Positions 1-64,000 of a stretch of DNA of 64,000 bases are shown one piece after another (position 1 is the first letter of the stretch; every line of letters begins with the position of its first letter). The position numbers and the translations under genes were made by a program. The stretch comes from an uncultured Gammaproteobacteria bacterium. GTDB lineage: Bacteria; Pseudomonadota; Gammaproteobacteria; JAURND01. The stretch is from assembly GCA_963813895.1 (NCBI GenBank), contig CAWFAS010000002.1:209410-273409 (forward strand). The letters run 5' to 3'. A model generated the notes under the pieces. It did not search any database. It was not told the DNA's origin and worked only from the letters and a program-made list of their open reading frames with translations.

Positions 1-127
1 AGAAATTTACATGGTTGCCTTTTTTCCATCTAGCTATCGTGATTTCGCCGCGTTTGGACTATTAGTGCTTTTTTTAATTTTTCGACCGCGCGGGTTGTTC
101 GGTGGGGTGGTCATGGAAAAGGTATAA
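1..127 (+). CDS. livH: 3' end of branched-chain amino acid ABC permease (partial, runs off window)
   Basis: Manual translation from base 2 gives EIYMVAFFPSSYRDFAAFGLLVLFLIFRPRGLFGGVVMEKV*, a typical LivH C-terminus; directly precedes livM. Confidence 0.85.
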   Translation, partial: EIYMVAFFPSSYRDFAAFGLLVLFLIFRPRGLFGGVVMEKV

Positions 128-128
128 C

Positions 129-1076
129 ATGCGCAAATATATTTTAATAGCCATTATTCTTGTCTGCGGAATATTAAGTTTTCTAATACCAAAATTTAAT
201 TGGTTAAGTAATTATTACCAACTGGTGTTAATGACTATTGGCATTAATATCATCCTCACTTTAAGTCTTAATCTGGTCAATGGTTTTATGGGTGAGTTTT
301 CAGTAGGACATGCTGGCTTTATGTCTATTGGGGCTTATGTAGCAAGTATATTTAGCCTGCATGTTTTTCCCGCCAGTTTTTTTGTAGTAAGCATCTTCTC
401 AGGTGGGCTGGCAGCAGGGGTAGCGGGTGTGGTAATTGCGTTGCTATCATTTAGAACACGCGGAGATTATTTAGCCATTTTAACTTTGGCTTTCTTGATG
501 ATTGTTAAATCTATTATTGAAAATATACAAAGCGTCGGTGGTGCCCGAGGTTTATCAGGTATTAGTAATCTCACCACCCTACCCTGGATTTTTTTCTGGC
601 TAGTGGTTACATTATTTTTAATGCGCAATTTAATTTATTCACGTTTTGGACGTAATATTTTAGCCATTCGCGAAGACGAAATGGTTGCAAAATTAATGGG
701 CGTCAATACCAGACAAGCGAAAATCCTGGCATTTGCCATCTCCGCATTTTTTACTGGTATCGCTGGCGGACTTTATGCCCATGTCCTGCAGTTTATTAAC
801 CCCGCCATGTTTAATCTTGCTAAATCAACCGATATATTAATCATGGTTTATTTAGGTGGCGCAGGTTCATTAAGTGGTTCAATTATTGGCGGTTCTCTTT
901 ACACCCTCTTAATGGAAGCTTTACGCCCACTGGCGGCCTGGCGGATGGTAATAATGCCCGTTATATTAATATTATTAATGATTTTTCGCCCATCAGGTAT
1001 TTTGGGATATAGAGAATTTCCCTTCTTGCGACCTCAAGAAAAATTTATGCGCCCCAAGGGGGCCATTAAAGTATGA
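129..1076 (+). CDS. livM: Branched-chain amino acid ABC permease
   Basis: LNLVNGFMGEFSVGHAGF, RGDYLAILTLAF, AIREDE and FRPSGILG motifs; ATG at 129 right after the livH stop is more plausible than GTG 102. Confidence 0.9.
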   Translation: MRKYILIAIILVCGILSFLIPKFNWLSNYYQLVLMTIGINIILTLSLNLVNGFMGEFSVGHAGFMSIGAYVASIFSLHVFPASFFVVSIFSGGLAAGVAGVVIALLSFRTRGDYLAILTLAFLMIVKSIIENIQSVGGARGLSGISNLTTLPWIFFWLVVTLFLMRNLIYSRFGRNILAIREDEMVAKLMGVNTRQAKILAFAISAFFTGIAGGLYAHVLQFINPAMFNLAKSTDILIMVYLGGAGSLSGSIIGGSLYTLLMEALRPLAAWRMVIMPVILILLMIFRPSGILGYREFPFLRPQEKFMRPKGAIKV

Positions 1077-1831
1077 GCACGCTTACAGTGCAAGACCTAT
1101 CGCATACTTTTAGCGGTTTGCACGCTATCACTCACTTTAATCTTAGTGTCAATTCAGGCGAGATTGTCGGAATTATTGGTCCTAATGGTGCGGGCAAAAC
1201 AACCCTGTTTAATTTGCTATGCGGCATTTATCCGATACAGCAAGGTTCGATTACTTTAGACCAGCAACTATTAAATAAGTTATCAACCGATCAAATTACC
1301 CGCGCAGGTATGGGGCGCACTTTTCAAAATATACGTTTGTTTAAAAGGCTTTCAGTTCTCGACAATATAAAAATTGCTATGGGCGGTTATTATAAATTAT
1401 TCCCTGCGCTTATACGCAAGTCTTCATTTCAGCAGCAAGAACAAGCTATTCAGGTTGAAGCAAATAATCTCTTGCAACGCTTTGGCTTGACGCAATATAT
1501 TCATTCCTGTGCTGCTGATTTACCCTATGGATTACAACGGCGTCTTGAAATTGCCCGTGCCTTGGCAACTAATCCCAAAGTATTATTACTGGATGAACCT
1601 GCCTGTGGAATGAATCCACTTGAAGTTCAGCAGTTAAGTCTGTTAATTCAAGAAATACACCAAGAAAGAGCTTTAGCGATTATATTAATCGATCACCAAA
1701 TGCGTTTTGTAATGGGATTATGTCAGCGTATAACCGTGTTAAACTTTGGCAAAACTATTGCTAGCGGTGACCCAGAAATGATTCGCAATCATCCGGAGGT
1801 TATACAATCTTATTTAGGTGGTTCGTGTTAA
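1073..1831 (+). CDS. livG: Branched-chain amino acid ABC ATPase
   Basis: Walker A GPNGAGKT, RTFQNIRLF, signature LPYG, LLLDEP; ATGA overlap with livM. Confidence 0.9.
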   Translation: MSTLTVQDLSHTFSGLHAITHFNLSVNSGEIVGIIGPNGAGKTTLFNLLCGIYPIQQGSITLDQQLLNKLSTDQITRAGMGRTFQNIRLFKRLSVLDNIKIAMGGYYKLFPALIRKSSFQQQEQAIQVEANNLLQRFGLTQYIHSCAADLPYGLQRRLEIARALATNPKVLLLDEPACGMNPLEVQQLSLLIQEIHQERALAIILIDHQMRFVMGLCQRITVLNFGKTIASGDPEMIRNHPEVIQSYLGGSC

Positions 1832-2514
1832 GCATTTCACAACTCAGTTTAAAATACGGAAATATTCCCGCTTTACACGGCATTGATTTACAAGTAGCCC
1901 CTAATGAAATTGTGACTTTACTAGGTGGCAATGGGGCAGGAAAAACCTCAACTTTACGCGCTATTTCAGGTTTGGTGCGCTATCGCGGCATTATTACCTA
2001 TAACGGTCAGGATTTAGCCAGCATTCCACCGCATAAACGTATCAATCTGGGCATTGCCCATGTGCCAGAAGGCAGAGGCATTTTCAGCGATCTAACCGTC
2101 ATAGAAAATTTACGTCTGGCTTGCTGGGGAACACACGCAATTGATTTCAATTCAGCTTATGAACTATTTCCGCAGTTAAAAGAACGCCAAAATCAAGCGG
2201 CAGGAACCCTATCGGGTGGTGAACAGCAAATGTTAGCTATTGCTCGCGCATTACTAAGAAAGCCTAAACTATTATTACTGGATGAACCTTCCATGGGATT
2301 GGCCCCGAAATTAATGCTAGAAGTATTTTCAACACTAAAAAAAATTCATGCAGAAGGGGTAAGTATTTTATTGGTAGAACAAAACGCTCATCTCGCATTA
2401 AATCTTGCACATCGCGCTTACGTATTGGAGAACGGCAACATTGCATTAAGTGGCGATGCCACGACACTTAAAAATAATAGCCGGATTAAGGAATTGTATC
2501 TCGGTAGTGTTTGA
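1825..2514 (+). CDS. livF: Branched-chain amino acid ABC ATPase
   Basis: GGNGAGKT, VPEGRGIF, LSGGEQQM, LLLDEPSMGLAP, VEQN. Confidence 0.9.
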   Translation: MLSISQLSLKYGNIPALHGIDLQVAPNEIVTLLGGNGAGKTSTLRAISGLVRYRGIITYNGQDLASIPPHKRINLGIAHVPEGRGIFSDLTVIENLRLACWGTHAIDFNSAYELFPQLKERQNQAAGTLSGGEQQMLAIARALLRKPKLLLLDEPSMGLAPKLMLEVFSTLKKIHAEGVSILLVEQNAHLALNLAHRAYVLENGNIALSGDATTLKNNSRIKELYLGSV

Positions 2515-2607
2515 ATCCTGTATCAGGATTATTAAATCTCCATCTCCTTCATAAATCGCAGCGTCTCCTTCTCAAATAAGGATAATCTTTCAAGCAGATT
2601 GCAAGAT

Positions 2608-2706
2608 TTAGATTTTTTTAAATGAAGGCGAGATGTTTTTTTCCTTATTAAGTAAATCCCGCGCCTCTTCAACGGTTTTATTGATATCAATATTTTCAAG
2701 CTTCAT
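2608..2706 (-). pseudogene. N-terminal remnant of a probable IS66-family transposase
   Basis: Manual translation MKLENIDINKTVEEARDLLNKEKNISPSFKKI* resembles, from memory, the N-terminus of single-ORF IS66-type transposases; stops after 32 codons. Confidence 0.45.
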
Positions 2707-2760
2707 GCCAACATCCAGCTTCGGAAAAGACATCACTATAAATCAACAACTTATGCGTGA

Positions 2761-2857
2761 CGTCTTTAGAAGTAGCTTGCGACGAGGGATCGCCTGAATG
2801 GGGCATCAATTTTGTGGTGCTGCATCAAGGAGATCGCTCGTTTCGCTCGGGATGACG
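2761..2857. repeat. Decayed REP-like doublet (GTCATCCCGAGC..GATCT type)
   Basis: Intact right arm GGAGATCGCTCGTTTCGCTCGGGATGAC at 2829-2856; degenerate left arm near 2761-2794. Confidence 0.55.
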
Positions 2858-2985
2858 TTTGCAGTTAGGTTAAAACCTTGATTTATTTTTTTGATTTTAT
2901 TATTCGAATAGTTCATCATAACTTGAGTAAGATGTTGTTATATCAATCTACCGTTTCACAAATTCATTCAATAAGGAGAAAAAAT

Positions 2986-4920
2986 ATGAGTGATCGTCCA
3001 CAGCAAGAAATCGGTAAATTTACTATGTCGCAAAAACTTAAGGATTCATTCAGTGTATTACTTGCAGGGGATAAGCAAGTAGATGGCGAGATAATATTAG
3101 AAGCTAAGGTCGCAGAATATTTACAATTTTTAGAATCTGGTATTAATCAAACTATGGAAAGTATTAAAGATATAGATGCATTACAGAAAGCAAATGAAGA
3201 AGGCGATTTTATATCTTTCTTTGATACGGTTCGGAAATTTTCTCCCAATCCCAATTTTACTTTGATAGAATTTATAAATAGTTATTTTATCTTTCAAAAC
3301 ACGAATCCGAAACCATCATTTATTCTATCTAATCCGTTTAGTGACTTCTTTTATAGGAAGTTATATAGTTTTATAAGGTCACCAGATGCTGCTGATATTG
3401 CTATGAACTTAATAGCTGGGTTTGAAAAGGCAATTGAGGAGAGTATTCATAGAGATAAATGGTCGCAACTGGAAGGCTTAGGGGAAGAAGCTTGTAAAAG
3501 TGGAAATATACACACTTATTTGCGAGAAGTCTTTAAAAAAGTAGATCAAGATAAAAAGCAGATATACCGAGACTTCGTAGGTCTTATGCTAGTAGGTTAT
3601 ATGAGAGTGAGTGATACTGATTCTTTTTTTAGCAATGAAGAGAAAAAACCGGGTCCTTCTTATTCTTCAACTTCTAGTTCATTCAATACAATTAAAAACA
3701 TAAGTGATCATTTACCAAAAGACATCAAAATGGAACAAAGAGGTACACTATCCAAGAATAAAATCTTAAATAAATTGATAGAGTCAGCTGATCTAGAAGA
3801 GTTTGAATCTGCAATATCGAAAAGCGATAGTTTAGAATGGCCTGTTGATCTGATCATTTTGGGTAACAACATTAAAAGCGCAGAAGATGCGTTGAGTTAT
3901 CTTAATAGAGTTAATGCAGAAATAGATGATGTAAGGGTGTGCGAGGCGACATTTAACATATTATTAAAATTACGTGAGGGCGCTGATGCTTTGGAAGAGA
4001 AATCTGGTCCCTCTAATAGTTTGGAAAAATTAACCATAGGAACAGGTAGCGAAAACTCAACCTTGAATAGTACGTTTGAATCTATTCCACAAACAAATTC
4101 ATTAAGCTCTTCAAATTTCTCAAACAGCTTTACGAGTCCAGCTAGCTCCTCGTTGAATAGCTCCTCCACTGCTGATCTTACCCATGGCATCAGTTTTCCT
4201 GAAGAGGTGGAGATGAAGCGGAAAGTTTCTCAAATCAGTACTTCTCCTTCCTCATTTGTGAAACCATTTAATTACTCATCAATACCTATACCTGCTAATC
4301 AGTTTAGATTTCCAGTAGACTTTAAAGCATTCTTAACTAAGAGTCATCCGACCACTACCGAAGTTGTCGCTATGGTCAAAAAACTTGAGAAAGAAATCGG
4401 GGAATGCGAGCTTGAGACACAAGAATTACTAACTTCCTTAGTCCCTCCGCTAGTAACAACATCGGGATATATAGAGAATATAAATAAAGCTATATGTTTC
4501 TTAGAGATAGTGCAAGGAGCTTTTCAGGGTCAGTACCTTATTCAGGCGGCAGAAGACATAGGCACTAATTTCTTGACCCCGTTGCAAAAAATGAGAAATA
4601 ATAAACCCGACAACAAGTATGACGACTCAGTATTATTGCCTAATCTTGCTGGTTTTCGTAAAGATGTAAAAGATCAGAAAAAACTACCTGCATCCAATTC
4701 TAGCTCGTCAGCAAGTTCAGCTCCTGGAAGCACAGGAAGTACTGCCCTCAGTATTACAGCCAGTTCTTCAAACTCTTCAAGTTTTAGTTCTTCTTCTAAT
4801 TTCTTTTCTAATAGTTCTGCTTCTGATCATACTTCGGATTCTATTTCCTCTCCTGTAGAACAAGCTGGCATCAAACTACCAACTTTGTCGAATACATCTG
4901 AAGAGAGTTCCTCTAAGTAA
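2986..4920 (+). CDS. Hypothetical protein with Ser-rich low-complexity tracts; candidate secreted effector
   Basis: Long ORF; AAGGAG RBS before ATG 2986; no recognisable domain; Ser-rich C-terminus ending EESSSK. Confidence 0.75.
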   Translation: MSDRPQQEIGKFTMSQKLKDSFSVLLAGDKQVDGEIILEAKVAEYLQFLESGINQTMESIKDIDALQKANEEGDFISFFDTVRKFSPNPNFTLIEFINSYFIFQNTNPKPSFILSNPFSDFFYRKLYSFIRSPDAADIAMNLIAGFEKAIEESIHRDKWSQLEGLGEEACKSGNIHTYLREVFKKVDQDKKQIYRDFVGLMLVGYMRVSDTDSFFSNEEKKPGPSYSSTSSSFNTIKNISDHLPKDIKMEQRGTLSKNKILNKLIESADLEEFESAISKSDSLEWPVDLIILGNNIKSAEDALSYLNRVNAEIDDVRVCEATFNILLKLREGADALEEKSGPSNSLEKLTIGTGSENSTLNSTFESIPQTNSLSSSNFSNSFTSPASSSLNSSSTADLTHGISFPEEVEMKRKVSQISTSPSSFVKPFNYSSIPIPANQFRFPVDFKAFLTKSHPTTTEVVAMVKKLEKEIGECELETQELLTSLVPPLVTTSGYIENINKAICFLEIVQGAFQGQYLIQAAEDIGTNFLTPLQKMRNNKPDNKYDDSVLLPNLAGFRKDVKDQKKLPASNSSSSASSAPGSTGSTALSITASSSNSSSFSSSSNFFSNSSASDHTSDSISSPVEQAGIKLPTLSNTSEESSSK

Positions 4921-4938
4921 AATAATAAATCGATTAAC

Positions 4939-4968
4939 CACCGTCCTGGCATCTATACCAGGACGGTG
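4939..4968 (+). terminator. Hairpin after the effector-like gene (probable terminator stem)
   Basis: CACCGTCCTGG-catctata-CCAGGACGGTG, 11-bp perfect stem; no U-tract because the RAYT element junction follows. Confidence 0.5.
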
Positions 4969-4982
4969 CAGGGGTCCGGTGC

Positions 4983-6075
4983 AGGGGTCAAGTATTCACA
5001 TGACACTTACTGTATTTAAAAAAAATCGCGTATAAGATATGTTTGCCTAAGTTTAATAATCAATAAAGGTGAACATGCCAAGACCCCTTCGTATTGAATA
5101 TCCTGGCGCCTGGTATCATGTAATGAACCGTGGTGCAGGAAGAAAAAAAATCTATCAACAGCAGGATCATTTTATCTGTTTTCTTGAAATCCTCGGAGAA
5201 GCATTTAATAAGTTTAAATCAGAGATACATGCCTATTGCCTAATGGATAATCATTATCATCTATTAATCCATACTCCCCTGGGAAACCTTTCTCGGGTAA
5301 TGCGTCATATTGATGGAGTGTATACTCAGCGATACAATAGAATGCACAAGGGAGACGGGCCGTTATTTAGAGGCCGTTATAAAGCTATTTTAGTTCAAAA
5401 AGATAATTATTTATTACAGTTGAGCCGATACATACATTTAAATCCCATAGAAGCTAAAATCTTGCTTCGACCTGAAGACTATCTCTGGTCAAGTTGCAAT
5501 TTTTATTTTAACAATTCAACCCCGTTTTCTTGGTTAAAAACCGACATTATTCTTAATATGATGTCGGATAGTAATCATGCAGAGCTATATAGAAAATTTA
5601 TAATGCAGGGCATTGATGAAAAAACATCTGAATTTTATGATAGAAAGAATTTGCCTGTGATTTTTGGTGATCCTAAATTTAATCACGATATGCTCAAAAA
5701 AATAAGCACAAAACAGAGAAAAGATTCGAGTACGGATTTTAATTTATCACAAACAGACCCTACTTCAGAGAATATAATATTGTGTTGTTGTAGGTATTAT
5801 AAGGTTGCTCCAAAATCGTTATTCAAGTCACAGCGTGGTAAACTTAATCGAGCTAGGATAATCGCTATTTATTTGCATCGAAAAATCACGCAACTAACTT
5901 TAGCAAAAATCTGCTCAATATTTTCTCTAAATAGTCATGCCGCAGTAACCAATGCGATAATTCGGCTGGAGAAACAAATGAGAGTCGATCAAAGCCTCAA
6001 GAATGATATCGATTTAATAAGAAAAAAAATTAATTTGGTAGATTGAAATAAGTGTCATGTGAATACTTGACCCCT
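4983..6075 (+). mobile_element. RAYT/Y1 transposase element bounded by 27-bp perfect inverted repeats
   Basis: AGGGGTCAAGTATTCACATGACACTTA (4983-5009) and its exact reverse complement (6049-6075) enclose one transposase gene. Confidence 0.85.
5075..6046 (+). CDS. REP-associated tyrosine (HUH/Y1) transposase with a DnaA-domain-IV-like C-terminal HTH
   Basis: MPRPLRIEYPGAWYHVMNRG, YCLMDNHYHLL (HUH), YIHLNP (catalytic Tyr), DYLWSS; C-terminal RARIIAIYLHRKITQLTLAKIC..SHAAV. Confidence 0.9.
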   Translation: MPRPLRIEYPGAWYHVMNRGAGRKKIYQQQDHFICFLEILGEAFNKFKSEIHAYCLMDNHYHLLIHTPLGNLSRVMRHIDGVYTQRYNRMHKGDGPLFRGRYKAILVQKDNYLLQLSRYIHLNPIEAKILLRPEDYLWSSCNFYFNNSTPFSWLKTDIILNMMSDSNHAELYRKFIMQGIDEKTSEFYDRKNLPVIFGDPKFNHDMLKKISTKQRKDSSTDFNLSQTDPTSENIILCCCRYYKVAPKSLFKSQRGKLNRARIIAIYLHRKITQLTLAKICSIFSLNSHAAVTNAIIRLEKQMRVDQSLKNDIDLIRKKINLVD

Positions 6076-6195
6076 TTGGTTTCGGCTCGTTAAAAATATC
6101 GCCTTGGCGTGCCAGGTTAGCTATACTCAAGGCGTTTGACAGTGATAGGATTTTATAGGCAGGATTTCATAATTTATTGCAAAAAAGAGGTATAT

Positions 6196-9090
6196 ATGAC
6201 TTCAGAAATACGAGACACAAAACGGAAAGGAGATAAAAAACAGGAGGATGTTAATAAAAATGAAGTGGGGAAAAGCTATAATAACAAGCAAGAGGGGGAC
6301 GCCACCCCAGCCCTAGATATTAATGATGATTGGGGTAATACGTCTGAGGATAATGCTAATAATAATAATGATGATGGGTGGGATGATGATCCTAATAACG
6401 ATAATTCTACCTCCCTAGATACTAATGGTCGGGATCGGGAAGAGCTTGATGAAGACTCTGATGACGAGGTTGATAACGATGGCGAAGAAATAATTAAAGA
6501 CAGCAAAAGCGAGGTGGAAGAGGTTAATAGTTCGAAGATTACATCAAATGACGAGGGCACAAGTAGTACAACTAATAACTCAGCGTCTGCTGTTCCCTCT
6601 ACGCAGGCTATTTCTCCTACGTCAGCCAATGCGGGACAGCATTTTTCTTCAGGTTCGTCCTCATCTTCATCCTCACAAACCAGCAGCTTACCGACAAAGT
6701 CTGGATCAAGTTCACCAATTAGCGATGAAAAAGAAAATCAGAATAATGAAGAAGCGGACTTTCTTACGCATAAGCTCCTTGCTGACGAAGGCCTCGCACA
6801 AGCCCAATATAATTTAGGACTTTGTTATCTAAGTGGTAAGGGTGTACCGCATGTGGATGAATTAGAAGCGGTGCATTGGTTTGAGAAGGCTGCCGAGCAA
6901 GACCATGTGGACGCCCAATATGATTTAGGCCTGTGTTATCTCAATGGTAGCGAACTAGTGGCAGAGCGAACAAGGGTAAAGGCAGAACTGGCAGGGGTAG
7001 CAATGACAAAGGAAGGAATGGCAGTAAATTCGTTTACGTCAGCTGCCGACCGAGGCCATGTGGGCGCTCAATATCATTTAGGCCTGTGTTATTTAAATGG
7101 TAATGGTGTAGCAGTAAATAAAGAAGAAGCGGTACGTTGGTTTTATAAGGCTGTCGAGCAAGGGCATGTGAACGCTCAATATCATTTAGCTCTGTGTTAT
7201 TACAATGGTAATGGTGTAGGAGTAAATGAAAAAGAAGCGGTGTATCGGTTTGAGAAGGCTGCCAAGCAATACCACGCGGACGCCCAATATCATTTAGGCC
7301 TTTGTTGTCTAAATGGCGAGGGTGTAGCGAAAAATGAAAAAGAAGCGGTGGAATGGTTTAAGAAGGCTGAGCGGCAAGGCAATGTGAATGCCCGCGCTTA
7401 TTTAGGCTTTTGTTATGAATATGGTAAAGGTGTAAAGGCGGATATAAAAGAGGCAGGGGAATTTTATCGAAAAGTGATCATTAGTAAGGATGAAATAGCT
7501 GAAGAAGCGCTTCTTAATGTGGCCGCTCTTTTTCCAGCCAATGATAAAGAAGCTAAGGAAAAAAATATTGTTGTTAAACATTTTCCTACAGATGTGGAGT
7601 ATATCGGAACAGGGAATCCTATGGCCAGTGCTTCGGCATACGGCTTTTTGAGCCTTCAGGAGATGAAAGACAGTGCTTCAGTTTCTAAACTATTCCATAC
7701 ATCTCTAGAAACAATAAGGCTTAAGAGGTTAAAAGTGGCCGCTGCTAATGGGAATTCAGAAGCTCAATATAACTTAGGCATATACTATGAGAACGTTAAG
7801 AAAGTTGATCTGGCTATTGGCTGGTACACGTTAGCTTATAATCAAGGTCATAATAACGCCTCGCGTAAATTGAGCAAGTATTACGAATACGGTATTGGTG
7901 TAAACAATAAAAAGGAAGCCATACGTTGGTGCAGGTTAGCTGCCAATAAAGGCAATGCGGCGGCCCAATATTATTTAAGCAGTAATAGTGACTCTCCTAG
8001 AGAATGCCTACGTTGGTTGACTTCTGCTGCCAACCAAGGCTATATGGAAGCCCAATACGCATTAGGCATTAAGTATGAAAGTTTGCTATTTGGGGTGGAT
8101 AGAGTAGCAGAGGCAGTAGATTGGTATACGTTAGCTGCCTCACAGGGCCACGTGGAAGCCATGTATAGATTAGGGCATTGTTACGAACATATTGGTGTAG
8201 TTAAGAATACCCGGGAAGCGTGGCAATGGTATTGGTCAGCTGCCGAGAAAGGCCATAAAAAGGCTAACGAAGATTTATCTCGTTTAACAAGTACGGATGA
8301 AAAAGTAACTACAAAAAGTGTTAAAAGTGTTAACAGCGCGAGCGATCCTTTAAAAAAGCCTGATAAGATGAATGTTGATGATTCAGACGTTAATAAAAAC
8401 AGCGTGGAAGAAAGCTATAAGCCTGACTTACTTTTTTTAACAGAGTGGGACGATACTGAGGGGGAGGACACGTTTGATGACGAGGATAAAGAAATAGACA
8501 GCAAAAACGAGGCTGAAAAGAGAGTTACTAGTTCGAGGATTACATTAAATAACGGGGGCACATTAAATAGTAGTACAAATAATAACTCAACGCCTGCCAC
8601 CTCCTCTACGTCGGCTAATATTCAGCAGCGAGGTTTTTTTTCAAACTCTTTCACACCCTCATTCACATCTTCGTCAATGGTCAGCTCACAAGCAGAATCC
8701 ACATCTTCGTCTTCGTCAACCGTCAGTTCACATAGCAGCCCTTCTTCTACCAGCAGCCTTGCTTCCTCAGCTTTTCAAGCTGTATTTGCGAAGCCAATGA
8801 CACCAGAAACTAAAAAAATTAACAATACCTCTGCTATACAATTGTTCAATCGTTATAAACCTATCAATATATCAGGCAAAGTGCCGACGAACTCACCATC
8901 TGTTGCTAGCCCTCCTACTTTACCAACAAATCCAGGATCAGAAAAAAAGCGGAGTGCTAAAGGTAAGGGAAATTCTGTTACTACAGAATCAGAACTATCT
9001 AATACTACAGAACAAGAACTACCTAATACTCCAGAACCAGAACTATCTAATTCGTCGTCTTCATCATCAACATCGTCGCTATCTTCCTAA
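6196..9090 (+). CDS. Sel1-like repeat protein with acidic and Ser-rich termini; candidate effector
   Basis: About 11 repeats of AQY.LG.CY..G.GV....EAV.WF.KAA.QG in two blocks; GAGG RBS before ATG 6196. Confidence 0.9.
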   Translation: MTSEIRDTKRKGDKKQEDVNKNEVGKSYNNKQEGDATPALDINDDWGNTSEDNANNNNDDGWDDDPNNDNSTSLDTNGRDREELDEDSDDEVDNDGEEIIKDSKSEVEEVNSSKITSNDEGTSSTTNNSASAVPSTQAISPTSANAGQHFSSGSSSSSSSQTSSLPTKSGSSSPISDEKENQNNEEADFLTHKLLADEGLAQAQYNLGLCYLSGKGVPHVDELEAVHWFEKAAEQDHVDAQYDLGLCYLNGSELVAERTRVKAELAGVAMTKEGMAVNSFTSAADRGHVGAQYHLGLCYLNGNGVAVNKEEAVRWFYKAVEQGHVNAQYHLALCYYNGNGVGVNEKEAVYRFEKAAKQYHADAQYHLGLCCLNGEGVAKNEKEAVEWFKKAERQGNVNARAYLGFCYEYGKGVKADIKEAGEFYRKVIISKDEIAEEALLNVAALFPANDKEAKEKNIVVKHFPTDVEYIGTGNPMASASAYGFLSLQEMKDSASVSKLFHTSLETIRLKRLKVAAANGNSEAQYNLGIYYENVKKVDLAIGWYTLAYNQGHNNASRKLSKYYEYGIGVNNKKEAIRWCRLAANKGNAAAQYYLSSNSDSPRECLRWLTSAANQGYMEAQYALGIKYESLLFGVDRVAEAVDWYTLAASQGHVEAMYRLGHCYEHIGVVKNTREAWQWYWSAAEKGHKKANEDLSRLTSTDEKVTTKSVKSVNSASDPLKKPDKMNVDDSDVNKNSVEESYKPDLLFLTEWDDTEGEDTFDDEDKEIDSKNEAEKRVTSSRITLNNGGTLNSSTNNNSTPATSSTSANIQQRGFFSNSFTPSFTSSSMVSSQAESTSSSSSTVSSHSSPSSTSSLASSAFQAVFAKPMTPETKKINNTSAIQLFNRYKPINISGKVPTNSPSVASPPTLPTNPGSEKKRSAKGKGNSVTTESELSNTTEQELPNTPEPELSNSSSSSSTSSLSS
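8979..9050 (+). repeat. Intragenic 24-bp tandem repeat x3
   Basis: TACT(A/C)CAGAAnnAGAACTA(T/C)CTAA x3, encoding TTESELSN/TTEQELPN/TPEPELSN. Confidence 0.8.
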
Positions 9091-9190
9091 AGATGGCAGC
9101 TTATTATAGTCATCATAGTCATCGCGAATGATTTTTTGTGGAGTTGGCGCATAACTTATTTATTGTCACTCCGGAATTTAGTGATGCTAT

Positions 9191-9235
9191 GTAGGGGCAG
9201 GCCTTGTGCCTGCCCGTAAGGGCTTTCGGGCAACC
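9191..9235 (+). repeat. GTAG-type REP with a truncated partner arm
   Basis: GTAGGGGCAGGCCTTGTGCCTGCCC palindrome, followed by GGGCAACC. Confidence 0.6.
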
Positions 9236-9392
9236 GGGTGATTATGGTTTTACAATTGCTAAAACTAAAAATGGTAGGGAATTTATATTAGATTTTTGGG
9301 CTAAAGATAATATTGATATGGAAATATTTCCTGTTGCGGAAGCGGCTAAGAAATTATATGACCATCAGCCAAAAATTATACGGAAAAAATGA
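9236..9392 (+). pseudogene. Probable 3' fragment of an unidentified gene fused to the REP
   Basis: Protein-like tail GDYGFTIAKTKNGREFILDFWAKD..., but the ORF start lies inside the REP. Confidence 0.3.
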
Positions 9393-9494
9393 GGATTATT
9401 TTTCAATTAAAAATAAAACTTAGGTTAAAATTGTGTAAATAATGATGATATCTTTATCGTGTAAAAAGATGTGTCAAGACGTTGTCCTGGAAGC

Positions 9495-9979
9495 AAGCCG
9501 AGACCGAAAAATTCGAGCCGCGCGCGTCAGCAAGCGTTGCCTGAACATCAGCAAGCACTATCACCTCTAAGATACTCTTAGGCTCTGTAAAACAATAACT
9601 TATCTTTTTAGCATCCCATCTAAGACTCATCTTCGCAGGCGGGAGGGTGTAGAAAAACACTTACATAGAACAACCGACGTAGTCGTCCCGGCATGGAAGC
9701 CGGGATCCAGATCACAGGATGTGAAAGTTTCGCTTTCCTGCGCCCTGGATCCCGGCTTCCTGCCGGGACGACGTTCCGTCGACTATGCGCGCATTTTTCT
9801 ACACCCTCCCGCCTGCAAATCTGAGCCTCAGCTGGGCGCTAAAAAGATAAGTTATTGTTTTACAGAGCCTTAGCTTTCAAACTCCGCATCGCTCAAAGAG
9901 AGTCATACTATCAAAGAGCCTTGTACAGCATGGGCGATGCTTGCTGACGCGCGCGGCTCGGATTTTTCGGTCTCGGCTT
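9495..9979. repeat. CCGAGCCGCG-type REP doublet (about 47-bp inverted arms) interrupted by a MITE
   Basis: AAGCCGAGACCGAAAAATTCGAGCCGCGCGCGTCAGCAAGCGTTGCC at 9495-9541 and a near-perfect inverse at 9933-9979. Confidence 0.8.
9581..9869 (+). mobile_element. 289-bp MITE with GGCTCTGTAAAACAATAAC termini and TTA duplication (IS5-family-like), copy 1
   Basis: Long terminal inverted repeats; flanks cTTA|...|TTAg; near-identical inverted copy at 24160-24448; central GTCGTCCCGGC..GGGATCCAG REP doublet. Confidence 0.9.
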
Positions 9980-10086
9980 TCTGCTGAAACGAGGCACTTG
10001 AATCAACGCCTCCAGATTACTCTAAAGGAATGGGTAACGAATCCCCTATGAAATAGCATTGACTGCGCAACCTCTTACATAGTTAT

Positions 10087-10119
10087 TTTAATACTTTGTT
10101 AATCATTCATGGTTAGAAT
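10087..10119 (+). promoter_or_regulatory. PmrA-type box with -10 element
   Basis: TTTAATACT-tt-GTTAATCAT-N7-TAGAAT matches the cTTAATatT-N2-cTTAATatT repeat known from Legionella/Coxiella effector promoters. Confidence 0.7.
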
Positions 10120-10155
10120 ACTACAAAGTGAATTTTCATAAAGGAGAAATGTATT

Positions 10156-12855
10156 ATGTTTGATCCATCAAAACGTATAGAACAAGTTTTTGAAGAAACG
10201 CCTGAACAAACAGAATCAACCGATGATGAAAAGCCCAATAATAATGAAAATGTTGCCATTACACCAGAAAATTTGGTAGAGGCAATAAAGGCGGGGAAGG
10301 TAGAAAAAGCAAAGGAATTATTGGACAAGGGCATGGATGTAAATACCGAAATCGAGCCTGGTGTTATCCCGTTACACATAGCGTTAGAAGAGATATTGCC
10401 CAGGAGCGTTGCAGAGCCTCGTATTCCACTAAATATGCTTGAATTGTTACTGGAAAAAAAGGCCGATGTGAATAAAATACACAGACCCTTCTCCAAAAAA
10501 AAAGGCCCCCCCTTAGAGCTACCATTATATACCGCTGTGTGTTACGGTCACACACCCACCGTTGAATTATTGTTGAAAGCAAAAGCAGATGTAAATATGC
10601 CAGTTCGTACTACTGGAGTCGGAATTCTCGAGATGGTGAAAAAAATATTTTTCCAGGAAGTTTTAAACCCTAAGCAAGAAAACAATTATCATGATATCAT
10701 CAGCTTGTTACAGGAAGCTAAAAATAAAGAAGCGAAGTTGAAACCCAAAAGTTCCAGGCAGAACGGAGAAGAAGAACCCTATACGAAACAGCCCAAGATT
10801 AAAAACATACCCCAGCAGAAATCCCCCCGGGAACAGTTTGATGACGCCTGTAAAAAGCGTAACAAGAATGATATAAACCGCCTGTTGCAAAAAGAGCCTA
10901 CACTATTAACAGTCGATAATATTGTTGCCTCACTTGAGTTTGGTGTGGAAGAAGGCGTGTTCAGCGCGTTGAAGAAAAAGTATAAGCAAGAAAACGATTG
11001 GAGAAAAAATTATGAGACGAGATTAGCGGAGTTACAGGATGTTGTGGCATTAAAGCTTAAAGATACATCAATAACCGATAAGAAACTGCGGCAGCGTTGG
11101 CAGGCGGCAAATAAATATTTAGAAGAACAACTGCGCTCCCTCCAAGAAAAACAGAATTCGAAAGAAGATGTCGTTATAAAAAATCCGTTAAACGATACAG
11201 AAAGGTTACGCGAAAAGATTAAGCAACAGAAAGAGGATATCGTCCGTAAAACGGAGTCTTGGAAACTAAAAATAAAAAAATCAAGTCTGAAAGAAAATCA
11301 AAAAGCCAACCCCAGATCCACATTAAACAGCTGGGAAAAAATAGCTCAGGATAAGGCAAAGTTAGCATTGGGCGATTGTTCAGAAGATGATCTGAGAAAA
11401 GATAGCGAGGAGTTAGAAAAGATAGTAAATAAACTGGTGGGTTTTAAATTACCGCATGAAAATAACTGGCAGCAGGCGCCAGCGAACAACGGGCAAAGAA
11501 ATAATAGGAATAGACAACAAAATAAACCAGCGCCAAGGTCACGAGAACCTGGGAGTAAACGTCAAGCACTACCCAGGAGGCAGGTAACCGCGTCTGCGTT
11601 ACCTAAGGCGGCTCACGGGGTGGAAGAGAAAAAACCGATAAAACCGCCAGAATTAAAGCATAAACCAGGGGATGCTGAAGTAAAACAGATTAGCCCTGCA
11701 ACGTTAAAGCAGCATCCGGTTGATCGATTGCATGTGGAGTTGATGCATCTGATTACGTGGCATAAATCGGTAGAGGAAGCAAAGAGCACGAATAGCGAAT
11801 CTGCATTTCGTAATAGCCTGGTGGGGTTGCAATGTCTGCGCGAAGTGTTGGCACTCACGGTGACGTGTACACGGAATAATCCAGATGGTTTTTTCATTGT
11901 GGATAAAACTGATCAAGCGAATTTTGATAAACAACTGCGATTCTACGAATGGATGTTGGCAGTAAAAAGATACAGCCTGCAGCAGAGAGACGGGGGTATA
12001 GAATACGACCTGCCAGCCTTGATTAAATCAACGGTGGCGCATTGCCTTGCACCAGATGGTTTGGTGAAAAAACTGTTACATTCTTTACGCGGAACGGAGC
12101 ACAGTGTAACTTCTGCCTGGAGCGAACAACAATACAAGACGCTGTATGCAGCGTTGTATCCTTTGTTAGAGAAATCAGACCCGATACGCTTTGATGAAAA
12201 CGACCGTGTGTTGCCAACACCAAAATATCCATTAACAGAAACCGAGCTGTCTAAAAAGCTAACCGAGTTTGTAGAAAACCATCAAGATAATACGCCATTG
12301 GCAACGCAACATGTGCGCTTGATCTGGGTTATATTGGAAGATATCGTGAAGTTTTATCAAGAACAACTAGATGCCATTCAGAAGTTCATGAGTGATTTCA
12401 GTACAGGGTGGGATCATTTGGGTGAACCGAAAGAGGAGAGACCTTATCTACAAGCCATAGGGGCACTGAGACAATTATCTGCGTTAATTCAACTCTGTGG
12501 TGGGCAGATTGCTACAGACTATCACGGCAAATTTAAATCATTCGTCGACGCATGTCGTGATTACGCAAGTGGAGTGGCGCATCGTAGGATCATCCCATTA
12601 GATGTAGAGAGGTTGCTTGAAATATGTAGCTTAGCCTGCCAAACGTACAATCAATTATCGCAAAAACCACGCGTGACGGCCTCATTCAGAAGCAGTTTGC
12701 CTATGACATCCTCACAGCGCAACTATAGCAGCCTGACAGACTCGCAAGGATTTCTGCCGCCGCCAAAGCCGCCTAAAATTCAAACTCCTGCCCCGAGTAT
12801 ACAAAGCCCAGAAACCCCTGTGGTTTTGAATCGGGAAGGAGACCCGGGGTTATAA
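10156..12855 (+). CDS. Ankyrin-repeat and coiled-coil protein; candidate Dot/Icm effector
   Basis: Ankyrin motifs (LLDKGMDVN, PLHIAL, PLYTAVCYGHTPTVELLLKAKADVN), coiled coil, Pro-rich tail; AAGGAG RBS; upstream PmrA box. Confidence 0.85.
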   Translation: MFDPSKRIEQVFEETPEQTESTDDEKPNNNENVAITPENLVEAIKAGKVEKAKELLDKGMDVNTEIEPGVIPLHIALEEILPRSVAEPRIPLNMLELLLEKKADVNKIHRPFSKKKGPPLELPLYTAVCYGHTPTVELLLKAKADVNMPVRTTGVGILEMVKKIFFQEVLNPKQENNYHDIISLLQEAKNKEAKLKPKSSRQNGEEEPYTKQPKIKNIPQQKSPREQFDDACKKRNKNDINRLLQKEPTLLTVDNIVASLEFGVEEGVFSALKKKYKQENDWRKNYETRLAELQDVVALKLKDTSITDKKLRQRWQAANKYLEEQLRSLQEKQNSKEDVVIKNPLNDTERLREKIKQQKEDIVRKTESWKLKIKKSSLKENQKANPRSTLNSWEKIAQDKAKLALGDCSEDDLRKDSEELEKIVNKLVGFKLPHENNWQQAPANNGQRNNRNRQQNKPAPRSREPGSKRQALPRRQVTASALPKAAHGVEEKKPIKPPELKHKPGDAEVKQISPATLKQHPVDRLHVELMHLITWHKSVEEAKSTNSESAFRNSLVGLQCLREVLALTVTCTRNNPDGFFIVDKTDQANFDKQLRFYEWMLAVKRYSLQQRDGGIEYDLPALIKSTVAHCLAPDGLVKKLLHSLRGTEHSVTSAWSEQQYKTLYAALYPLLEKSDPIRFDENDRVLPTPKYPLTETELSKKLTEFVENHQDNTPLATQHVRLIWVILEDIVKFYQEQLDAIQKFMSDFSTGWDHLGEPKEERPYLQAIGALRQLSALIQLCGGQIATDYHGKFKSFVDACRDYASGVAHRRIIPLDVERLLEICSLACQTYNQLSQKPRVTASFRSSLPMTSSQRNYSSLTDSQGFLPPPKPPKIQTPAPSIQSPETPVVLNREGDPGL

Positions 12856-13250
12856 TGATACAACCACATCAAATGAAAGGTTAGGATCGCGTATTCAAGA
12901 CAATTTCCGAAGGAATACTTTTTAACCGCTTCAATTTTGTTATACATATAGCGCGCCTCGTTTTCCGATAGGAAAAAACTATTTATTATTCTTATTGATC
13001 GAACATCCGTTACACCTTTAAAGATGGCGACAGATTTTTCCAATAGTAATTTATTATTTTCGGGATCAGTGCTACTTTTAGCAATAAAAGATTTAACTTT
13101 TTTTCTAACCGCTAAAAATAAAGCCATATCTGGATCTTTGGAGACCTGGTCAGTGAACACAGATTTTAAATCTTCTTTTTTTGATTCGTTTTTAAAAAAG
13201 CGATCGTGAATTTGCGATGCTTTATTTTCTCTGGGCGTGTGATCTGACAT
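12780..13250 (-). pseudogene. Probably truncated papain-fold/deamidase-like protein
   Basis: MSDHTPRENK...KYSFGNCLEYAIL; shortly after GNCxExA the frame runs antisense into the ankyrin gene. Confidence 0.45.
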
Positions 13251-13502
13251 GAGGACATTCCAATAAATAGGTATATGAGATGACGTGATCCAGTCTGGAT
13301 TTATGCGATTTCTAATGCGCCTCCACGTTTTGGCTTTTCCCCTCTGCTGTCTACGACAGAGGGTGAGCATGTTCAATTTAGCACGAACTGAAACACCCTC
13401 ATCCCCGCACATCCAACGCAATTTGATTTTAAATAGATTACCAGTTAAATTGGCGAGGATCACCCAGGATTTGACCTCGTCCCCTCAAGTTAAGGAAATC
13501 AA

Positions 13503-15056
13503 ATGCACAATTATATACGAACTCCCTGCAAAGAGATTCCTATCGGTAAAGCTGTATCTTCTACGCAAGCAACTAAATATAAAAAATGGACATTATTGGC
13601 GACGATCTTAGGATCCAGTATAGCCTTTATTGATGGCAGCATAGTCAATATTGCGTTAGCAGCCATTCAAAATGCGCTGCATGCTTCAATTAATCAATTG
13701 CAATGGATAGTTGAGGCTTATTCGTTGACCTTAGCTGCTTTGCTCATCATTGGCGGATCATTGGGTGATATTTATGGTCGACGCCTTATTTTTTTAATTG
13801 GGCTATGTATTTTTACCATTGCTTCGATTGCGTGTGGATTAGCTTTGACGATGACGCAATTAATCACAGCGCGAACTATTCAAGGAATGGGGGCTGCACT
13901 ACTGGTTCCAGGCAGCCTGGCGCTTATCAGCGCATCTTTTCCTGAGGAAGAACGAGGACAAGCCATTGGAACTTGGGCTGCATTTACTTCCATCATGGCA
14001 GCCGCCGCTCCAATAGTGGGTGGCTGGCTGGTACAACATGCCACGTGGAAATGGATTTTTTTTCTAAATGTACCGTTAGCTATTATCGTTTTTATTATCA
14101 CTTTAATTTACGTTGAGGAAAGTAAAAATGCGCAACGGAATGGAAAACTCGATATCCTAGGATCACTTCTTCTGATAGTTGGGCTGGGTACCATTACTTT
14201 TGGATTCATCGAATGGCAAAAAAATTCTGGTATTCATTTTATGGTGGAAATTATCGGCATATGCGCACTGTCAGGATTTTTTTGGGTTGAAGCACGGAGT
14301 TCCTCTCCCATGCTACCGCTTAAAATCTTTCGTTCACGTAATTTCAGTGCGGCCAATCTGATTACCTTTTTTATATACTTTGCCCTGTATGGTATGCTTT
14401 TCTTTTTGCCTTTAGATTTAATTCAGATTCAAGGCTATACGGCAACCCAAGCCGGTGCGGCATTACTTCCACTCATCTTATCCATTTTTCTACTGTCGCG
14501 ATGGTCGGGTGGATTGGTCAAAAAGATAGGGGCTCGATTACCACTGGTGATTGGTCCTGCCATTACCGCTGTGGGTTATGGATTATTTATTGTTGCAAAT
14601 ACGGGTGATTCTTATTGGACCAGTTTTTTTCCTGCTGCAATCGTTTTGGGTATAGGTATGGCGATTAGTGTTGCGCCGCTTACTACGGTAGTCATGAACT
14701 CTATTGCTGAAAATTATGTTGGGGCAGCTTCAGGAGTCAATAACGCCATTTCTGAAATTGGCAGTCTTTTAGCAATCGCTATTCTTGGACTGGTGATGAC
14801 CATGATTTTTAATCAACAACTGGAAACAAAGTTGAGAAACTCTTCTTTGCCCATCCAAGTTAAACAAGAAATTATTGCTCAGAAAAGTAACTTAGCGGAT
14901 ATCAAAACCAGTGATCAGCTCGCCGCTCAAATCATACGAACATCTTTTATTGGAGGCTATGAGACGGTCTTATGGATTGCCGTTACATTTTCTTTGATGA
15001 GTTCATTAACAGCAGGAGTCTTTATCACCCCAAGCAGAGCAAAGCTTAACTCATAA
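13503..15056 (+). CDS. MFS drug:H+ antiporter (DHA2, 14 TMS)
   Basis: DGSIVNIAL, GGSLGDIYGRR (motif A), WKWIFFLNVP. Confidence 0.9.
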   Translation: MHNYIRTPCKEIPIGKAVSSTQATKYKKWTLLATILGSSIAFIDGSIVNIALAAIQNALHASINQLQWIVEAYSLTLAALLIIGGSLGDIYGRRLIFLIGLCIFTIASIACGLALTMTQLITARTIQGMGAALLVPGSLALISASFPEEERGQAIGTWAAFTSIMAAAAPIVGGWLVQHATWKWIFFLNVPLAIIVFIITLIYVEESKNAQRNGKLDILGSLLLIVGLGTITFGFIEWQKNSGIHFMVEIIGICALSGFFWVEARSSSPMLPLKIFRSRNFSAANLITFFIYFALYGMLFFLPLDLIQIQGYTATQAGAALLPLILSIFLLSRWSGGLVKKIGARLPLVIGPAITAVGYGLFIVANTGDSYWTSFFPAAIVLGIGMAISVAPLTTVVMNSIAENYVGAASGVNNAISEIGSLLAIAILGLVMTMIFNQQLETKLRNSSLPIQVKQEIIAQKSNLADIKTSDQLAAQIIRTSFIGGYETVLWIAVTFSLMSSLTAGVFITPSRAKLNS

Positions 15057-15602
15057 GGGACCAGCTAATTCCACTATCTCCACACGCTGATTTTGCGCAC
15101 GCCCCTTATCAGTCTCATTAGTGGCTATCGGCGCTAATTGGGCTAAGCCTCGTGGGACCATGCGCCTGGCATCAATTCCGTAATTCTTAATGAGCTCTAC
15201 AACCAACGCCTGTGCTCGCCGTTGTGATAAGCTGAGATTATAGGTTAGCATTCCCAAATTATCGGTATGAACAGTAATAAAAACTCTAAGATCTGGATTA
15301 TTCTTTAATACTTTTGCTATTTCAGCCAGTTGCGGTATAGATTCGGATTTGACTTCTGTTTTATCAGAGGAGAATAAAATATTATAGAATATCGCATGCC
15401 CATTTTTAACCAAATCCTGATTAATCTGATCGGCCTTCAGGGGGGGCATAGGGGCAAATGGCTGAGCATTGACTGTTACAGATTGAGGGGGATTAATACT
15501 CCCGGTAACCGGTATAGATCCAACCGCAGCAAAAGCGGGGAGCAAAACTGCTGTGGAAGATATTACAAAACCAAGTATAAATATTAGACGAAAACGGGCC
15601 AT
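15051..15602 (-). CDS. Exported OmpA-like peptidoglycan-binding domain protein
   Basis: Signal-peptide-like MARFRLIFILG...AFA; HTDN, NLSLSQRRA, GRAQNQRVEI. Confidence 0.85.
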   Translation of the reverse strand: MARFRLIFILGFVISSTAVLLPAFAAVGSIPVTGSINPPQSVTVNAQPFAPMPPLKADQINQDLVKNGHAIFYNILFSSDKTEVKSESIPQLAEIAKVLKNNPDLRVFITVHTDNLGMLTYNLSLSQRRAQALVVELIKNYGIDARRMVPRGLAQLAPIATNETDKGRAQNQRVEIVELAGPL

Positions 15603-15749
15603 TGGTTGATTCCTTTCAATAATGTATACTGATCCATCTGTACCCCAAAATGCATTACATGCAACAAGGTGATCTAAGAAATAGTGCCAGAACCCCACGT
15701 TTTATTCAATCTGAAATAGCTTACGGCAACTCAACTTTACCCGCGAGAG

Positions 15750-17522
15750 ATGGAATCAGCTATGCATGAAATACCATTTATACAAGATCTTGCTATTATT
15801 ATGGCCACAGCGGGTATTGTCACTATCCTGTTTCATAAAATCAAGCAACCCATCGTACTGGGATATATTCTAGCTGGTGCTATTATTGGTCCCTATACAC
15901 CTACTCTTATTTTTATAAGCGACCAAAACACTATTCGGATATTTTCTGAATTAGGCGTTATTTTTTTAATGTTTTCCTTGGGATTGGAATTCAGTCTACG
16001 CAAATTGATGAAAGTGGGTATTCCCGCTGTAGCAGCTGCCGTCTTGGAGATTGCTGTCATGATCTGGGTTGGCTATAAAATCGGTGGCTATTTCAACTGG
16101 AACAGTACTGATTCTTTATTCTTGGGCGCGATGCTGGCTATTTCTTCTACGACCATCATCGTAAAAACATTAAGTGACCTATCTTTGACCAAAGAACATT
16201 TTGCGCAACTTATTTTTGGGATTTTAATAGTTGAGGATATTCTTGCCATTGCCATTCTGGCATTGCTCAGTAGTATGGGCACCAGTAACGTAATTAGCGT
16301 ATCCCAAGTTGCGCTCACCCTAGGAAAGCTACTGCTATTTTTAATTGTATCGCTATGCATTGGCATTTTGACCGTACCACGTTTTTTATCATACGTAGGT
16401 AAACTCCGGGGTGAAGAAACCCTACTCATAACAGTGCTAGGTTTGTGCTTTGGATTTTGCCTGTTAGTAGTCAAGTTACATTACAGCATTGTTCTAGGCG
16501 CTTTCATTATTGGCGCGGTTATCGCAGAATCCCGCCAAATTGCAGCTATCGAACGTCTAATAATTCCTTTGCGTGATATGTTCAGTGCAGTTTTTTTTGT
16601 TACCATCGGTTTAATGTTAGATCCAAGCGTATTAACTCAATATGCCTTCCCAATACTAGTCATTACTTTAGCCGTGGTTCTTGGAAAAGTAATTACCTGT
16701 AGCTTTGGAATATTTATCACCGGACAGGGAGAAAGAACAGGATTGCGTGTCGGCATGGGATTAGCCCAAATTGGCGAATTTTCCTTTATTATCGCTTCCT
16801 TAGGGTTATCACTTAATGTTACTTCTAAATTTTTGTATCCAATAGCTGTTTCTGTTTCGTCGCTTACGACATTGTTGACTCCCTATCTAATTCGCTTGGC
16901 TGACCCCTTAGCAAATACAATCCATAAAAGACTGCCCAAACGGATTAGTTACGTAACGCAGATTTATACTACCTGGTTACGTGCTATACAACATAACCGC
17001 CAGAAATCTGAGATTAAACGGGTGGTACAGAAAAGTCTTATTAATATATTTATAAATCTGGCATTGGTAGCAGCTATTTTCATTAGTATTTCTTATCTGC
17101 AGACCACTGTTTCCCAACAACTATTCGCACATTTAAGTAGTCAATTAAACAAAACCATCCTCTGGGCCAGTGCCTTAGTGTGTTCCCTACCCTTTCTGGT
17201 GGCCATTTACCGTAAGTTACAAGCATTAAGTATGATATTGGCTGAGTTCAGCGTAAGAAGGCACATTATCGGACGTTTCACTAACAAGGCCAGAAAAATT
17301 ATCTCTGAAGTTATTCCCGTTTTTTCCATGACTGTTATCATGATTTTTATATTTATTTTAAGTTCTAGTATCTTACCTCGGATAGAGTTACTGATTTTTA
17401 TCATTGCAGGCGGTATTGTGTTATCGATATTGCTCTGGAATTGGTTTGTAAAATTCCATTCTCGATTGCAGATAAGTCTAATTGAAACTATGAAAAAACA
17501 TGACCATAAACCCCACCATTGA
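15750..17522 (+). CDS. CPA2-family monovalent cation:proton antiporter
   Basis: QPIVLGYILAG, ELGVIFLMFSLGLEFS, ISSTTII, IVED, AQIGEFSFII. Confidence 0.9.
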   Translation: MESAMHEIPFIQDLAIIMATAGIVTILFHKIKQPIVLGYILAGAIIGPYTPTLIFISDQNTIRIFSELGVIFLMFSLGLEFSLRKLMKVGIPAVAAAVLEIAVMIWVGYKIGGYFNWNSTDSLFLGAMLAISSTTIIVKTLSDLSLTKEHFAQLIFGILIVEDILAIAILALLSSMGTSNVISVSQVALTLGKLLLFLIVSLCIGILTVPRFLSYVGKLRGEETLLITVLGLCFGFCLLVVKLHYSIVLGAFIIGAVIAESRQIAAIERLIIPLRDMFSAVFFVTIGLMLDPSVLTQYAFPILVITLAVVLGKVITCSFGIFITGQGERTGLRVGMGLAQIGEFSFIIASLGLSLNVTSKFLYPIAVSVSSLTTLLTPYLIRLADPLANTIHKRLPKRISYVTQIYTTWLRAIQHNRQKSEIKRVVQKSLINIFINLALVAAIFISISYLQTTVSQQLFAHLSSQLNKTILWASALVCSLPFLVAIYRKLQALSMILAEFSVRRHIIGRFTNKARKIISEVIPVFSMTVIMIFIFILSSSILPRIELLIFIIAGGIVLSILLWNWFVKFHSRLQISLIETMKKHDHKPHH

Positions 17523-17640
17523 AACTCAAAAGATACAATCTTCACTTAATACATTTGGTTTCTATAGACAAAAACATTAAAAAATGATAAAAAACGACGC
17601 TCTTATCATTTTGGATCGTAGTCAACTTCAATGATTTATC

Positions 17641-17733
17641 GTAACTATTCAGCATAGGCTAGCTTTCTCCCTTCTCCCGCAAGCGGGAGAAGGGGAGAAA
17701 GCCGACCCTCAATCTGGAGTGCTGAATAGTTAC
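17641..17733. mobile_element. 93-bp IS66-like MITE with 8-bp TSD carrying a REP hairpin
   Basis: GTAACTATTCAGCA...TGCTGAATAGTTAC termini; GATTTATC duplicated at 17633-17640 and 17734-17741; internal CTTCTCCCGCAAGCGGGAGAAG hairpin. Confidence 0.9.
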
Positions 17734-17911
17734 GATTTATCTAAATCTGACGTATAGATTTCTGTGCCCAACAAGTCTTATAATCCAGTAGAGGTTCCAT
17801 TCTCTTCAGTGTTTCTTAAGGGACTTCCTCGGCATGAGGCATTTGCAAATCCGGTTTAGAAGTACATACAGTTACGATAAAAATAAAATTCGGTCGTTAG
17901 TGGAGAAACTT

Positions 17912-18229
17912 ATGTTGGGACAAGTACAACTTAGAAAAGAAATTGCCATACGCTTAAAACAAGCACGAAAAAACATTGGTTTTGATTCTGCTGAAGCATT
18001 TTGCCAACAAACTGGACTTTCAATGGATGGGTATCCGCGTCACGAGGACGGCAGCATTGCACTTCAAGCTTCACAAGCCATACAATACAGTAAATTGTTA
18101 CATGTTTCTCTGCATTGGCTAATGTTCGGGGAGACGCAATTAAAGCCGCACCAAAGGTATAAACGCAGAGCTAACCCCAAAAAACCTGATGCCTCAAAGA
18201 AGAAAACTGCATCACGATTAAAATCCTAA
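17912..18229 (+). CDS. XRE-family helix-turn-helix protein with basic tail
   Basis: RLKQARKNIG..HEDG...LHVSLHWLMFGE; GGAG RBS before ATG 17912. Confidence 0.8.
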   Translation: MLGQVQLRKEIAIRLKQARKNIGFDSAEAFCQQTGLSMDGYPRHEDGSIALQASQAIQYSKLLHVSLHWLMFGETQLKPHQRYKRRANPKKPDASKKKTASRLKS

Positions 18230-18296
18230 TTCCAAAAACCTAATTATAGAGTCTGCTCTTGCGGTACTTCTTTTCGAACCGCAGATCGAGGCATAT

Positions 18297-18355
18297 AGAA
18301 ACCTCATTTCTGGGTCCCGCAGGACTGAGCAGGCTATAGCGTGAGCAGCAGTTAT
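18297..18355 (+). repeat. Decayed right half of the 29182-type MITE
   Basis: GAAACCTCATTTCTGGGTCCCGC...GTGAGCAGCAGTTA resembles GAAATCTCATTTCTGGATCCCGC...GTGAGCAGTTAC. Confidence 0.5.
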
Positions 18356-18395
18356 CTTACATCAATCAATAGTCTTGGCATATACGCTATCAAAA

Positions 18396-19586
18396 TCAAC
18401 TATATCTTCTAAGCGCATAAGCCAATAAAGGATCAAGCACTCTATACTGCCCTTTTTTTAATGCCGGAATAAGAGGGTCTTCATTTTTCACGCGATGAAC
18501 CATATCTTTATCCACTAAAGCTTTTACTCCAATTCTGACACTGGATAGTGGGAGACCGACCTCAGCTAAAAACTTTTGATTGCCAGGTTCGCTGACGGGT
18601 GTTTGTGCAATTGTTTTAAGAATATCTTGCTGATTTGCAGTAAGTTTTTCCAGTTCAGAAACTAATCGACGATCTTCAATTTCATAGCACATCAGCCATG
18701 CATTCATAACATCATCCACTGTGGGCATTTGGCCGGACCGCTTGGAGTGTTTAAGATAAGCCGCTTCTCCATGCCAAATTTCGTTGCAGAGCATGTTAAC
18801 ATAAAAGGGATGTAATTCAGTCAGGCCAAAAATCCGGTTCAAAACTGACTGATCAATGGGTTTTCCCCATTTATCTTGCGCTGCATCCTGAATGTAGGAA
18901 ATATAATCCTTAGACGACATCCGATTCAATAGAATTTTGTCGCATAGCATATAAAGCGGTTTATTCTTATCATCAAATAATTCCAGCAACAGATGACGAG
19001 TGCTTCCTGAAAAGACGAAAACCAGATTTGAAGTATCCTGTGCAACATTGCGAATTGCGCCCTGGATGGATTTTGAATTTTCTGCATTGGCTATATCTTG
19101 AAATTCATCAAGGAAAAGCAAAATTTTCTTTTGTTTAGACTCGGCTAATTTAGCTAAAGACTTAAGTGAATCAAAAATTTGTTCCACGGGGTCAAATCCG
19201 GTCGTCTCATGTGATAATTGCAAGCCAAAGCCGCCAGCTTGCATTACGATTTTGAAATGACTGAAGAAGCCTTGCGCAGTAGTTAAGGCTTTTTGGGACA
19301 AGGGCATGATCTGGGAAATGACCTGAGCAATACCGTCAAGGATGCGTTTAGTAATGGCTTTGCCATCATGCGCCAGGAATAAATCGATGAATGCACAAGG
19401 AATCCGCATATCCACTACAACCTGATGAACCAAACTGGATTTTCCGTAGCGTCTGGGTGACACCAGAACCGTGTGGCGGCTACGTTTAATATTGTTGATT
19501 AACAAAGCCCGCTCTTTAATCCGATTACAGAAACGGGGCGCTTTGGCTAATTTGGAAGAGAAATAATCGATAAAAGTTAGTTTCAT
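18396..19586 (-). CDS. Archaeal-type/STAND-like AAA+ ATPase with probable C-terminal winged helix
   Basis: FCNR..E, Walker A SPRRYGKSS, Walker B FLDEFQ, FSGS, HPFYVN, terminal DPLL. Confidence 0.85.
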   Translation of the reverse strand: MKLTFIDYFSSKLAKAPRFCNRIKERALLINNIKRSRHTVLVSPRRYGKSSLVHQVVVDMRIPCAFIDLFLAHDGKAITKRILDGIAQVISQIMPLSQKALTTAQGFFSHFKIVMQAGGFGLQLSHETTGFDPVEQIFDSLKSLAKLAESKQKKILLFLDEFQDIANAENSKSIQGAIRNVAQDTSNLVFVFSGSTRHLLLELFDDKNKPLYMLCDKILLNRMSSKDYISYIQDAAQDKWGKPIDQSVLNRIFGLTELHPFYVNMLCNEIWHGEAAYLKHSKRSGQMPTVDDVMNAWLMCYEIEDRRLVSELEKLTANQQDILKTIAQTPVSEPGNQKFLAEVGLPLSSVRIGVKALVDKDMVHRVKNEDPLIPALKKGQYRVLDPLLAYALRRYS

Positions 19587-19612
19587 AAAGTGATATTAGT
19601 GTATCCAAGGTT

Positions 19613-19668
19613 CAGGTGACCTGCAGCAGGTCACCTGCAGCATATGACCTGCAGCATATCACCTGCTG
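19613..19668. repeat. 4 x 14-bp tandem repeat upstream of the ATPase
   Basis: CAGGTGACCTGCAG CAGGTCACCTGCAG CATATGACCTGCAG CATATCACCTGCTG. Confidence 0.9.
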
Positions 19669-19716
19669 CAAGTTGGGTCAAACTAGAGGGCATATTCCCA
19701 TTATCCTTTCCCGGGC

Positions 19717-20001
19717 TTGGCGCCCGCGTTGCTATTAGGTGCTGATTTAATTACCACCATGTCTCAAATTTTGGTTAACGCAACTGAAAAACAAGAGATC
19801 GCCCAGCATCTGCTGCAAAAAGAAGGTGGAAGCAATGACAATGAACGTCTTGATCAAATAAAAATTAAAAGCTTATTTGCTGACGAAAGCCAGCATGACA
19901 AGCTCTTGAATGCTTATTTGGAATTAGCCCAAAGGGCCCAGCAACAACAGGATGAGGATTGTGAAAATAATAGCGGATTAAGCAGGGTGCTTCGCTCTTA
20001 A
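19717..20001 (+). CDS. Hypothetical protein or 3' gene fragment
   Basis: 94-codon ORF with protein-like composition, weak TTG start and no clear RBS. Confidence 0.35.
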   Translation: MAPALLLGADLITTMSQILVNATEKQEIAQHLLQKEGGSNDNERLDQIKIKSLFADESQHDKLLNAYLELAQRAQQQQDEDCENNSGLSRVLRS

Positions 20002-20024
20002 TTTTTTGGGTAACTCACCCCATA

Positions 20025-20053
20025 TATACCCGTTCCACATAGGAACGGGTATA
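20025..20053. repeat. 29-bp collapsed ERIC-like element (both ends, no body)
   Basis: TATACCCGTTCC-ACATA-GGAACGGGTATA matches the termini of the 32023-32313 element. Confidence 0.65.
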
Positions 20054-20177
20054 GAACACGTCGTCTCGACAGGGACGACGTACGAGTAGCTATAATTTTT
20101 GACTGTTATCACACTCTTTTATCCAGATTTACAACTGGATTTGGTATTGGGAAATGCGCTTACATGAAGCTCAATCG

Positions 20178-20946
20178 CTAGACAGCAATGGCCGAGGCAA
20201 AATAATGCTCAATGCCTTGTTGCCAAGGATAAACTGTTATGCCATCTAATTATTTACGATAAGGATCTCTACTGAAACACACCGCCTCACAATTGCCGAA
20301 ATCCTTGGCCAGCATCTTTAAATTTGTGCAATCCGCATACTGCACATTATCATTACTTTTAATTTCAATGAACAAAATCGGTTGACCCGGACGCTCAACC
20401 ACCAAATCAATTTCAGCCCCATCTTTAGTTTGTAGATATGAGAATCGGTATTCCCGATGAAAATAACTAGCTAACTGCCGGGATTGCAAAATGATGAAGT
20501 GCTCGAATACCTCGCCATACAGGCTGGTCCTCTCTTGTAACGGCAAAGATAATTGCGCAGTTAAAGCTCTGACTATACCTGGATCAAAAAAATAAAATTT
20601 GGGCGTTTTGCTTAAACGCTTACGAAAACAATGTTGAAATGCATTGAGAAAAAATCTCAATAGTAGTGGTTTCAATCAAATCATGCACTACATCCAAGAG
20701 CTTTGGCAATTTTTGTACTTGATCAATAATAACATGTTGAATGCGGTCAGGAAGTGCCCGAACTATAGCGGCCAATTCATCAGGATTTCTGTCAAAGCGG
20801 TTTTCTTCGGCAGGGCTGAGCAGATTAAGATATAAGGCATTAGAAAACCCGGGTAACTGTTTCACGAGGGTGGTTTTACCTGTGGCTCGCGGACCAAATA
20901 AGAAAAAACTCTCATCTTCAGGTAATTTTAACAGTCGATGTAGCAT
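20178..20946 (-). pseudogene. AAA_14/DUF4143-type ATPase pseudogene
   Basis: FFLFGPRATGKTT, IIDQVQK; jumps with a frameshift to KTPKFYFFDPG...FEH...EIDLVVE..IEIK; premature TAA at 20250-20252, then LDGITVYPWQQGIEHYF continues to TAG 20178. Confidence 0.85.
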
Positions 20947-20962
20947 TGAATTTACCCCCTCT

Positions 20963-21031
20963 GGCGACAATTTCTATCCTAAAGTACTAAATTGTTCGCC
21001 CATTTAGTATTTTAGGGAAGAAATAGTCGCC
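20963..21031. promoter_or_regulatory. Imperfect 30-bp inverted repeat upstream of the ATPase pseudogene
   Basis: GGCGACAATTTCTATCCTAAAGTACTAAAT-N9-ATTTAGTATTTTAGGGAAGAAATAGTCGCC. Confidence 0.55.
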
Positions 21032-21087
21032 GGACGGACGCAAACCTTGCTCAGTTACCGTATTAGGCAATGTTAGGCGTGACGTTG

Positions 21088-21459
21088 CTAAAAATTTGTC
21101 ATAGTTTCGGCTAATGACATTTCTAAGTTTTCAGTGGTAGATTTAAGCATTTCCAATGCTTTAAGTGTTTCGAGCTTAATGGATGTATCCATACCCGGCA
21201 TTAATAGATCCCATTTCTGTTTTCTAGAATCCATACTATTTCTCAAATCACGCAATTTAAACATGATATCACTTAGCTCTTCTTTATCATTTGGAAAGCT
21301 AGTTAATATCTTGACCTTTTCTTTGAGATAATTGACCTCTTTTGATAGCTCTTCGATATTATCAATAATTTCATTTTTAAGTGGTATTAATCTTTGTTGC
21401 ATTGTGGAGGTTTCTGGTTGATAAGCGATTGATTCTATTTTTCTCAATAAATTTGCCAT
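21088..21459 (-). CDS. Hypothetical coiled-coil protein
   Basis: 123-aa ORF, GAGGAG RBS, heptad pattern. Confidence 0.75.
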   Translation of the reverse strand: MANLLRKIESIAYQPETSTMQQRLIPLKNEIIDNIEELSKEVNYLKEKVKILTSFPNDKEELSDIMFKLRDLRNSMDSRKQKWDLLMPGMDTSIKLETLKALEMLKSTTENLEMSLAETMTNF

Positions 21460-21572
21460 AAATTATCTCCTCTTTATATATAAAATTATAGCAAACTAAT
21501 TAGCCGTGCGTACTTTACAGCCATTAATATTTAGGGCCTATTCACAATTCGCAATCACTTCACGCCATGCAC

Positions 21573-21605
21573 AATAATATTTTGTTAATAATTTCAAGTT
21601 ATTAT
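21573..21605 (+). promoter_or_regulatory. PmrA-type box with -10 element
   Basis: AATAATATT-tt-GTTAATAAT-N7-TATTAT, same spacing as the box at 10087. Confidence 0.5.
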
Positions 21606-21658
21606 GGAATTTACCTATTTATAATCTTGAACTAAATATAATCGTGAGGAGCTATTTT

Positions 21659-23947
21659 ATGAGGTCAGACAACGAAAACACTTCAACAAGTGAATCTAAT
21701 CCCGTAGAAGAACGTACAAATAACACACTATTAAGCAGTTATTCTTCTTCACATTCTTCTTCAACGCTCATTTCATCTACTCCTCAGCCCCCTACCAGCT
21801 CTTCTCCAGCTCCAGGGTTCATTCCAACCTGGGTTCAGCAGCCCTCTAGTTCCGTTGAGATTGCTAGCACCCTTTCGCTTTCAGAGCTCAATCTACCTCT
21901 TCGCCAATCTTCTACAGCCCCCCCAGCCCATAAAGTTGCCAGCTCTAGCCGGATCAATTTTGATCGCTCTTTGTTAAATGATGAGAATTCCAAAGGTATT
22001 GATGCATTTACAAAACTTTTTCCCTTGGCAACTATGGAGGAGTACTTAATCTTCTGTATTTTGAGTGAAATTAAAAATAAAAAAACAGTGAATGGTTTTA
22101 TTAGCCAGTCTGGGCGCCCCCAAGAATGGAGTTTGTCCAAGATTGTTAATCAAATACAGGACTTTGATCTTCGAGTAATACGAGATAAGCTTTTAACATA
22201 TAAGAGTAAGATGTACTCATGGTCTTTTGATAACACAGCTGGAAATGATCCTAAATATAAAAATAGATTAGATGACAAAATTACGGCTGCGGAGAAATTT
22301 TTGGTGAAATTCTCAACGGCTATTGAAAAACTTAAATCTAGTGATCTTGATTCAATAAATCACGATTCCACGGTTTCAGCCCTAAAAAATCTTAGACAAA
22401 TCGACGGTTTTGCACAGGCTACCATTGAAGATTATAAACACCTGATTAAAATTTCTGTGCAGAATAGGTTACAAAGTAGTACGCGTACTAAACCTAATAG
22501 ATTGCCAACATTGGAGTTATCTGGTAACAAATATAAATGCTGGTCTAAAGAAACCATTAAAGAGATGTTGAAATCTATAACCCCAGCACGAGTTAATAGT
22601 TTTTTTCCAAGTAATCCAGGAAAGAGGTGTCCACGAGCACACTTTCGGAAGGATGCTATACGGGTTTTGCAAAAATTCCAAAGCTACTTTTTAGCCCATG
22701 CTTGGAAACCTGAGGATTTCAATATTAAAGGGGTACCAGCGCCCTTCTCGCGCACAACCACCCGCAAAAAAGCAATAAAGCAGACAAAGGGAATGCTGTT
22801 AGATGCTAAACAGCGCAAAGAGGATTCCAATATTAAAGGGGTACCAGCGCCCTTCTCGCAAGAAACCACCCGCCAAGAAGCAATAAATCAGGCAGCGGAA
22901 ATGCTGTTAGATGCTAAACAGCGCAAAGAGGATTTCAATATTAAAGGGGTACCGGTACCAGCGCCCTTCTCGCAAGAAACCACCCGCCAAGAAGCAATAA
23001 ATCAGGCAGCGGAAATGCTGTTAGATGCTAAACAGCGCAAAGAGGTAACTAGGCAGAGCTCATTAGGACATGAGCCACTTAATTTCAGTTCTGCGCCCTT
23101 TCCCGGCGACATTAGTGCTCCAGTAGGAAACTCTTCTCGTTTACCAGGTATTTCTTTAGGTATGGGTTCTAATCCTAGTAATGTAATTAGTTACCCTCGT
23201 CCTTTTTTTATCAACAGCAGCTTATTCAGCAATGTCCCATTACAAACACCCCTAACTTCAGAGAGTTTATTTCTCAATAATGTCAATTCTGCGCCTCTTC
23301 CCACCCACATCAGTGCTCCAGCAGGAAACCCTTTTCATTACTCGGGTATTTTTTTAGGCAGGGGTTCTAATTATCCTCTTAATACGATGAGTTGCCCTAA
23401 TTCTTTTTCTTTCAACAGTGGTTATTTCAGCAATCTTCCAGCACCCATACCCCTCACTTCTAAAAATCCATTGCTCATTAGTTCTACCTCTCCTCATCAA
23501 CTAGAGCAAAAGCTAAATAATAATAGTCCTGTGATTTTTCCCAGCAACATCAGTGCTCCAGAAGCAAGCTCTAACAGCTCTTCCAGCAGCGCCCCAACTC
23601 CAAGGAGTGCGTTCAGTGCGTTCACTAATTCGACCTCGCAGGCCCAATTATTAGGGAAACGCCATTTCTCTGAAGAGCTTAGACAGCCGTCTGAGAAAAA
23701 AAATAGATCCAATCCATTAGAGCTTCTTGCTAGTGCACCAGCTGATCCACAGCCAATAGAGAATCGATTAGATGTTCTTGCCCATGTGGCACTTGATAAT
23801 AAACATCCAAGAAAATCTCAACAATCCAGAATAAATTTTTTTCCGCTCCCTCGGAGGGAACAACCCTCTGAAACTATAGCTAGCCAAACTACTAACAAAA
23901 ACGACGACTCCGCACAAAGTGAATCTTATGATAATAAAACGAAATAA
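21659..23947 (+). CDS. Hypothetical Ser/Pro-rich repeat protein; candidate effector
   Basis: Long ORF, GAGGAG RBS before ATG 21659, disordered termini, internal repeats. Confidence 0.8.
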   Translation: MRSDNENTSTSESNPVEERTNNTLLSSYSSSHSSSTLISSTPQPPTSSSPAPGFIPTWVQQPSSSVEIASTLSLSELNLPLRQSSTAPPAHKVASSSRINFDRSLLNDENSKGIDAFTKLFPLATMEEYLIFCILSEIKNKKTVNGFISQSGRPQEWSLSKIVNQIQDFDLRVIRDKLLTYKSKMYSWSFDNTAGNDPKYKNRLDDKITAAEKFLVKFSTAIEKLKSSDLDSINHDSTVSALKNLRQIDGFAQATIEDYKHLIKISVQNRLQSSTRTKPNRLPTLELSGNKYKCWSKETIKEMLKSITPARVNSFFPSNPGKRCPRAHFRKDAIRVLQKFQSYFLAHAWKPEDFNIKGVPAPFSRTTTRKKAIKQTKGMLLDAKQRKEDSNIKGVPAPFSQETTRQEAINQAAEMLLDAKQRKEDFNIKGVPVPAPFSQETTRQEAINQAAEMLLDAKQRKEVTRQSSLGHEPLNFSSAPFPGDISAPVGNSSRLPGISLGMGSNPSNVISYPRPFFINSSLFSNVPLQTPLTSESLFLNNVNSAPLPTHISAPAGNPFHYSGIFLGRGSNYPLNTMSCPNSFSFNSGYFSNLPAPIPLTSKNPLLISSTSPHQLEQKLNNNSPVIFPSNISAPEASSNSSSSSAPTPRSAFSAFTNSTSQAQLLGKRHFSEELRQPSEKKNRSNPLELLASAPADPQPIENRLDVLAHVALDNKHPRKSQQSRINFFPLPRREQPSETIASQTTNKNDDSAQSESYDNKTK
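22712..23041 (+). repeat. Intragenic tandem repeat of 108, 108 and 114 bp
   Basis: Units start at 22712, 22820 and 22928, encoding EDFNIKGVPAPFS.ETTR..AI.Q...MLLDAKQRK. Confidence 0.95.
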
Positions 23948-23973
23948 GACGGGAAAGAGTATTGTTGATCAAT

Positions 23974-23998
23974 CGAAATCCTAAGTGTATCGGGTATA
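23974..23998 (+). repeat. Solo right end of the ERIC-like MITE
   Basis: CGAAATCCTAAGTGTATCGGGTATA versus CGAAATCCTAAGTGGAATGGGTATA at the end of 32023-32313. Confidence 0.7.
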
Positions 23999-24103
23999 TT
24001 TCTTCTAATATTTTTCGTAAATTGGGCTTGTCATAAATCCCGTGTTCGCGCATGATAGTTCGTAGCGTTGAACAGCACTCATCGGTGAGCATTAGTCGGA
24101 CAT
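23997..24103 (-). pseudogene. N-terminal remnant of an IS5-family transposase
   Basis: MS(frameshift)RLMLTDECCSTLRTIMREHGIYDKPNLRKILEEI resembles the MPRLML.DE.W..L...GIYDKPNLR..VEGILYR start of IS5/IS427-like transposases. Confidence 0.7.
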
Positions 24104-24159
24104 TGCAAAGCGGAAGTAATTTTTTGGGTTGGTGCGTTTTGAAAGTGATGCATATCTTA

Positions 24160-24448
24160 GGCTCTGTAAAACAATAACCTATCTTTTTAGCGCCCAGATG
24201 AGACTCAGATTTGCAGACGGGAGGGGGTAGAAAAATGCGCGCATAGTCGACGGAACGTCGTCCCGGCAGGAAGCCGGGATCCAGGGCGCAGGAAAGCGAA
24301 ACTTTCACATCCTGTGATCTGGATCCCGGCTTCCATGCCGGGACGACTACGTCGGTTGTTCTATGTAAGTGTTTTTCTATCCCCTCCCGCCTGCGAAGAT
24401 GGGTCTTAGATGGGATGTTAAAAAGATAGGTTATTGTTTTACAGAGCC
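24160..24448 (-). mobile_element. 289-bp MITE, copy 2 (inverted relative to 9581-9869)
   Basis: Same termini, same length, TTA on both flanks. Confidence 0.9.
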
Positions 24449-24477
24449 TTAGAGAGGGCAGTGATCGCTGAAGCTTA

Positions 24478-24507
24478 GGCAACGCTTGCTGACGCGTGCG
24501 GCTCGGA
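24478..24507 (-). repeat. Single CCGAGCCGC-type REP arm
   Basis: GGCAACGCTTGCTGACGCGTGCGGCTCGGA, inverse of the arm at 9512-9541. Confidence 0.75.
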
Positions 24508-24617
24508 TTCTTCTTACGTGATAACCGAATATTTACGAGTTGTTAAACAAGCCCTCCTTTTGTTAAAAAAATATATCAGCCAAATTCTCTCAAAAATGCC
24601 AAATAGAGCTATAAAAA

Positions 24618-26315
24618 ATGAAAAATGGCCGGATTCTCATAGGTGGGTTGTTTTTTTTTATTAGTCTGAGCAGTATCGCGCAAAACTCCACCCAACTGGA
24701 AATTACCGGCGTAACAGACGAGGCAAAAAAAAATATCGAATCCCGTTTAGAGATTTTAATTGCCGACAACTCTAAAGAAGGCATAACCCGACTTTATAAT
24801 GAAGCACCTGAAGAGATCCAGACTGCATTACAACCTTTTGGTTATTTCAAAGCAATTGTCCAATCAGCCGGATTGATACAGGTGAAAGACCATTGGCTTA
24901 TGAAGTTCCATATTCTCACAGGACCTAAATTAAATATTGGTGTTTTGGATATAAAAATTAGCGGAGATGCAGCGAATGATCCTTCCTTTAAGAAGATTCT
25001 GGCCAATTTCCCTTTAGTTCGGGGGCAGGGATTTTCAGTAAATAAATACAATGAAGCCAAAAAAATTCTACTGAACACTGCCCTGAATCGAGGCTACTTT
25101 GATGCCGAAATGACTAATAACCAAGTGGTAATTGACTTGCAGCACTATACTGCGAGCATTACTTTGCATTTTGATTCCGGCACTCACTATAAATTTGGCG
25201 ACATTTTTTTTAACGCCAATCCCTATGATATAAATTTTCTGCGGCGTTATGCTCCTTTTCAAATCAATGAATATTATAGCGCCGCTAAGGTTCAGGATTA
25301 TCAACAAGCCTTAAGCACCAGTGATTATTTCAAAGAAGTGCTAGTTGAGCCTGACCTAGAACAAAAAACAGATGCTCATGTTCCTGTTAAGGTGAACGTA
25401 ATTCCTCTGCCAGCCAGGCAATATAGTTTTGGTTTGGGATATGGCACGGATACTGGCCCACGTGGTCTAATTAATTTTGAATCTCGTCGAATCACTGATG
25501 ATGGACAGCGTTTCAAAGCGCAATTGGAAGCGTCACCGGTGGTGACCAATTTGCAGGCTAATTATTTCATTCCTGGAAAGAATCCCACGGATCAAAAATA
25601 CGTGCTGAGTGCCGCTACGCAACAGGAATTTTTCCCGGTGGGCAAAGGGGATTTAGTCAAATTAGGCGCAAGTTACGTCACCACCCTGCATAAATGGCAG
25701 CAAATTATTTCACTCGCTTTACAGCGTGAACACTGGTCACTGGAAAGTCAGCCTTATCAAACTGAGTTAATGTTAATTCCTAGCATCAATTGGCAGAGAA
25801 TTGTGCAAAATGACCCTTTACATCCCTCCCGTGGCAGTCGTATCAATTTTGGTGTCCTAGCAGCACCTGATTTATTTGGTAACGCTGCCTTTGTACAAGC
25901 CCAATTAAAAATAAAGGCGATTTATCCCATTTTTGAAAATAGCCGCATTCTGGTGCGCACTAATTTCGGTTACACTGCTATTAATCATATAGCTCAACTG
26001 CCTTTATCACTACAATTTCTAGCGGGCGGCAGTGACAGTATTCGAGGATATGCTTTTAATTCTATTGGCCCTGGCTCAAAAATATTTGTTAGCAGCCTAG
26101 AATATCGGCAACGTGTCAAAGAGGATTGGTATGCCGCGGCTTTTTTTGATGCCGGTAATGTGAGCAATGGTCTTTTAAATAAGTTAAAAAAAGGCATAGG
26201 CTTGGGCGCAGTATGGCAATCCCCAGTAGGGACTTTAGAATTAACTTTAGCGAAGGCATTGGATCTTGCAGGGAAACCTCTGGTAGTACAATTTAGCATG
26301 GGCTCTGATTTATGA
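24618..26315 (+). CDS. tamA: Translocation and assembly module outer-membrane subunit
   Basis: ALQPFGYF, GLGYGTDTGPRG, FLAGGSDSIRGY, WQSPVG, C-terminal MGSDL. Confidence 0.92.
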   Translation: MKNGRILIGGLFFFISLSSIAQNSTQLEITGVTDEAKKNIESRLEILIADNSKEGITRLYNEAPEEIQTALQPFGYFKAIVQSAGLIQVKDHWLMKFHILTGPKLNIGVLDIKISGDAANDPSFKKILANFPLVRGQGFSVNKYNEAKKILLNTALNRGYFDAEMTNNQVVIDLQHYTASITLHFDSGTHYKFGDIFFNANPYDINFLRRYAPFQINEYYSAAKVQDYQQALSTSDYFKEVLVEPDLEQKTDAHVPVKVNVIPLPARQYSFGLGYGTDTGPRGLINFESRRITDDGQRFKAQLEASPVVTNLQANYFIPGKNPTDQKYVLSAATQQEFFPVGKGDLVKLGASYVTTLHKWQQIISLALQREHWSLESQPYQTELMLIPSINWQRIVQNDPLHPSRGSRINFGVLAAPDLFGNAAFVQAQLKIKAIYPIFENSRILVRTNFGYTAINHIAQLPLSLQFLAGGSDSIRGYAFNSIGPGSKIFVSSLEYRQRVKEDWYAAAFFDAGNVSNGLLNKLKKGIGLGAVWQSPVGTLELTLAKALDLAGKPLVVQFSMGSDL

Positions 26316-29182
26316 TCACTGCATTACGAAAACTTTTTTTGGCTATATTGTTGCTTCTGTTGATGGTTGGGATGGGTATTTACCTGCTGATAGCTACAGA
26401 AGTCGGGACCCAATTCACCTTGCAGACTATAACAAAATTAACTTCCATTCCCCTCACATACGGGCAGGTAACCGGTAGTCTAATCGGAACCTTCACCTTA
26501 AATAACATTTCTTATAAAACCTCTTCTCTCAGTATATCTATTGATCATTTGGCGGTTAAATGGCATCCCTTAGAACTTCTGCACGGGAAAATATTAGTAG
26601 ATAATTTGACTTTAAATACTGCCCTTACGCATATTTCGAGCGCAGCGCCAAAAAAAGTGACACAAACATCGCAGCAGAATATTCCCCAAAAAATATCATG
26701 GCCGTTGCCCTTTTCCGTGCAGATTAACCAGCTGGATTTGAAAAATATAACCGTTATCACTGGCGATCCACAACAGCCCATTCATTTAAATAGTTTAGCG
26801 GGGGAAATTAAAGCTGATAAATTTTTTAATGCGGATATTATTGCAGATTTTTCCTCACCTACTGTGATCACAACTCACTTTACAATTAAAGGAAACCCAG
26901 ACGCTTATCAATTTCAGCTCAGCTTAAATAATTCCTTGTCTAATTGGCTACTGAAAGGTTCAGGAAATCAAAACAGCCTTTCATTAACAACTGAAGAAAG
27001 CAAACTATTGGGAGGGCAACTTTCTGGAGCAAGTAAGCTGCAATGGTTTCCAGAGTTGCGCTGGGATTTTTCTATGAACGCTAGTGCAGTAAATTTAAAC
27101 CTGATTAGCGCAGATCTGCCTAAAAATCTCAGCTTTAGTGCTGTCAGCCAAGGGAGTCTCAAAGCTTTCAATTTGTTTGTAACCGGCTTACAAGGTAATT
27201 TAAAAAATTATCCATTACAAGGTTATCTAAAGATTATCAGTCAACAACAGAATAACCCATTGAACATTACCACAGGTCATGAAGCCAATCTAGGTTGGTG
27301 GGATTATTTTCAGCGTAGGAATTTAAATTTAGATGCTCAGCTACAACTAGGCACTGCGATTGCTAATATTAAAGGTAATTTGACCGAGCAGTGGAATTTG
27401 CAATTTAAACTTATTGCGGATGAACTGCATAAGTTAACACCAGAACTAAGCGGCAATTTTAAACTGCAAGGTATTATCAGCGGTGATGCCAAACGTCCAG
27501 AAATAAATGCCAAAATATCACTGCAGCAATTAAAATTTAAATCCCTGCCAGATGCTATATTCCAGGGTGATCTTTCTTTGCTGGCATCTTTAGCGCCTAC
27601 AAATAAAGCATGTGAGCTTTTCAGTAATTATAAAAATTGCAGTATATCTTCACTAATAAAATTAACTCAAGGTCAGATTAATTATAAATTAAATAATAAA
27701 AAAATAAATTTTCCTGTCGCGGCAACATTGGATTCACGTTACGATCCCAAAGGTCTGAACTCTAGTCTAGACTTATCGTTGTATGGCAAAAAGTTTTTAG
27801 GCTTACAGCTTGGCTTACCCAATTATAAACTGACCTTTCCGTTACCAGCGGAACAACCCATTTACGGCAAATTAGTGGCTAGTTTAGATCAAAATCAATT
27901 AAGCGAATTTTTGCCATCCGACATTCAGGCTACAAATACTGCATTAACAGCCAATATACAACTCTCTGGCACTATCAATAAACCCAATTTGCACGGTTTA
28001 ATTAATCTAAAAAATGACAGTACGGCTATTCCCGCAGTAGCTATTAAATTAATGGGACTCAATATCAACCTGATATTAGATAACGATGTCATTAATTATT
28101 CTGGAGGAGTTAAATCAGGGGCAGGTCATTTGCAGCTAAAAGGCACGAGCCTGCTAACCAATCACGGCTTGGATTCAAATATTGCTATTACTGGAACAGC
28201 ATTTCAAGTGAGTAATACACCTAAAATGCAAATAGTAGTCGCCCCCGAACTGACTATTTTAAGTGATAGCAAAGGGTGGCGTATCAGTGGCAACGTTCTG
28301 GTTCCCTCAGCAACTATTAAACAAAGCGATCTCAATCAGACTATTACTTTGCCTCCAGAAACTATTATTATCGACCCTGAGGGGCAAATACAACAATCTC
28401 AGAGCCTCCCCATTGATACCCTCGTCACAGTGGAGCTTGGCAATAATGTTCAAATTGATGCCAGTGGACTCAGCGGACAGGTAGTGGGGAAATTACATAT
28501 CGTCGATGACTCACAAGGTACTACCATTGGAACTGGAACACTTAACCTGGTTAATGCCAGCTATAATTTACAAGGGGAAAAGTTGGCGATTAGCCAGGGG
28601 GATATTATTTTTACGAATAGTCCTATCGACAACCCGCAACTCGATATCCGCGCTGCCAAAAAAATTGATTACAGCTCTCAGGAGCAAATTTTTTCCCAAG
28701 AAGACAATTTAACAGTGGGGATTTCCGTTAGAGGAACGGTTGAAGATCCGAAAATAACACTTTTTTCTGATCCAACAGGTTGGTCACAAGCAGACATTTT
28801 ATCCTTAATCCTGCTGGGTCAGCCTGCGACTATGGCTTCAAGTTCCCAGATACAATTATTGGCTCGCGCTGCACAGGCATTGACATCTAAAAATGGCAAC
28901 GGAATTAATTCTTTCACGCAGCAATTACAGCATTTTTTTGGTTTGAATGAGTTGGATCTAAATTCTGAAGTAAATAATCAGTCCGGCAATTACTCACAAA
29001 GTACTTCGGTGGTACTCGGGAAATCATTGTCGCGGCGACTGAAATTAAGTTATAGCTTAAATGTGTTCAATTCTATTAATACGTTACGCATACGTTACTT
29101 GTTAAGTAAACATTGGTTCGTACAAACGGAATCTAATACCATGGGTAAAGGGGCAGACATAATTTATACGGTAGGGAAATAG
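26312..29182 (+). CDS. tamB: Translocation and assembly module inner-membrane subunit
   Basis: N-terminal anchor, beta-rich body, NPQLDIRA, LFSDP...LSLILLG; coupled to tamA. Confidence 0.9.
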   Translation: MITALRKLFLAILLLLLMVGMGIYLLIATEVGTQFTLQTITKLTSIPLTYGQVTGSLIGTFTLNNISYKTSSLSISIDHLAVKWHPLELLHGKILVDNLTLNTALTHISSAAPKKVTQTSQQNIPQKISWPLPFSVQINQLDLKNITVITGDPQQPIHLNSLAGEIKADKFFNADIIADFSSPTVITTHFTIKGNPDAYQFQLSLNNSLSNWLLKGSGNQNSLSLTTEESKLLGGQLSGASKLQWFPELRWDFSMNASAVNLNLISADLPKNLSFSAVSQGSLKAFNLFVTGLQGNLKNYPLQGYLKIISQQQNNPLNITTGHEANLGWWDYFQRRNLNLDAQLQLGTAIANIKGNLTEQWNLQFKLIADELHKLTPELSGNFKLQGIISGDAKRPEINAKISLQQLKFKSLPDAIFQGDLSLLASLAPTNKACELFSNYKNCSISSLIKLTQGQINYKLNNKKINFPVAATLDSRYDPKGLNSSLDLSLYGKKFLGLQLGLPNYKLTFPLPAEQPIYGKLVASLDQNQLSEFLPSDIQATNTALTANIQLSGTINKPNLHGLINLKNDSTAIPAVAIKLMGLNINLILDNDVINYSGGVKSGAGHLQLKGTSLLTNHGLDSNIAITGTAFQVSNTPKMQIVVAPELTILSDSKGWRISGNVLVPSATIKQSDLNQTITLPPETIIIDPEGQIQQSQSLPIDTLVTVELGNNVQIDASGLSGQVVGKLHIVDDSQGTTIGTGTLNLVNASYNLQGEKLAISQGDIIFTNSPIDNPQLDIRAAKKIDYSSQEQIFSQEDNLTVGISVRGTVEDPKITLFSDPTGWSQADILSLILLGQPATMASSSQIQLLARAAQALTSKNGNGINSFTQQLQHFFGLNELDLNSEVNNQSGNYSQSTSVVLGKSLSRRLKLSYSLNVFNSINTLRIRYLLSKHWFVQTESNTMGKGADIIYTVGK

Positions 29183-29311
29183 TAACTGCTCACGTCATAG
29201 CCAGCTCAGTCCCGTCGTCCCGCGGCTTGTCCGCGGGATCCAGGAAAAAGCTGAGAAATCTCATTTCTGGATCCCGCGGACAAGCCGCGGGACGACGGAG
29301 TGAGCAGTTAC
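29182..29311. mobile_element. 130-bp IS66-like MITE with 8-bp TSD carrying an RPE/REP-like doublet
   Basis: GTAACTGCTCAC...GTGAGCAGTTAC termini; GGGAAATA at 29174-29181 and 29312-29319; internal GTCGTCCCGCGGCTTGTCCGCGGGATCCAG and its inverse. Confidence 0.9.
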
Positions 29312-29329
29312 GGGAAATAAGGAACTTTT

Positions 29330-29743
29330 CTAAGAGTCATTCGGTAATTTTTTGCCACGCAATGCCTTCGCTTTTGCATTTGCTTTTTTTTGAGTTAGGC
29401 GATTCTGGGTAGACGCATAAGTAGGGGCTGTTTTTTTGCGTTTTTTAGGTGCAATTTTTGCTTTTGCTATAATTTTTTGCAACCGCTCCAAAGCATCCTG
29501 CTTATTGCGTTCTCTGGTGCGATAACGACTAGCCTTAATAATCAAATCACCTTGCCGGGTAATTTTATTGCCTAATAGTTTAACTAAACGCATGCGAACC
29601 GGTTCAGAAAACATAACACTCGTTAAGATATTGATACGCAGCTGTACGGCTGTTGATACCTTATTTACATTCTGCCCCCCAGGCCCTGGGGCCCTAATAT
29701 AGGTCAATTTTATTTCCATTAGATTTAGTGTAATATTTAGCAT
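29330..29743 (-). CDS. arfB: Alternative ribosome-rescue peptidyl-tRNA hydrolase
   Basis: GPGGQNVNKVSTAVQLR, basic tail RKKTAPT..RL..KK; start uncertain (29743 or 29719). Confidence 0.9.
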   Translation of the reverse strand: MLNITLNLMEIKLTYIRAPGPGGQNVNKVSTAVQLRINILTSVMFSEPVRMRLVKLLGNKITRQGDLIIKASRYRTRERNKQDALERLQKIIAKAKIAPKKRKKTAPTYASTQNRLTQKKANAKAKALRGKKLPNDS

Positions 29744-29795
29744 AAATTCACAGTTATCATTCAGATAATCATTAACTCTGGGCAGAAAAATCCTA

Positions 29796-30758
29796 TTGAA
29801 CACATCATCATTTAAGCCCGCTTGGTGGCTTAATAATCGACACTTACAAACCCTTTGGCCCACTTTGTTTCGTCGCCGGGTAAAAAATCTCTCATTATTA
29901 CGTGAACGGATCGAATTGCCCGATGGGGACTTTATTGATCTAGATTGGACAAGCCAGCAACGACGCCCAACCGTGTTAATTTTACACGGCTTGGAAGGAT
30001 CAGTCTCTTCGCCCTACGCTCCTGGTATGCTGCAAGTATTGCACCAACATGGCTGGCGCGGTGTCTTTATGCATTTCCGGGGCTGTAGCGAGCAGGATAA
30101 TCGACTGCTAAGGAGCTATCACGCCGGTGATACTGAAGACGTCGACTTCATTATAAAAATCTTGCAGCAAAGATCTGCTGGATTACCTATTGCCGCTATA
30201 GGTTTTTCTTTGGGTGGCAATGTATTATTAAAATGGTTGGGACAGGCGGGAGAAAAAAAATTATTAGACGCCGCCGTTGCTATATCTGTGCCATTTGACT
30301 TATATAAATCAGTCATAACTATTTCTTCAGGCTTTTCGAAACTATATCAATGGTACTTACTCAACTGTTTGCATAAAAAAACCAGGCGCAAGTTACAGTC
30401 CCATATAAATACTATCACTCTCCCCAAAATATCCAGCATTAAAACTTTGTATGAATTTGATAATCAAATAACCGCACCTATACATGGCTTTAGCGACGCA
30501 ATGGAATATTATGCCAGGGCAAGTTGTCGTCAATATTTAAACTCCGTTCAAGTGCCTACATTACTGCTTCAGGCCAAAGATGATCCATTCGTATCGCCAG
30601 ATTCTCTACCTCAACCTCATGAGCTCGCTAAGGCGATTCAATTTGAATTAACTCCAAAAGGGGGACATGTGGGATTTGTTAGCGGCGACTTATGGCGGGT
30701 ACGTTATTGGCTGGAGGAGCGGGTGCCTAGTTATTTGAGTCAATATTTAAATACTTAA
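29796..30758 (+). CDS. yheT: YheT-family alpha/beta hydrolase
   Basis: FKPAWWL..RHLQTLW, HGLEGS, GFSLGGN, DDPF, GGHVGF. Confidence 0.88.
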   Translation: MNTSSFKPAWWLNNRHLQTLWPTLFRRRVKNLSLLRERIELPDGDFIDLDWTSQQRRPTVLILHGLEGSVSSPYAPGMLQVLHQHGWRGVFMHFRGCSEQDNRLLRSYHAGDTEDVDFIIKILQQRSAGLPIAAIGFSLGGNVLLKWLGQAGEKKLLDAAVAISVPFDLYKSVITISSGFSKLYQWYLLNCLHKKTRRKLQSHINTITLPKISSIKTLYEFDNQITAPIHGFSDAMEYYARASCRQYLNSVQVPTLLLQAKDDPFVSPDSLPQPHELAKAIQFELTPKGGHVGFVSGDLWRVRYWLEERVPSYLSQYLNT

Positions 30759-30772
30759 CCGAGAAATACCTA

Positions 30773-30841
30773 ACCGAGCCGCGACCGTTAGGGAGCGTTT
30801 ATTGGAGTAACGTAAACGCTCCCTAACGGTCGCGGCTCGGT
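30773..30841. repeat. CCGAGCCGCG-type REP doublet between convergent genes
   Basis: ACCGAGCCGCGACCGTTAGGGAGCGTTTA-N11-TAAACGCTCCCTAACGGTCGCGGCTCGGT, perfect 29-bp arms. Confidence 0.85.
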
Positions 30842-30868
30842 GCGCTCAGGAGGACACCACATCTCTCA

Positions 30869-31258
30869 TCACGACTTAGCAGGCAGCCATAAGGCAATAT
30901 GAGCGCCGGTAGGATCTTTAATGACCGCTAAGTGGCCAAACTCTCCGGCGGCCTTTGGTGGCACTACAAGCACTGCTCCTAGGCTTTGGGCTTTTTCAAC
31001 TGCTTTTTCTAAATTAGGAACCAGTACGTAACTCATCCAATGGGGGGGGATTTGCTGTTCCTTTTCTGCGGGAATCTGCATCATCCCGCCAATTACCTTA
31101 TCCCCAGATTTAAACATGGTATAAACCATGGATCCCATGTCATGATCTTGGCTATCCCAGCCAAATAACGCTTTATAGAATTCTTTTGCTTTAGGAACAT
31201 CTGAGGTCATCAATTCATTCCAGCAAAACTCGCCTGGTTGTGGCATGTCATTACTCAT
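30869..31258 (-). CDS. VOC/glyoxalase family protein
   Basis: GEFCWNELMT..AKEFY..LFGW, PPHWMSY, DPTGA; AGGAG RBS before ATG 31258. Confidence 0.88.
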   Translation of the reverse strand: MSNDMPQPGEFCWNELMTSDVPKAKEFYKALFGWDSQDHDMGSMVYTMFKSGDKVIGGMMQIPAEKEQQIPPHWMSYVLVPNLEKAVEKAQSLGAVLVVPPKAAGEFGHLAVIKDPTGAHIALWLPAKS

Positions 31259-31290
31259 GTTAACTCCTGTTATGAAATAGTTAAATAATT

Positions 31291-31977
31291 CTAATCGGGA
31301 TTGCGTCGACGATGCCATATTACTGGGGCTGCACAGAGCAACTCCTGTTCATACAACATAGGTTTAGCTACTGTAGTGGCTGGGTTAGTACACATTAACT
31401 CATAATAACCGGGAAACTGGCTACCTTTAATCCGGCGCAACAACATTTCGTTATTACCGGTCTGAACAATGCAATCCATACCAATTAGTTGATGGATGCC
31501 ATCCTTGGAACGGCTTATGCCCGCCACATAATCGCCAGGTTTGTAGTGTCCAGCTAAACCATCATCATTTACCATGAGGTCAATGCTGTTTTCGTTGAGT
31601 TTTCTGAATGCAATCAACTCTTTCATGATAACAGTGTCTTCTGAAAGATGGTATTTTGCGGGAGTTTCATTAACTTCAGAAAAATGGGGATTAGCCAATT
31701 GAGGTGGGCTACCGCTGCTATATAGTAGCCAATCTGTAGTGCAATAAATGCCTTCACGCTGCAATAATGGGATAATCCGTTGCGCACCACGTTCGGTTAA
31801 ACCGCCCGCTTTAGCGGATTCCCATGATTGAATTGTATTCGCGCTGATACCATATTTTTCTTCAAATGCTTTACGAGTAAGTCCAGCCATTTTACGTAAG
31901 ACTTCTAAACGTTCCCCTCGTGCTTGGGAATCGGTTTTTGTTTCATTGGAAACCAGGACGGAAGAAAAAGAACTCAT
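31291..31977 (-). CDS. XRE HTH regulator with S24-like C-terminal domain
   Basis: GERLEVLRKMAGLTR..TIQSWE..DWLL, plus a repressor-like C-terminal domain. Confidence 0.75.
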   Translation of the reverse strand: MSSFSSVLVSNETKTDSQARGERLEVLRKMAGLTRKAFEEKYGISANTIQSWESAKAGGLTERGAQRIIPLLQREGIYCTTDWLLYSSGSPPQLANPHFSEVNETPAKYHLSEDTVIMKELIAFRKLNENSIDLMVNDDGLAGHYKPGDYVAGISRSKDGIHQLIGMDCIVQTGNNEMLLRRIKGSQFPGYYELMCTNPATTVAKPMLYEQELLCAAPVIWHRRRNPD

Positions 31978-32022
31978 GATACTGTAATCTCCTTAGGAAA
32001 TAGCTATGAACTTTTCGGGTTA

Positions 32023-32313
32023 TATACCCATTCCACTTAGGATTTCGGTGTTAGAGCAGCCCATCTTGCACTAATCTTCGTCCGATCTTCAATCGTAAAA
32101 ACTCGAAATAAAGAATAACCGACATAGTCGTCCTGGCAGGAAGCCGGGATCCAGGGCGCAGGAAGCGAAACTTTCACATCCTGCGAACTGGATCCCGGCT
32201 TCCATGCCGGGACGACAAGTCGACTATTCCTGCATTTTTACTCAATCAGATCGAACAAATCTCAGCACAAGCTGGACTACTCTAACACCGAAATCCTAAG
32301 TGGAATGGGTATA
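32023..32313. mobile_element. 291-bp ERIC/IS630-like MITE (TA termini) with central REP doublet
   Basis: 34-bp perfect TIR TATACCCATTCCACTTAGGATTTCGGTGTTAGAG; body homologous to the 289-bp MITE. Confidence 0.88.
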
Positions 32314-32498
32314 GGTTCTGCCAGCCACCCCGACTGCTCCATAAATTGTAATGTAAAGTATACTAATTTTTGTTCATTTTGTGCAACCAACAAGCCCTCG
32401 GATATTTGATTGAAACATATCCACCACTGGACTCAATGCCCAACTATGGTAACATAGCAACCCGAATCAAATCTAAAGATCAATGCCAATATAAAAAT

Positions 32499-33392
32499 AT
32501 GAAGTTAAATAATTCTCCAGCAGCAGCCTCGACCAACGGTAAATATAATTTATTGGCACGAACAAAGAATTTTTCAAATTTTACTGAGATTTTTATTTTA
32601 TTCGTCGTGCTGTTGTGTTTTTGGGCACAATATGCATTTATAGGTGATGTCTTAAACTCGCGCGGCATTAATTATATAAATTTTATTACCCTACCTATTG
32701 ATCAACATATACAGTTCTCAACCACTTGGTCACTTTTTTATTCAACAGCATTGATCATTCCGTTTCTGTTTGGTTGGATTATTTTTATTCGTTCCAAGTT
32801 TAATCTTCTTTATACTTACCGATTGTTTTTAACTTGTCTGCTGATTCTTATTATTCATTATTGTATTTATTTTATTTTTCCTACCTGCAAAATTTTATGG
32901 CAGGATCCTGGATTTACTACATTCTGGCAACAAATTCAAAATCCCGGCTTTTTAAATGAAAATACCCGTTTTGTGCTGTCTATAACCACACCCTGGAATT
33001 CATTTCCTTCTTACCATATAGGAAGTGCCTGGGTTATTTTTAGATATACTTTTGAACGTTTTAAAATCTTAGGGGTTATTTTCCTGCTGTGGTTTATTGG
33101 TATGTGTTTGGGCACTCTTACCTTAAAGGTGCATGTGGTTCTTGATGGTGTAGCGGCAATTTTAATATCTGAGGGGTGCTATCAACTTTTTAAAATCAAA
33201 CGAATTCAGAATTACTTAAAAAACTACGTATCCATTTCTTCCCGCAAGCCCATTTTATTAACTTATTTATGCTGCGCTTTAATCGTATCACCTCTGGTAT
33301 TGTATGAACTTATCATGCTAAAACCGATGACAGTGCCTCAATTTATTAATCAATCAAATTTTGCTATAGAAACAAACAATCAAATAAGCTAA
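32499..33392 (+). CDS. PAP2-superfamily membrane protein (IPC synthase/Aur1-like)
   Basis: Multiple TM helices; YFIFPT, NSFPSYH, HVVLDG motifs; start uncertain (32370-32499). Confidence 0.75.
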   Translation: MKLNNSPAAASTNGKYNLLARTKNFSNFTEIFILFVVLLCFWAQYAFIGDVLNSRGINYINFITLPIDQHIQFSTTWSLFYSTALIIPFLFGWIIFIRSKFNLLYTYRLFLTCLLILIIHYCIYFIFPTCKILWQDPGFTTFWQQIQNPGFLNENTRFVLSITTPWNSFPSYHIGSAWVIFRYTFERFKILGVIFLLWFIGMCLGTLTLKVHVVLDGVAAILISEGCYQLFKIKRIQNYLKNYVSISSRKPILLTYLCCALIVSPLVLYELIMLKPMTVPQFINQSNFAIETNNQIS

Positions 33393-33729
33393 TTGCCCAA
33401 ATAATAATCGCCATCAATACAGCAATAAATACAGCCGCCGATCCGAGATCCTTAGCGCGTCCTGACAATTCATGATATTCAAGGCTGATGCGATTTACCA
33501 CCGTTTCAATTGCACTATTAATTAGCTCTACTATGATTATTAATATTAAAGATAGGATTAGAATAAATATTTGCGCCAGAGATTTTCCTACGAATGGGGC
33601 TAATATTAAACCAAGGCACAAAAATAAAACTTCTAGGCGAAACGCCAATTGAAAGTGGAAAGCAGCTTTTAACCCCGCTATAGAATCTATAGTCGCCCTA
33701 CAGATTTTTTTTTGGATTTTCTCAAACAT
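33364..33729 (-). CDS. dgkA: Diacylglycerol kinase (prokaryotic DgkA type)
   Basis: AFRLE, VELINSAIETVVNRIS.EYHELSGRAKDLGSAAV; TAATG coupling to the upstream gene. Confidence 0.92.
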   Translation of the reverse strand: MFEKIQKKICRATIDSIAGLKAAFHFQLAFRLEVLFLCLGLILAPFVGKSLAQIFILILSLILIIIVELINSAIETVVNRISLEYHELSGRAKDLGSAAVFIAVLMAIIIWAISLFDCLFL

Positions 33730-34721
33730 TATAGCCACCCAGATTTTGTGTACCAATCATTAGCCAGCTTGGTACCTGCCGACCAATTGACTTGTGGCTT
33801 CCATAGCAAACCCTCCCTCGCCGTTACACTGCTGCAAACCCAATAGAGCTGTTTAATCTCATTAAATTTATCGCTATTTAGCAACATGGGTTTATTGGTT
33901 AAACGGCCGTAATACTCTGTCAACATGGCTACCGCTTTTATTGCCAATTGGGGTAGCGGAATTTCTATCTGACGCTTGGTGTTCATTTGTTTAGCTAATT
34001 GGTAATAACGTTCGCGCCAAGTTAAGGTTACGCCATCCTCTAAAAAATAGGCGCTACCGCTTGGCACTGGAGTTACCATAGATTTTATTAAGGCATCAGC
34101 AACATCTGTGACGTAAATAGTACTAGCAGCACCTTTACCACCTCGCATCAGCGGCAGGAAGCCACGACGTATTGCTTTAAAAAATGTCAGGGTAGATAAA
34201 TCTCTAGGGCCATACACCACTGAGGGACGAATGATGGTGACTGGCAAAGTATCGGCGAATTCTCTGGCGATTATTTCCGCTTCGAGTTTGCTAAAGCCAT
34301 ACTGACTTACTGGTTGTGGAATAATATTAAGTGAGGGTGGCAGCTTATTGTTAAGTGCAGCTCCACAGGCAGCAAGACTTGAGACATGGACAAAACGCTG
34401 CAGGTTCGGCGCTGAGTATTTGGCTGCATTAAGTAGAGCACGTGTTCCTTCGGTATTAGTAGCAAAAAATTCAGTGGGGTGCTTAACTTTTATTGAACCT
34501 GCACAATGGATAATAGCTTCTATACCCTGTACAGCGCTTTGCAAATGATGGGTATCAGCTAAGGAACCTTCCTGCAATTCCACAGCCGGTCCTAGTCTGA
34601 TTAATATACTGGTATCTGCACTAGGGCGAACTAAACAACGAACAGTATGCCCTTGCTGCACTAACGCTTCTGCCGTATGCGATCCAATAAAACCCGTTGC
34701 CCCGGTTAATAAAACTTTCAT
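33729..34721 (-). CDS. NAD-dependent epimerase/dehydratase-type SDR; candidate 3-ketoceramide reductase
   Basis: TGATGFIG, VSSLAA, YGFSK, RPSVVYGPRD. Confidence 0.8.
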   Translation of the reverse strand: MKVLLTGATGFIGSHTAEALVQQGHTVRCLVRPSADTSILIRLGPAVELQEGSLADTHHLQSAVQGIEAIIHCAGSIKVKHPTEFFATNTEGTRALLNAAKYSAPNLQRFVHVSSLAACGAALNNKLPPSLNIIPQPVSQYGFSKLEAEIIAREFADTLPVTIIRPSVVYGPRDLSTLTFFKAIRRGFLPLMRGGKGAASTIYVTDVADALIKSMVTPVPSGSAYFLEDGVTLTWRERYYQLAKQMNTKRQIEIPLPQLAIKAVAMLTEYYGRLTNKPMLLNSDKFNEIKQLYWVCSSVTAREGLLWKPQVNWSAGTKLANDWYTKSGWL

Positions 34722-35848
34722 GCCAGAGTTTTTTCGTAGATGCGGTAGGTTTTATACAATTCTGCGTTCATCAAGCGTAATGCAGTACGCATGCTTTTGT
34801 TATCTTCCAAAATCCAGGAACATTCATTATGGTGATAACCCGCCGTAGGAACTTCTTCTAAAAATTTTGTATAAAGCAAAGAGCCCAATTTTAAATGGCG
34901 AAACTTCTTTCGTACGCCTAAGGTTGGAACACGACCACGGTTTATCAATTTTTTTACTTTGGTGTACCATAATAATTTAAAAATGCCGGTAGGAAATAAT
35001 TTACCATCGCGAATTTTATGCAGCACCTGGTTAATATCCGGTAACCAGATGCCAAAAGCAGCAACTTCTCCAGCCACTTCGACGATAAAACAGGACTGGG
35101 GAGTGAGTATGGGTTTCATTTCTTTGGCTAAAAACAGGAATTCTTCTTTTTCCATGGGAATAAAACCCCAGTTTTTTTCCCAGGCATCGTTATAAGTTGC
35201 AAAAATATGCTCCACTTCCTGTTCAAACCGCTTAATATTCACTGGACGGATAGTGATGTCATGCATCGCTGCAAAAGCTTTTGCCTTAGCAATTACGCGC
35301 GGATGGAACGTAGTTTTTAGGCTATCAATGCGCCAAGCATCTAAGTCTTTAGCTTTGACATAACCCTGTGACTCAACTAGCGCAGGATAATATTCAGGAT
35401 TTTGCGTCATCATGATGTAGGGCTGAGTGTCGAATGCAGAAATCTGTAATCCGCACTCGTAATTGGTAGACGGGTTTACTGGCCCACGAAAAGTTTGTAT
35501 TCCTTGCGCAGCCGCCCATTCTTCAACTGTTTTAAACAATGCATCTGCTGTTTGCTGTTCATTTTCAGATTCAAAATAACCCCAAAAAGCTATATTCTCA
35601 TTATGAAACTGATTATGAGCATCGTTAATTATTCCAGCAATGCGACCTACTGGTTTATTATCGCGATAGGCTACCCACAATTGCATTTTCGCTCTTTTAA
35701 AAAAGGGATTTTTGGGACTCAGGGTGGTTTTTACCGAAATCTGTAAAGGGGCTATCCAATTGGGATCATGTTTATGTAAAAGCGGTGGGACATTTAAAAA
35801 ATTTCGCCAGTCTTGTTTAGATATGACTGGCAGTATTTGTAAGGACAT
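34718..35848 (-). CDS. GNAT-fold N-acyltransferase (YghO/bacterial ceramide synthase-like)
   Basis: DPNWIAPL, VGRIA, GYFE, GPVNPSTNYECG, YNDAWEKNWGF, SWILEDN, YKTYRIYEK. Confidence 0.8.
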   Translation of the reverse strand: MSLQILPVISKQDWRNFLNVPPLLHKHDPNWIAPLQISVKTTLSPKNPFFKRAKMQLWVAYRDNKPVGRIAGIINDAHNQFHNENIAFWGYFESENEQQTADALFKTVEEWAAAQGIQTFRGPVNPSTNYECGLQISAFDTQPYIMMTQNPEYYPALVESQGYVKAKDLDAWRIDSLKTTFHPRVIAKAKAFAAMHDITIRPVNIKRFEQEVEHIFATYNDAWEKNWGFIPMEKEEFLFLAKEMKPILTPQSCFIVEVAGEVAAFGIWLPDINQVLHKIRDGKLFPTGIFKLLWYTKVKKLINRGRVPTLGVRKKFRHLKLGSLLYTKFLEEVPTAGYHHNECSWILEDNKSMRTALRLMNAELYKTYRIYEKTLA

Positions 35849-35857
35849 AGCTAGTTC

Positions 35858-36517
35858 CTAATGGTTGGCTTTTTTAAGCGGAGTTGTGTCTACAGTTTTA
35901 AATACATAATCCCAAACCGGGCTGCTGACTCCATATGATTTTTCATCATGATGGTAATGGTGTCGCATATGATAATACTTTAAAAATTTGCCAATTCGAC
36001 TACGCATCGGATGCATATGGGTAAATGCATGCAGTAAATCATACAGCACATAGCCCAATAAAAAGCCCGCAAATAGTGACGCGCTAAATGAACCAAATAC
36101 CAACCAAAATACTAGATAAAAAACTGCAGTTAATGGCATGGTCACTACTAGCGGCGTCACTAGCCGCAATCTATCGCGTGGGTAATTATGATGGATATTG
36201 TGTATGAAATTGCCATAATAAAAAGGATTTATTTTTTCCCATTTTGAACTGCTGGGTTTATAGTGAAAGACAAAACGATGTATCAGATATTCCACTAACG
36301 ACCAAACCAATAAACCTGCCACAAAGGTCGGCACTGCCGAAGCCAAAGCTTGCTGCGTTAAACCGTAAACTATAAAAAATAATATAATCGGTGTATAGCC
36401 AATCACTAACGTGCGTGGTCTGGTTTGACTTAAACGTTCAAGAATCGGATTTGCATACAATCGAGGGCTGTAATTTTTATCATATTGCCCCTGACTTGCA
36501 TAATTGTCCTTTTTCAT
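35858..36517 (-). CDS. Fatty acid 2-hydroxylase (FA2H/Scs7-like di-iron membrane enzyme)
   Basis: His boxes HRFVFH, HNIHH, HAFTH, HMRHH; YP.D..RLV, YGVSSPVWDYVF; GAGGT RBS before ATG 36517. Confidence 0.88.
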   Translation of the reverse strand: MKKDNYASQGQYDKNYSPRLYANPILERLSQTRPRTLVIGYTPIILFFIVYGLTQQALASAVPTFVAGLLVWSLVEYLIHRFVFHYKPSSSKWEKINPFYYGNFIHNIHHNYPRDRLRLVTPLVVTMPLTAVFYLVFWLVFGSFSASLFAGFLLGYVLYDLLHAFTHMHPMRSRIGKFLKYYHMRHHYHHDEKSYGVSSPVWDYVFKTVDTTPLKKANH

Positions 36518-36555
36518 TGCGAAAAATACCTCGATAATAGTGTTGTTTCTTGCTC

Positions 36556-39500
36556 TCACTGAGAACTGCTGGACTCAAGAAGAGGTTTGCGGCTTTTCTG
36601 CAATAACTTATACCCATCAATAATAGCATCAGCTGTATAATGTATTTGTTTTTCAGTATGTAAGCAGTTAACAAAAAGCCGTATCCGCGCTAAATTTTTC
36701 TCTACAGCAGGATAGAAAATGGGCAATGCATAAATGCCGTGATCTGCTAAATAAGAACTCAATTGAATAGCTGCTTCCGTGGAACCTGCCATGATCGGGA
36801 TGATAGGCGTATCAGAACTACTTCCCGTTGGTATACCATTTTTCTTTAATAATGATAATAATAGACTGGAGCGTTGCTCTAATGCAGTCACTCTTTCCGG
36901 GTGATCGTTCATCAATTTAATGGCTGCCAGAGAAGCGGCGGTATTGGCGGGGGAAATCCCAGCTGAATAGACAAATCCGGCAGAAGTGTATTTGAAGTTT
37001 TCAATTAATTCCGCCGATCCGGCAATATAGCCGCCACAGCTCGCAAATGATTTACTCAAAGTGCCCATCCAGATATCAACGTCCTGTGGATTGAGATTAA
37101 AATACTCACGAATACCACGGCCAGTTTTGCCGATTACGCCCATAGAATGCGCTTCATCGATCATTAAAAACGTCTGAAAATTTTGTTTTACGTTTATTAA
37201 TCGCCTTACGTCACAAATATCACCATCCATACTAAAAGCCCCTTCAGAGACGATCAAGGCTCTTCGATAATGATTGCGATTCTTGGCTAATAATTCTTCT
37301 AACGCGTTATAATCGTTGTGAGGAAATGCCATACAGGTCGCACCGGAAAAAAGTGCGCCTTGAAGTATACTTTTATGCGCGAGGGCATCATAAACCACCA
37401 AATCTCCTGGCCCGAACAAATGGGTGATAATAGCGATATTGGTCGCATACCCTGACGGTAACACAGCCGCATCCTCAGCACCAATCAAATCCGCAATGGT
37501 ACGTTCCAATTTGAGATGTAACTGCTTTTCTCCAGATACCATACGACTGGCGGATACGGAACTACCATATTCTTTTACCGCGGCCACAACAGCCTCAGTC
37601 ACTTTAGGATTGCCAGACATACCCAGGTAGTTATATCCTGAATAATTGATAAATTCATTGCCATCAATTACGGTATTATTAGTTGATATCCCACTATTCA
37701 CCTTAAAATAAATATTTTTTACCGTGGCCAGTAGTGACTTATCCAGCGGCTTTACCAAATTTAACGCCTCACGGGATTCTGCTGAATTAACCTCAGCGTG
37801 ATGGCGATTAATTTTGGCCAACACTGCCGGGTCTGTAGTTAAAAACTCTGCTAGTTTATTCAGCGAATGTTGCTCAAACAAGGTAATAATATCCAGCCTG
37901 ATTCCTAACTTATTATACAGCTCACTACCTAACTCAGCTGCGATCAGGGAATTCACCCCCAGGTCGACCAGGTTTTTATCCGGTAAAATGTCTTGCGCCG
38001 GCACCCGTAAATGCTGTGCAAACCACTGTTGCAACCATATCCTTGCCTCTTCTTGATTGGCAAATTGTGCGTACTGGTTGACGGACTGACTCAATCTGCC
38101 TTCCATTTGAATAGATTCCCTAGCCTGATCCCAGCGCGCAACACTGTTGAGGGTTCCTGCTAGATATTCGGCACGACAAGACCAGCGCTGTACCTTACCA
38201 CTTGAAGTTTTTGGCAGTGAATAGGGCTTTAACAAAACAATACTGTGCGCACTCAAACCATGCTCTTGTAGCAGTGCAGCTTGGATGGCGTCCAATACTT
38301 CCTCTTTATCCAGACGTTGCAATTTTTCCCGCTGCACTTCCTGCAATACTACTAGTTGTTCTGCATTGTCAACTTCAACTGCAAAAGCAGCCGCACCATG
38401 GTTTTGTAGTGCCGGATGACTTTCGTTTACTGTGAGTTCTATATCCTGTGGATAGTAGTTAAGGCCTTTAATAATAATAAGATCTTTTATGCGCCCGGTT
38501 ACATACAGGTCATTTTTATGCATAAAACCTAAATCACCAGTGCGCATATAATTTATGCCAGGAACATCTGCCAATTGCGCGTGAAAGATAGTTTGAGTCA
38601 GTTGCGGTTTATTTAAGTAGCCTTTAGCAATGCTGGGACCATTGGCCCAAATTTCACCAATATTGCGCTCTGGTAATACGGTATGGGTGCTGGGATCAAC
38701 GATACAAATGGTATGGTCTAATTGTGGACTGCCACAATTTACAATATTGACCGTCAATTGGTTCTCGGAATCTGAAGCCGGTATTACTTTACCTTTTTCC
38801 AATTCTGATTTGAGCAAAGGGAAGGTATGATCTGAAGCCCCATTAGGTTTGCCGGTCAACATTAAAGTGGCTTCTGCTAATCCATAACAGGGTGATAATG
38901 CGGAGGGTAAAAAGCTGGCGCTTGCGAAACGATTGATAAACCGCTGCAAAGTCAGCTGACGTATAGGTTCGGCGCCATTGACGGCGAATTTCCAGCAACT
39001 TAAATCCAATTGTGCTATTTGTTCGGTAGTCACTTTATGGACACATAGATCATAGGCAAAATTAGGACCGCCCGATAACACTACTCGTTCTCTCGAAATA
39101 ATTTCCAGCCAACGGAATGGGGATTGTAAGAAATTAGACGGGGCCATTAATATGGCGCGGGCTTTAAGGTAAAGGGGAAAAATAATGCCGGCGACCAGAC
39201 CCATGTCATGGTAAGGAGGCAACCACGAACAAGTGACATCGGTCTCACTACCGAAGTTATTTTCCAACATTTTTATATTAGAGGATATATTGCCATAACT
39301 GACCATCACCCCTTTAGGATTACTAGTTGAGCCAGAAGTATATTGCAAAAATACTAAATCTTCAGAATTGCGCACAATGGGGAAATAAACTTCGGCCGCT
39401 GTTTCCTCTATCTGATCTACTTTTATTACAGTTGCAGTAGCATCAAAGCCCTGATCAGCAAATATTTCTTGCGTGAGAATAAATTTGGCTTGTGCATCTT

Positions 39501-39816
39501 CCACAATACTTAATAGTCGACGTAAATGCCTGTTTTTACTGGGGGGATATACTGGAACGGCGATAACACCCGCATATAAGCAACCATAAAAAGCTGCTAT
39601 ATAATCCAAACTCGGGGGCAACAACAGTACAGCGCGTTCATTATAACAACCTTGTTGTTGAAGGATGGCCGCAATAGCCCTGGCTTTTTTATCAAGCTCC
39701 TGATAAGTGAGGGTGTCATAGCCACTGCTACTGGTTAAAAACTGATACGCGGTATCTGTAGGGGACTCAATTGCACGCTGTTGTACAAGATCTAATAAAC
39801 TTTTGACTCCATTCAC
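36556..39816 (-). CDS. FAAL-ACP-alpha-oxoamine synthase (SPT-like) trifunctional fusion
   Basis: FAAL: FLQYTSGST, SWLPPYHDMGL, PCYGLAEATL, LPKTSSGKVQR; ACP: LGVNSL; PLP domain: YNYLG, SMDGD, DEAHS, GTLSKS. Confidence 0.9.
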   Translation of the reverse strand: MNGVKSLLDLVQQRAIESPTDTAYQFLTSSSGYDTLTYQELDKKARAIAAILQQQGCYNERAVLLLPPSLDYIAAFYGCLYAGVIAVPVYPPSKNRHLRRLLSIVEDAQAKFILTQEIFADQGFDATATVIKVDQIEETAAEVYFPIVRNSEDLVFLQYTSGSTSNPKGVMVSYGNISSNIKMLENNFGSETDVTCSWLPPYHDMGLVAGIIFPLYLKARAILMAPSNFLQSPFRWLEIISRERVVLSGGPNFAYDLCVHKVTTEQIAQLDLSCWKFAVNGAEPIRQLTLQRFINRFASASFLPSALSPCYGLAEATLMLTGKPNGASDHTFPLLKSELEKGKVIPASDSENQLTVNIVNCGSPQLDHTICIVDPSTHTVLPERNIGEIWANGPSIAKGYLNKPQLTQTIFHAQLADVPGINYMRTGDLGFMHKNDLYVTGRIKDLIIIKGLNYYPQDIELTVNESHPALQNHGAAAFAVEVDNAEQLVVLQEVQREKLQRLDKEEVLDAIQAALLQEHGLSAHSIVLLKPYSLPKTSSGKVQRWSCRAEYLAGTLNSVARWDQARESIQMEGRLSQSVNQYAQFANQEEARIWLQQWFAQHLRVPAQDILPDKNLVDLGVNSLIAAELGSELYNKLGIRLDIITLFEQHSLNKLAEFLTTDPAVLAKINRHHAEVNSAESREALNLVKPLDKSLLATVKNIYFKVNSGISTNNTVIDGNEFINYSGYNYLGMSGNPKVTEAVVAAVKEYGSSVSASRMVSGEKQLHLKLERTIADLIGAEDAAVLPSGYATNIAIITHLFGPGDLVVYDALAHKSILQGALFSGATCMAFPHNDYNALEELLAKNRNHYRRALIVSEGAFSMDGDICDVRRLINVKQNFQTFLMIDEAHSMGVIGKTGRGIREYFNLNPQDVDIWMGTLSKSFASCGGYIAGSAELIENFKYTSAGFVYSAGISPANTAASLAAIKLMNDHPERVTALEQRSSLLLSLLKKNGIPTGSSSDTPIIPIMAGSTEAAIQLSSYLADHGIYALPIFYPAVEKNLARIRLFVNCLHTEKQIHYTADAIIDGYKLLQKSRKPLLESSSSQ

Positions 39817-39912
39817 GCGACATAGCTCCTTAATAATGCTTTTTTATACATAATTAGTATGGCTCAGGTTTTTAGGAAATTTTTGAACGGTGAATAATAA
39901 CTGAAAACCAAA

Positions 39913-40254
39913 TCAAGGAGCAAGAGTGGTGCGGCTGAAATTACCAATTCTTCCTTCTATCTCAAGCTGGTGCTGCAATTGCTCAATTTTATCCATTAGT
40001 TCCAATGCCAATGCAACCCCAGGCATGTTGACCTCCAGTTCTTGATAAAAGCTAACTGCCACCCGCCCTCGTTTTAGAGAAACTGAATCAAAACGCCATT
40101 CTTGTGGACTTTTTCCCGCAGGATGTATGAGCTCGTAATCTATCATCTCAATGATGATTTCTTTAGATACATGTGTAGCCTGGCAAAATTCGTCCAGTGT
40201 TAATGAATGCGCCTCTTCGATGATCACGCCTGAAATCAATTCACTTTGTGGCAT
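39913..40254 (-). CDS. cbpM: Chaperone modulator CbpM
   Basis: MerR-like LTLDEFC, ELEVN.PGVALALEL; downstream of cbpA. Confidence 0.88.
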   Translation of the reverse strand: MPQSELISGVIIEEAHSLTLDEFCQATHVSKEIIIEMIDYELIHPAGKSPQEWRFDSVSLKRGRVAVSFYQELEVNMPGVALALELMDKIEQLQHQLEIEGRIGNFSRTTLAP

Positions 40255-40277
40255 TGCCGCCCTCTCTGCATCAAAAA

Positions 40278-41201
40278 TTAATTATGACTACGTGGATTAA
40301 AATTCATTTCCTCGGCCATTTTTTTATATAATTGCCGTTGGGACTCGGTTTTCGGCTCCGGGATTAATATTTTTAATACCACGTACTCGTCCCCTGGAGC
40401 CTTACTAGGCAGGCCTCGTCCCTTTAGTCGTAACTTAGTGCCGGTCTGCGAGCCCGAGGGAATAGTCAGTTCAACCTGGCCCGCTAGCGTCTGCACCGGC
40501 ACCTTGGCTCCCAGGGCTGCTTCCCAGGGGGCGACTGGCAAATTGATATAGACATCTTGTCCCTTTAAGGTATACAACGGATGCTCATCCAGATGGATTT
40601 CCAAATATAAATTCCCATTCGCCCCATTGCCTAATCCTTTACCACCCTGCCCGCTTAGACGTATTTGTTGGCCTTCCGTCACTCCAGCGGGAATTTTCAC
40701 CTTTAGGCTGCGGGTTTTAAGTTTAATCTGACCAGAACTATCCACCTCAGGCTCTTGCAACTGCAGAAGGCGTTCAGCACCTGAAAAAGCCTCTTCCAAA
40801 GACAGGTTAATTTTGCTATGCAGATCCTGACCACGTTCAGCATATTCGTGGGTCCTCCCCCTACGGCTATGGCCAAATAGATTTTCAAAAAATTCGCTGA
40901 ATCCCCCCGCATCAAATTGCTCTTGATTAGTTTGCGTTTGTCGGAAATCCCATTCAGGTGGCGTAGTAAACCTTTGCCCGGCCTGCCACTGGCTACCCAT
41001 CTGATCATAGGCCTGCTTTTTTGCGGGATCTTTCAATACTTCATAAGCTTCTCTGACTTGTTTAAACTTTTCTTCGGCATTTTCTTCTTTACTGACGTCA
41101 GGGTGATATTTGCGCGCCAAAAGACGATATTGTTTTTTAATTTCTTCTGCAGAAGCATTTTTATTTATGCCCAATGTTTTATAGTAGTCTTTGTATTCCA
41201 T
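40278..41201 (-). CDS. cbpA: Curved-DNA-binding DnaJ-class co-chaperone
   Basis: KDYY..LG, YHPDVS, no zinc finger, PWEAALG, FNPR. Confidence 0.92.
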
Positions 41202-41210
41202 GATGACTCT

Positions 41211-41981
41211 TTAATTTATTTTGTTGAGGCCATTTTTTTCTTGGCCGGTATTCATACAAGTAATAATTTTAAGCATACCACAAAATAACGGCCGCGATGA
41301 AACCTCCTTAAATCCCAGCTTGGTGAATTTATTCATTAATTCATTATGGGTGGGGTAAACTTTTAAACTTTCAGCCAGGTAAGCATATATTTCGGGATTA
41401 CCATGCAATAGCAGACCCCATAAGCCACCCCACCCCTTCAGAATGTAATATTGCACTCTTTGCATAAACCGCCCAGAGGGTCTGGAGAATTCGAGAAAAG
41501 AAGCTGTTCCACCTATTTTTAAAATGCGCTTTAATTCCCCTAGGGCTTGATCAAGATCAGGAGCATTGCGCAAGGCATAACCACCTGTAACTAGATCTAT
41601 AGACTCTGAGCAAATGGAGGTAAGATTGCACATATCCTCGCGGATAAATTCTATATTGTTAAAGGAATTACCTGCTCTGGCTAGCTTTAACATCTCTTGA
41701 TTATAATCAATAGCAAGCACCCGCCCCCGTGGATATCGTCTGGCTAAAAGAAAACTTAAATCGCCGGTGCCACAAGCAATATCGACACATTGCGGGGCCG
41801 GATATGCAGGCAAATTTTTGATTAATCTTTTTTTCCACAAACTATCCTGACCCAAAGATAGCGCCCGGGTAGCCCATTGATATTTGGGAGCTGAGACTGT
41901 AAATAGTGTTTCAAGGTTATCTCTTTTTAACCCCGCCAGGTTCAACCACGTTTGCATTTTTTGTTTAAATAGACTTTTCAT
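41211..41981 (-). CDS. UbiE/COQ5-family methyltransferase
   Basis: DIACGTGD, GYALRN, LEFSRP, YAYLAES. Confidence 0.85.
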   Translation of the reverse strand: MKSLFKQKMQTWLNLAGLKRDNLETLFTVSAPKYQWATRALSLGQDSLWKKRLIKNLPAYPAPQCVDIACGTGDLSFLLARRYPRGRVLAIDYNQEMLKLARAGNSFNNIEFIREDMCNLTSICSESIDLVTGGYALRNAPDLDQALGELKRILKIGGTASFLEFSRPSGRFMQRVQYYILKGWGGLWGLLLHGNPEIYAYLAESLKVYPTHNELMNKFTKLGFKEVSSRPLFCGMLKIITCMNTGQEKNGLNKIN

Positions 41982-42252
41982 GACGCTCCTTGTGCCAACC
42001 GTAATAAGCTTTCAAAATCAGGATGGCTGCTGAAAGTGAAAAGGTAACGAGATTAGCCACTATCAATGGCATACCATCGGGAATGATAAAGCCATAGATA
42101 ATCCATAAAATTACCCCTAGAGTGAATAGGCACATCATGATCCACGAAATATCCTTAGCGGATTTCGTATAATATACCTTAATTACCTGCGGTAAAAACG
42201 CTACTGTGGTGAGAGCTCCGGCGGTGTAACCCATTATGTTTTGAATATTCAT
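41965..42252 (-). CDS. SemiSWEET (PQ-loop) transporter
   Basis: TTVAFLPQV.K...SAKDIS, WIIYG, ANLVT. Confidence 0.9.
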   Translation of the reverse strand: MNIQNIMGYTAGALTTVAFLPQVIKVYYTKSAKDISWIMMCLFTLGVILWIIYGFIIPDGMPLIVANLVTFSLSAAILILKAYYGWHKERHEKSI

Positions 42253-42314
42253 AGAATTCCATTTATTGTTAGTTCGAATTGATTACATATCTCATCTGCA
42301 GATGATTACCCTTT

Positions 42315-45300
42315 CTATAAGATATCCTCTATCTTACTCCCATCAGTCAATACAAATTTTTTCCCTGAAAATGCCGCGAAACGCTTACCCGGTAGAATGA
42401 TACCGACTAAATTCAGCGGATCAACTGCAGATAGGATGACTCCAGTACCATCCGGTTCCTTATTTTTAATAGCGCGCAGTGATTCAACCGCATAGGGCAA
42501 AGCAAACTGCTCGCCTAAAAAACCACTGACAAAACGACCACCGCGGATTTCTCCTCTATCCTCCAGGCGACGTAATGTAACTAAAAGTTCACGCCAGCGT
42601 GGTACCACGGTTTCTCTGGCCAGTAAATCACGGAATACTACACCGTAGCGCTTAAGCAGCATCCAACATACGGCCTCCATTGCCTGCGAACGGTCACTGA
42701 CAAAATCACAATATAGCAGGGACCAGCGGCCAGCACTATGCCGAGGTTTAGCGCCTCGACGCCTGCCTTGCCCACTACGACGCCGCGGGTCTATCAAGGC
42801 ACGTAGATTATCAAAGCCATCGGCGGTTACTAGGCCGGCTGCTACCAACTCCCATAAACCAGACTCTACTTCAGCTGGGAGATGTCCCACTCCGCGAGCA
42901 ATATCAGTAAAAAATGATGCGCCTCTTTGCTGTAAATAGGCATGGATTTTTCTAGCACCATGGCCTAATGCAGCTAAATCTTCTTCCGCGGCCGAGCGAT
43001 GCACTAAAGGCATCCAATCTGATTGGTCGCGCACAAAAAAAGTAATGGGTGCGATGCTGGTCGGCATTATACGTTTGGTATTCACATGCAACTCTCCGTG
43101 GTGGCTATTGCTATCTGCAACTATTGTTGCTGGGTGGGGCGATAAACGACCCCAGCCAATCGCACCGGTAAGGCAAAGGCGCTCTAGCATAGTGGCATCA
43201 TAATCGCTGACTCTAGGCCGCAAAATTTCCCGCTCCCAAGCATTGGCGGCAATTTCAAAACCCTGCAGTTGCCGTATAGTCTCTAGCAGGCCACGCTCAC
43301 CGCGCAACTGCGTGCCAGATGCCAGATGCTGCCAGGTTAATAACCAACGCATAAACTGAGCTGCAGTGACTGGCGCAATCTCTTTGCGCAGTTTACCCAA
43401 AGTCAGGCGATGGATCCTGGCCAATAATCTGCGTTCACACCATTCTAATGTATCAACACCAGTGAAACTACCACGTAAAATGAATCCTGTGGCCTCCAAC
43501 TTAAGCAGTGCTTGGTCTATTATTGAGACCTCCAGAGTGAGCGCATCAGCTAGTTCCTGAGCAGTCACAGGTCCTAAATGCAACAGCCAGCCGCGTAACG
43601 TATTAACCACTGCCATATCAGGTTCTGGGGTGGATTGCTCTATATCGGGGAGATCTAATGGCAATAGTGCTTGCGGATAAATCGCTGCAAAGGTTTTGGT
43701 GCGATCGACTGCTACCCAATAGGATCTATCCTGCAAGGTAACAATACCTGCGCGTCGGCCGGCAATCAATTCAGCCATAAAGGGTTGCCACTCCGATGGC
43801 TGCCTATGTGCAGAACGGAATGGTAATTCTGCAGGGATAGCGATTAAGGTCTGCAAAGTGTCATGTAACTCATCAGCACTCCTCACATCGGGCCATGCTT
43901 GTTGCTGTACTTCTCTAATAGCCTCTGGATCCAACCTGCCAGCTGACTGGAGTACTGAATCGGGTAATACGCGGCGCATTTCTACCGCTCGCGCCCTTCT
44001 TTCTTCTAAGGGTGCATCATCCAAGAATGCATAAGGATTCGCATTGAGGATCTCATGAGAAAAGACTGAAGGTACTGGTGTATCTACTGCCAAGCATCTA
44101 ATCGCTCCGCTTTTTATTTTCTGCAACACAGAAACTAACCCATCAACATCCAAGGCTTCATGCAAAGCATCCTGCATCGCTTCGTTGATTAAAGGATGAT
44201 CTGGTAGCTCTATATCAGCGCCAGCGAGATTATCTTGACATGCAGCAGCGTCAGGAAACACCGCCGCTAACAAATCATCAGATAACAGTCGCAAAATATT
44301 GGGCGGAACTTTTTTACCATTGCGAAACCGGACTAACGCCAGTGATCGCCCTGCGTCCCAGCGCCAGCGGGTAGTAAAGAGCGGTGATTGGAGTACCGCT
44401 TGCACCAATACGTCTTGCACGCTGTTCGGATGCAGAAATTGAAATACATCTGCTAAAGGAAAACTGTGCTGTTCTGCCAAGGCAATGTTTAGACCATCAT
44501 CCGTGGCTGCTGCTTGTAGTTCAAAGTTAAAGGAACGGCAGAAACGTTTTCTTAGCGCTAAGCCCCAGGCTTTATTTATTCGCGCACCGAAGGGGGCGTG
44601 GATGATTAATTGCATACCGCCGCCTTCATCAAAAAACCGCTCAGCGATTACTGTCTCTTGCGTCGGCACCGCACCCAGTATTGCCCGACCTTGCAAGATA
44701 TATTCAGCCAACTGTTGTGCACCCATTTCATCCAACGCACAATGCTGTTTTAACCAGTTCACGGCTATTTCACTATTAGCAGCTGAAGGATTATTAGGCA
44801 ACATATCACTCAGCTGCTGACGCAATTGAGAAACCCGCGCTGAAAGTTCAAAAGTCCTGGCTGGAGCTTCACCCCGCCAAAAAGGCACGCTGGGCGGGCT
44901 GCCGTGAGCGTCTTCTACGAGCACCTTTCCCGTCGCGCTTTCAATACGCCGGATTCGCCAGGAGGTAGTGCCTAGCAGTATAATATCGCCACGGTTACTC
45001 TCAACGGCAAAATCTTCATCTAAAGTGCCTACCATGACTCTTTCCGGTTCGGCGATAACGGTGAACAGGCCATTTTCGGGAATGGCACCCCCACTGGTGA
45101 TGGCTACTAGTCTACTGCCACGACGTCCCCGTACCCTACCCTGTACTTTGTCTCGGAACAAATAAGCGCCATAACGACCGCGCGAACCTGCTATCCCTTC
45201 CGAGAGCATCTCTAACACTGAGTTAAAAATTTGTCTGGATAAATGGGCATACGGATAAGCATGGGTGACTAGTGCGAATAAATCCTCCTCCATCCATTCG

Positions 45301-46580
45301 CCAGTGGCACACGTCGCCACAATTTGCTGTGCTAAAATATCTATAGGCTGTTGTGGTATAAGCAATTGATCCAAATCGCCCTCACGTATGGCGCTTACCA
45401 ATGCCGCACATTCCAACAATTCATCACGGGTAGTGGCAAAAATACGCCCCTTGGAAATAGCACCACGCCAATGGCCTGCACGGCCAATACGTTGCAAGGC
45501 AACCGCTATAGCGCGCGGTGATCCTAATTGGCATACTAAATCAATATTACCAATGTCAATTCCTAACTCTAAAGAAGCAGTAGCCACTAATAGTTGCAGT
45601 TCGCCATTTTTCAATCTGGTTTCGGCAGCGAGTCTTAGTTTACGGGAGAGACTGCCATGGTGAGCAGCTACCTTATCTTCTCCCAGACGTTCGGTGAGAT
45701 GATGAGCCACTCTTTCAGCTAATCGCCGCGTATTAACAAACACCAAGGTCGCACGATGCTGTCGCGCCAGTTCAGCCAGTCGGTTATAAATTTCATCCCA
45801 CATTTCATTGGACGCCACAGCGCCCAACTCACTGGCTGGTATTTCAACAGCCAGATCTAATGGCCGGATATGCCCGATATTAATAATGACTGGCTTAGGG
45901 CGGTGAGGGCCGGCGAGAAAAGCGGCTATAGTCTCTATGGGTTTTTGCGTAGCTGACAAGCCAATTCGCACAGGGGGGCAATTAGTGATAGCTTCAAGTC
46001 GTTCTAATGATAAAGCCAAATGCGCCCCGCGTTTATCATTTGCCATGGCATGGATTTCATCGACAATAATAGTCTCCACATCTTGAAGTATCACTCGGCT
46101 TTTCTCTGCCGTAAGCAATATATAAAGTGATTCAGGTGTAGTGACCAGAATATGCGGTGGTTGCCTTAGCATGGCCAGTCGCTCGCGTGCTAAGGTATCT
46201 CCGGTGCGCACGGCTACTTTAATTTCTGCCATAGCCAAATTACGCTGCTTGGCTAGAGCATAGATTTCCGCTAGGGGCTCTGAAAGATTTTTTTGTATGT
46301 CATTACCGAGGGCTTTAAGGGGTGAGATATATAATACTTGGGTTTTATGTTCCAATTCACCAGACAGTGCTTTGCGCACCAATTGATCGATACAGGCTAA
46401 AAAGGCAGCAAAAGTCTTACCTGAACCCGTAGGAGCAGAAATCAGCGTGGTTTGGCCCATTAGAATAGAGGGCCAGCCTTGGAGTTGGGGTTCCGTAGGC
46501 GTTTCAAACTTACGAATAAACCAATCGCGCACTAACGAATGTGCCCAATCTAAGTTAATATTACAGTTATCAAAAGACAT
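42315..46580 (-). CDS. lhr: Lhr-family SF2 helicase
   Basis: APTGSGKT, TTPESLY, DEIH, HHGSLS, LELGIDIG, QRIGRAGH; C-terminal RYGVVFR, GEQFA. Confidence 0.92.
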   Translation of the reverse strand: MSFDNCNINLDWAHSLVRDWFIRKFETPTEPQLQGWPSILMGQTTLISAPTGSGKTFAAFLACIDQLVRKALSGELEHKTQVLYISPLKALGNDIQKNLSEPLAEIYALAKQRNLAMAEIKVAVRTGDTLARERLAMLRQPPHILVTTPESLYILLTAEKSRVILQDVETIIVDEIHAMANDKRGAHLALSLERLEAITNCPPVRIGLSATQKPIETIAAFLAGPHRPKPVIINIGHIRPLDLAVEIPASELGAVASNEMWDEIYNRLAELARQHRATLVFVNTRRLAERVAHHLTERLGEDKVAAHHGSLSRKLRLAAETRLKNGELQLLVATASLELGIDIGNIDLVCQLGSPRAIAVALQRIGRAGHWRGAISKGRIFATTRDELLECAALVSAIREGDLDQLLIPQQPIDILAQQIVATCATGEWMEEDLFALVTHAYPYAHLSRQIFNSVLEMLSEGIAGSRGRYGAYLFRDKVQGRVRGRRGSRLVAITSGGAIPENGLFTVIAEPERVMVGTLDEDFAVESNRGDIILLGTTSWRIRRIESATGKVLVEDAHGSPPSVPFWRGEAPARTFELSARVSQLRQQLSDMLPNNPSAANSEIAVNWLKQHCALDEMGAQQLAEYILQGRAILGAVPTQETVIAERFFDEGGGMQLIIHAPFGARINKAWGLALRKRFCRSFNFELQAAATDDGLNIALAEQHSFPLADVFQFLHPNSVQDVLVQAVLQSPLFTTRWRWDAGRSLALVRFRNGKKVPPNILRLLSDDLLAAVFPDAAACQDNLAGADIELPDHPLINEAMQDALHEALDVDGLVSVLQKIKSGAIRCLAVDTPVPSVFSHEILNANPYAFLDDAPLEERRARAVEMRRVLPDSVLQSAGRLDPEAIREVQQQAWPDVRSADELHDTLQTLIAIPAELPFRSAHRQPSEWQPFMAELIAGRRAGIVTLQDRSYWVAVDRTKTFAAIYPQALLPLDLPDIEQSTPEPDMAVVNTLRGWLLHLGPVTAQELADALTLEVSIIDQALLKLEATGFILRGSFTGVDTLEWCERRLLARIHRLTLGKLRKEIAPVTAAQFMRWLLTWQHLASGTQLRGERGLLETIRQLQGFEIAANAWEREILRPRVSDYDATMLERLCLTGAIGWGRLSPHPATIVADSNSHHGELHVNTKRIMPTSIAPITFFVRDQSDWMPLVHRSAAEEDLAALGHGARKIHAYLQQRGASFFTDIARGVGHLPAEVESGLWELVAAGLVTADGFDNLRALIDPRRRSGQGRRRGAKPRHSAGRWSLLYCDFVSDRSQAMEAVCWMLLKRYGVVFRDLLARETVVPRWRELLVTLRRLEDRGEIRGGRFVSGFLGEQFALPYAVESLRAIKNKEPDGTGVILSAVDPLNLVGIILPGKRFAAFSGKKFVLTDGSKIEDIL

Positions 46581-46595
46581 AATTTAGGAACAAAT

Positions 46596-46628
46596 GAGGC
46601 CTTGCCAAATCCACCTGGCTAAGGCCTC
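46596..46628 (-). terminator. Hairpin between the DUF1328 gene and lhr
   Basis: GAGGCCTT-GCCA...TGGCTAAGGCCTC, followed on the minus strand by ATTTGTT. Confidence 0.4.
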
Positions 46629-46712
46629 CATTAATTAAATGATAATGACATCTCTCTGTCATTATTTCAGCTACCCATAAGTAAATCCCTTACTTTGCAA
46701 AGGTGGTGAGGT

Positions 46713-46904
46713 CTATAGGGTAGGACCAGGGCCAGCTCTTCCTCTTCCCCTTGCTAAATGTATAATCAACGTTATAACGAATAAAATGAGGAAAATATAA
46801 AACAGTATCTTTGCTATACCTACAGCTGCCACAAAAATCCCTGTAAATCCTAGTAAACCCGCAACAACTGCTACTATAAGAAATGTTAGTACCCAGGTTA
46901 ACAT
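46713..46904 (-). CDS. DUF1328 (YtjA-like) small membrane protein
   Basis: [22 protein letters not shown]...IAKILF; AAGGAGG RBS. Confidence 0.9.
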
Positions 46905-47078
46905 GGTAATACCTCCTTAATTATTATCTTTAATATTAATAATAATAGCATATAATGTCTTATCTTTGCTCCCCCAAAACACTTAGTGTATACTGATAGC
47001 ACCGTGCCCGATTGAGGTCCCGATGAGTGTGAACCTTGGGCTGCGCAGGAATTTTATTAATCAAAAGGAGAAATCAGC

Positions 47079-47321
47079 ATGTCTTATAACACCGATGTCA
47101 GCGAAAAAAACTTAAAAAACGTTAAAGAACATTTGAAAGAAGCCGGACAAATTTTAAAGCACGAAGCCGAAGATTCTATTGATCTAGCAGTTACTGAAGT
47201 AAAAAAACGTTCCGAACAAGTGCAACATGCAGTAACCGATTATGTTCATGAGAACCCGGTGAAATCATTAGGATGGGCTGTTTTAGGTGGTGTTCTGCTG
47301 GGATTTTTATTACGCAAATAG
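47079..47321 (+). CDS. ElaB/YqjD (DUF883) family tail-anchored protein
   Basis: YVHENPVKSLG..GVLLGFLLRK. Confidence 0.85.
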   Translation: MSYNTDVSEKNLKNVKEHLKEAGQILKHEAEDSIDLAVTEVKKRSEQVQHAVTDYVHENPVKSLGWAVLGGVLLGFLLRK

Positions 47322-47342
47322 TAATTAGGATATTAACTGCAA

Positions 47343-47711
47343 ATGGAAATTATCAATATAATCAAGCAGTTGTCAAAAAACTCATTATCTATAGCGCATA
47401 ATACCGTAAAGTTGATGCAGCTAGAAATAACTCTGGCTAAAAAAAGCCTGCCAGTAATGGCGGGCTTATTTTTTCTACTACTCTGCTTGATTATCTCAAT
47501 GTGGGTTTTTTTGCTAGGGCTGTTGATAACCTATCTCGCCGCAAATGGATTTAGCATTTATTCCCTCTTATTCAGTGTACTTGGAATCCATTTACTACTA
47601 ATTATTATCATTGGACTGCTGATGCGTAAATATATAGGCAATATGAAATTACATGCTACACGCAAGCATCTGCGGACTATGTTTTCCAGCAATCTGAGTA
47701 ATAAACCATGA
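47343..47711 (+). CDS. YqjE-like membrane protein
   Basis: Two TM helices, L.QLE motif, follows the DUF883 gene as in yqjDEK. Confidence 0.65.
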   Translation: MEIINIIKQLSKNSLSIAHNTVKLMQLEITLAKKSLPVMAGLFFLLLCLIISMWVFLLGLLITYLAANGFSIYSLLFSVLGIHLLLIIIIGLLMRKYIGNMKLHATRKHLRTMFSSNLSNKP

Positions 47712-48001
47712 AACAGCTCACCAAACAAATAAAATTGTTAGAGCATGAGATAGACCTGGAAAAAGCCCAGTTATTTCAGGACTACGCTGTACTTAGAGAA
47801 AAAATCGGCACAACGCCCAACCTGATAAAAGGTTTTTTATGGGGCTTATCCCTCGGGTTTCTGGTTATCGCACCAAAATTAAAGCATACTTCCAGCGAGG
47901 GAAAAAAGGTAACGAAGCATTCATTAAAAAAACAGCCTAAGGAACCCTCGATACACCGCCTTTTACTGGGCTCTCTACCCACTCTTCTAAAGTTTCTTTA
48001 A
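47708..48001 (+). CDS. Hypothetical protein (YqjK-like position)
   Basis: ATGA overlap; coiled coil followed by one hydrophobic segment. Confidence 0.6.
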   Translation: MKQLTKQIKLLEHEIDLEKAQLFQDYAVLREKIGTTPNLIKGFLWGLSLGFLVIAPKLKHTSSEGKKVTKHSLKKQPKEPSIHRLLLGSLPTLLKFL

Positions 48002-48100
48002 AGCAAATATTTATTGCAAAAATACTTGATTCTAATTATTTTATAAATTTTCAGCCAAAGACTACATTTTTTGCTACTTCCTTATGGTTAAATGCACATT

Positions 48101-48206
48101 GAGGAAGTCGCTTGGGTTGACAGGAATTAAGGACATCCAACTATCTCCAAGGATGGGGAGCCAGGGAAGGAAGCAGTTTAACTGCCATGACCCAAGCGAA
48201 TTCTTT
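48101..48206 (+). ncRNA. Candidate CsrA/RsmA-binding small RNA
   Basis: Closing stem TCGCTTGGGTT/GACCCAAGCGA; six A(N)GGA motifs within about 70 nt, including the hairpin TCTCCA-AGGA-TGGGGA. Confidence 0.5.
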
Positions 48207-48220
48207 ATACAACCTCTCTT

Positions 48221-49525
48221 TCAGTTTCTCCGCCAATTAAATCTTCTCTCAACTACTCGGTCAACCACCACAGCCGTCGTTATAACACCATTTACATTAG
48301 TCGCCGTTCTACCCATATCAATAATTGGATCAATGCCTTGCACCAAAGCCACCACAGCATAAGGAAGATTAAGTGTGGTCAGGGTTACGGTAGCTGCGAT
48401 ATAGGCAGTTCCGGGAATACCTGAAATACCCAAAGAAGCGAGCGCATTGATAAACATAACGCTTAAGATTAAATGCGGAGTCATCGGCTGATTTAATATG
48501 GTCATCGCCATAACCACCAGCATGGCTGGAAAAATTCCAGCACAGGCATTCATACCAATAGTTGCACCGACACTAGGTACAAACGTTGAAGTCGTCTGGC
48601 GTAATTTAAATTTATCCCGCAAGGTTTCTTCTGTAACTGGTAACGTTGCGAAGCTCGACCGAGTAATAAACGCTACTAATAATGGACTATATGCCTTTTT
48701 AAGGTATTGCCAGGGATTCTGACCAAAAGCCGTAACAATAAGCAGGTGCATTACAATAACTAAGAACATAGCGACATACATGGCAGCGATAAAATTGAGC
48801 ATCCCAGCCAATAATCCAGCGCCCTGCTCCAAAACTAACAGCGAAATTAAAGCAAAAATGCCGTAAGGTGTCAGTTGCAATACTATAATCGCCAGCTTCT
48901 TAACTACAGCAAATAATGAAGCAATAAGTTGGCGAAAGGTGGTCATTTTATCATGGTCAGCTGCATCTAACATGCGCGCAGCCACCCCCAAAAGTATGGC
49001 GAACAATACCGTAGCCACTGTGTTTTCCTGCACCATGGCGGCAACCGGGTTACTAGGTAACATACCCAACAAGGTATCTATTAATCCGGTATATTCATGC
49101 TTGGGGACAGCAGTCAAACCAGCGAGGGTCATCCCGTGACCTACATTAAATAATTTTCCGGTGAATATACCAACCAACGATGCGATTGCCGTCATAACTA
49201 ATAACATACCACAACTTAAAAAACTGATTTTCTTAACAGCGCCAGTATTATCAGTTCCCAGATTCAAAATGGCATGAATGATGGAAGTGAGTATTAGTGG
49301 GATAACCAGCATCCTAAGCAGAGCCAGGTAGCCATTGCCAATTAAATTTAGCACACCTTGAATTTCGCTCAACCAACTTCCTGAGGCAGCTTTCAGCAGC
49401 AAACCAAAGCCCACACCCAGTACTAGACTGATTAAAATCCGTTTACCAAAGGAAAGTTTTTTGCGCTTTAGCCAAAATAATAAACCTAAGCAGAACAGTA
49501 AAATTACAATATTGAGTAGGGACAC
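48221..49525 (-). CDS. Dicarboxylate/amino acid:cation symporter (TcyP-like, possibly cystine)
   Basis: LLRMLVIPL, TRSSFATLP, GATIGMNACAG, DMGRTATNV. Confidence 0.88.
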   Translation of the reverse strand: MSLLNIVILLFCLGLLFWLKRKKLSFGKRILISLVLGVGFGLLLKAASGSWLSEIQGVLNLIGNGYLALLRMLVIPLILTSIIHAILNLGTDNTGAVKKISFLSCGMLLVMTAIASLVGIFTGKLFNVGHGMTLAGLTAVPKHEYTGLIDTLLGMLPSNPVAAMVQENTVATVLFAILLGVAARMLDAADHDKMTTFRQLIASLFAVVKKLAIIVLQLTPYGIFALISLLVLEQGAGLLAGMLNFIAAMYVAMFLVIVMHLLIVTAFGQNPWQYLKKAYSPLLVAFITRSSFATLPVTEETLRDKFKLRQTTSTFVPSVGATIGMNACAGIFPAMLVVMAMTILNQPMTPHLILSVMFINALASLGISGIPGTAYIAATVTLTTLNLPYAVVALVQGIDPIIDMGRTATNVNGVITTAVVVDRVVERRFNWRRN

Positions 49526-49678
49526 TTATGGACCGCCTATAGTAGTAGCTGAGTTATTAACGGCTAAAACTTTAACCGCTGCCAACCACTCCTTGTGATA
49601 TTCAAATAGATCGATTTGAATTTATAATCTAACCCGAGAGTGTACAACAAAGGCTACCAAGCAACAACAACCACCTGG

Positions 49679-51187
49679 TTATTGCTTTTTAAATAAATTA
49701 AACTCTCGTAGCTGGATATTCATTAAATGATAGCCTGAGGGTTGGTTGACTAATTCCCTCGGTTGCAGGTAATAGTCCTCATTCAATTCATCGGGGGAAA
49801 AAATCTGATTGTACCGGTATAGATAAGCCTTCAGAGCCCAACTATGCTGCAATCCTCCAGCAAGCGAAATTTTTGCTCCTTTAGGGACAATTTTTTTTAT
49901 CGATATTACATCCGTTAATAAGCTTTTATCGCGACCAACATCACCAATCGAACCTGCCACAATACTTAGGGTTGTGATCAATACGCCGCCTAAAATTATA
50001 ATAGATAATCTATAATCAAGGCGTTTTATATTTATGTGTGGAATCCAAGCTGCAAATAGGGGCGTGAGAATATGAGCAAACATCAGCACCAAAAAGGGGT
50101 AAGCCTGATAGTAATAATGGTCAGATTGACGCGAACTTAGTATTACCGGTAATGAACCGCACAAGGCGATTAAAAAGAAGAATATTACCCATTTATTTTT
50201 AAAGGCATTCGTCACTGATTTTAACAGTAGTTGGCGATTTTTCTTTGCCTGGATAAGAAGCAATATAAGCGTAATTCCTAATATATAAATAACTTCATGA
50301 ACCAGCGACCAAAAGCCGTATAAATGCTTCCAGCCAACAAACTTTCCCATTCGAGATCCAATTAGGCTTGGCCAGAGTTGCTGCTGAAAGTATTTGTGCA
50401 TATTCTGATAGGCTGGCGGGTATAGCAAAACCATAGAAACTAAGGCACTAGTAATAATTATAATCAAAATAGTTTGCTTGCAGGCTGTTAAAAAAGAATG
50501 GGTACGAAAGACCAGCCAATAGATTCCGGGGATAGCAATAGGGAAAAATGCTTCCAGGCCATTTACAAAAAAAGCAATAGTGATTAATAATCCAGCAGCA
50601 AAAAACCAGCGTGCATTATTAGTAAAAGCTCCTTGTAAAATAAGCAAGCTAGCGAAGCTGGTAAAAACGGTTAACGTAGGCTCTAGATATCCACTTTGAA
50701 TATTTATGAAGTTATTAAATAATAATAACCATACGAGAATGGGTATCCAAAAAAGGCAGGCTTTAGCTAATGGAAGCGTCTTTCGCCAGATTATAACTAC
50801 AGCCAATATATTTAATAGGGCCACCATTAAACTGTAAAGTTTATCTATATATACGCTATCGCTACCTAGCAAGCGAAACAAGAGTGACTGTAAAAACAGT
50901 CCAAAAGAGGGGTGTTCAAAAAAAGGAGTATTATAAAACTGGGGGAGCCAAGTAGATCCTATATGATTGGCCATATTCCTGGCTATTGAAAAATAAATAG
51001 TGCCATCAAAAAACATACCCTGCATAACTAATGGTCTAGCTTCAGCGATAAATAAAATAACTGTTAATAAAATAAATGGCAGATTTTTTTTCAATCCGCT
51101 GGGACAGTAGCTATTTTTTTCTAACAGTTCGGACAAAGAAATCTCCGGTTTTATAGTATTAACAGGGGAATACTTCCCTTTAATCAC
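49679..51187 (-). CDS. ArnT/PMT-like GT-C membrane glycosyltransferase
   Basis: GMFFDG.IY..IARN, FFEHP, multiple TM helices. Confidence 0.75.
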   Translation of the reverse strand: MIKGKYSPVNTIKPEISLSELLEKNSYCPSGLKKNLPFILLTVILFIAEARPLVMQGMFFDGTIYFSIARNMANHIGSTWLPQFYNTPFFEHPSFGLFLQSLLFRLLGSDSVYIDKLYSLMVALLNILAVVIIWRKTLPLAKACLFWIPILVWLLLFNNFINIQSGYLEPTLTVFTSFASLLILQGAFTNNARWFFAAGLLITIAFFVNGLEAFFPIAIPGIYWLVFRTHSFLTACKQTILIIIITSALVSMVLLYPPAYQNMHKYFQQQLWPSLIGSRMGKFVGWKHLYGFWSLVHEVIYILGITLILLLIQAKKNRQLLLKSVTNAFKNKWVIFFFLIALCGSLPVILSSRQSDHYYYQAYPFLVLMFAHILTPLFAAWIPHINIKRLDYRLSIIILGGVLITTLSIVAGSIGDVGRDKSLLTDVISIKKIVPKGAKISLAGGLQHSWALKAYLYRYNQIFSPDELNEDYYLQPRELVNQPSGYHLMNIQLREFNLFKKQ

Positions 51188-51292
51188 ACAGCCTACATAG
51201 ACGCAAACCAGCGCATTATGCTACACTAACTTTTTTGGGCTGGGAATACTTCTACTTGGCTCGTTTTGTTACCTTGCCAGGAGACATTCTTA

Positions 51293-52624
51293 GTGACATT
51301 TGCTGTTTTTAATTTCCATCCTCATATTTTATCACGCATAACCGCCTTGGGTTATAAAACCCCTACCCCAATTCAGAAACAAAGCATTCCACCCATTCTT
51401 GAAGGTCAAGACTTAGTGGGTTTAGCTCAAACCGGTACTGGTAAAACAGCCGCCTTCGTGCTGCCAATGCTCCAACGTTTAATGCAAGGGCCGCGTGGCC
51501 GCATCCGCGCCTTAATTATCACCCCTACTCGAGAACTTGCTCAGCAAGTACAGGATACTATCAGTGATTTAAGCCAAAATTCCGGGTTACGCAGCGCTGC
51601 TCTTTACGGGGGCGTCAACATCAATCCTCAAAAGCAAAAACTGCGCCGCGGGATTGAAATTGCAGTTGCCTGCCCAGGACGGTTATTAGATCACGTAAGT
51701 CAGCGCACTATTGATTTATCTAAGGTAGAAGTGCTGGTTTTGGATGAAGCAGATCATATGTTCGACATGGGTTTTTTGCCGCATACCCGCAAGATTTTGG
51801 CGTTATTACCCGCTAAACGGCAGTCCTTATTATTTTCAGCCACTATGCCAAGTGATGTGCGTAAATTAGCTGATGATATATTGCGTCAACCGGTCACTGT
51901 GCAAATTTCAAATACCGTCCCTGTCAAATCTGTAACGCAGATTTTGTATCCCGTCAGCCAGCAACAAAAAACTGATTTATTGATGAAAATCCTCCTCGGT
52001 GCGACTGTCAAATCTACTTTGATTTTCACCCGCACTAAACAGCGTGCTGAACGTCTGTCGGAACAACTGCATGAAGCGGGTTATAGTGCTGCCTCATTAC
52101 AGGGCAACTTGTCACAATACAAACGCCAAAAGACACTCAACGACTTTCGCAAAGGCACTTTACAAATTTTAGTAGCTACTGACATTGCATCCCGTGGTAT
52201 AGATGTAGCAGGAATTTCCCATGTCATTAACTTTGATATGCCAGATACAGTTGAAGCCTACACTCACCGTATCGGTCGCACGGGCCGTGCAGCTGAAATA
52301 GGAGATGCTTTTACCTTGATAACAAGGGAAGATATGACACGTGTACGCGCCATAGAACGTGTGACCGGCGTAAAATTAGAACAATGCATTCTGCCCGATT
52401 TTGACTATAAAGCCAGCAAGCCAACCTCTGAACCCACCAAGCGTCGCCGCGGGCCAGCGAAAGCTAATAATAAGGCTGTTGCTAAACCTGGATATGCAAA
52501 AGCCAAACCCACACGCGGCAAGAGCGGTTATAGCAAAGCTGATGGCGCTAATAGTTTAGCAGCTGGCAGAAAAAAACCTGGATTTAAAGGACAAGTACAA
52601 CGCCGACGGCATAATGAACGATAA
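51293..52624 (+). CDS. DEAD-box RNA helicase (RhlE-like)
   Basis: PTPIQ, AQTGTGKT, PTRELA, DEAD, SAT, HRIGRTGRA, basic tail; start uncertain (51266 or GTG 51293). Confidence 0.92.
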   Translation: MTFAVFNFHPHILSRITALGYKTPTPIQKQSIPPILEGQDLVGLAQTGTGKTAAFVLPMLQRLMQGPRGRIRALIITPTRELAQQVQDTISDLSQNSGLRSAALYGGVNINPQKQKLRRGIEIAVACPGRLLDHVSQRTIDLSKVEVLVLDEADHMFDMGFLPHTRKILALLPAKRQSLLFSATMPSDVRKLADDILRQPVTVQISNTVPVKSVTQILYPVSQQQKTDLLMKILLGATVKSTLIFTRTKQRAERLSEQLHEAGYSAASLQGNLSQYKRQKTLNDFRKGTLQILVATDIASRGIDVAGISHVINFDMPDTVEAYTHRIGRTGRAAEIGDAFTLITREDMTRVRAIERVTGVKLEQCILPDFDYKASKPTSEPTKRRRGPAKANNKAVAKPGYAKAKPTRGKSGYSKADGANSLAAGRKKPGFKGQVQRRRHNER

Positions 52625-52650
52625 TTAGGGCTAGCGACACAAAATATTTG

Positions 52651-52804
52651 GTAACTATTCAGCACGTTAACCAAAGAGCGAATAGAGACAGCCCCCATCC
52701 TAACCTTCCCCCGCAAGCGGGGGAAGGGACTGTAAGGTGTGGACTTTTAGTTTTCTGCCCAACAAGTTCCTTCCCCCGCTTGCGGGGGAAGGTTAGGAAG
52801 GGGG
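52651..52804. repeat. One-ended IS66-like MITE with a CCCCCATCCTAACCTTCCCCCGCAAGCGGGGGAAGG REP doublet
   Basis: Left end GTAACTATTCAGCA as at 17641; inverted REP arms at 52692-52729 and 52767-52804; no matching right end seen. Confidence 0.75.
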
Positions 52805-52842
52805 TAGCATCTAGTGGCACTTTATCTGAGTCTTCTTAATTA

Positions 52843-53418
52843 TCAGTCCTGTTTTCTAGTTGTAACCAAATTAAAGTTCACTTGCACATCATCTTTCACG
52901 TTATCTGTTTTAGCCCAATCCCCTTTACCTAAACCAAATGCAGTGCGTTTTATGGTCGCACTACCTTTAGCCGTTGCAGATGTGGGTGAATAATTTTGCA
53001 AGGTAAATGTCACATTTAACGGCTGCGTTTTATCAAGGAAACTCAAATTGCCGTTTGCCTGATACGTGTTATCTCCTGTCTTAACAAAATTGTTAGCTGT
53101 AAATAGCGCTTGTGGAAAACGCTTGCTATCAAACCAATCAGGTGTTTTAAGGGTATCCCCTACTTCCTGGTATGAGGTAGTAACTGAACCAGTATCTACC
53201 ACAATACGAATGTAACTGTTTTTTAGTTGTGCCGGATCAAAATTGATATCTCCACTAAAACTATTAAATTTACCCGTCACTGGTGAGTTATTTTGTACTG
53301 CCGTAAATGTTAATGTACTGTCTTTAGGTACAATTTGCCAACTAGGAACTGCTCCCATAGCCAACCATGGCAAAATTACGCATATCAACAATAAAGCCCG
53401 AACCATAGATTTGACCAT
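52843..53418 (-). CDS. YceI-family periplasmic lipid/polyisoprenoid-binding protein
   Basis: Signal peptide, G.F..FSGDI.FDP, WFD..RFPQA.F, IKRTAFGLG. Confidence 0.88.
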   Translation of the reverse strand: MVKSMVRALLLICVILPWLAMGAVPSWQIVPKDSTLTFTAVQNNSPVTGKFNSFSGDINFDPAQLKNSYIRIVVDTGSVTTSYQEVGDTLKTPDWFDSKRFPQALFTANNFVKTGDNTYQANGNLSFLDKTQPLNVTFTLQNYSPTSATAKGSATIKRTAFGLGKGDWAKTDNVKDDVQVNFNLVTTRKQD

Positions 53419-53954
53419 TATAAAATCCTCTTCAAAATATCATCTTTATTAATAAAATGGTGTTTGAGCGCAGCTGCAATATGCAGACAGATAACCGCGA
53501 TTAATGCATATGACAGCCATTCATGCACTTGGGTAAATACTCTACGTAGATTTTCGTCTGGCCCTACCATGTCTGGAAAGACAAATAAGCCAAAAAATGA
53601 AACGGGCAGCCCTGATGCGGAGGTTATCAACCAACCGGAAAGTGGCAATGCTATCATGAACCCATAAAATGCCCAGTGAGCCATGCGCGCCGCTACTTTC
53701 TGCCAACCGGGTATGGATTCTGGGAGTGATGGAATAATATTCCCCAAACGCCATCCGAGGCGTAACAGCACCAGCATCAATACCAGCATACCCAATTCCT
53801 TATGCCAACCATAAAGTTTCAGCTTCCAGACGCTAATGGGTATGCGAACCATATAAAGTCCCAAGGCCAATAGAGCTATAATCAGGACTGCTATAATCCA
53901 ATGCAGCCAAATAGCAATAACACCATAGTGGTTTTTGGAATTACGAATGCGCAT
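53418..53954 (-). CDS. Cytochrome b561 (YceJ-like)
   Basis: LHWIIA, WHKELG, AHWAFY, HE.L, LHIAAALKHH. Confidence 0.9.
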   Translation of the reverse strand: MRIRNSKNHYGVIAIWLHWIIAVLIIALLALGLYMVRIPISVWKLKLYGWHKELGMLVLMLVLLRLGWRLGNIIPSLPESIPGWQKVAARMAHWAFYGFMIALPLSGWLITSASGLPVSFFGLFVFPDMVGPDENLRRVFTQVHEWLSYALIAVICLHIAAALKHHFINKDDILKRIL

Positions 53955-53997
53955 GCAATGTTATCCCTTGGAGGAATTATTTTGACCTCACAAGTTA

Positions 53998-54648
53998 CTA
54001 AGACATTTTAGTCCTAGGCCGGTTAATTTTTTCAAAGCTAGGAGAAGCAGCCACTCCGCCCTCTGGAGCACCAGCCTTAGTAGCCTCCGCTTCAATTTCC
54101 AGCTGCACGTCATCGCTTAAACCTGGTAGATATTTAGAAATACCGAAGTCAGAACGCTTCAATATAGTGCTACCTGTGAAACCTAAAGTTTGTTTCTGAG
54201 TTATGGGGCTTACGCCATTTTTATTTAGCTTAACATCTAACGTTACCGGCTTAGATACTCCGTGTAGCGTAAGTATGCCAGTTACTTTAGCAGTATCTGT
54301 ACCGGTCACATCCACTTTATTGCTGACGAAGGTAGCGGTTGGGAACTGAGCCACATCAAAAAAATCGGCGCTTTTTAAATGCTCGTCCAATTTCGGAATA
54401 CCAGTCACTATTTCAGAAGTGTGGATTACTACATCTAACTTATCGTTTTGTGGTTGCGCCTGGTCCCAAACTAATGTCCCCTCAGCCATCCATTTACCTG
54501 AAGGATGAGAAAACCCAAAGTGATTAATATGCCACAAGACATAGCTATGCCCTGGATCCAATGTATATTTATCAGCTGCATGAGCCACTGTTAACAGTGA
54601 CCAAGAGAACACAAATGCGAATAAAAATTTAGAAATAACGGACTTCAT
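53998..54648 (-). CDS. yceI: YceI-family protein
   Basis: YTLDPGHS, HFGFS, DEHLKSADFFD..FPTATF, RSDFGI; GGAGG RBS before ATG 54648. Confidence 0.9.
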   Translation of the reverse strand: MKSVISKFLFAFVFSWSLLTVAHAADKYTLDPGHSYVLWHINHFGFSHPSGKWMAEGTLVWDQAQPQNDKLDVVIHTSEIVTGIPKLDEHLKSADFFDVAQFPTATFVSNKVDVTGTDTAKVTGILTLHGVSKPVTLDVKLNKNGVSPITQKQTLGFTGSTILKRSDFGISKYLPGLSDDVQLEIEAEATKAGAPEGGVAASPSFEKINRPRTKMS

Positions 54649-54703
54649 GAATTTACCTCCTGGTATTAAACAATTTGAAAACAAAGCAAGACATTGTAGT
54701 CCT

Positions 54704-54994
54704 TTATACTGAGGTTGCCACAATTGATTTATATTCAGGATGGCGGGCGATGATTCGTTCAACGAAAGGGCAGGAAGGAATAATTTTATAATTATTTTCT
54801 TTGGCATAATTCAAAGCAAATTTCACCAGATTTGCGGCAATATTTGAGCCACGTAGTTCTGGTGGCACAAAAGTGCGGTAATAATTAAGAATGGCTTTAG
54901 CGAAATCAGCAGAATAATTTAATTCTGCAATTTGCCCGTTAATATCCGCGTAAAATTTTTTTTCTTTTTTATCATGGTGTATTATCAATTCCAT
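54704..54994 (-). CDS. Small GNAT-family acetyltransferase (YjdJ-like)
   Basis: TFVPPELRG..IA..LV, IIPSCPFV; GGAG RBS before ATG 54994. Confidence 0.85.
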   Translation of the reverse strand: MELIIHHDKKEKKFYADINGQIAELNYSADFAKAILNYYRTFVPPELRGSNIAANLVKFALNYAKENNYKIIPSCPFVERIIARHPEYKSIVATSV

Positions 54995-55039
54995 TTTTAA
55001 AACTCCATTAATGTTGGGAAATCTATGATCCTTTCCTTT

Positions 55040-55120
55040 GGCGGTCATCCTGAACGCAGTGAAGGACCTCCATCAGGTGGCACTTCAAGGCGATCCTTCA
55101 CTGCGTTCAGGATGACAGCC
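55040..55120. repeat. GTCATCCTGAAC-type REP doublet downstream of metF
   Basis: GTCATCCTGAACGCAGTGAAGGA...TCCTTCACTGCGTTCAGGATGAC. Confidence 0.85.
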
Positions 55121-55141
55121 ACCCGACAGCCAAAGGAGAGT

Positions 55142-55987
55142 TTATCCAAGAGACAAATTATTATGAATTAATCTAACGGGATCCACCTGGTTTAATGTAT
55201 AAAAATGTAAGCCTTGGGCTCCCTCAGATAACAACCTCTCACACAATTTGGTTACAATTTCCACCCCCAATGCTTGAATAGAGCTATCACTACTAGCATA
55301 TACTTCCAAACGTTTACGCAGCCACAAAGGAATTTCCGCGCCACAACTCGCTGAAATCCGCATCAATCTAGCATAGTCACTGATAGGCATAATTCCGGGT
55401 ATGACAGGAATGTTGATCTCTAATTTATGACAACTTTCCAAAAAGCGGGCGTAGGCATCACTATTAAAAAAAAATTGCGTAATAGCGCTGTCAGCTCCCG
55501 CTTCAACTTTGAGTTTAAAATTTAATAAGTCCTCAGTGCTACTGCTCGCTTCAGGGTGAAATTCAGGATAAGCCGCGACAGTAATATGAAAATGATTTCC
55601 TGATAATTTACGAATGTGATGAATTAGATCGCTGGCATAATTAAAATCTGAAACTACTTTACCCTTATCCGTAACCAGATCGCCTCGTATAACCACCAAC
55701 TGCTTGATGCCAAAATTAATATATCTTTCTAAGATCTGCTCTAGACGTTCTGCTGTCATATTGACACAAGAAAGGTGTGGAACGGCCACAATATTATTTT
55801 TAACCAAGTTGCGCACCGCAACTAAAGTTTTCAACTGCGATGCGCCAATAGCCCCAAAGGTCACTGAAAAAAACCGCGGGTCGAGGTTAGTCAACTGCGA
55901 ACAAGTATCGCTGAGCTTACGGAAGCCATTAAGCGTTTTCGGTGGGAACACCTCAAAGCTTACTGGAATCTTTTGCTTATTACCCAT
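55142..55987 (-). CDS. metF: 5,10-methylenetetrahydrofolate reductase
   Basis: SFEVFPPK, SVTFGA, RGD, AAYPEFHP, ITQFFF, LHFYTLN. Confidence 0.93.
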   Translation of the reverse strand: MGNKQKIPVSFEVFPPKTLNGFRKLSDTCSQLTNLDPRFFSVTFGAIGASQLKTLVAVRNLVKNNIVAVPHLSCVNMTAERLEQILERYINFGIKQLVVIRGDLVTDKGKVVSDFNYASDLIHHIRKLSGNHFHITVAAYPEFHPEASSSTEDLLNFKLKVEAGADSAITQFFFNSDAYARFLESCHKLEINIPVIPGIMPISDYARLMRISASCGAEIPLWLRKRLEVYASSDSSIQALGVEIVTKLCERLLSEGAQGLHFYTLNQVDPVRLIHNNLSLG

Positions 55988-55989
55988 AG

Positions 55990-58329
55990 CTATACTTCTC
56001 GCGAGGGCAATTCTTCCAGCGAACCATTGGTCTCCTTATATTTCGCTCTGAATAATTTCGCTGCATTAACCATATTAGTTAACGCTTGCTCCACTTCTGG
56101 CCAATTGCGGGTTTTCAAGCCACAATCCGGATTCACCCATAGGCGCGCCAAGGGTACATAGCGGATTGCATTTTCCAGCTGAGTGACAATTTCCTCTTTT
56201 GAAGGGATGCGGGGTGAATGAATATCATAAACACCCGGTCCAATCTCATTAGGATAGGAAAAGGATTCAAAAGCCTTTAACAATTCCATTTCCGAACGTG
56301 AACTTTCAATGGTGATCACATCTGCATCTAGGTTCGCAATAGAATCAATTACATCATTAAATTCTGAATAGCACATGTGTGTGTGGATCTGTGTTCCATC
56401 TTCTACGCCACTTGCGGCAACTCGGAAGCAGTGGACAGCCCAATCCAAGTAATGCTGCCAATGATTTTTGCGCAACGGTAATGCTTCACGAAAAGCGGGT
56501 TCGTCGATCTGAATCACATTAATACCGGCCTTTTCAAGGTCGGTTACCTCATCTCGCAATGCCAAAGCTATTTGTAATGCGGTCGCGGAATAAGGTTGAT
56601 CGTCACGCACAAAAGACCAGGCCAAGATAGTAACCGGACCGGTTAACATCCCTTTTACCGGACGTTTGGTTAGGCTCTGCGCATACTTAATCCAATCTAC
56701 GGTCATAGGTTGCGGACGAAAGACATCGCCATAGATAATCGGAGGTTTAACACAACGCGAACCGTAGCTTTGTACCCAACCGTTACTAGTAAAAGCAAAT
56801 CCCTGCAACAATTCACCAAAATACTCCACCATATCATTGCGCTCAGCCTCTCCATGCACCAATACATCCAGATCGAGTTGCTCCTGCTTTTTGATCACTT
56901 CGGCTATCTGTTCATGGATTTTTTGCGTGTAAGTAAAAGCATCGATTTTACCTGCTTTAAACTCTTGTCTAATAATACGAATTTCTTTGGTCTGCGGGAA
57001 TGAACCAATAGTGGTAGTCGGCAGCAGGGGCAATTTTAATGCTTTGTGTTGGACCTGTGCGCGTTTAGCATAGACGTTTTTACGCTCAGCGTATTGTTTG
57101 GTTAACCCGGATATGCGTTGTTGCACTTGAGCATTATGAATACGCGCAGAATGCTGGCGTGATTGCAATGCCTGCTGATTAACTGCTAAAGCTTGAGAAA
57201 AACTCTCCGCGCCTTTATTCAAAATTTTGGCTAATAGCGCCACTTCATCGACTTTCTGTTTGGCAAATGCTAGCCAGCTTTTGAGCTCAGCATCCAGCTT
57301 GTCTTCATTATCCAAATCAACAGGAACATGCATCAATGAGCTGCCGGAAGCCACCCATAACCTGGGACCGAGAATTTTTTTAGTTTCCTGGAGGGTATGT
57401 GATAGTTTGGTTAAATCCGCTTTCCATATATTTCTGCCGCTGATAACACCCGCTGAGAGAATTTTGTCTTGTGGAATTTGTGCAGCTAATTGGGTCAATT
57501 GTTCGGGATTTGCCGAGAAATCTAGATGAATACCTTGAACGGGTAACTGTTTTACAATAGCGAAGTTATCTTCCACGGCACCAAAATAAGAGGCAACAAG
57601 TGCCTTTGTCTGTTTAAAATCTAGGTGTTGATATGCTTCAAGAAATGCAGCTTGCCAATCTTTCGGTAGGTCCAAAATCAAGATAGGTTCATCAATTTGT
57701 ACCCAGGATATTTTTTTCGCATTGAGCTGGCCAATAATTTCCTGATATACGGGTAATAGTTTTTTTAACAACGCTAATTTATTGAAATCTTTACCCTTAG
57801 TTTTACCAAGCCACAAATAGGACAGCGGTCCAAGTATGACTGGTTTCACGCGATGGCCAGCAGCACTGGCCCGATCGATCGCATTAAATAAGTAGTCTGT
57901 AGCAAGATGGAATGTCTGCTGTTCGGTAAATTCAGGCACAATATAATGGTAATTAGTATTGAACCACTTTGTCATTTCACAGGCTGTGGTTTCTTTAACT
58001 TTAGGTGCCTGGCCACGTGCCATACAAAAAATGGTGTTTAAATCAACTTTACCACCCTTATATTCAAAACGCTCTGGAACAACTCCCAGCATAGCGCTGG
58101 TGTCCAATACATGGTCATACCAGGTAAAGTCACCCACAGTAACATAATCCAGTCCTGCATCAGCCTGAATTTTCCAGTTTTGCTCTTGGATCTGCTTACC
58201 TACTGCTTCTAGTTCTGCTTGAGAAATTTCTTCACGCCAATAAGATTCAACGGCTTTTTTAGCCTGGCGGTGACTGCCGATTCTTGGGAATCCAAGAATA
58301 TGCGATGGATGATGATTTGCTTCAGTCAT
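55990..58329 (-). CDS. metE: Cobalamin-independent methionine synthase
   Basis: LGFPRIG, TKWFNTNYHY, PTTTIGSFPQT, HTHMCYSEF, VNPDCGLKTR; start 58329 or 58344. Confidence 0.96.
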   Translation of the reverse strand: MTEANHHPSHILGFPRIGSHRQAKKAVESYWREEISQAELEAVGKQIQEQNWKIQADAGLDYVTVGDFTWYDHVLDTSAMLGVVPERFEYKGGKVDLNTIFCMARGQAPKVKETTACEMTKWFNTNYHYIVPEFTEQQTFHLATDYLFNAIDRASAAGHRVKPVILGPLSYLWLGKTKGKDFNKLALLKKLLPVYQEIIGQLNAKKISWVQIDEPILILDLPKDWQAAFLEAYQHLDFKQTKALVASYFGAVEDNFAIVKQLPVQGIHLDFSANPEQLTQLAAQIPQDKILSAGVISGRNIWKADLTKLSHTLQETKKILGPRLWVASGSSLMHVPVDLDNEDKLDAELKSWLAFAKQKVDEVALLAKILNKGAESFSQALAVNQQALQSRQHSARIHNAQVQQRISGLTKQYAERKNVYAKRAQVQHKALKLPLLPTTTIGSFPQTKEIRIIRQEFKAGKIDAFTYTQKIHEQIAEVIKKQEQLDLDVLVHGEAERNDMVEYFGELLQGFAFTSNGWVQSYGSRCVKPPIIYGDVFRPQPMTVDWIKYAQSLTKRPVKGMLTGPVTILAWSFVRDDQPYSATALQIALALRDEVTDLEKAGINVIQIDEPAFREALPLRKNHWQHYLDWAVHCFRVAASGVEDGTQIHTHMCYSEFNDVIDSIANLDADVITIESSRSEMELLKAFESFSYPNEIGPGVYDIHSPRIPSKEEIVTQLENAIRYVPLARLWVNPDCGLKTRNWPEVEQALTNMVNAAKLFRAKYKETNGSLEELPSREV

Positions 58330-58359
58330 GCTGTTGTTCCTCATGTGTTATTAAATAAG

Positions 58360-59481
58360 TTAGATTGCCTGCTCCAAATCACTGATAAGATCTTCAGGGT
58401 CTTCAATACCAACTGAAACTCTCACTAAATCTGCAGCAAATTGCCGTTGTTCTGCAATAACCGACGCATGTGACATGACACAAGGCAGGCTAATCAGGCT
58501 TGTTAAACTGCCAAAACTGACCGATTTTACGAATAATTGGGTAGATTGCACCAGATTATGAGATAACTTAGCTGAGGCCGTAGTAAAACTAATCACAGTA
58601 CCACCCCCAGTAGCTTGCCGTTTTTGAATTTCACAGCCTGGATGCGTTGCTAACGTAGGATAATAAACCTGTTTAATTTGCGGATGGTTTTGTAAAAAAA
58701 TGGCTAATTTTTCGGCGGTATTTTGCTGTCGTTCCACACGTAAACCCAACGTTTTCAATCCTTTTAGTAGTAACCAGCATTCAAATGGCGCAAGCGCGCT
58801 GCCTTCGGCGTTCTGTATAAATGCCAGCTGGTCAGCAAGATCAGTATTATTCACTATTATTACACCAGCAGTCACGTCACTGTGTCCAGATAAATGTTTA
58901 GTTGCGGAGTGAATGACAATATCCGCCCCTAGCAACAATGGCTGCTGTAGCCAAGGCGATAAGAAAGTATTATCAACTACCAGTAAAGCCTCATGCTGGT
59001 GCGCTAAATTCGCCAATGCGGCTATATCAGAAATTTTCTGCAACGGATTAGATGGGGTCTCGATCAGAATTAAACGGGTTTCGGGTCGCAAGGCACGGGC
59101 TACAGCTGCGATATCGGTGGTATCGACCAAAGAATGATGCAGACCGCGTTGTGGTAAGCGCTGTGATAATAAGCGATGCGTGCCGCCATATAAATCATCA
59201 CAGGCAATAATATGATCACCACAGGATAATAATCCAGTAACTGCATTAATTGCTGCCATACCGCTGGCAAAGGCAAACCCAAAGTTCCCACTCTCGAGTT
59301 GAGCAACTTGTTGCTCAAGTATGCTGCGTGTAGGGTTACCGCTGCGACTATAGTCATATTTATCTGCACCTTCTATTGATTGCAATGCAAAAGTTGCAGT
59401 TTGATAAAGGGGTGTGCAATTGGGACGATGGGGATCCCCTGGATTGGGATCAAAGTGCACTAACTGTGTCGAGCGCTTCAT
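58360..59481 (-). CDS. PLP transsulfuration enzyme, probably cystathionine beta-lyase
   Basis: YDYSRSGNPTR, SGMAA, ETPSNP, DNTF, HSATKHLSGHSD. Confidence 0.8.
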   Translation of the reverse strand: MKRSTQLVHFDPNPGDPHRPNCTPLYQTATFALQSIEGADKYDYSRSGNPTRSILEQQVAQLESGNFGFAFASGMAAINAVTGLLSCGDHIIACDDLYGGTHRLLSQRLPQRGLHHSLVDTTDIAAVARALRPETRLILIETPSNPLQKISDIAALANLAHQHEALLVVDNTFLSPWLQQPLLLGADIVIHSATKHLSGHSDVTAGVIIVNNTDLADQLAFIQNAEGSALAPFECWLLLKGLKTLGLRVERQQNTAEKLAIFLQNHPQIKQVYYPTLATHPGCEIQKRQATGGGTVISFTTASAKLSHNLVQSTQLFVKSVSFGSLTSLISLPCVMSHASVIAEQRQFAADLVRVSVGIEDPEDLISDLEQAI

Positions 59482-61237
59482 GATGTTTACCTTTAGTTTT
59501 AATATTCAGCAAATTAGCCTGATGACTAAATGACAAATCAAGAAGATCAGCAAATACTGCCTCTGCAGTCGGCCAACGGCCTGCTCCCTTGCCATGCAAA
59601 TGTATGACTTGATCATCCAGTGTTTCAATCAATATTGCATTATTAGCACCAGGAACTCCCGCCAGAGGATGTTCAAAATGCAAGGCAATAGGTCTAATAT
59701 CCGCATGAATCTTGCCGTTATTTAATACACAGCTGGCTACTAGTTTTATATTATTCCCAAGGCTATGCTGCGCACGGAGATTTTTTTCACACACATCCTG
59801 AATTCCTTGCACTGCAATCGTGTCAGGGTCGCGACCAAAGGCGAAACGCGAAATAATGGTCGCTTTTTGGGCTGCATCTAATCCTTCAATGTCAAAGCTG
59901 GGATCAGCTTCAGCAAACCCATGCGATTGCGCAACGCTAATAGCATCAGAAAAAGTTTTTCCTTCTTTAATTTTTTCCAGAACAAAATTACAAGTGCCAT
60001 TCAGTATTCCTGTTACCGATTGAATTGCAACTTGGGGGTTCTGATGTTGAATGGATTTCAGAATTTCCAAAATCGGCACAGCACCCGCAACAGCGGCTGA
60101 ATAATACAGCCGGACATTATTTTCATCAGCTAACTGAGATAGATCTAGACCGTGAGCGGCAATCAAGGCTTTATTGGCAGTGACCACATGACGCTTGTGT
60201 TGCAATGCTAAAGTAATTAACTGTGCTGGTCTTTCAACCCCGCCAATTAACTCGATGACCACATCACATTCTCGCAGCATTATTTCATTCAAATTATCTG
60301 AAACCAATCCAGGAGGCGCATCATGATGCTGATGTTTGGCTATATTTTTTACCACGACACCTACTACATCAAATAATTGTTTATTGGCTGCCAGGTGTTT
60401 ATATACCCCTAAACCGACGGTCCCCAGACCCAGCAGGACCACTTTCAGCCTTCTAGGAGGCTGTTGCACTGAGGTCGCTAGCAACGACGCTTCTTCGCCC
60501 ACTAGGGTTTGATTGATATGGGTTAATGACTTAACAATAAACTGGAAATTTTTATTTTGAGCAAATTTGACTGCCTTATGTTGAATGACTTCATAGGAGG
60601 TTTTTAGACAATCATCAAAAGTAATACACTCAAAACGCTTGGCACCTGGCGCATATTCATTAGGGTCTTGATCAAAAATACCAGCCGTATCTTTATAAAT
60701 AATACATTTTTTGGCATTTAACACCCAACCCGCAAATAAGGCAGTGTAATCAGAACCCCCACGTCCTAATAATGTGACTTCCGAAGTGGCGTCGCAACCA
60801 ATAAAGCCAGGGATAACTAGCACAGAATAATTTTCAAATAGCTGCTGGATTAAAGTAGTATCTAATCCCGCTGGATCAGCATTCAATATCGATCCTTGTG
60901 TTTTTAAACAACGATGATCTAATTTCTTGGCTTTAATTCCGGCACGATCCAACCCGATAGTAAACAAGGAGGCCGCGCTAATTTCTCCAGTTGCTAACAG
61001 CGTTGCATATTCCTGCGGTGGCAAAGTAAGGTTTTCCTCACCCATTAATTTCCGAGTTTCTTTAACTAAATTATCAGTGGTATTACCTATAGCCGAAACG
61101 ACCGCCAATACTTTATAGCCATTGCGTAGATGCTGATAGACTGCATGGATAGCATCTGGGATTGCTTCTACTTTTGATAATACCGAACTACCAAATTTAA
61201 CCACCACCAGATTCTGAATTTTTGCTTGTGGGGTCAT
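59450..61237 (-). CDS. Aspartate kinase-homoserine dehydrogenase fusion without ACT domains
   Basis: VVKFGSSVL, LGRGGSDYTA; GLGTVG, VVTANK, GILNGTCNF, GFAEADP, GKGAG..PTA; 595 aa. Confidence 0.88.
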   Translation of the reverse strand: MTPQAKIQNLVVVKFGSSVLSKVEAIPDAIHAVYQHLRNGYKVLAVVSAIGNTTDNLVKETRKLMGEENLTLPPQEYATLLATGEISAASLFTIGLDRAGIKAKKLDHRCLKTQGSILNADPAGLDTTLIQQLFENYSVLVIPGFIGCDATSEVTLLGRGGSDYTALFAGWVLNAKKCIIYKDTAGIFDQDPNEYAPGAKRFECITFDDCLKTSYEVIQHKAVKFAQNKNFQFIVKSLTHINQTLVGEEASLLATSVQQPPRRLKVVLLGLGTVGLGVYKHLAANKQLFDVVGVVVKNIAKHQHHDAPPGLVSDNLNEIMLRECDVVIELIGGVERPAQLITLALQHKRHVVTANKALIAAHGLDLSQLADENNVRLYYSAAVAGAVPILEILKSIQHQNPQVAIQSVTGILNGTCNFVLEKIKEGKTFSDAISVAQSHGFAEADPSFDIEGLDAAQKATIISRFAFGRDPDTIAVQGIQDVCEKNLRAQHSLGNNIKLVASCVLNNGKIHADIRPIALHFEHPLAGVPGANNAILIETLDDQVIHLHGKGAGRWPTAEAVFADLLDLSFSHQANLLNIKTKGKHHEALDTVSAL

Positions 61238-61240
61238 AAA

Positions 61241-62485
61241 TTAATCTCCGCAATGTAAAAAAGCTTGCTCAAAATCTTTGATAATATCTTCTGGGTTTTC
61301 GAGTCCCACTGATAAACGAATCAAACCATCGCTAATGCCAATAGCACGTCGCTGTTCAACAGGGACCGGGCCATGAGTCATGGAGGCGGGATGGGTGATT
61401 AAAGTTTCTACAGATCCTAGATTTTCAGCCAAAGAACATAAACGCACAGCCTGCATTAATTTAATCGCCTGTTCATAACCCCCTTTGACTTCAAATGTCA
61501 GTAAGCCACCGTCGGCCGCTTGTTGACGCTTAGCTAATTCGTATTGCGGGAAACTATTAAGGCCGGGATAAGTCACCTGCTCTACTTTTGGATGACTATT
61601 GAGATAATTCGCAACCAGCAACGCATTGTGGGAATGTTGCTGCAAACGTATTTGTAGCGTTTTTACACCTTGCAATGTCAACCAGGCATTAAAAGGGGTT
61701 TGAATGGAGCCAACGGCATTTCGCAGGTAAATAAACCTTTCTACCAATGCAGGATCTTTCGCCAATAACGCACCGCCTACTGTGGCATTATGGCCATCAA
61801 TATATTTTGTAGTTGAATATAGAATAATATCTGCACCTAATTTAAAGGGTTGCTGTAGGGCGGCAGTTAAAAAAGTATTGTCTACAGCTAACAGAATTTT
61901 TTTCTCACGTGCCACTTGGGCAATCGCTTGAATATCAGTCAACTTTAGAGTGGGGTTGGCTGGTGTTTCAATAAAAATAAGTTTGGTATTGGCCGTAATG
62001 GCTGATCTGACTTTAGCGGGATCCGCCGTATCGACGAAGCTGGTTGAGACCCCGAATTTGATCAAAACTTCTCGCAGTAGCCGCACCGTACCACCATACA
62101 CAACGTCAGAACATACTATATGATCACCACTTTGCAACAAGGTTAGGCATAAGGCCGTGGTCGCTGCCATTCCTGTGGAAAAACAAACGGCCCTTTCCAC
62201 TTCATCAAGAGCGCCCAGGTTTTTTTCTAATGCCAGCACGGTAGGATTGGCACTGCGGGAATAGGTATAACCTTTATGTACTCCAACAGCCTCTTGAACA
62301 TAAGTAGTCGTTTGAAAAATCGGTGTCAAAATGGCGCCCGTCGTTGGATCGGGAGATATCCCCGCGTGGATACTGCGCGTGCTAAATCCATACTCATCAA
62401 CTGTATCTACAGTCTGGTGGTGGTTATTCTGCTGCTGCAGATCAGGAAGAATTTTTTCTCGGGTTGACATAGCTATCATTCTCAC
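61241..62485 (-). CDS. PLP transsulfuration enzyme, probably cystathionine gamma-synthase (MetB-like)
   Basis: YTYSRSANPT, TGMAA, ETPANP, STTKYIDGHN, HPASMTH; start among 62470/62479/62485. Confidence 0.82.
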   Translation of the reverse strand: MRMIAMSTREKILPDLQQQNNHHQTVDTVDEYGFSTRSIHAGISPDPTTGAILTPIFQTTTYVQEAVGVHKGYTYSRSANPTVLALEKNLGALDEVERAVCFSTGMAATTALCLTLLQSGDHIVCSDVVYGGTVRLLREVLIKFGVSTSFVDTADPAKVRSAITANTKLIFIETPANPTLKLTDIQAIAQVAREKKILLAVDNTFLTAALQQPFKLGADIILYSTTKYIDGHNATVGGALLAKDPALVERFIYLRNAVGSIQTPFNAWLTLQGVKTLQIRLQQHSHNALLVANYLNSHPKVEQVTYPGLNSFPQYELAKRQQAADGGLLTFEVKGGYEQAIKLMQAVRLCSLAENLGSVETLITHPASMTHGPVPVEQRRAIGISDGLIRLSVGLENPEDIIKDFEQAFLHCGD

Positions 62486-62530
62486 TATTTAGTTTTTGGG
62501 CGCAATAAACCACTTGGGGTTCAAGCCCTT
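62485..62530 (-). promoter_or_regulatory. Possible minimal SAM-V/SAM-II-like pseudoknot at the first gene's start
   Basis: GGGC-UUGAAC...UUAUUGC-GCCC-AAAAA-CUAAAUAG. Confidence 0.3.
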
Positions 62531-62562
62531 AAATAAAGTTTATCTGGAAATTTTTTGTTATG

Positions 62563-62626
62563 AAAAAAGCCTGCTTTAACTGGCCCTGATAGGTTTAACT
62601 ACGCAGGCCCAGGATAAAGCAGGCTT
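62563..62626 (-). terminator. Intrinsic terminator (attenuator) in the met operon leader
   Basis: Minus strand AAGCCTGCTTTA...TAAAGCAGGCTT-TTTT: 12-bp perfect stem, inner CTGGGCCTG/CAGGGCCAG stem, U6 tail. Confidence 0.85.
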
Positions 62627-62736
62627 CACATATGCATTAAAGAGGGAAAGAAATTAATAGAATAATGAGGAAAATACTGTGGAGTTTTTTTTGGGAATAT
62701 TTTATAACTACAATTATTTTTTGGACAAGCTTTCAT
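62626..62736 (-). CDS. Putative 36-aa leader peptide MKACPKNNCSYKIFPKKTPQYFPHYSINFFPSLMHM
   Basis: GAGGT SD 8 nt before ATG 62736; the only internal Met codons are 34 and 36; TGA overlaps the first base of the terminator stem. Confidence 0.65.
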   Translation of the reverse strand: MKACPKNNCSYKIFPKKTPQYFPHYSINFFPSLMHM

Positions 62737-62743
62737 AAAGTAA

Positions 62744-62806
62744 TACCTCAACACGCTTTAGCAAAATTTATACAGCGCCTGCAATCTGAAACTCAAATCG
62801 GCGCTA
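62744..62806 (-). ncRNA. SAM-II riboswitch
   Basis: UAGCGCC-GAUUU-GAGUUUCAGA-UUGCA-GGCGCUG-UAUAAAU-UUU-GCUAAA matches the SAM-II pattern (P1, GAUUU, UUGC, AUAAAU, GCUAAA); lies upstream of met genes. Confidence 0.85.
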
Positions 62807-62820
62807 CCACTAATCTGGAA

Positions 62821-62849
62821 ATACTAACACAAATATGCTTGTCATGCAA
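62821..62849 (-). promoter_or_regulatory. Sigma70 promoter of the met leader
   Basis: TTGCAT-N17-TAGTAT with extended -10 TG, about 15 nt upstream of the riboswitch. Confidence 0.7.
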
Positions 62850-62903
62850 CCGAAGTTGTAGTGCAAGGATTTATGCAAGCCATAGTAGAATTATCAACAG
62901 ACC

Positions 62904-64000
62904 TTAGTCGCTCCCACATCTCCCTCCCGGTGCAGGTGCAGGTGGCGGTGTGTTGCCTGGAGCCCGTGTTTTAGGAATCCAGCCGGGGAGTGGTGTCGCA
63001 AGGCGTTCTTTAATTTCCTTAATAGTATTTACTTTCCCAGCATGAACATCCCTAAGATGGGCGGTTAATCTTGGATTTATTTTCTCTTGAGTCTGCGTCA
63101 GTAAAGTCCTTATCGTTGCCCCCTTTTCTGAAGACATAAGGGAAGAAAACCCTGCTGGCCCCACTTTTGCATTAAGGGCGTTTGCACTTGCGAATATTGC
63201 TCTGCTCAGTATTCTGTAATCACCCCTGCCCTTACCATTATCATCAGTCATTTGGAAATTTTTTTTGGCTTGCTTTAAAGTAGGTAAGATTTCGTCTCGA
63301 ATGAATGAGCCAAGTTTCTTATTATTATCTGCATGATTTTCTAGATCTGATATAAGAGATTTGAAGGCTTTTAAATTTTTATCTACTACAACCTTATGCT
63401 CAGATACCTTTCTATGGTAAAAACCTGGGTCTGCTACTTTTAGCATTTCCATCAATGGCTTGATAATATTCTTCTCAGCCTCTTTATCCGTCGACTTTAT
63501 TCCACTCAATTTAAGCGTATTTACGCTGTCACATATTCCGCTTCTAAGTATTGCTGCCGAGGGTTTTTTTACAAAATCTTTTCTCGCTTGTTCTAAAATA
63601 TTCGAAATCGCTACCACGCGTAATGCATATGGGTCTTGCTCCTTACCCTTATTTTCCTGCACTCTTGTTTCAGAATAATTTTGCAGCTTTGATAAAAGGG
63701 AATTGAAGGAGCCTAAAAGCGCCATATCTTGAGTATCTTTCTGTTTTTTTTCTTTTTCAAAAGACCTGCTTATAGTGTTCAAAGTATTTTTCAGCTGATC
63801 CGTTATAAGCCTATTGCCTGAAGGAACTTGATTCGTGCCAGGCAACTTAAAATCAGGAGGAAAGTTTTCAATAGACCCTAAAATTCTGTTAATTCCCTTA
63901 AAAAGTTCCTTAGGATCACCCGTTGCTTTATAACTTTCTTTTGAGGTTTTTAAAACCCCTGAACTCCATTCCATAAATTTAGCATAATTTTCAAACTTCT
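62904..64000 (-). CDS. Hypothetical helical, Lys-rich protein with Pro-rich tail (5' end probably outside the window); candidate effector
   Basis: Frame stays open from 63974 to the window edge; ends PPPAPAPGGRCGSD. Confidence 0.7.
   Translation of the reverse strand, partial: KFENYAKFMEWSSGVLKTSKESYKATGDPKELFKGINRILGSIENFPPDFKLPGTNQVPSGNRLITDQLKNTLNTISRSFEKEKKQKDTQDMALLGSFNSLLSKLQNYSETRVQENKGKEQDPYALRVVAISNILEQARKDFVKKPSAAILRSGICDSVNTLKLSGIKSTDKEAEKNIIKPLMEMLKVADPGFYHRKVSEHKVVVDKNLKAFKSLISDLENHADNNKKLGSFIRDEILPTLKQAKKNFQMTDDNGKGRGDYRILSRAIFASANALNAKVGPAGFSSLMSSEKGATIRTLLTQTQEKINPRLTAHLRDVHAGKVNTIKEIKERLATPLPGWIPKTRAPGNTPPPAPAPGGRCGSD

What the first reader, a model, noticed from the sequence alone, without database searches (positions are those of the whole stretch)
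62563..62849. Composite met-operon switch: SAM-II riboswitch gates a Met-tailed leader peptide that overlaps a terminator
Seen on the minus strand, in order: promoter TTGCAT-N17-TAGTAT, a SAM-II-pattern aptamer, SD GAGGT, a 36-codon ORF absent from the ORF track ending ...SL-M-H-M-TGA, a 12-bp stem with U6 tail starting at the A of that TGA, then the met operon. The aptamer loop GUUUCAG can pair with UUGAGGU, the leader's SD. Established: SAM-II riboswitches usually hide the SD of the adjacent gene, and ribosome position on leader peptides controls attenuators in other amino acid operons. Inference: the riboswitch controls translation of the leader rather than an enzyme. A ribosome at or stalled on the terminal Met codons would cover the 5' arm of the terminator. 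Read-through would then need low SAM and be boosted by low Met-tRNA, giving a two-input gate that converts a translational riboswitch into transcriptional control of five genes. I do not know of a described Met attenuator with this layout.
Basis: partly seen in the sequence, partly recalled or inferred. Interest (0 to 1): 0.92.

Follow-up and report, generated by a model that had tools for sequence, protein, structure and literature searches.

The report
SAM riboswitch, leader ORF and terminator
Upstream of a five-gene methionine operon sits a SAM-sensing RNA followed by a small conserved reading frame that ends, with two methionine codons, exactly where a transcription terminator begins, which suggests that a ribosome relays the riboswitch's decision to the terminator.

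Summary
The aptamer is a gammaproteobacterial SAM-II variant. It scores 27.6 bits against Rfam SAM_alpha, below the cut-off of 36, but 78 bits against a model built from 7 relatives. The 36-codon upstream ORF (uORF) is more than chance. An SD-led ORF of 31-37 codons is kept in 3 of the 4 aptamer-bearing genomes of the window's order (9 genomes) and in 1 of 206 genomes of a neighbouring order. Indels are in frame and some changes are synonymous. An invariant AUG lies 4 nt before an invariant terminator arm.

Three genomes end L-M-x-M-UGA with the stop touching the stem. The hairpin is strong (z -7.0) and has 2 compensatory pairs.

My best reading (about 0.5) is that the riboswitch controls loading of a ribosome whose arrival at the ORF's end covers the terminator's 5' arm. 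Met-tRNA sensing by the terminal Met codons is plausible (about 0.3) but untested.

The proposed loop-SD pairing is no better than shuffled loops, and the promoter fails a consensus scan. No expression data exist. I class it as a new variant of known kinds. The closest published case is the unexplained terminator behind the S. meliloti metA SAM-II riboswitch.

The parts
62821..62849 (-). Putative sigma-70-type promoter: TTGCAT (62849-62844), 17-nt spacer, TAGTAT (62826-62821).
   Evidence: Read. It is not listed by the consensus scan. A similar -35/N17/-10 arrangement stands before the aptamer in G001 and G002 (my reading). The transcription start is not mapped.
62741..62814 (-). SAM-II-class aptamer, gammaproteobacterial variant. 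P1 is 62805-62800 with 62779-62774. The loop carries GAUUUGA...AUUGC. The 3' pseudoknot strand GCUAAAG is 62762-62756.
   Evidence: Rfam SAM_alpha gives 27.6 bits, under the cut-off of 36, with E 0.0022. Model R1, built from 7 relatives, gives 78.2 bits. There are 35 invariant columns among the 7 aptamers. Relatives stand upstream of met genes.
62745..62749 (-). Shine-Dalgarno GAGGT of the leader ORF. Its core starts 7 nt after GCUAAA and ends 8 nt before the AUG.
   Evidence: An SD core lies 5-8 nt before the AUG in 6 of 6 uORF-bearing leaders.
62626..62736 (-). Leader ORF of 36 codons plus TGA. It is A/U-rich, C-rich over G (C/G 2.2), and ends L-M-H-M-stop.
   Evidence: The frame is kept in G001 (31 codons), G002 (33) and G048 (37) with in-frame length changes. 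Peptide identity to the window's is 48, 44 and 23%. It is not present as a called protein among about 15 billion sequences.
62629..62637 (-). Terminal Met codons Met34 (62637-62635) and Met36 (62631-62629), with His35 between them.
   Evidence: M-x-M-UGA is found in G000, G001 and G002. The second AUG is invariant in 4 of 4 aligned leaders, 4 nt before the invariant CCUG of the terminator arm. No other internal Met codon occurs in any of the six uORFs.
62563..62626 (-). Intrinsic terminator. The 5' arm starts at the A of the TGA. It has a long composite hairpin and a U6 run at 62568-62563.
   Evidence: Energy is -38.8 kcal/mol, z -7.03. The outer stem is kept in 4 of 4 genomes, with 2 pairs changed on both sides.
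62471..62562 (-). Spacer between the terminator and the first structural gene.
   Evidence: It showed no match in G001 in the DNA search, where only query 87-185 (window 62814-62716) matched.
55142..62470 (-). Five-gene met operon. The genes are Cys_Met_Meta_PP enzyme (61241-62470), aspartokinase-homoserine dehydrogenase (59450-61237), a second Cys_Met_Meta_PP enzyme (58360-59481), cobalamin-independent methionine synthase (55990-58344) and MTHFR (55142-55987).
   Evidence: ORF list and Pfam. By my count from the ORF coordinates, the gaps or overlaps between genes are 2 to 32 nt.

Best explanation
The leader is a three-part attenuator in which a ribosome is the moving part.

OFF state: a SAM-II-class aptamer sits directly 5' of the SD of a 36-codon leader ORF. 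When SAM is bound, the pseudoknot ends 6-7 nt before the SD and lowers 30S loading. The leader ORF stays untranslated, the 64-nt hairpin plus U run forms, and transcription stops at about 62563.

ON state: when SAM is low the leader ORF is translated. The first ribosome reaches the last codons or the UGA, which overlaps the first base of the terminator's 5' arm. There it holds the arm in its mRNA channel while RNA polymerase makes the 3' arm. The hairpin cannot close and the five met genes are transcribed.

Shown here: the parts, their order, their conservation, and the geometry of stop codon and stem.

Inferred: that SAM binds, that SAM lowers uORF initiation, and that translation suppresses the terminator.

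A further inferred layer is weaker (about 0.3). The Met codon next to the stop, which is the invariant one, makes a ribosome short of Met-tRNA linger exactly where it masks the arm. That would add a second, amino-acid input.
For: 1. Aptamer. It is a sub-threshold but specific SAM_alpha hit. The relatives give the same family as best hit. It scores 78 bits with model R1. P1 co-varies among relatives (GCGCC/GGCGC against GCGUC/GACGC). Relatives precede met genes.

2. uORF.
- R1 matches 4 of the 9 genomes of the window's order. Three of these (G000, G001, G002; two genera) have SD + ATG + 31-36 codons ending L-M-x-M-UGA.
- In the neighbouring order (206 genomes), 3 have aptamer + AGGT. One of them, G048, has a 37-codon uORF running into a homologous terminator upstream of an MTHFR gene.
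- Length differences are multiples of three.
- Synonymous differences can be read (TGT/TGC, CCC/CCG, CAT/CAC, AAT/AAC, AAA/AAG, TTA/TTG).
- The other two frames carry 0-4 stops across the same span.
- Under a Markov null, the chance that the first stop falls within one codon of the observed place is 0.018-0.037 per genome.

3. Geometry. ATG, CCTG-TTTA and TAAA-CAGG are invariant in 4 of 4 leaders. The stem starts 0-2 nt after the UGA in three genomes, and in G048 the stop lies inside the arm.

4. Terminator. z is -7.03, with 2 compensatory pairs.

5. Precedent.
- Moving a stop codon from 28 to 5 bp before terminator tR2 lowered termination from about 90% to under 10%, and only when the ORF was translated (PMC4824070, section 10 read).
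- The same paper cites estimates that the first ribosome catches RNA polymerase within about 100-200 nt (section 12 read). By my coordinates the U run here lies about 170 nt from the AUG.
- In S. meliloti metA, a mutation of the SAM-binding pocket raised ribosome association and raised mRNA beyond an unexplained terminator behind the riboswitch SD (PMC9373788, sections 10 and 11 read).

6. Related designs. In G041 the uORF's 3' codons pair with the SD of the main gene (z -3.43). This is another way for uORF translation to switch the gene on.
Against: - The SD is not inside the pseudoknot.
- Constraint folding gives opposite signs in different genomes. With a 45-nt extension, SD accessibility in apo against holo is 0.08 against 0.54 in G000 but 0.93 against 0.31 in G002.
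- No aptamer of this group reaches Rfam's cut-off.
- Terminators within about the first 100 bp of an ORF can act before a ribosome catches up (PMC4824070, section 12). A polymerase pause may therefore be needed, and I found none.
- Only four genomes carry the layout, three of them from one family.
- A ribosome stalled with Met34 in the A site would reach only to about 62626 and would not mask the G-C part of the stem. G048 has one internal Met and G041 none. The Met input is therefore the weakest link.
- The AUG next to the stem can also pair with CAU or CGU beyond the U run in 3 of 4 folds, so an RNA-level reason for its conservation is not excluded.
Confidence: 0.5

Rival explanations
1. Two independent devices in series. 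The uORF plus terminator is a stand-alone ribosome-mediated Met attenuator that works whatever the aptamer does. The SAM-II aptamer acts separately, for example on mRNA stability or on the promoter-proximal RNA, and does not gate uORF initiation.
For: The SD lies 6-7 nt outside the pseudoknot and modelling shows no consistent occlusion. In S. meliloti the SAM-II aptamer also stabilises the RNA (PMC9373788, section 10). The terminal Met codons are conserved.
Against: An SD within 2-7 nt of GCUAAA is seen in 6 of 6 uORF leaders. The uORF is never found without the aptamer among the leaders examined. A SAM-binding-pocket mutation raised ribosome association in S. meliloti (PMC9373788, section 10).
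Confidence: 0.15
2. RNA-only riboswitch acting at a distance. With low SAM the free aptamer 3' strand (UAAAGCG) pairs with the terminator's 5' arm (UGCUUUA) as an antiterminator, as in the common gammaproteobacterial design. The uORF is then incidental or serves another purpose, such as shielding from Rho.
For: In 100 of 110 analysable metagenome leaders the aptamer is followed directly by a terminator. In several of these the terminator arm is complementary to the aptamer's 3' strand (my reading). The same UAAAGC/GCUUUA complementarity survives in G000 and G048, at -7.9 and -8.3 kcal/mol.
Against: The pairing is weak compared with the outer terminator stem (-3.8 to -8.3 against -14.7 to -23.0 kcal/mol). 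It is nearly lost in G001 and G002, and it spans about 110 nt. It does not explain a conserved SD-led frame, the in-frame indels or the peptide similarity.
Confidence: 0.12
3. Largely constitutive terminator that yields a small riboswitch-bearing RNA, as proposed for RA1/RA2 of S. meliloti metA. Operon expression would be set mainly at the promoter, and the uORF would be a translated but non-regulatory passenger or a chance frame.
For: S. meliloti metA has a strong, apparently unregulated terminator behind a SAM-II SD (PMC9373788, section 11). The Markov null gives P(open frame) of 0.08-0.42 per genome.
Against: The frame, its end point at the stem and the Met codons are kept through heavy sequence divergence and indels in four genomes of two orders. 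P(stop at that place) is 0.018-0.037 per genome.
Confidence: 0.12
4. Arrest-peptide sensor (TnaC-like). The nascent leader peptide, which is moderately conserved along its length, stalls the ribosome at the UGA in response to a small molecule, and the stalled ribosome blocks the terminator.
For: Peptide identity is 44-48% across two genera, including N-terminal K-x-N/H-C and central F-P and F-F positions, not only the Met codons. The stop codon is UGA in the three family members. TnaC works this way against Rho (recalled, and mentioned in PMC5021804, passages read).
Against: G048 shares only 23% identity and has a different C-terminus and stop. No known arrest motif was recognised. A signal for low Met that could be read in the exit tunnel is hard to name.
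Confidence: 0.07

Closest known systems
S. meliloti metA SAM-II leader (Scheuer et al. 2022, PMC9373788; abstract, sections 10 and 11 and passages read)
   Same: A SAM-II aptamer is followed by an SD and an AUG, then by a validated intrinsic terminator before the real coding start of a met gene. The SD is needed for expression. Loss of SAM binding raises ribosome association and downstream mRNA.
   Different: There AUG1 is in frame with the gene and the terminator follows it at once. No separate uORF with its own stop and no terminal Met codons are described. The authors propose a standby SD acting on AUG2 and leave the terminator unexplained.
pyrBI / pyrE-type translation-coupled attenuation, and ribosome suppression of terminators near stop codons (PMC4824070, sections 10 and 12 read; PMC5021804, passages read; pyrE recalled)
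   Same: A leader or upstream ORF ends at or runs into an intrinsic terminator. A ribosome close behind RNA polymerase prevents the hairpin from forming.
   Different: The signal there is the UTP-dependent speed of RNA polymerase, not a riboswitch on the ORF's ribosome-binding site. There are no cognate regulatory codons.
Classical amino-acid attenuators (trpL, hisL, pheL, leuL; recalled, and PMC3082878 from its search listing only)
   Same: A short SD-led leader peptide carries codons for the pathway's own amino acid near its end, followed by an intrinsic terminator before the biosynthetic operon.
   Different: Those use alternative 1:2, 2:3 and 3:4 hairpins, and a ribosome at the stop codon favours termination. 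Here no antiterminator hairpin was found and the ribosome itself would be the antiterminator. No Met version turned up in my searches.
Salmonella mgtA leader: Mg2+ riboswitch plus proline-rich uORF mgtL (PMC5021804, passage read; the original paper recalled)
   Same: One leader combines a metabolite- or ion-sensing RNA with a uORF whose regulatory codons report an amino acid. It gives two inputs to transcription termination.
   Different: The termination there is Rho-dependent and uORF translation selects between RNA stem-loops. The riboswitch does not sit on the uORF's ribosome-binding site.
Common gammaproteobacterial SAM-II riboswitch with a direct terminator
   Same: The aptamer sequence is the same (35 invariant columns), and the terminator arm motif CCUGCUUUA / UAAAGCAGG appears homologous.
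   Different: The terminator follows within 40 nt in 100 of 110 analysable metagenome leaders, with an RNA antiterminator. Here about 110 nt encoding an ORF are interposed.

Membership tests
SAM-II riboswitch (Rfam RF00521 SAM_alpha / RF01726) | Covariance-model score at or above Rfam's gathering cut-off | tested here: not met
   27.6 bits against 36 (E 0.0022 in 4 kb; E 4.3e-4 genome-wide). Relatives score 35.4, 32.2, 27.7 and 24.4, all under 36. L150 gives 32.8 against 44 for the long-loop model. SAM_alpha is nevertheless the best riboswitch hit wherever one was found.
SAM-II riboswitch (Rfam RF00521 SAM_alpha / RF01726) | P1 stem, conserved loop nucleotides (GAUUUG, UUGC) and 3' strand GCUAAAG | tested here: met
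   The cmscan alignment and the 35 invariant columns in 7 aptamers. P1 is kept through changes on both sides in relatives (GCGCC/GGCGC against GCGUC/GACGC).
SAM-II riboswitch (Rfam RF00521 SAM_alpha / RF01726) | Pseudoknot P2 supported by covariation | tested here: inconclusive
   The strands that should pair are invariant in all sequences gathered, so there is nothing for or against.
SAM-II riboswitch (Rfam RF00521 SAM_alpha / RF01726) | Location in 5' leaders of Met/SAM genes | tested here: met
   The window has a met operon. G002 has a Cys_Met_Meta_PP enzyme, G048 an MTHFR and G041 an aspartokinase-homoserine dehydrogenase. Most loci in the neighbouring order precede ABC-ATPase-like genes that I read as metN by their MIEL... 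start, without a Pfam check.
SAM-II riboswitch (Rfam RF00521 SAM_alpha / RF01726) | Selective binding of SAM | not testable with these tools
   This needs in-line probing or ITC.
Leader-peptide (ribosome-mediated) transcription attenuator | Short SD-led ORF in the leader that is translated | tested here: inconclusive
   The frame, SD spacing and peptide are conserved. Translation itself was not observed: no RNA or ribosome data exist.
Leader-peptide (ribosome-mediated) transcription attenuator | Codons of the regulated amino acid placed so that a stall changes terminator formation | tested here: met
   Met34 and Met36 of 36. The second AUG is invariant in 4 of 4 leaders, 4 nt before the arm. 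Met36 or the stop puts the arm inside a 15-nt downstream footprint, while Met34 does not (my arithmetic).
Leader-peptide (ribosome-mediated) transcription attenuator | Mutually exclusive antiterminator and terminator hairpins | tested here: not met
   No conserved alternative hairpin was found. The only candidate, aptamer 3' strand with the 5' arm, is weak (-3.8 to -8.3 kcal/mol).
Translation-coupled attenuator (pyrBI/pyrE type) | ORF ends within a few nt of, or inside, an intrinsic terminator | tested here: met
   The UGA overlaps the first stem base in G000 and G001. The stem starts 1-2 nt after the UGA in G002. The stop is inside the arm in G048.
Translation-coupled attenuator (pyrBI/pyrE type) | Polymerase pause that synchronises the ribosome and RNA polymerase | not tested
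   No pause element was looked for beyond folding. In vitro transcription would show one.

The most novel reading that the evidence does not exclude
This is a true methionine attenuator, the first leader-peptide device that reads Met-tRNA. It is wired in series with a SAM riboswitch, so that one ribosome integrates SAM (at initiation) and Met-tRNA (at the last sense codon) into a single decision at an intrinsic terminator.

More broadly, SAM-II riboswitches with an SD followed by a terminator may work by ribosome occlusion of the terminator arm. These include the puzzling S. meliloti metA leader and 6 of the 30 alpha-type leaders seen.
Probability: 0.3. Interest if true: 0.8.

Novelty: new variant of a known kind. 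Interest (0 to 1): 0.66.

Why it matters
Riboswitches are usually taught as acting either on a terminator or on a ribosome-binding site. Here the conserved anatomy suggests a third route: a translational riboswitch whose output is relayed to an intrinsic terminator by the ribosome it admits.

If true, it would have four consequences.
- It would give a simple natural way to turn translational control into operon-wide transcriptional control.
- It would provide a methionine counterpart to the trp, his and leu attenuators. None turned up in my literature searches.
- It would offer a testable explanation for the unexplained terminator behind the S. meliloti metA SAM-II riboswitch.
- It would supply a compact two-input part for synthetic biology.

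The claim can be tested directly with standard reporter and in vitro assays in E. coli.

Tried and rejected
Duplex energies are -2.4 to -5.4 kcal/mol, and 26-72% of shuffled loops do as well in 6 of 6 leaders. Rejected as evidence.
- SD accessibility with the aptamer free or locked. The results are inconsistent between genomes, so this gives no support either way.
- Long-range antiterminator. It is weak. I kept it only as a rival.
- Consensus promoter and terminator scan. One promoter-like site was found inside the uORF against 1.2 expected, which I take as chance.
- Rfam hits Srn266 and mir-1788 on the terminator hairpin. Both are far under their cut-offs and I take them as chance.
- More relatives:
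  - The genome contigs pattern scan gave 3 loci. One is G002's own record, one has a uORF (G041) and one does not.
None is of the window's type.
  - A class sample of 401 genomes gave only G000 and G001.
  - Relatives of G048 (41 genomes) gave no second copy of its layout.
- Exact look-up of the four leader peptides among about 15 billion proteins: none on record.
- Sequencing runs: no RNA holder listed. Laying 4 DNA runs gave only near-identical low-depth contigs, plus unrelated aptamers. There were no new variants and no information on expression.
- Supplementary files of papers were not opened. The figures and supplements of PMC9373788 (riboswitch drawings, Fig. S1) might give the SD-pseudoknot spacing in S. 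meliloti, which I could not see.
- A 37-nt stretch at 62864-62900 matched other genomes of the family but is single-copy in the window's genome. It is unexplained and was not pursued.
Full report
**What is in the window.** On the minus strand the order is as follows.
- TTGCAT (62849-62844), 17 nt, TAGTAT (62826-62821).
- A hairpin-plus-tail RNA at 62814-62741.
- GAGGT (62749-62745).
- An ATG at 62736 that opens a 36-codon frame ending L-M-H-M-TGA (TGA at 62628-62626).
- A long hairpin whose 5' arm begins at the A of that TGA and whose 3' arm runs into six U (62568-62563).
- A 92-nt spacer.
- Five tightly packed genes.

Pfam names the genes as two Cys/Met-metabolism PLP enzymes, a fused aspartokinase-homoserine dehydrogenase, cobalamin-independent methionine synthase and methylenetetrahydrofolate reductase.

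**The aptamer.**
- Rfam's only riboswitch hit in 60000-64000 is SAM_alpha (SAM-II) at 62814-62741. It scores 27.6 bits, under the cut-off of 36, with E 0.0022. Genome-wide it is the only hit (E 4.3e-4).
- A DNA search of 41 related genomes found the aptamer segment, and little else of the leader, conserved at 78-90% in seven genomes of the class.
- An alignment of seven aptamers has 35 invariant columns. A covariance model built from them (R1) scores the window at 78 bits.
- Relatives also fall just under Rfam's cut-off (35.4, 32.2, 27.7 and 24.4 bits). This is therefore a gammaproteobacterial branch that the alpha-trained model under-scores.
- P1 is kept through double changes in the neighbouring order.
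- The aptamers stand before met genes.
- SAM binding itself cannot be tested here.

**The usual design in this class.**
- In most relatives the aptamer is followed at once by an intrinsic terminator. This holds for 100 of 110 analysable metagenome leaders (scan, one search count; 10 further loci had too little downstream DNA).
- Of the 15 pattern hits in a class sample of 401 genomes, 9 are of this direct kind.
- In several, the terminator's 5' arm is complementary to the aptamer's 3' strand (my reading). This is the standard antiterminator logic, as Corbino et al. noted for SAM-II in general (PMC1273637, passages read).

**The leader ORF is conserved.**
- The window's order holds 9 genomes, and R1 matches 4 of them. 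G003 has a direct terminator.
- G000 (the window), G001 (same genus) and G002 (another genus) each have an SD 5-8 nt before an ATG, a frame of 36, 31 or 33 codons, the ending L-M-x-M-UGA, and a terminator stem starting 0-2 nt after the stop.
- The DNA between the start and the last codons is too diverged for the DNA search to match. Yet the length differences are multiples of three, and the peptides align at 48% and 44% identity.
- Synonymous differences are visible.
- The other two frames carry 0-4 stops.
- Under a Markov null, the chance that the first stop falls within one codon of the observed place is 0.018-0.037 per genome. The genomes are related, so these values cannot simply be multiplied.
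- In the neighbouring order all 206 genomes were pattern-searched. Three have aptamer + AGGT.
  - G048 has a 37-codon uORF before an MTHFR gene. Its terminator is homologous to the window's.
  - In a four-way alignment ATG, CCTG-TTTA and TAAA-CAGG are invariant.
  - G048's single internal Met codon aligns with the window's Met36. Its stop lies inside the 5' arm.
- None of the four peptides is on record as a called protein.

**The terminator.** The hairpin folds at -38.8 kcal/mol with z -7.03. Its outer stem is kept in 4 of 4 genomes, with two pairs changed on both sides.

**How it most likely works.**
- A ribosome with the UGA in its A site covers roughly 12-15 nt downstream, which is the whole 5' arm. 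One with Met36 in the A site covers the first 6-8 nt of the arm. One at Met34 reaches only to about 62626. This is my arithmetic, using the footprint figures quoted in PMC4824070, section 10.
- That paper shows experimentally that moving a stop codon from 28 to 5 bp before terminator tR2 drops termination from about 90% to under 10%, and that removing translation abolishes the effect.
- It also cites estimates that the first ribosome needs about 100-200 nt to catch the polymerase (section 12). By my coordinates the U run here is about 170 nt from the AUG. This may be why the uORF length is held at 29-37 codons.
- The aptamer's pseudoknot strand ends 6-7 nt before the SD (2-4 nt in G041 and G090).
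- In S. meliloti metA, the SD also follows a SAM-II aptamer and a terminator follows the SD. There, a mutation of the SAM-binding pocket raised ribosome association and raised downstream mRNA (PMC9373788, section 10). The authors could not explain the terminator (section 11).
- Putting these together: low SAM admits a ribosome, and the ribosome at the uORF's end blocks the terminator. High SAM keeps the ribosome off, and the terminator forms. I put this at about 0.5.

**The Met layer.**
- Apart from the start codon, Met codons occur only within the last five codons. This holds in 5 of the 6 uORFs, and G041 has none.
- The codon next to the stem is the invariant one. A ribosome waiting for Met-tRNA there would mask the arm. 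The layout recalls trpL's two Trp codons (recalled).
- Against this:
  - A stall at Met34 would not mask the stem.
  - The AUG can also pair with CAU or CGU beyond the U run in 3 of 4 folds.
  - The sample is four related leaders.
- I put the two-input reading at about 0.3.

**What did not hold.**
- Constraint folding gives no consistent SAM effect on SD accessibility.
- The promoter fails the consensus scan.
- A long-range antiterminator is weak.

**Related designs seen on the way.**
- In G041 the last third of a 32-codon uORF pairs with the SD of the aspartokinase-homoserine dehydrogenase gene (z -3.43). G090 shows the same weakly (z -1.14). There, uORF translation would unmask the main ribosome-binding site.
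- Two metagenome contigs carry a 21-codon ORF that spans the terminator and stops 6 nt before an ABC-ATPase ATG.
- Among 30 classical SAM_alpha loci from a phylum sample (22 of 151 genomes), six have an SD-like motif and a start codon no more than 4 nt before the terminator arm.
- These cases suggest that ribosome occlusion may be a wider SAM-II output.

**Novelty.**
- My searches for a Met leader-peptide attenuator, or for a riboswitch-gated leader ORF at a terminator, found none. They cover only the held open-access library.
- The parts are known: SAM-II, ribosome suppression of terminators, leader peptides with cognate codons, and the mgtA riboswitch-plus-uORF composite.
- The combination and its logic are a new variant. 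No expression data exist for this organism (see Tried and rejected).

Noticed in passing
L145 1567-1750 (+), genome G041: A SAM-II aptamer, SD and a 32-codon uORF without terminal Met codons or a terminator. The uORF's codons 23-33 form a long hairpin with the SD of the downstream aspartokinase-homoserine dehydrogenase gene (-34.6 kcal/mol, z -3.43). uORF translation would therefore unmask the main ribosome-binding site.
   Followed up: partly
L150 1321-1490 (-), genome G090: An aptamer, SD and a 29-codon uORF ending L-M-C-stop. Its 3' part can pair with the SD and start of the next gene, which has no Pfam family. The fold is weak (z -1.14).
   Followed up: partly
L080 about 13026-13110 (+) and L123 about 7721-7805 (+), metagenome contigs: A SAM-II aptamer, SD and a 21-codon ORF that spans the intrinsic terminator. 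A Met codon lies 3 nt before the stem, and the stop lies 6 nt before the ATG of an ABC-ATPase (metN-like) gene.
   Followed up: partly
L221, L224, L234-L237 (classical SAM_alpha loci): An SD-like motif plus ATG or GTG lies no more than 4 nt before the terminator's 5' arm. The ORF lengths vary (18, 18, 23, 23, 28 and 488 codons). This is the S. meliloti metA-like layout. A ribosome on that start would cover the arm.
   Followed up: no
L153-L175 and others (order of G041): A SAM-II variant with a small inserted hairpin between P1 and the 3' strand stands about 70-250 nt before ABC-ATPase genes (MIEL... start, metN-like) in most loci shown. R1 matched 110 of the 151 genomes sampled.
   Followed up: no
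window 62864-62900 (-): A 37-nt stretch lies between the upstream ORF's stop and the putative -35. It matched at 84-92% in G007 (three contigs), G001 (another contig), G008, G005 and G013, but is single-copy in the window's genome. Unexplained.
   Followed up: partly
window 62904-63974 (-): The upstream 356-aa ORF on the same strand has no Pfam family.
   Followed up: no
window 62626-62736 (-): The uORF RNA is C-rich over G (20 C, 9 G) and predicted to be unstructured. If untranslated it could also serve as a Rho loading site.
   Followed up: no
window 62774-62806 (-): Without the pseudoknot, the loop folds into a helix GAUUUGA/UCAGAUU that extends P1. This is a possible ligand-free competitor structure in G000 and G001.
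   Followed up: no
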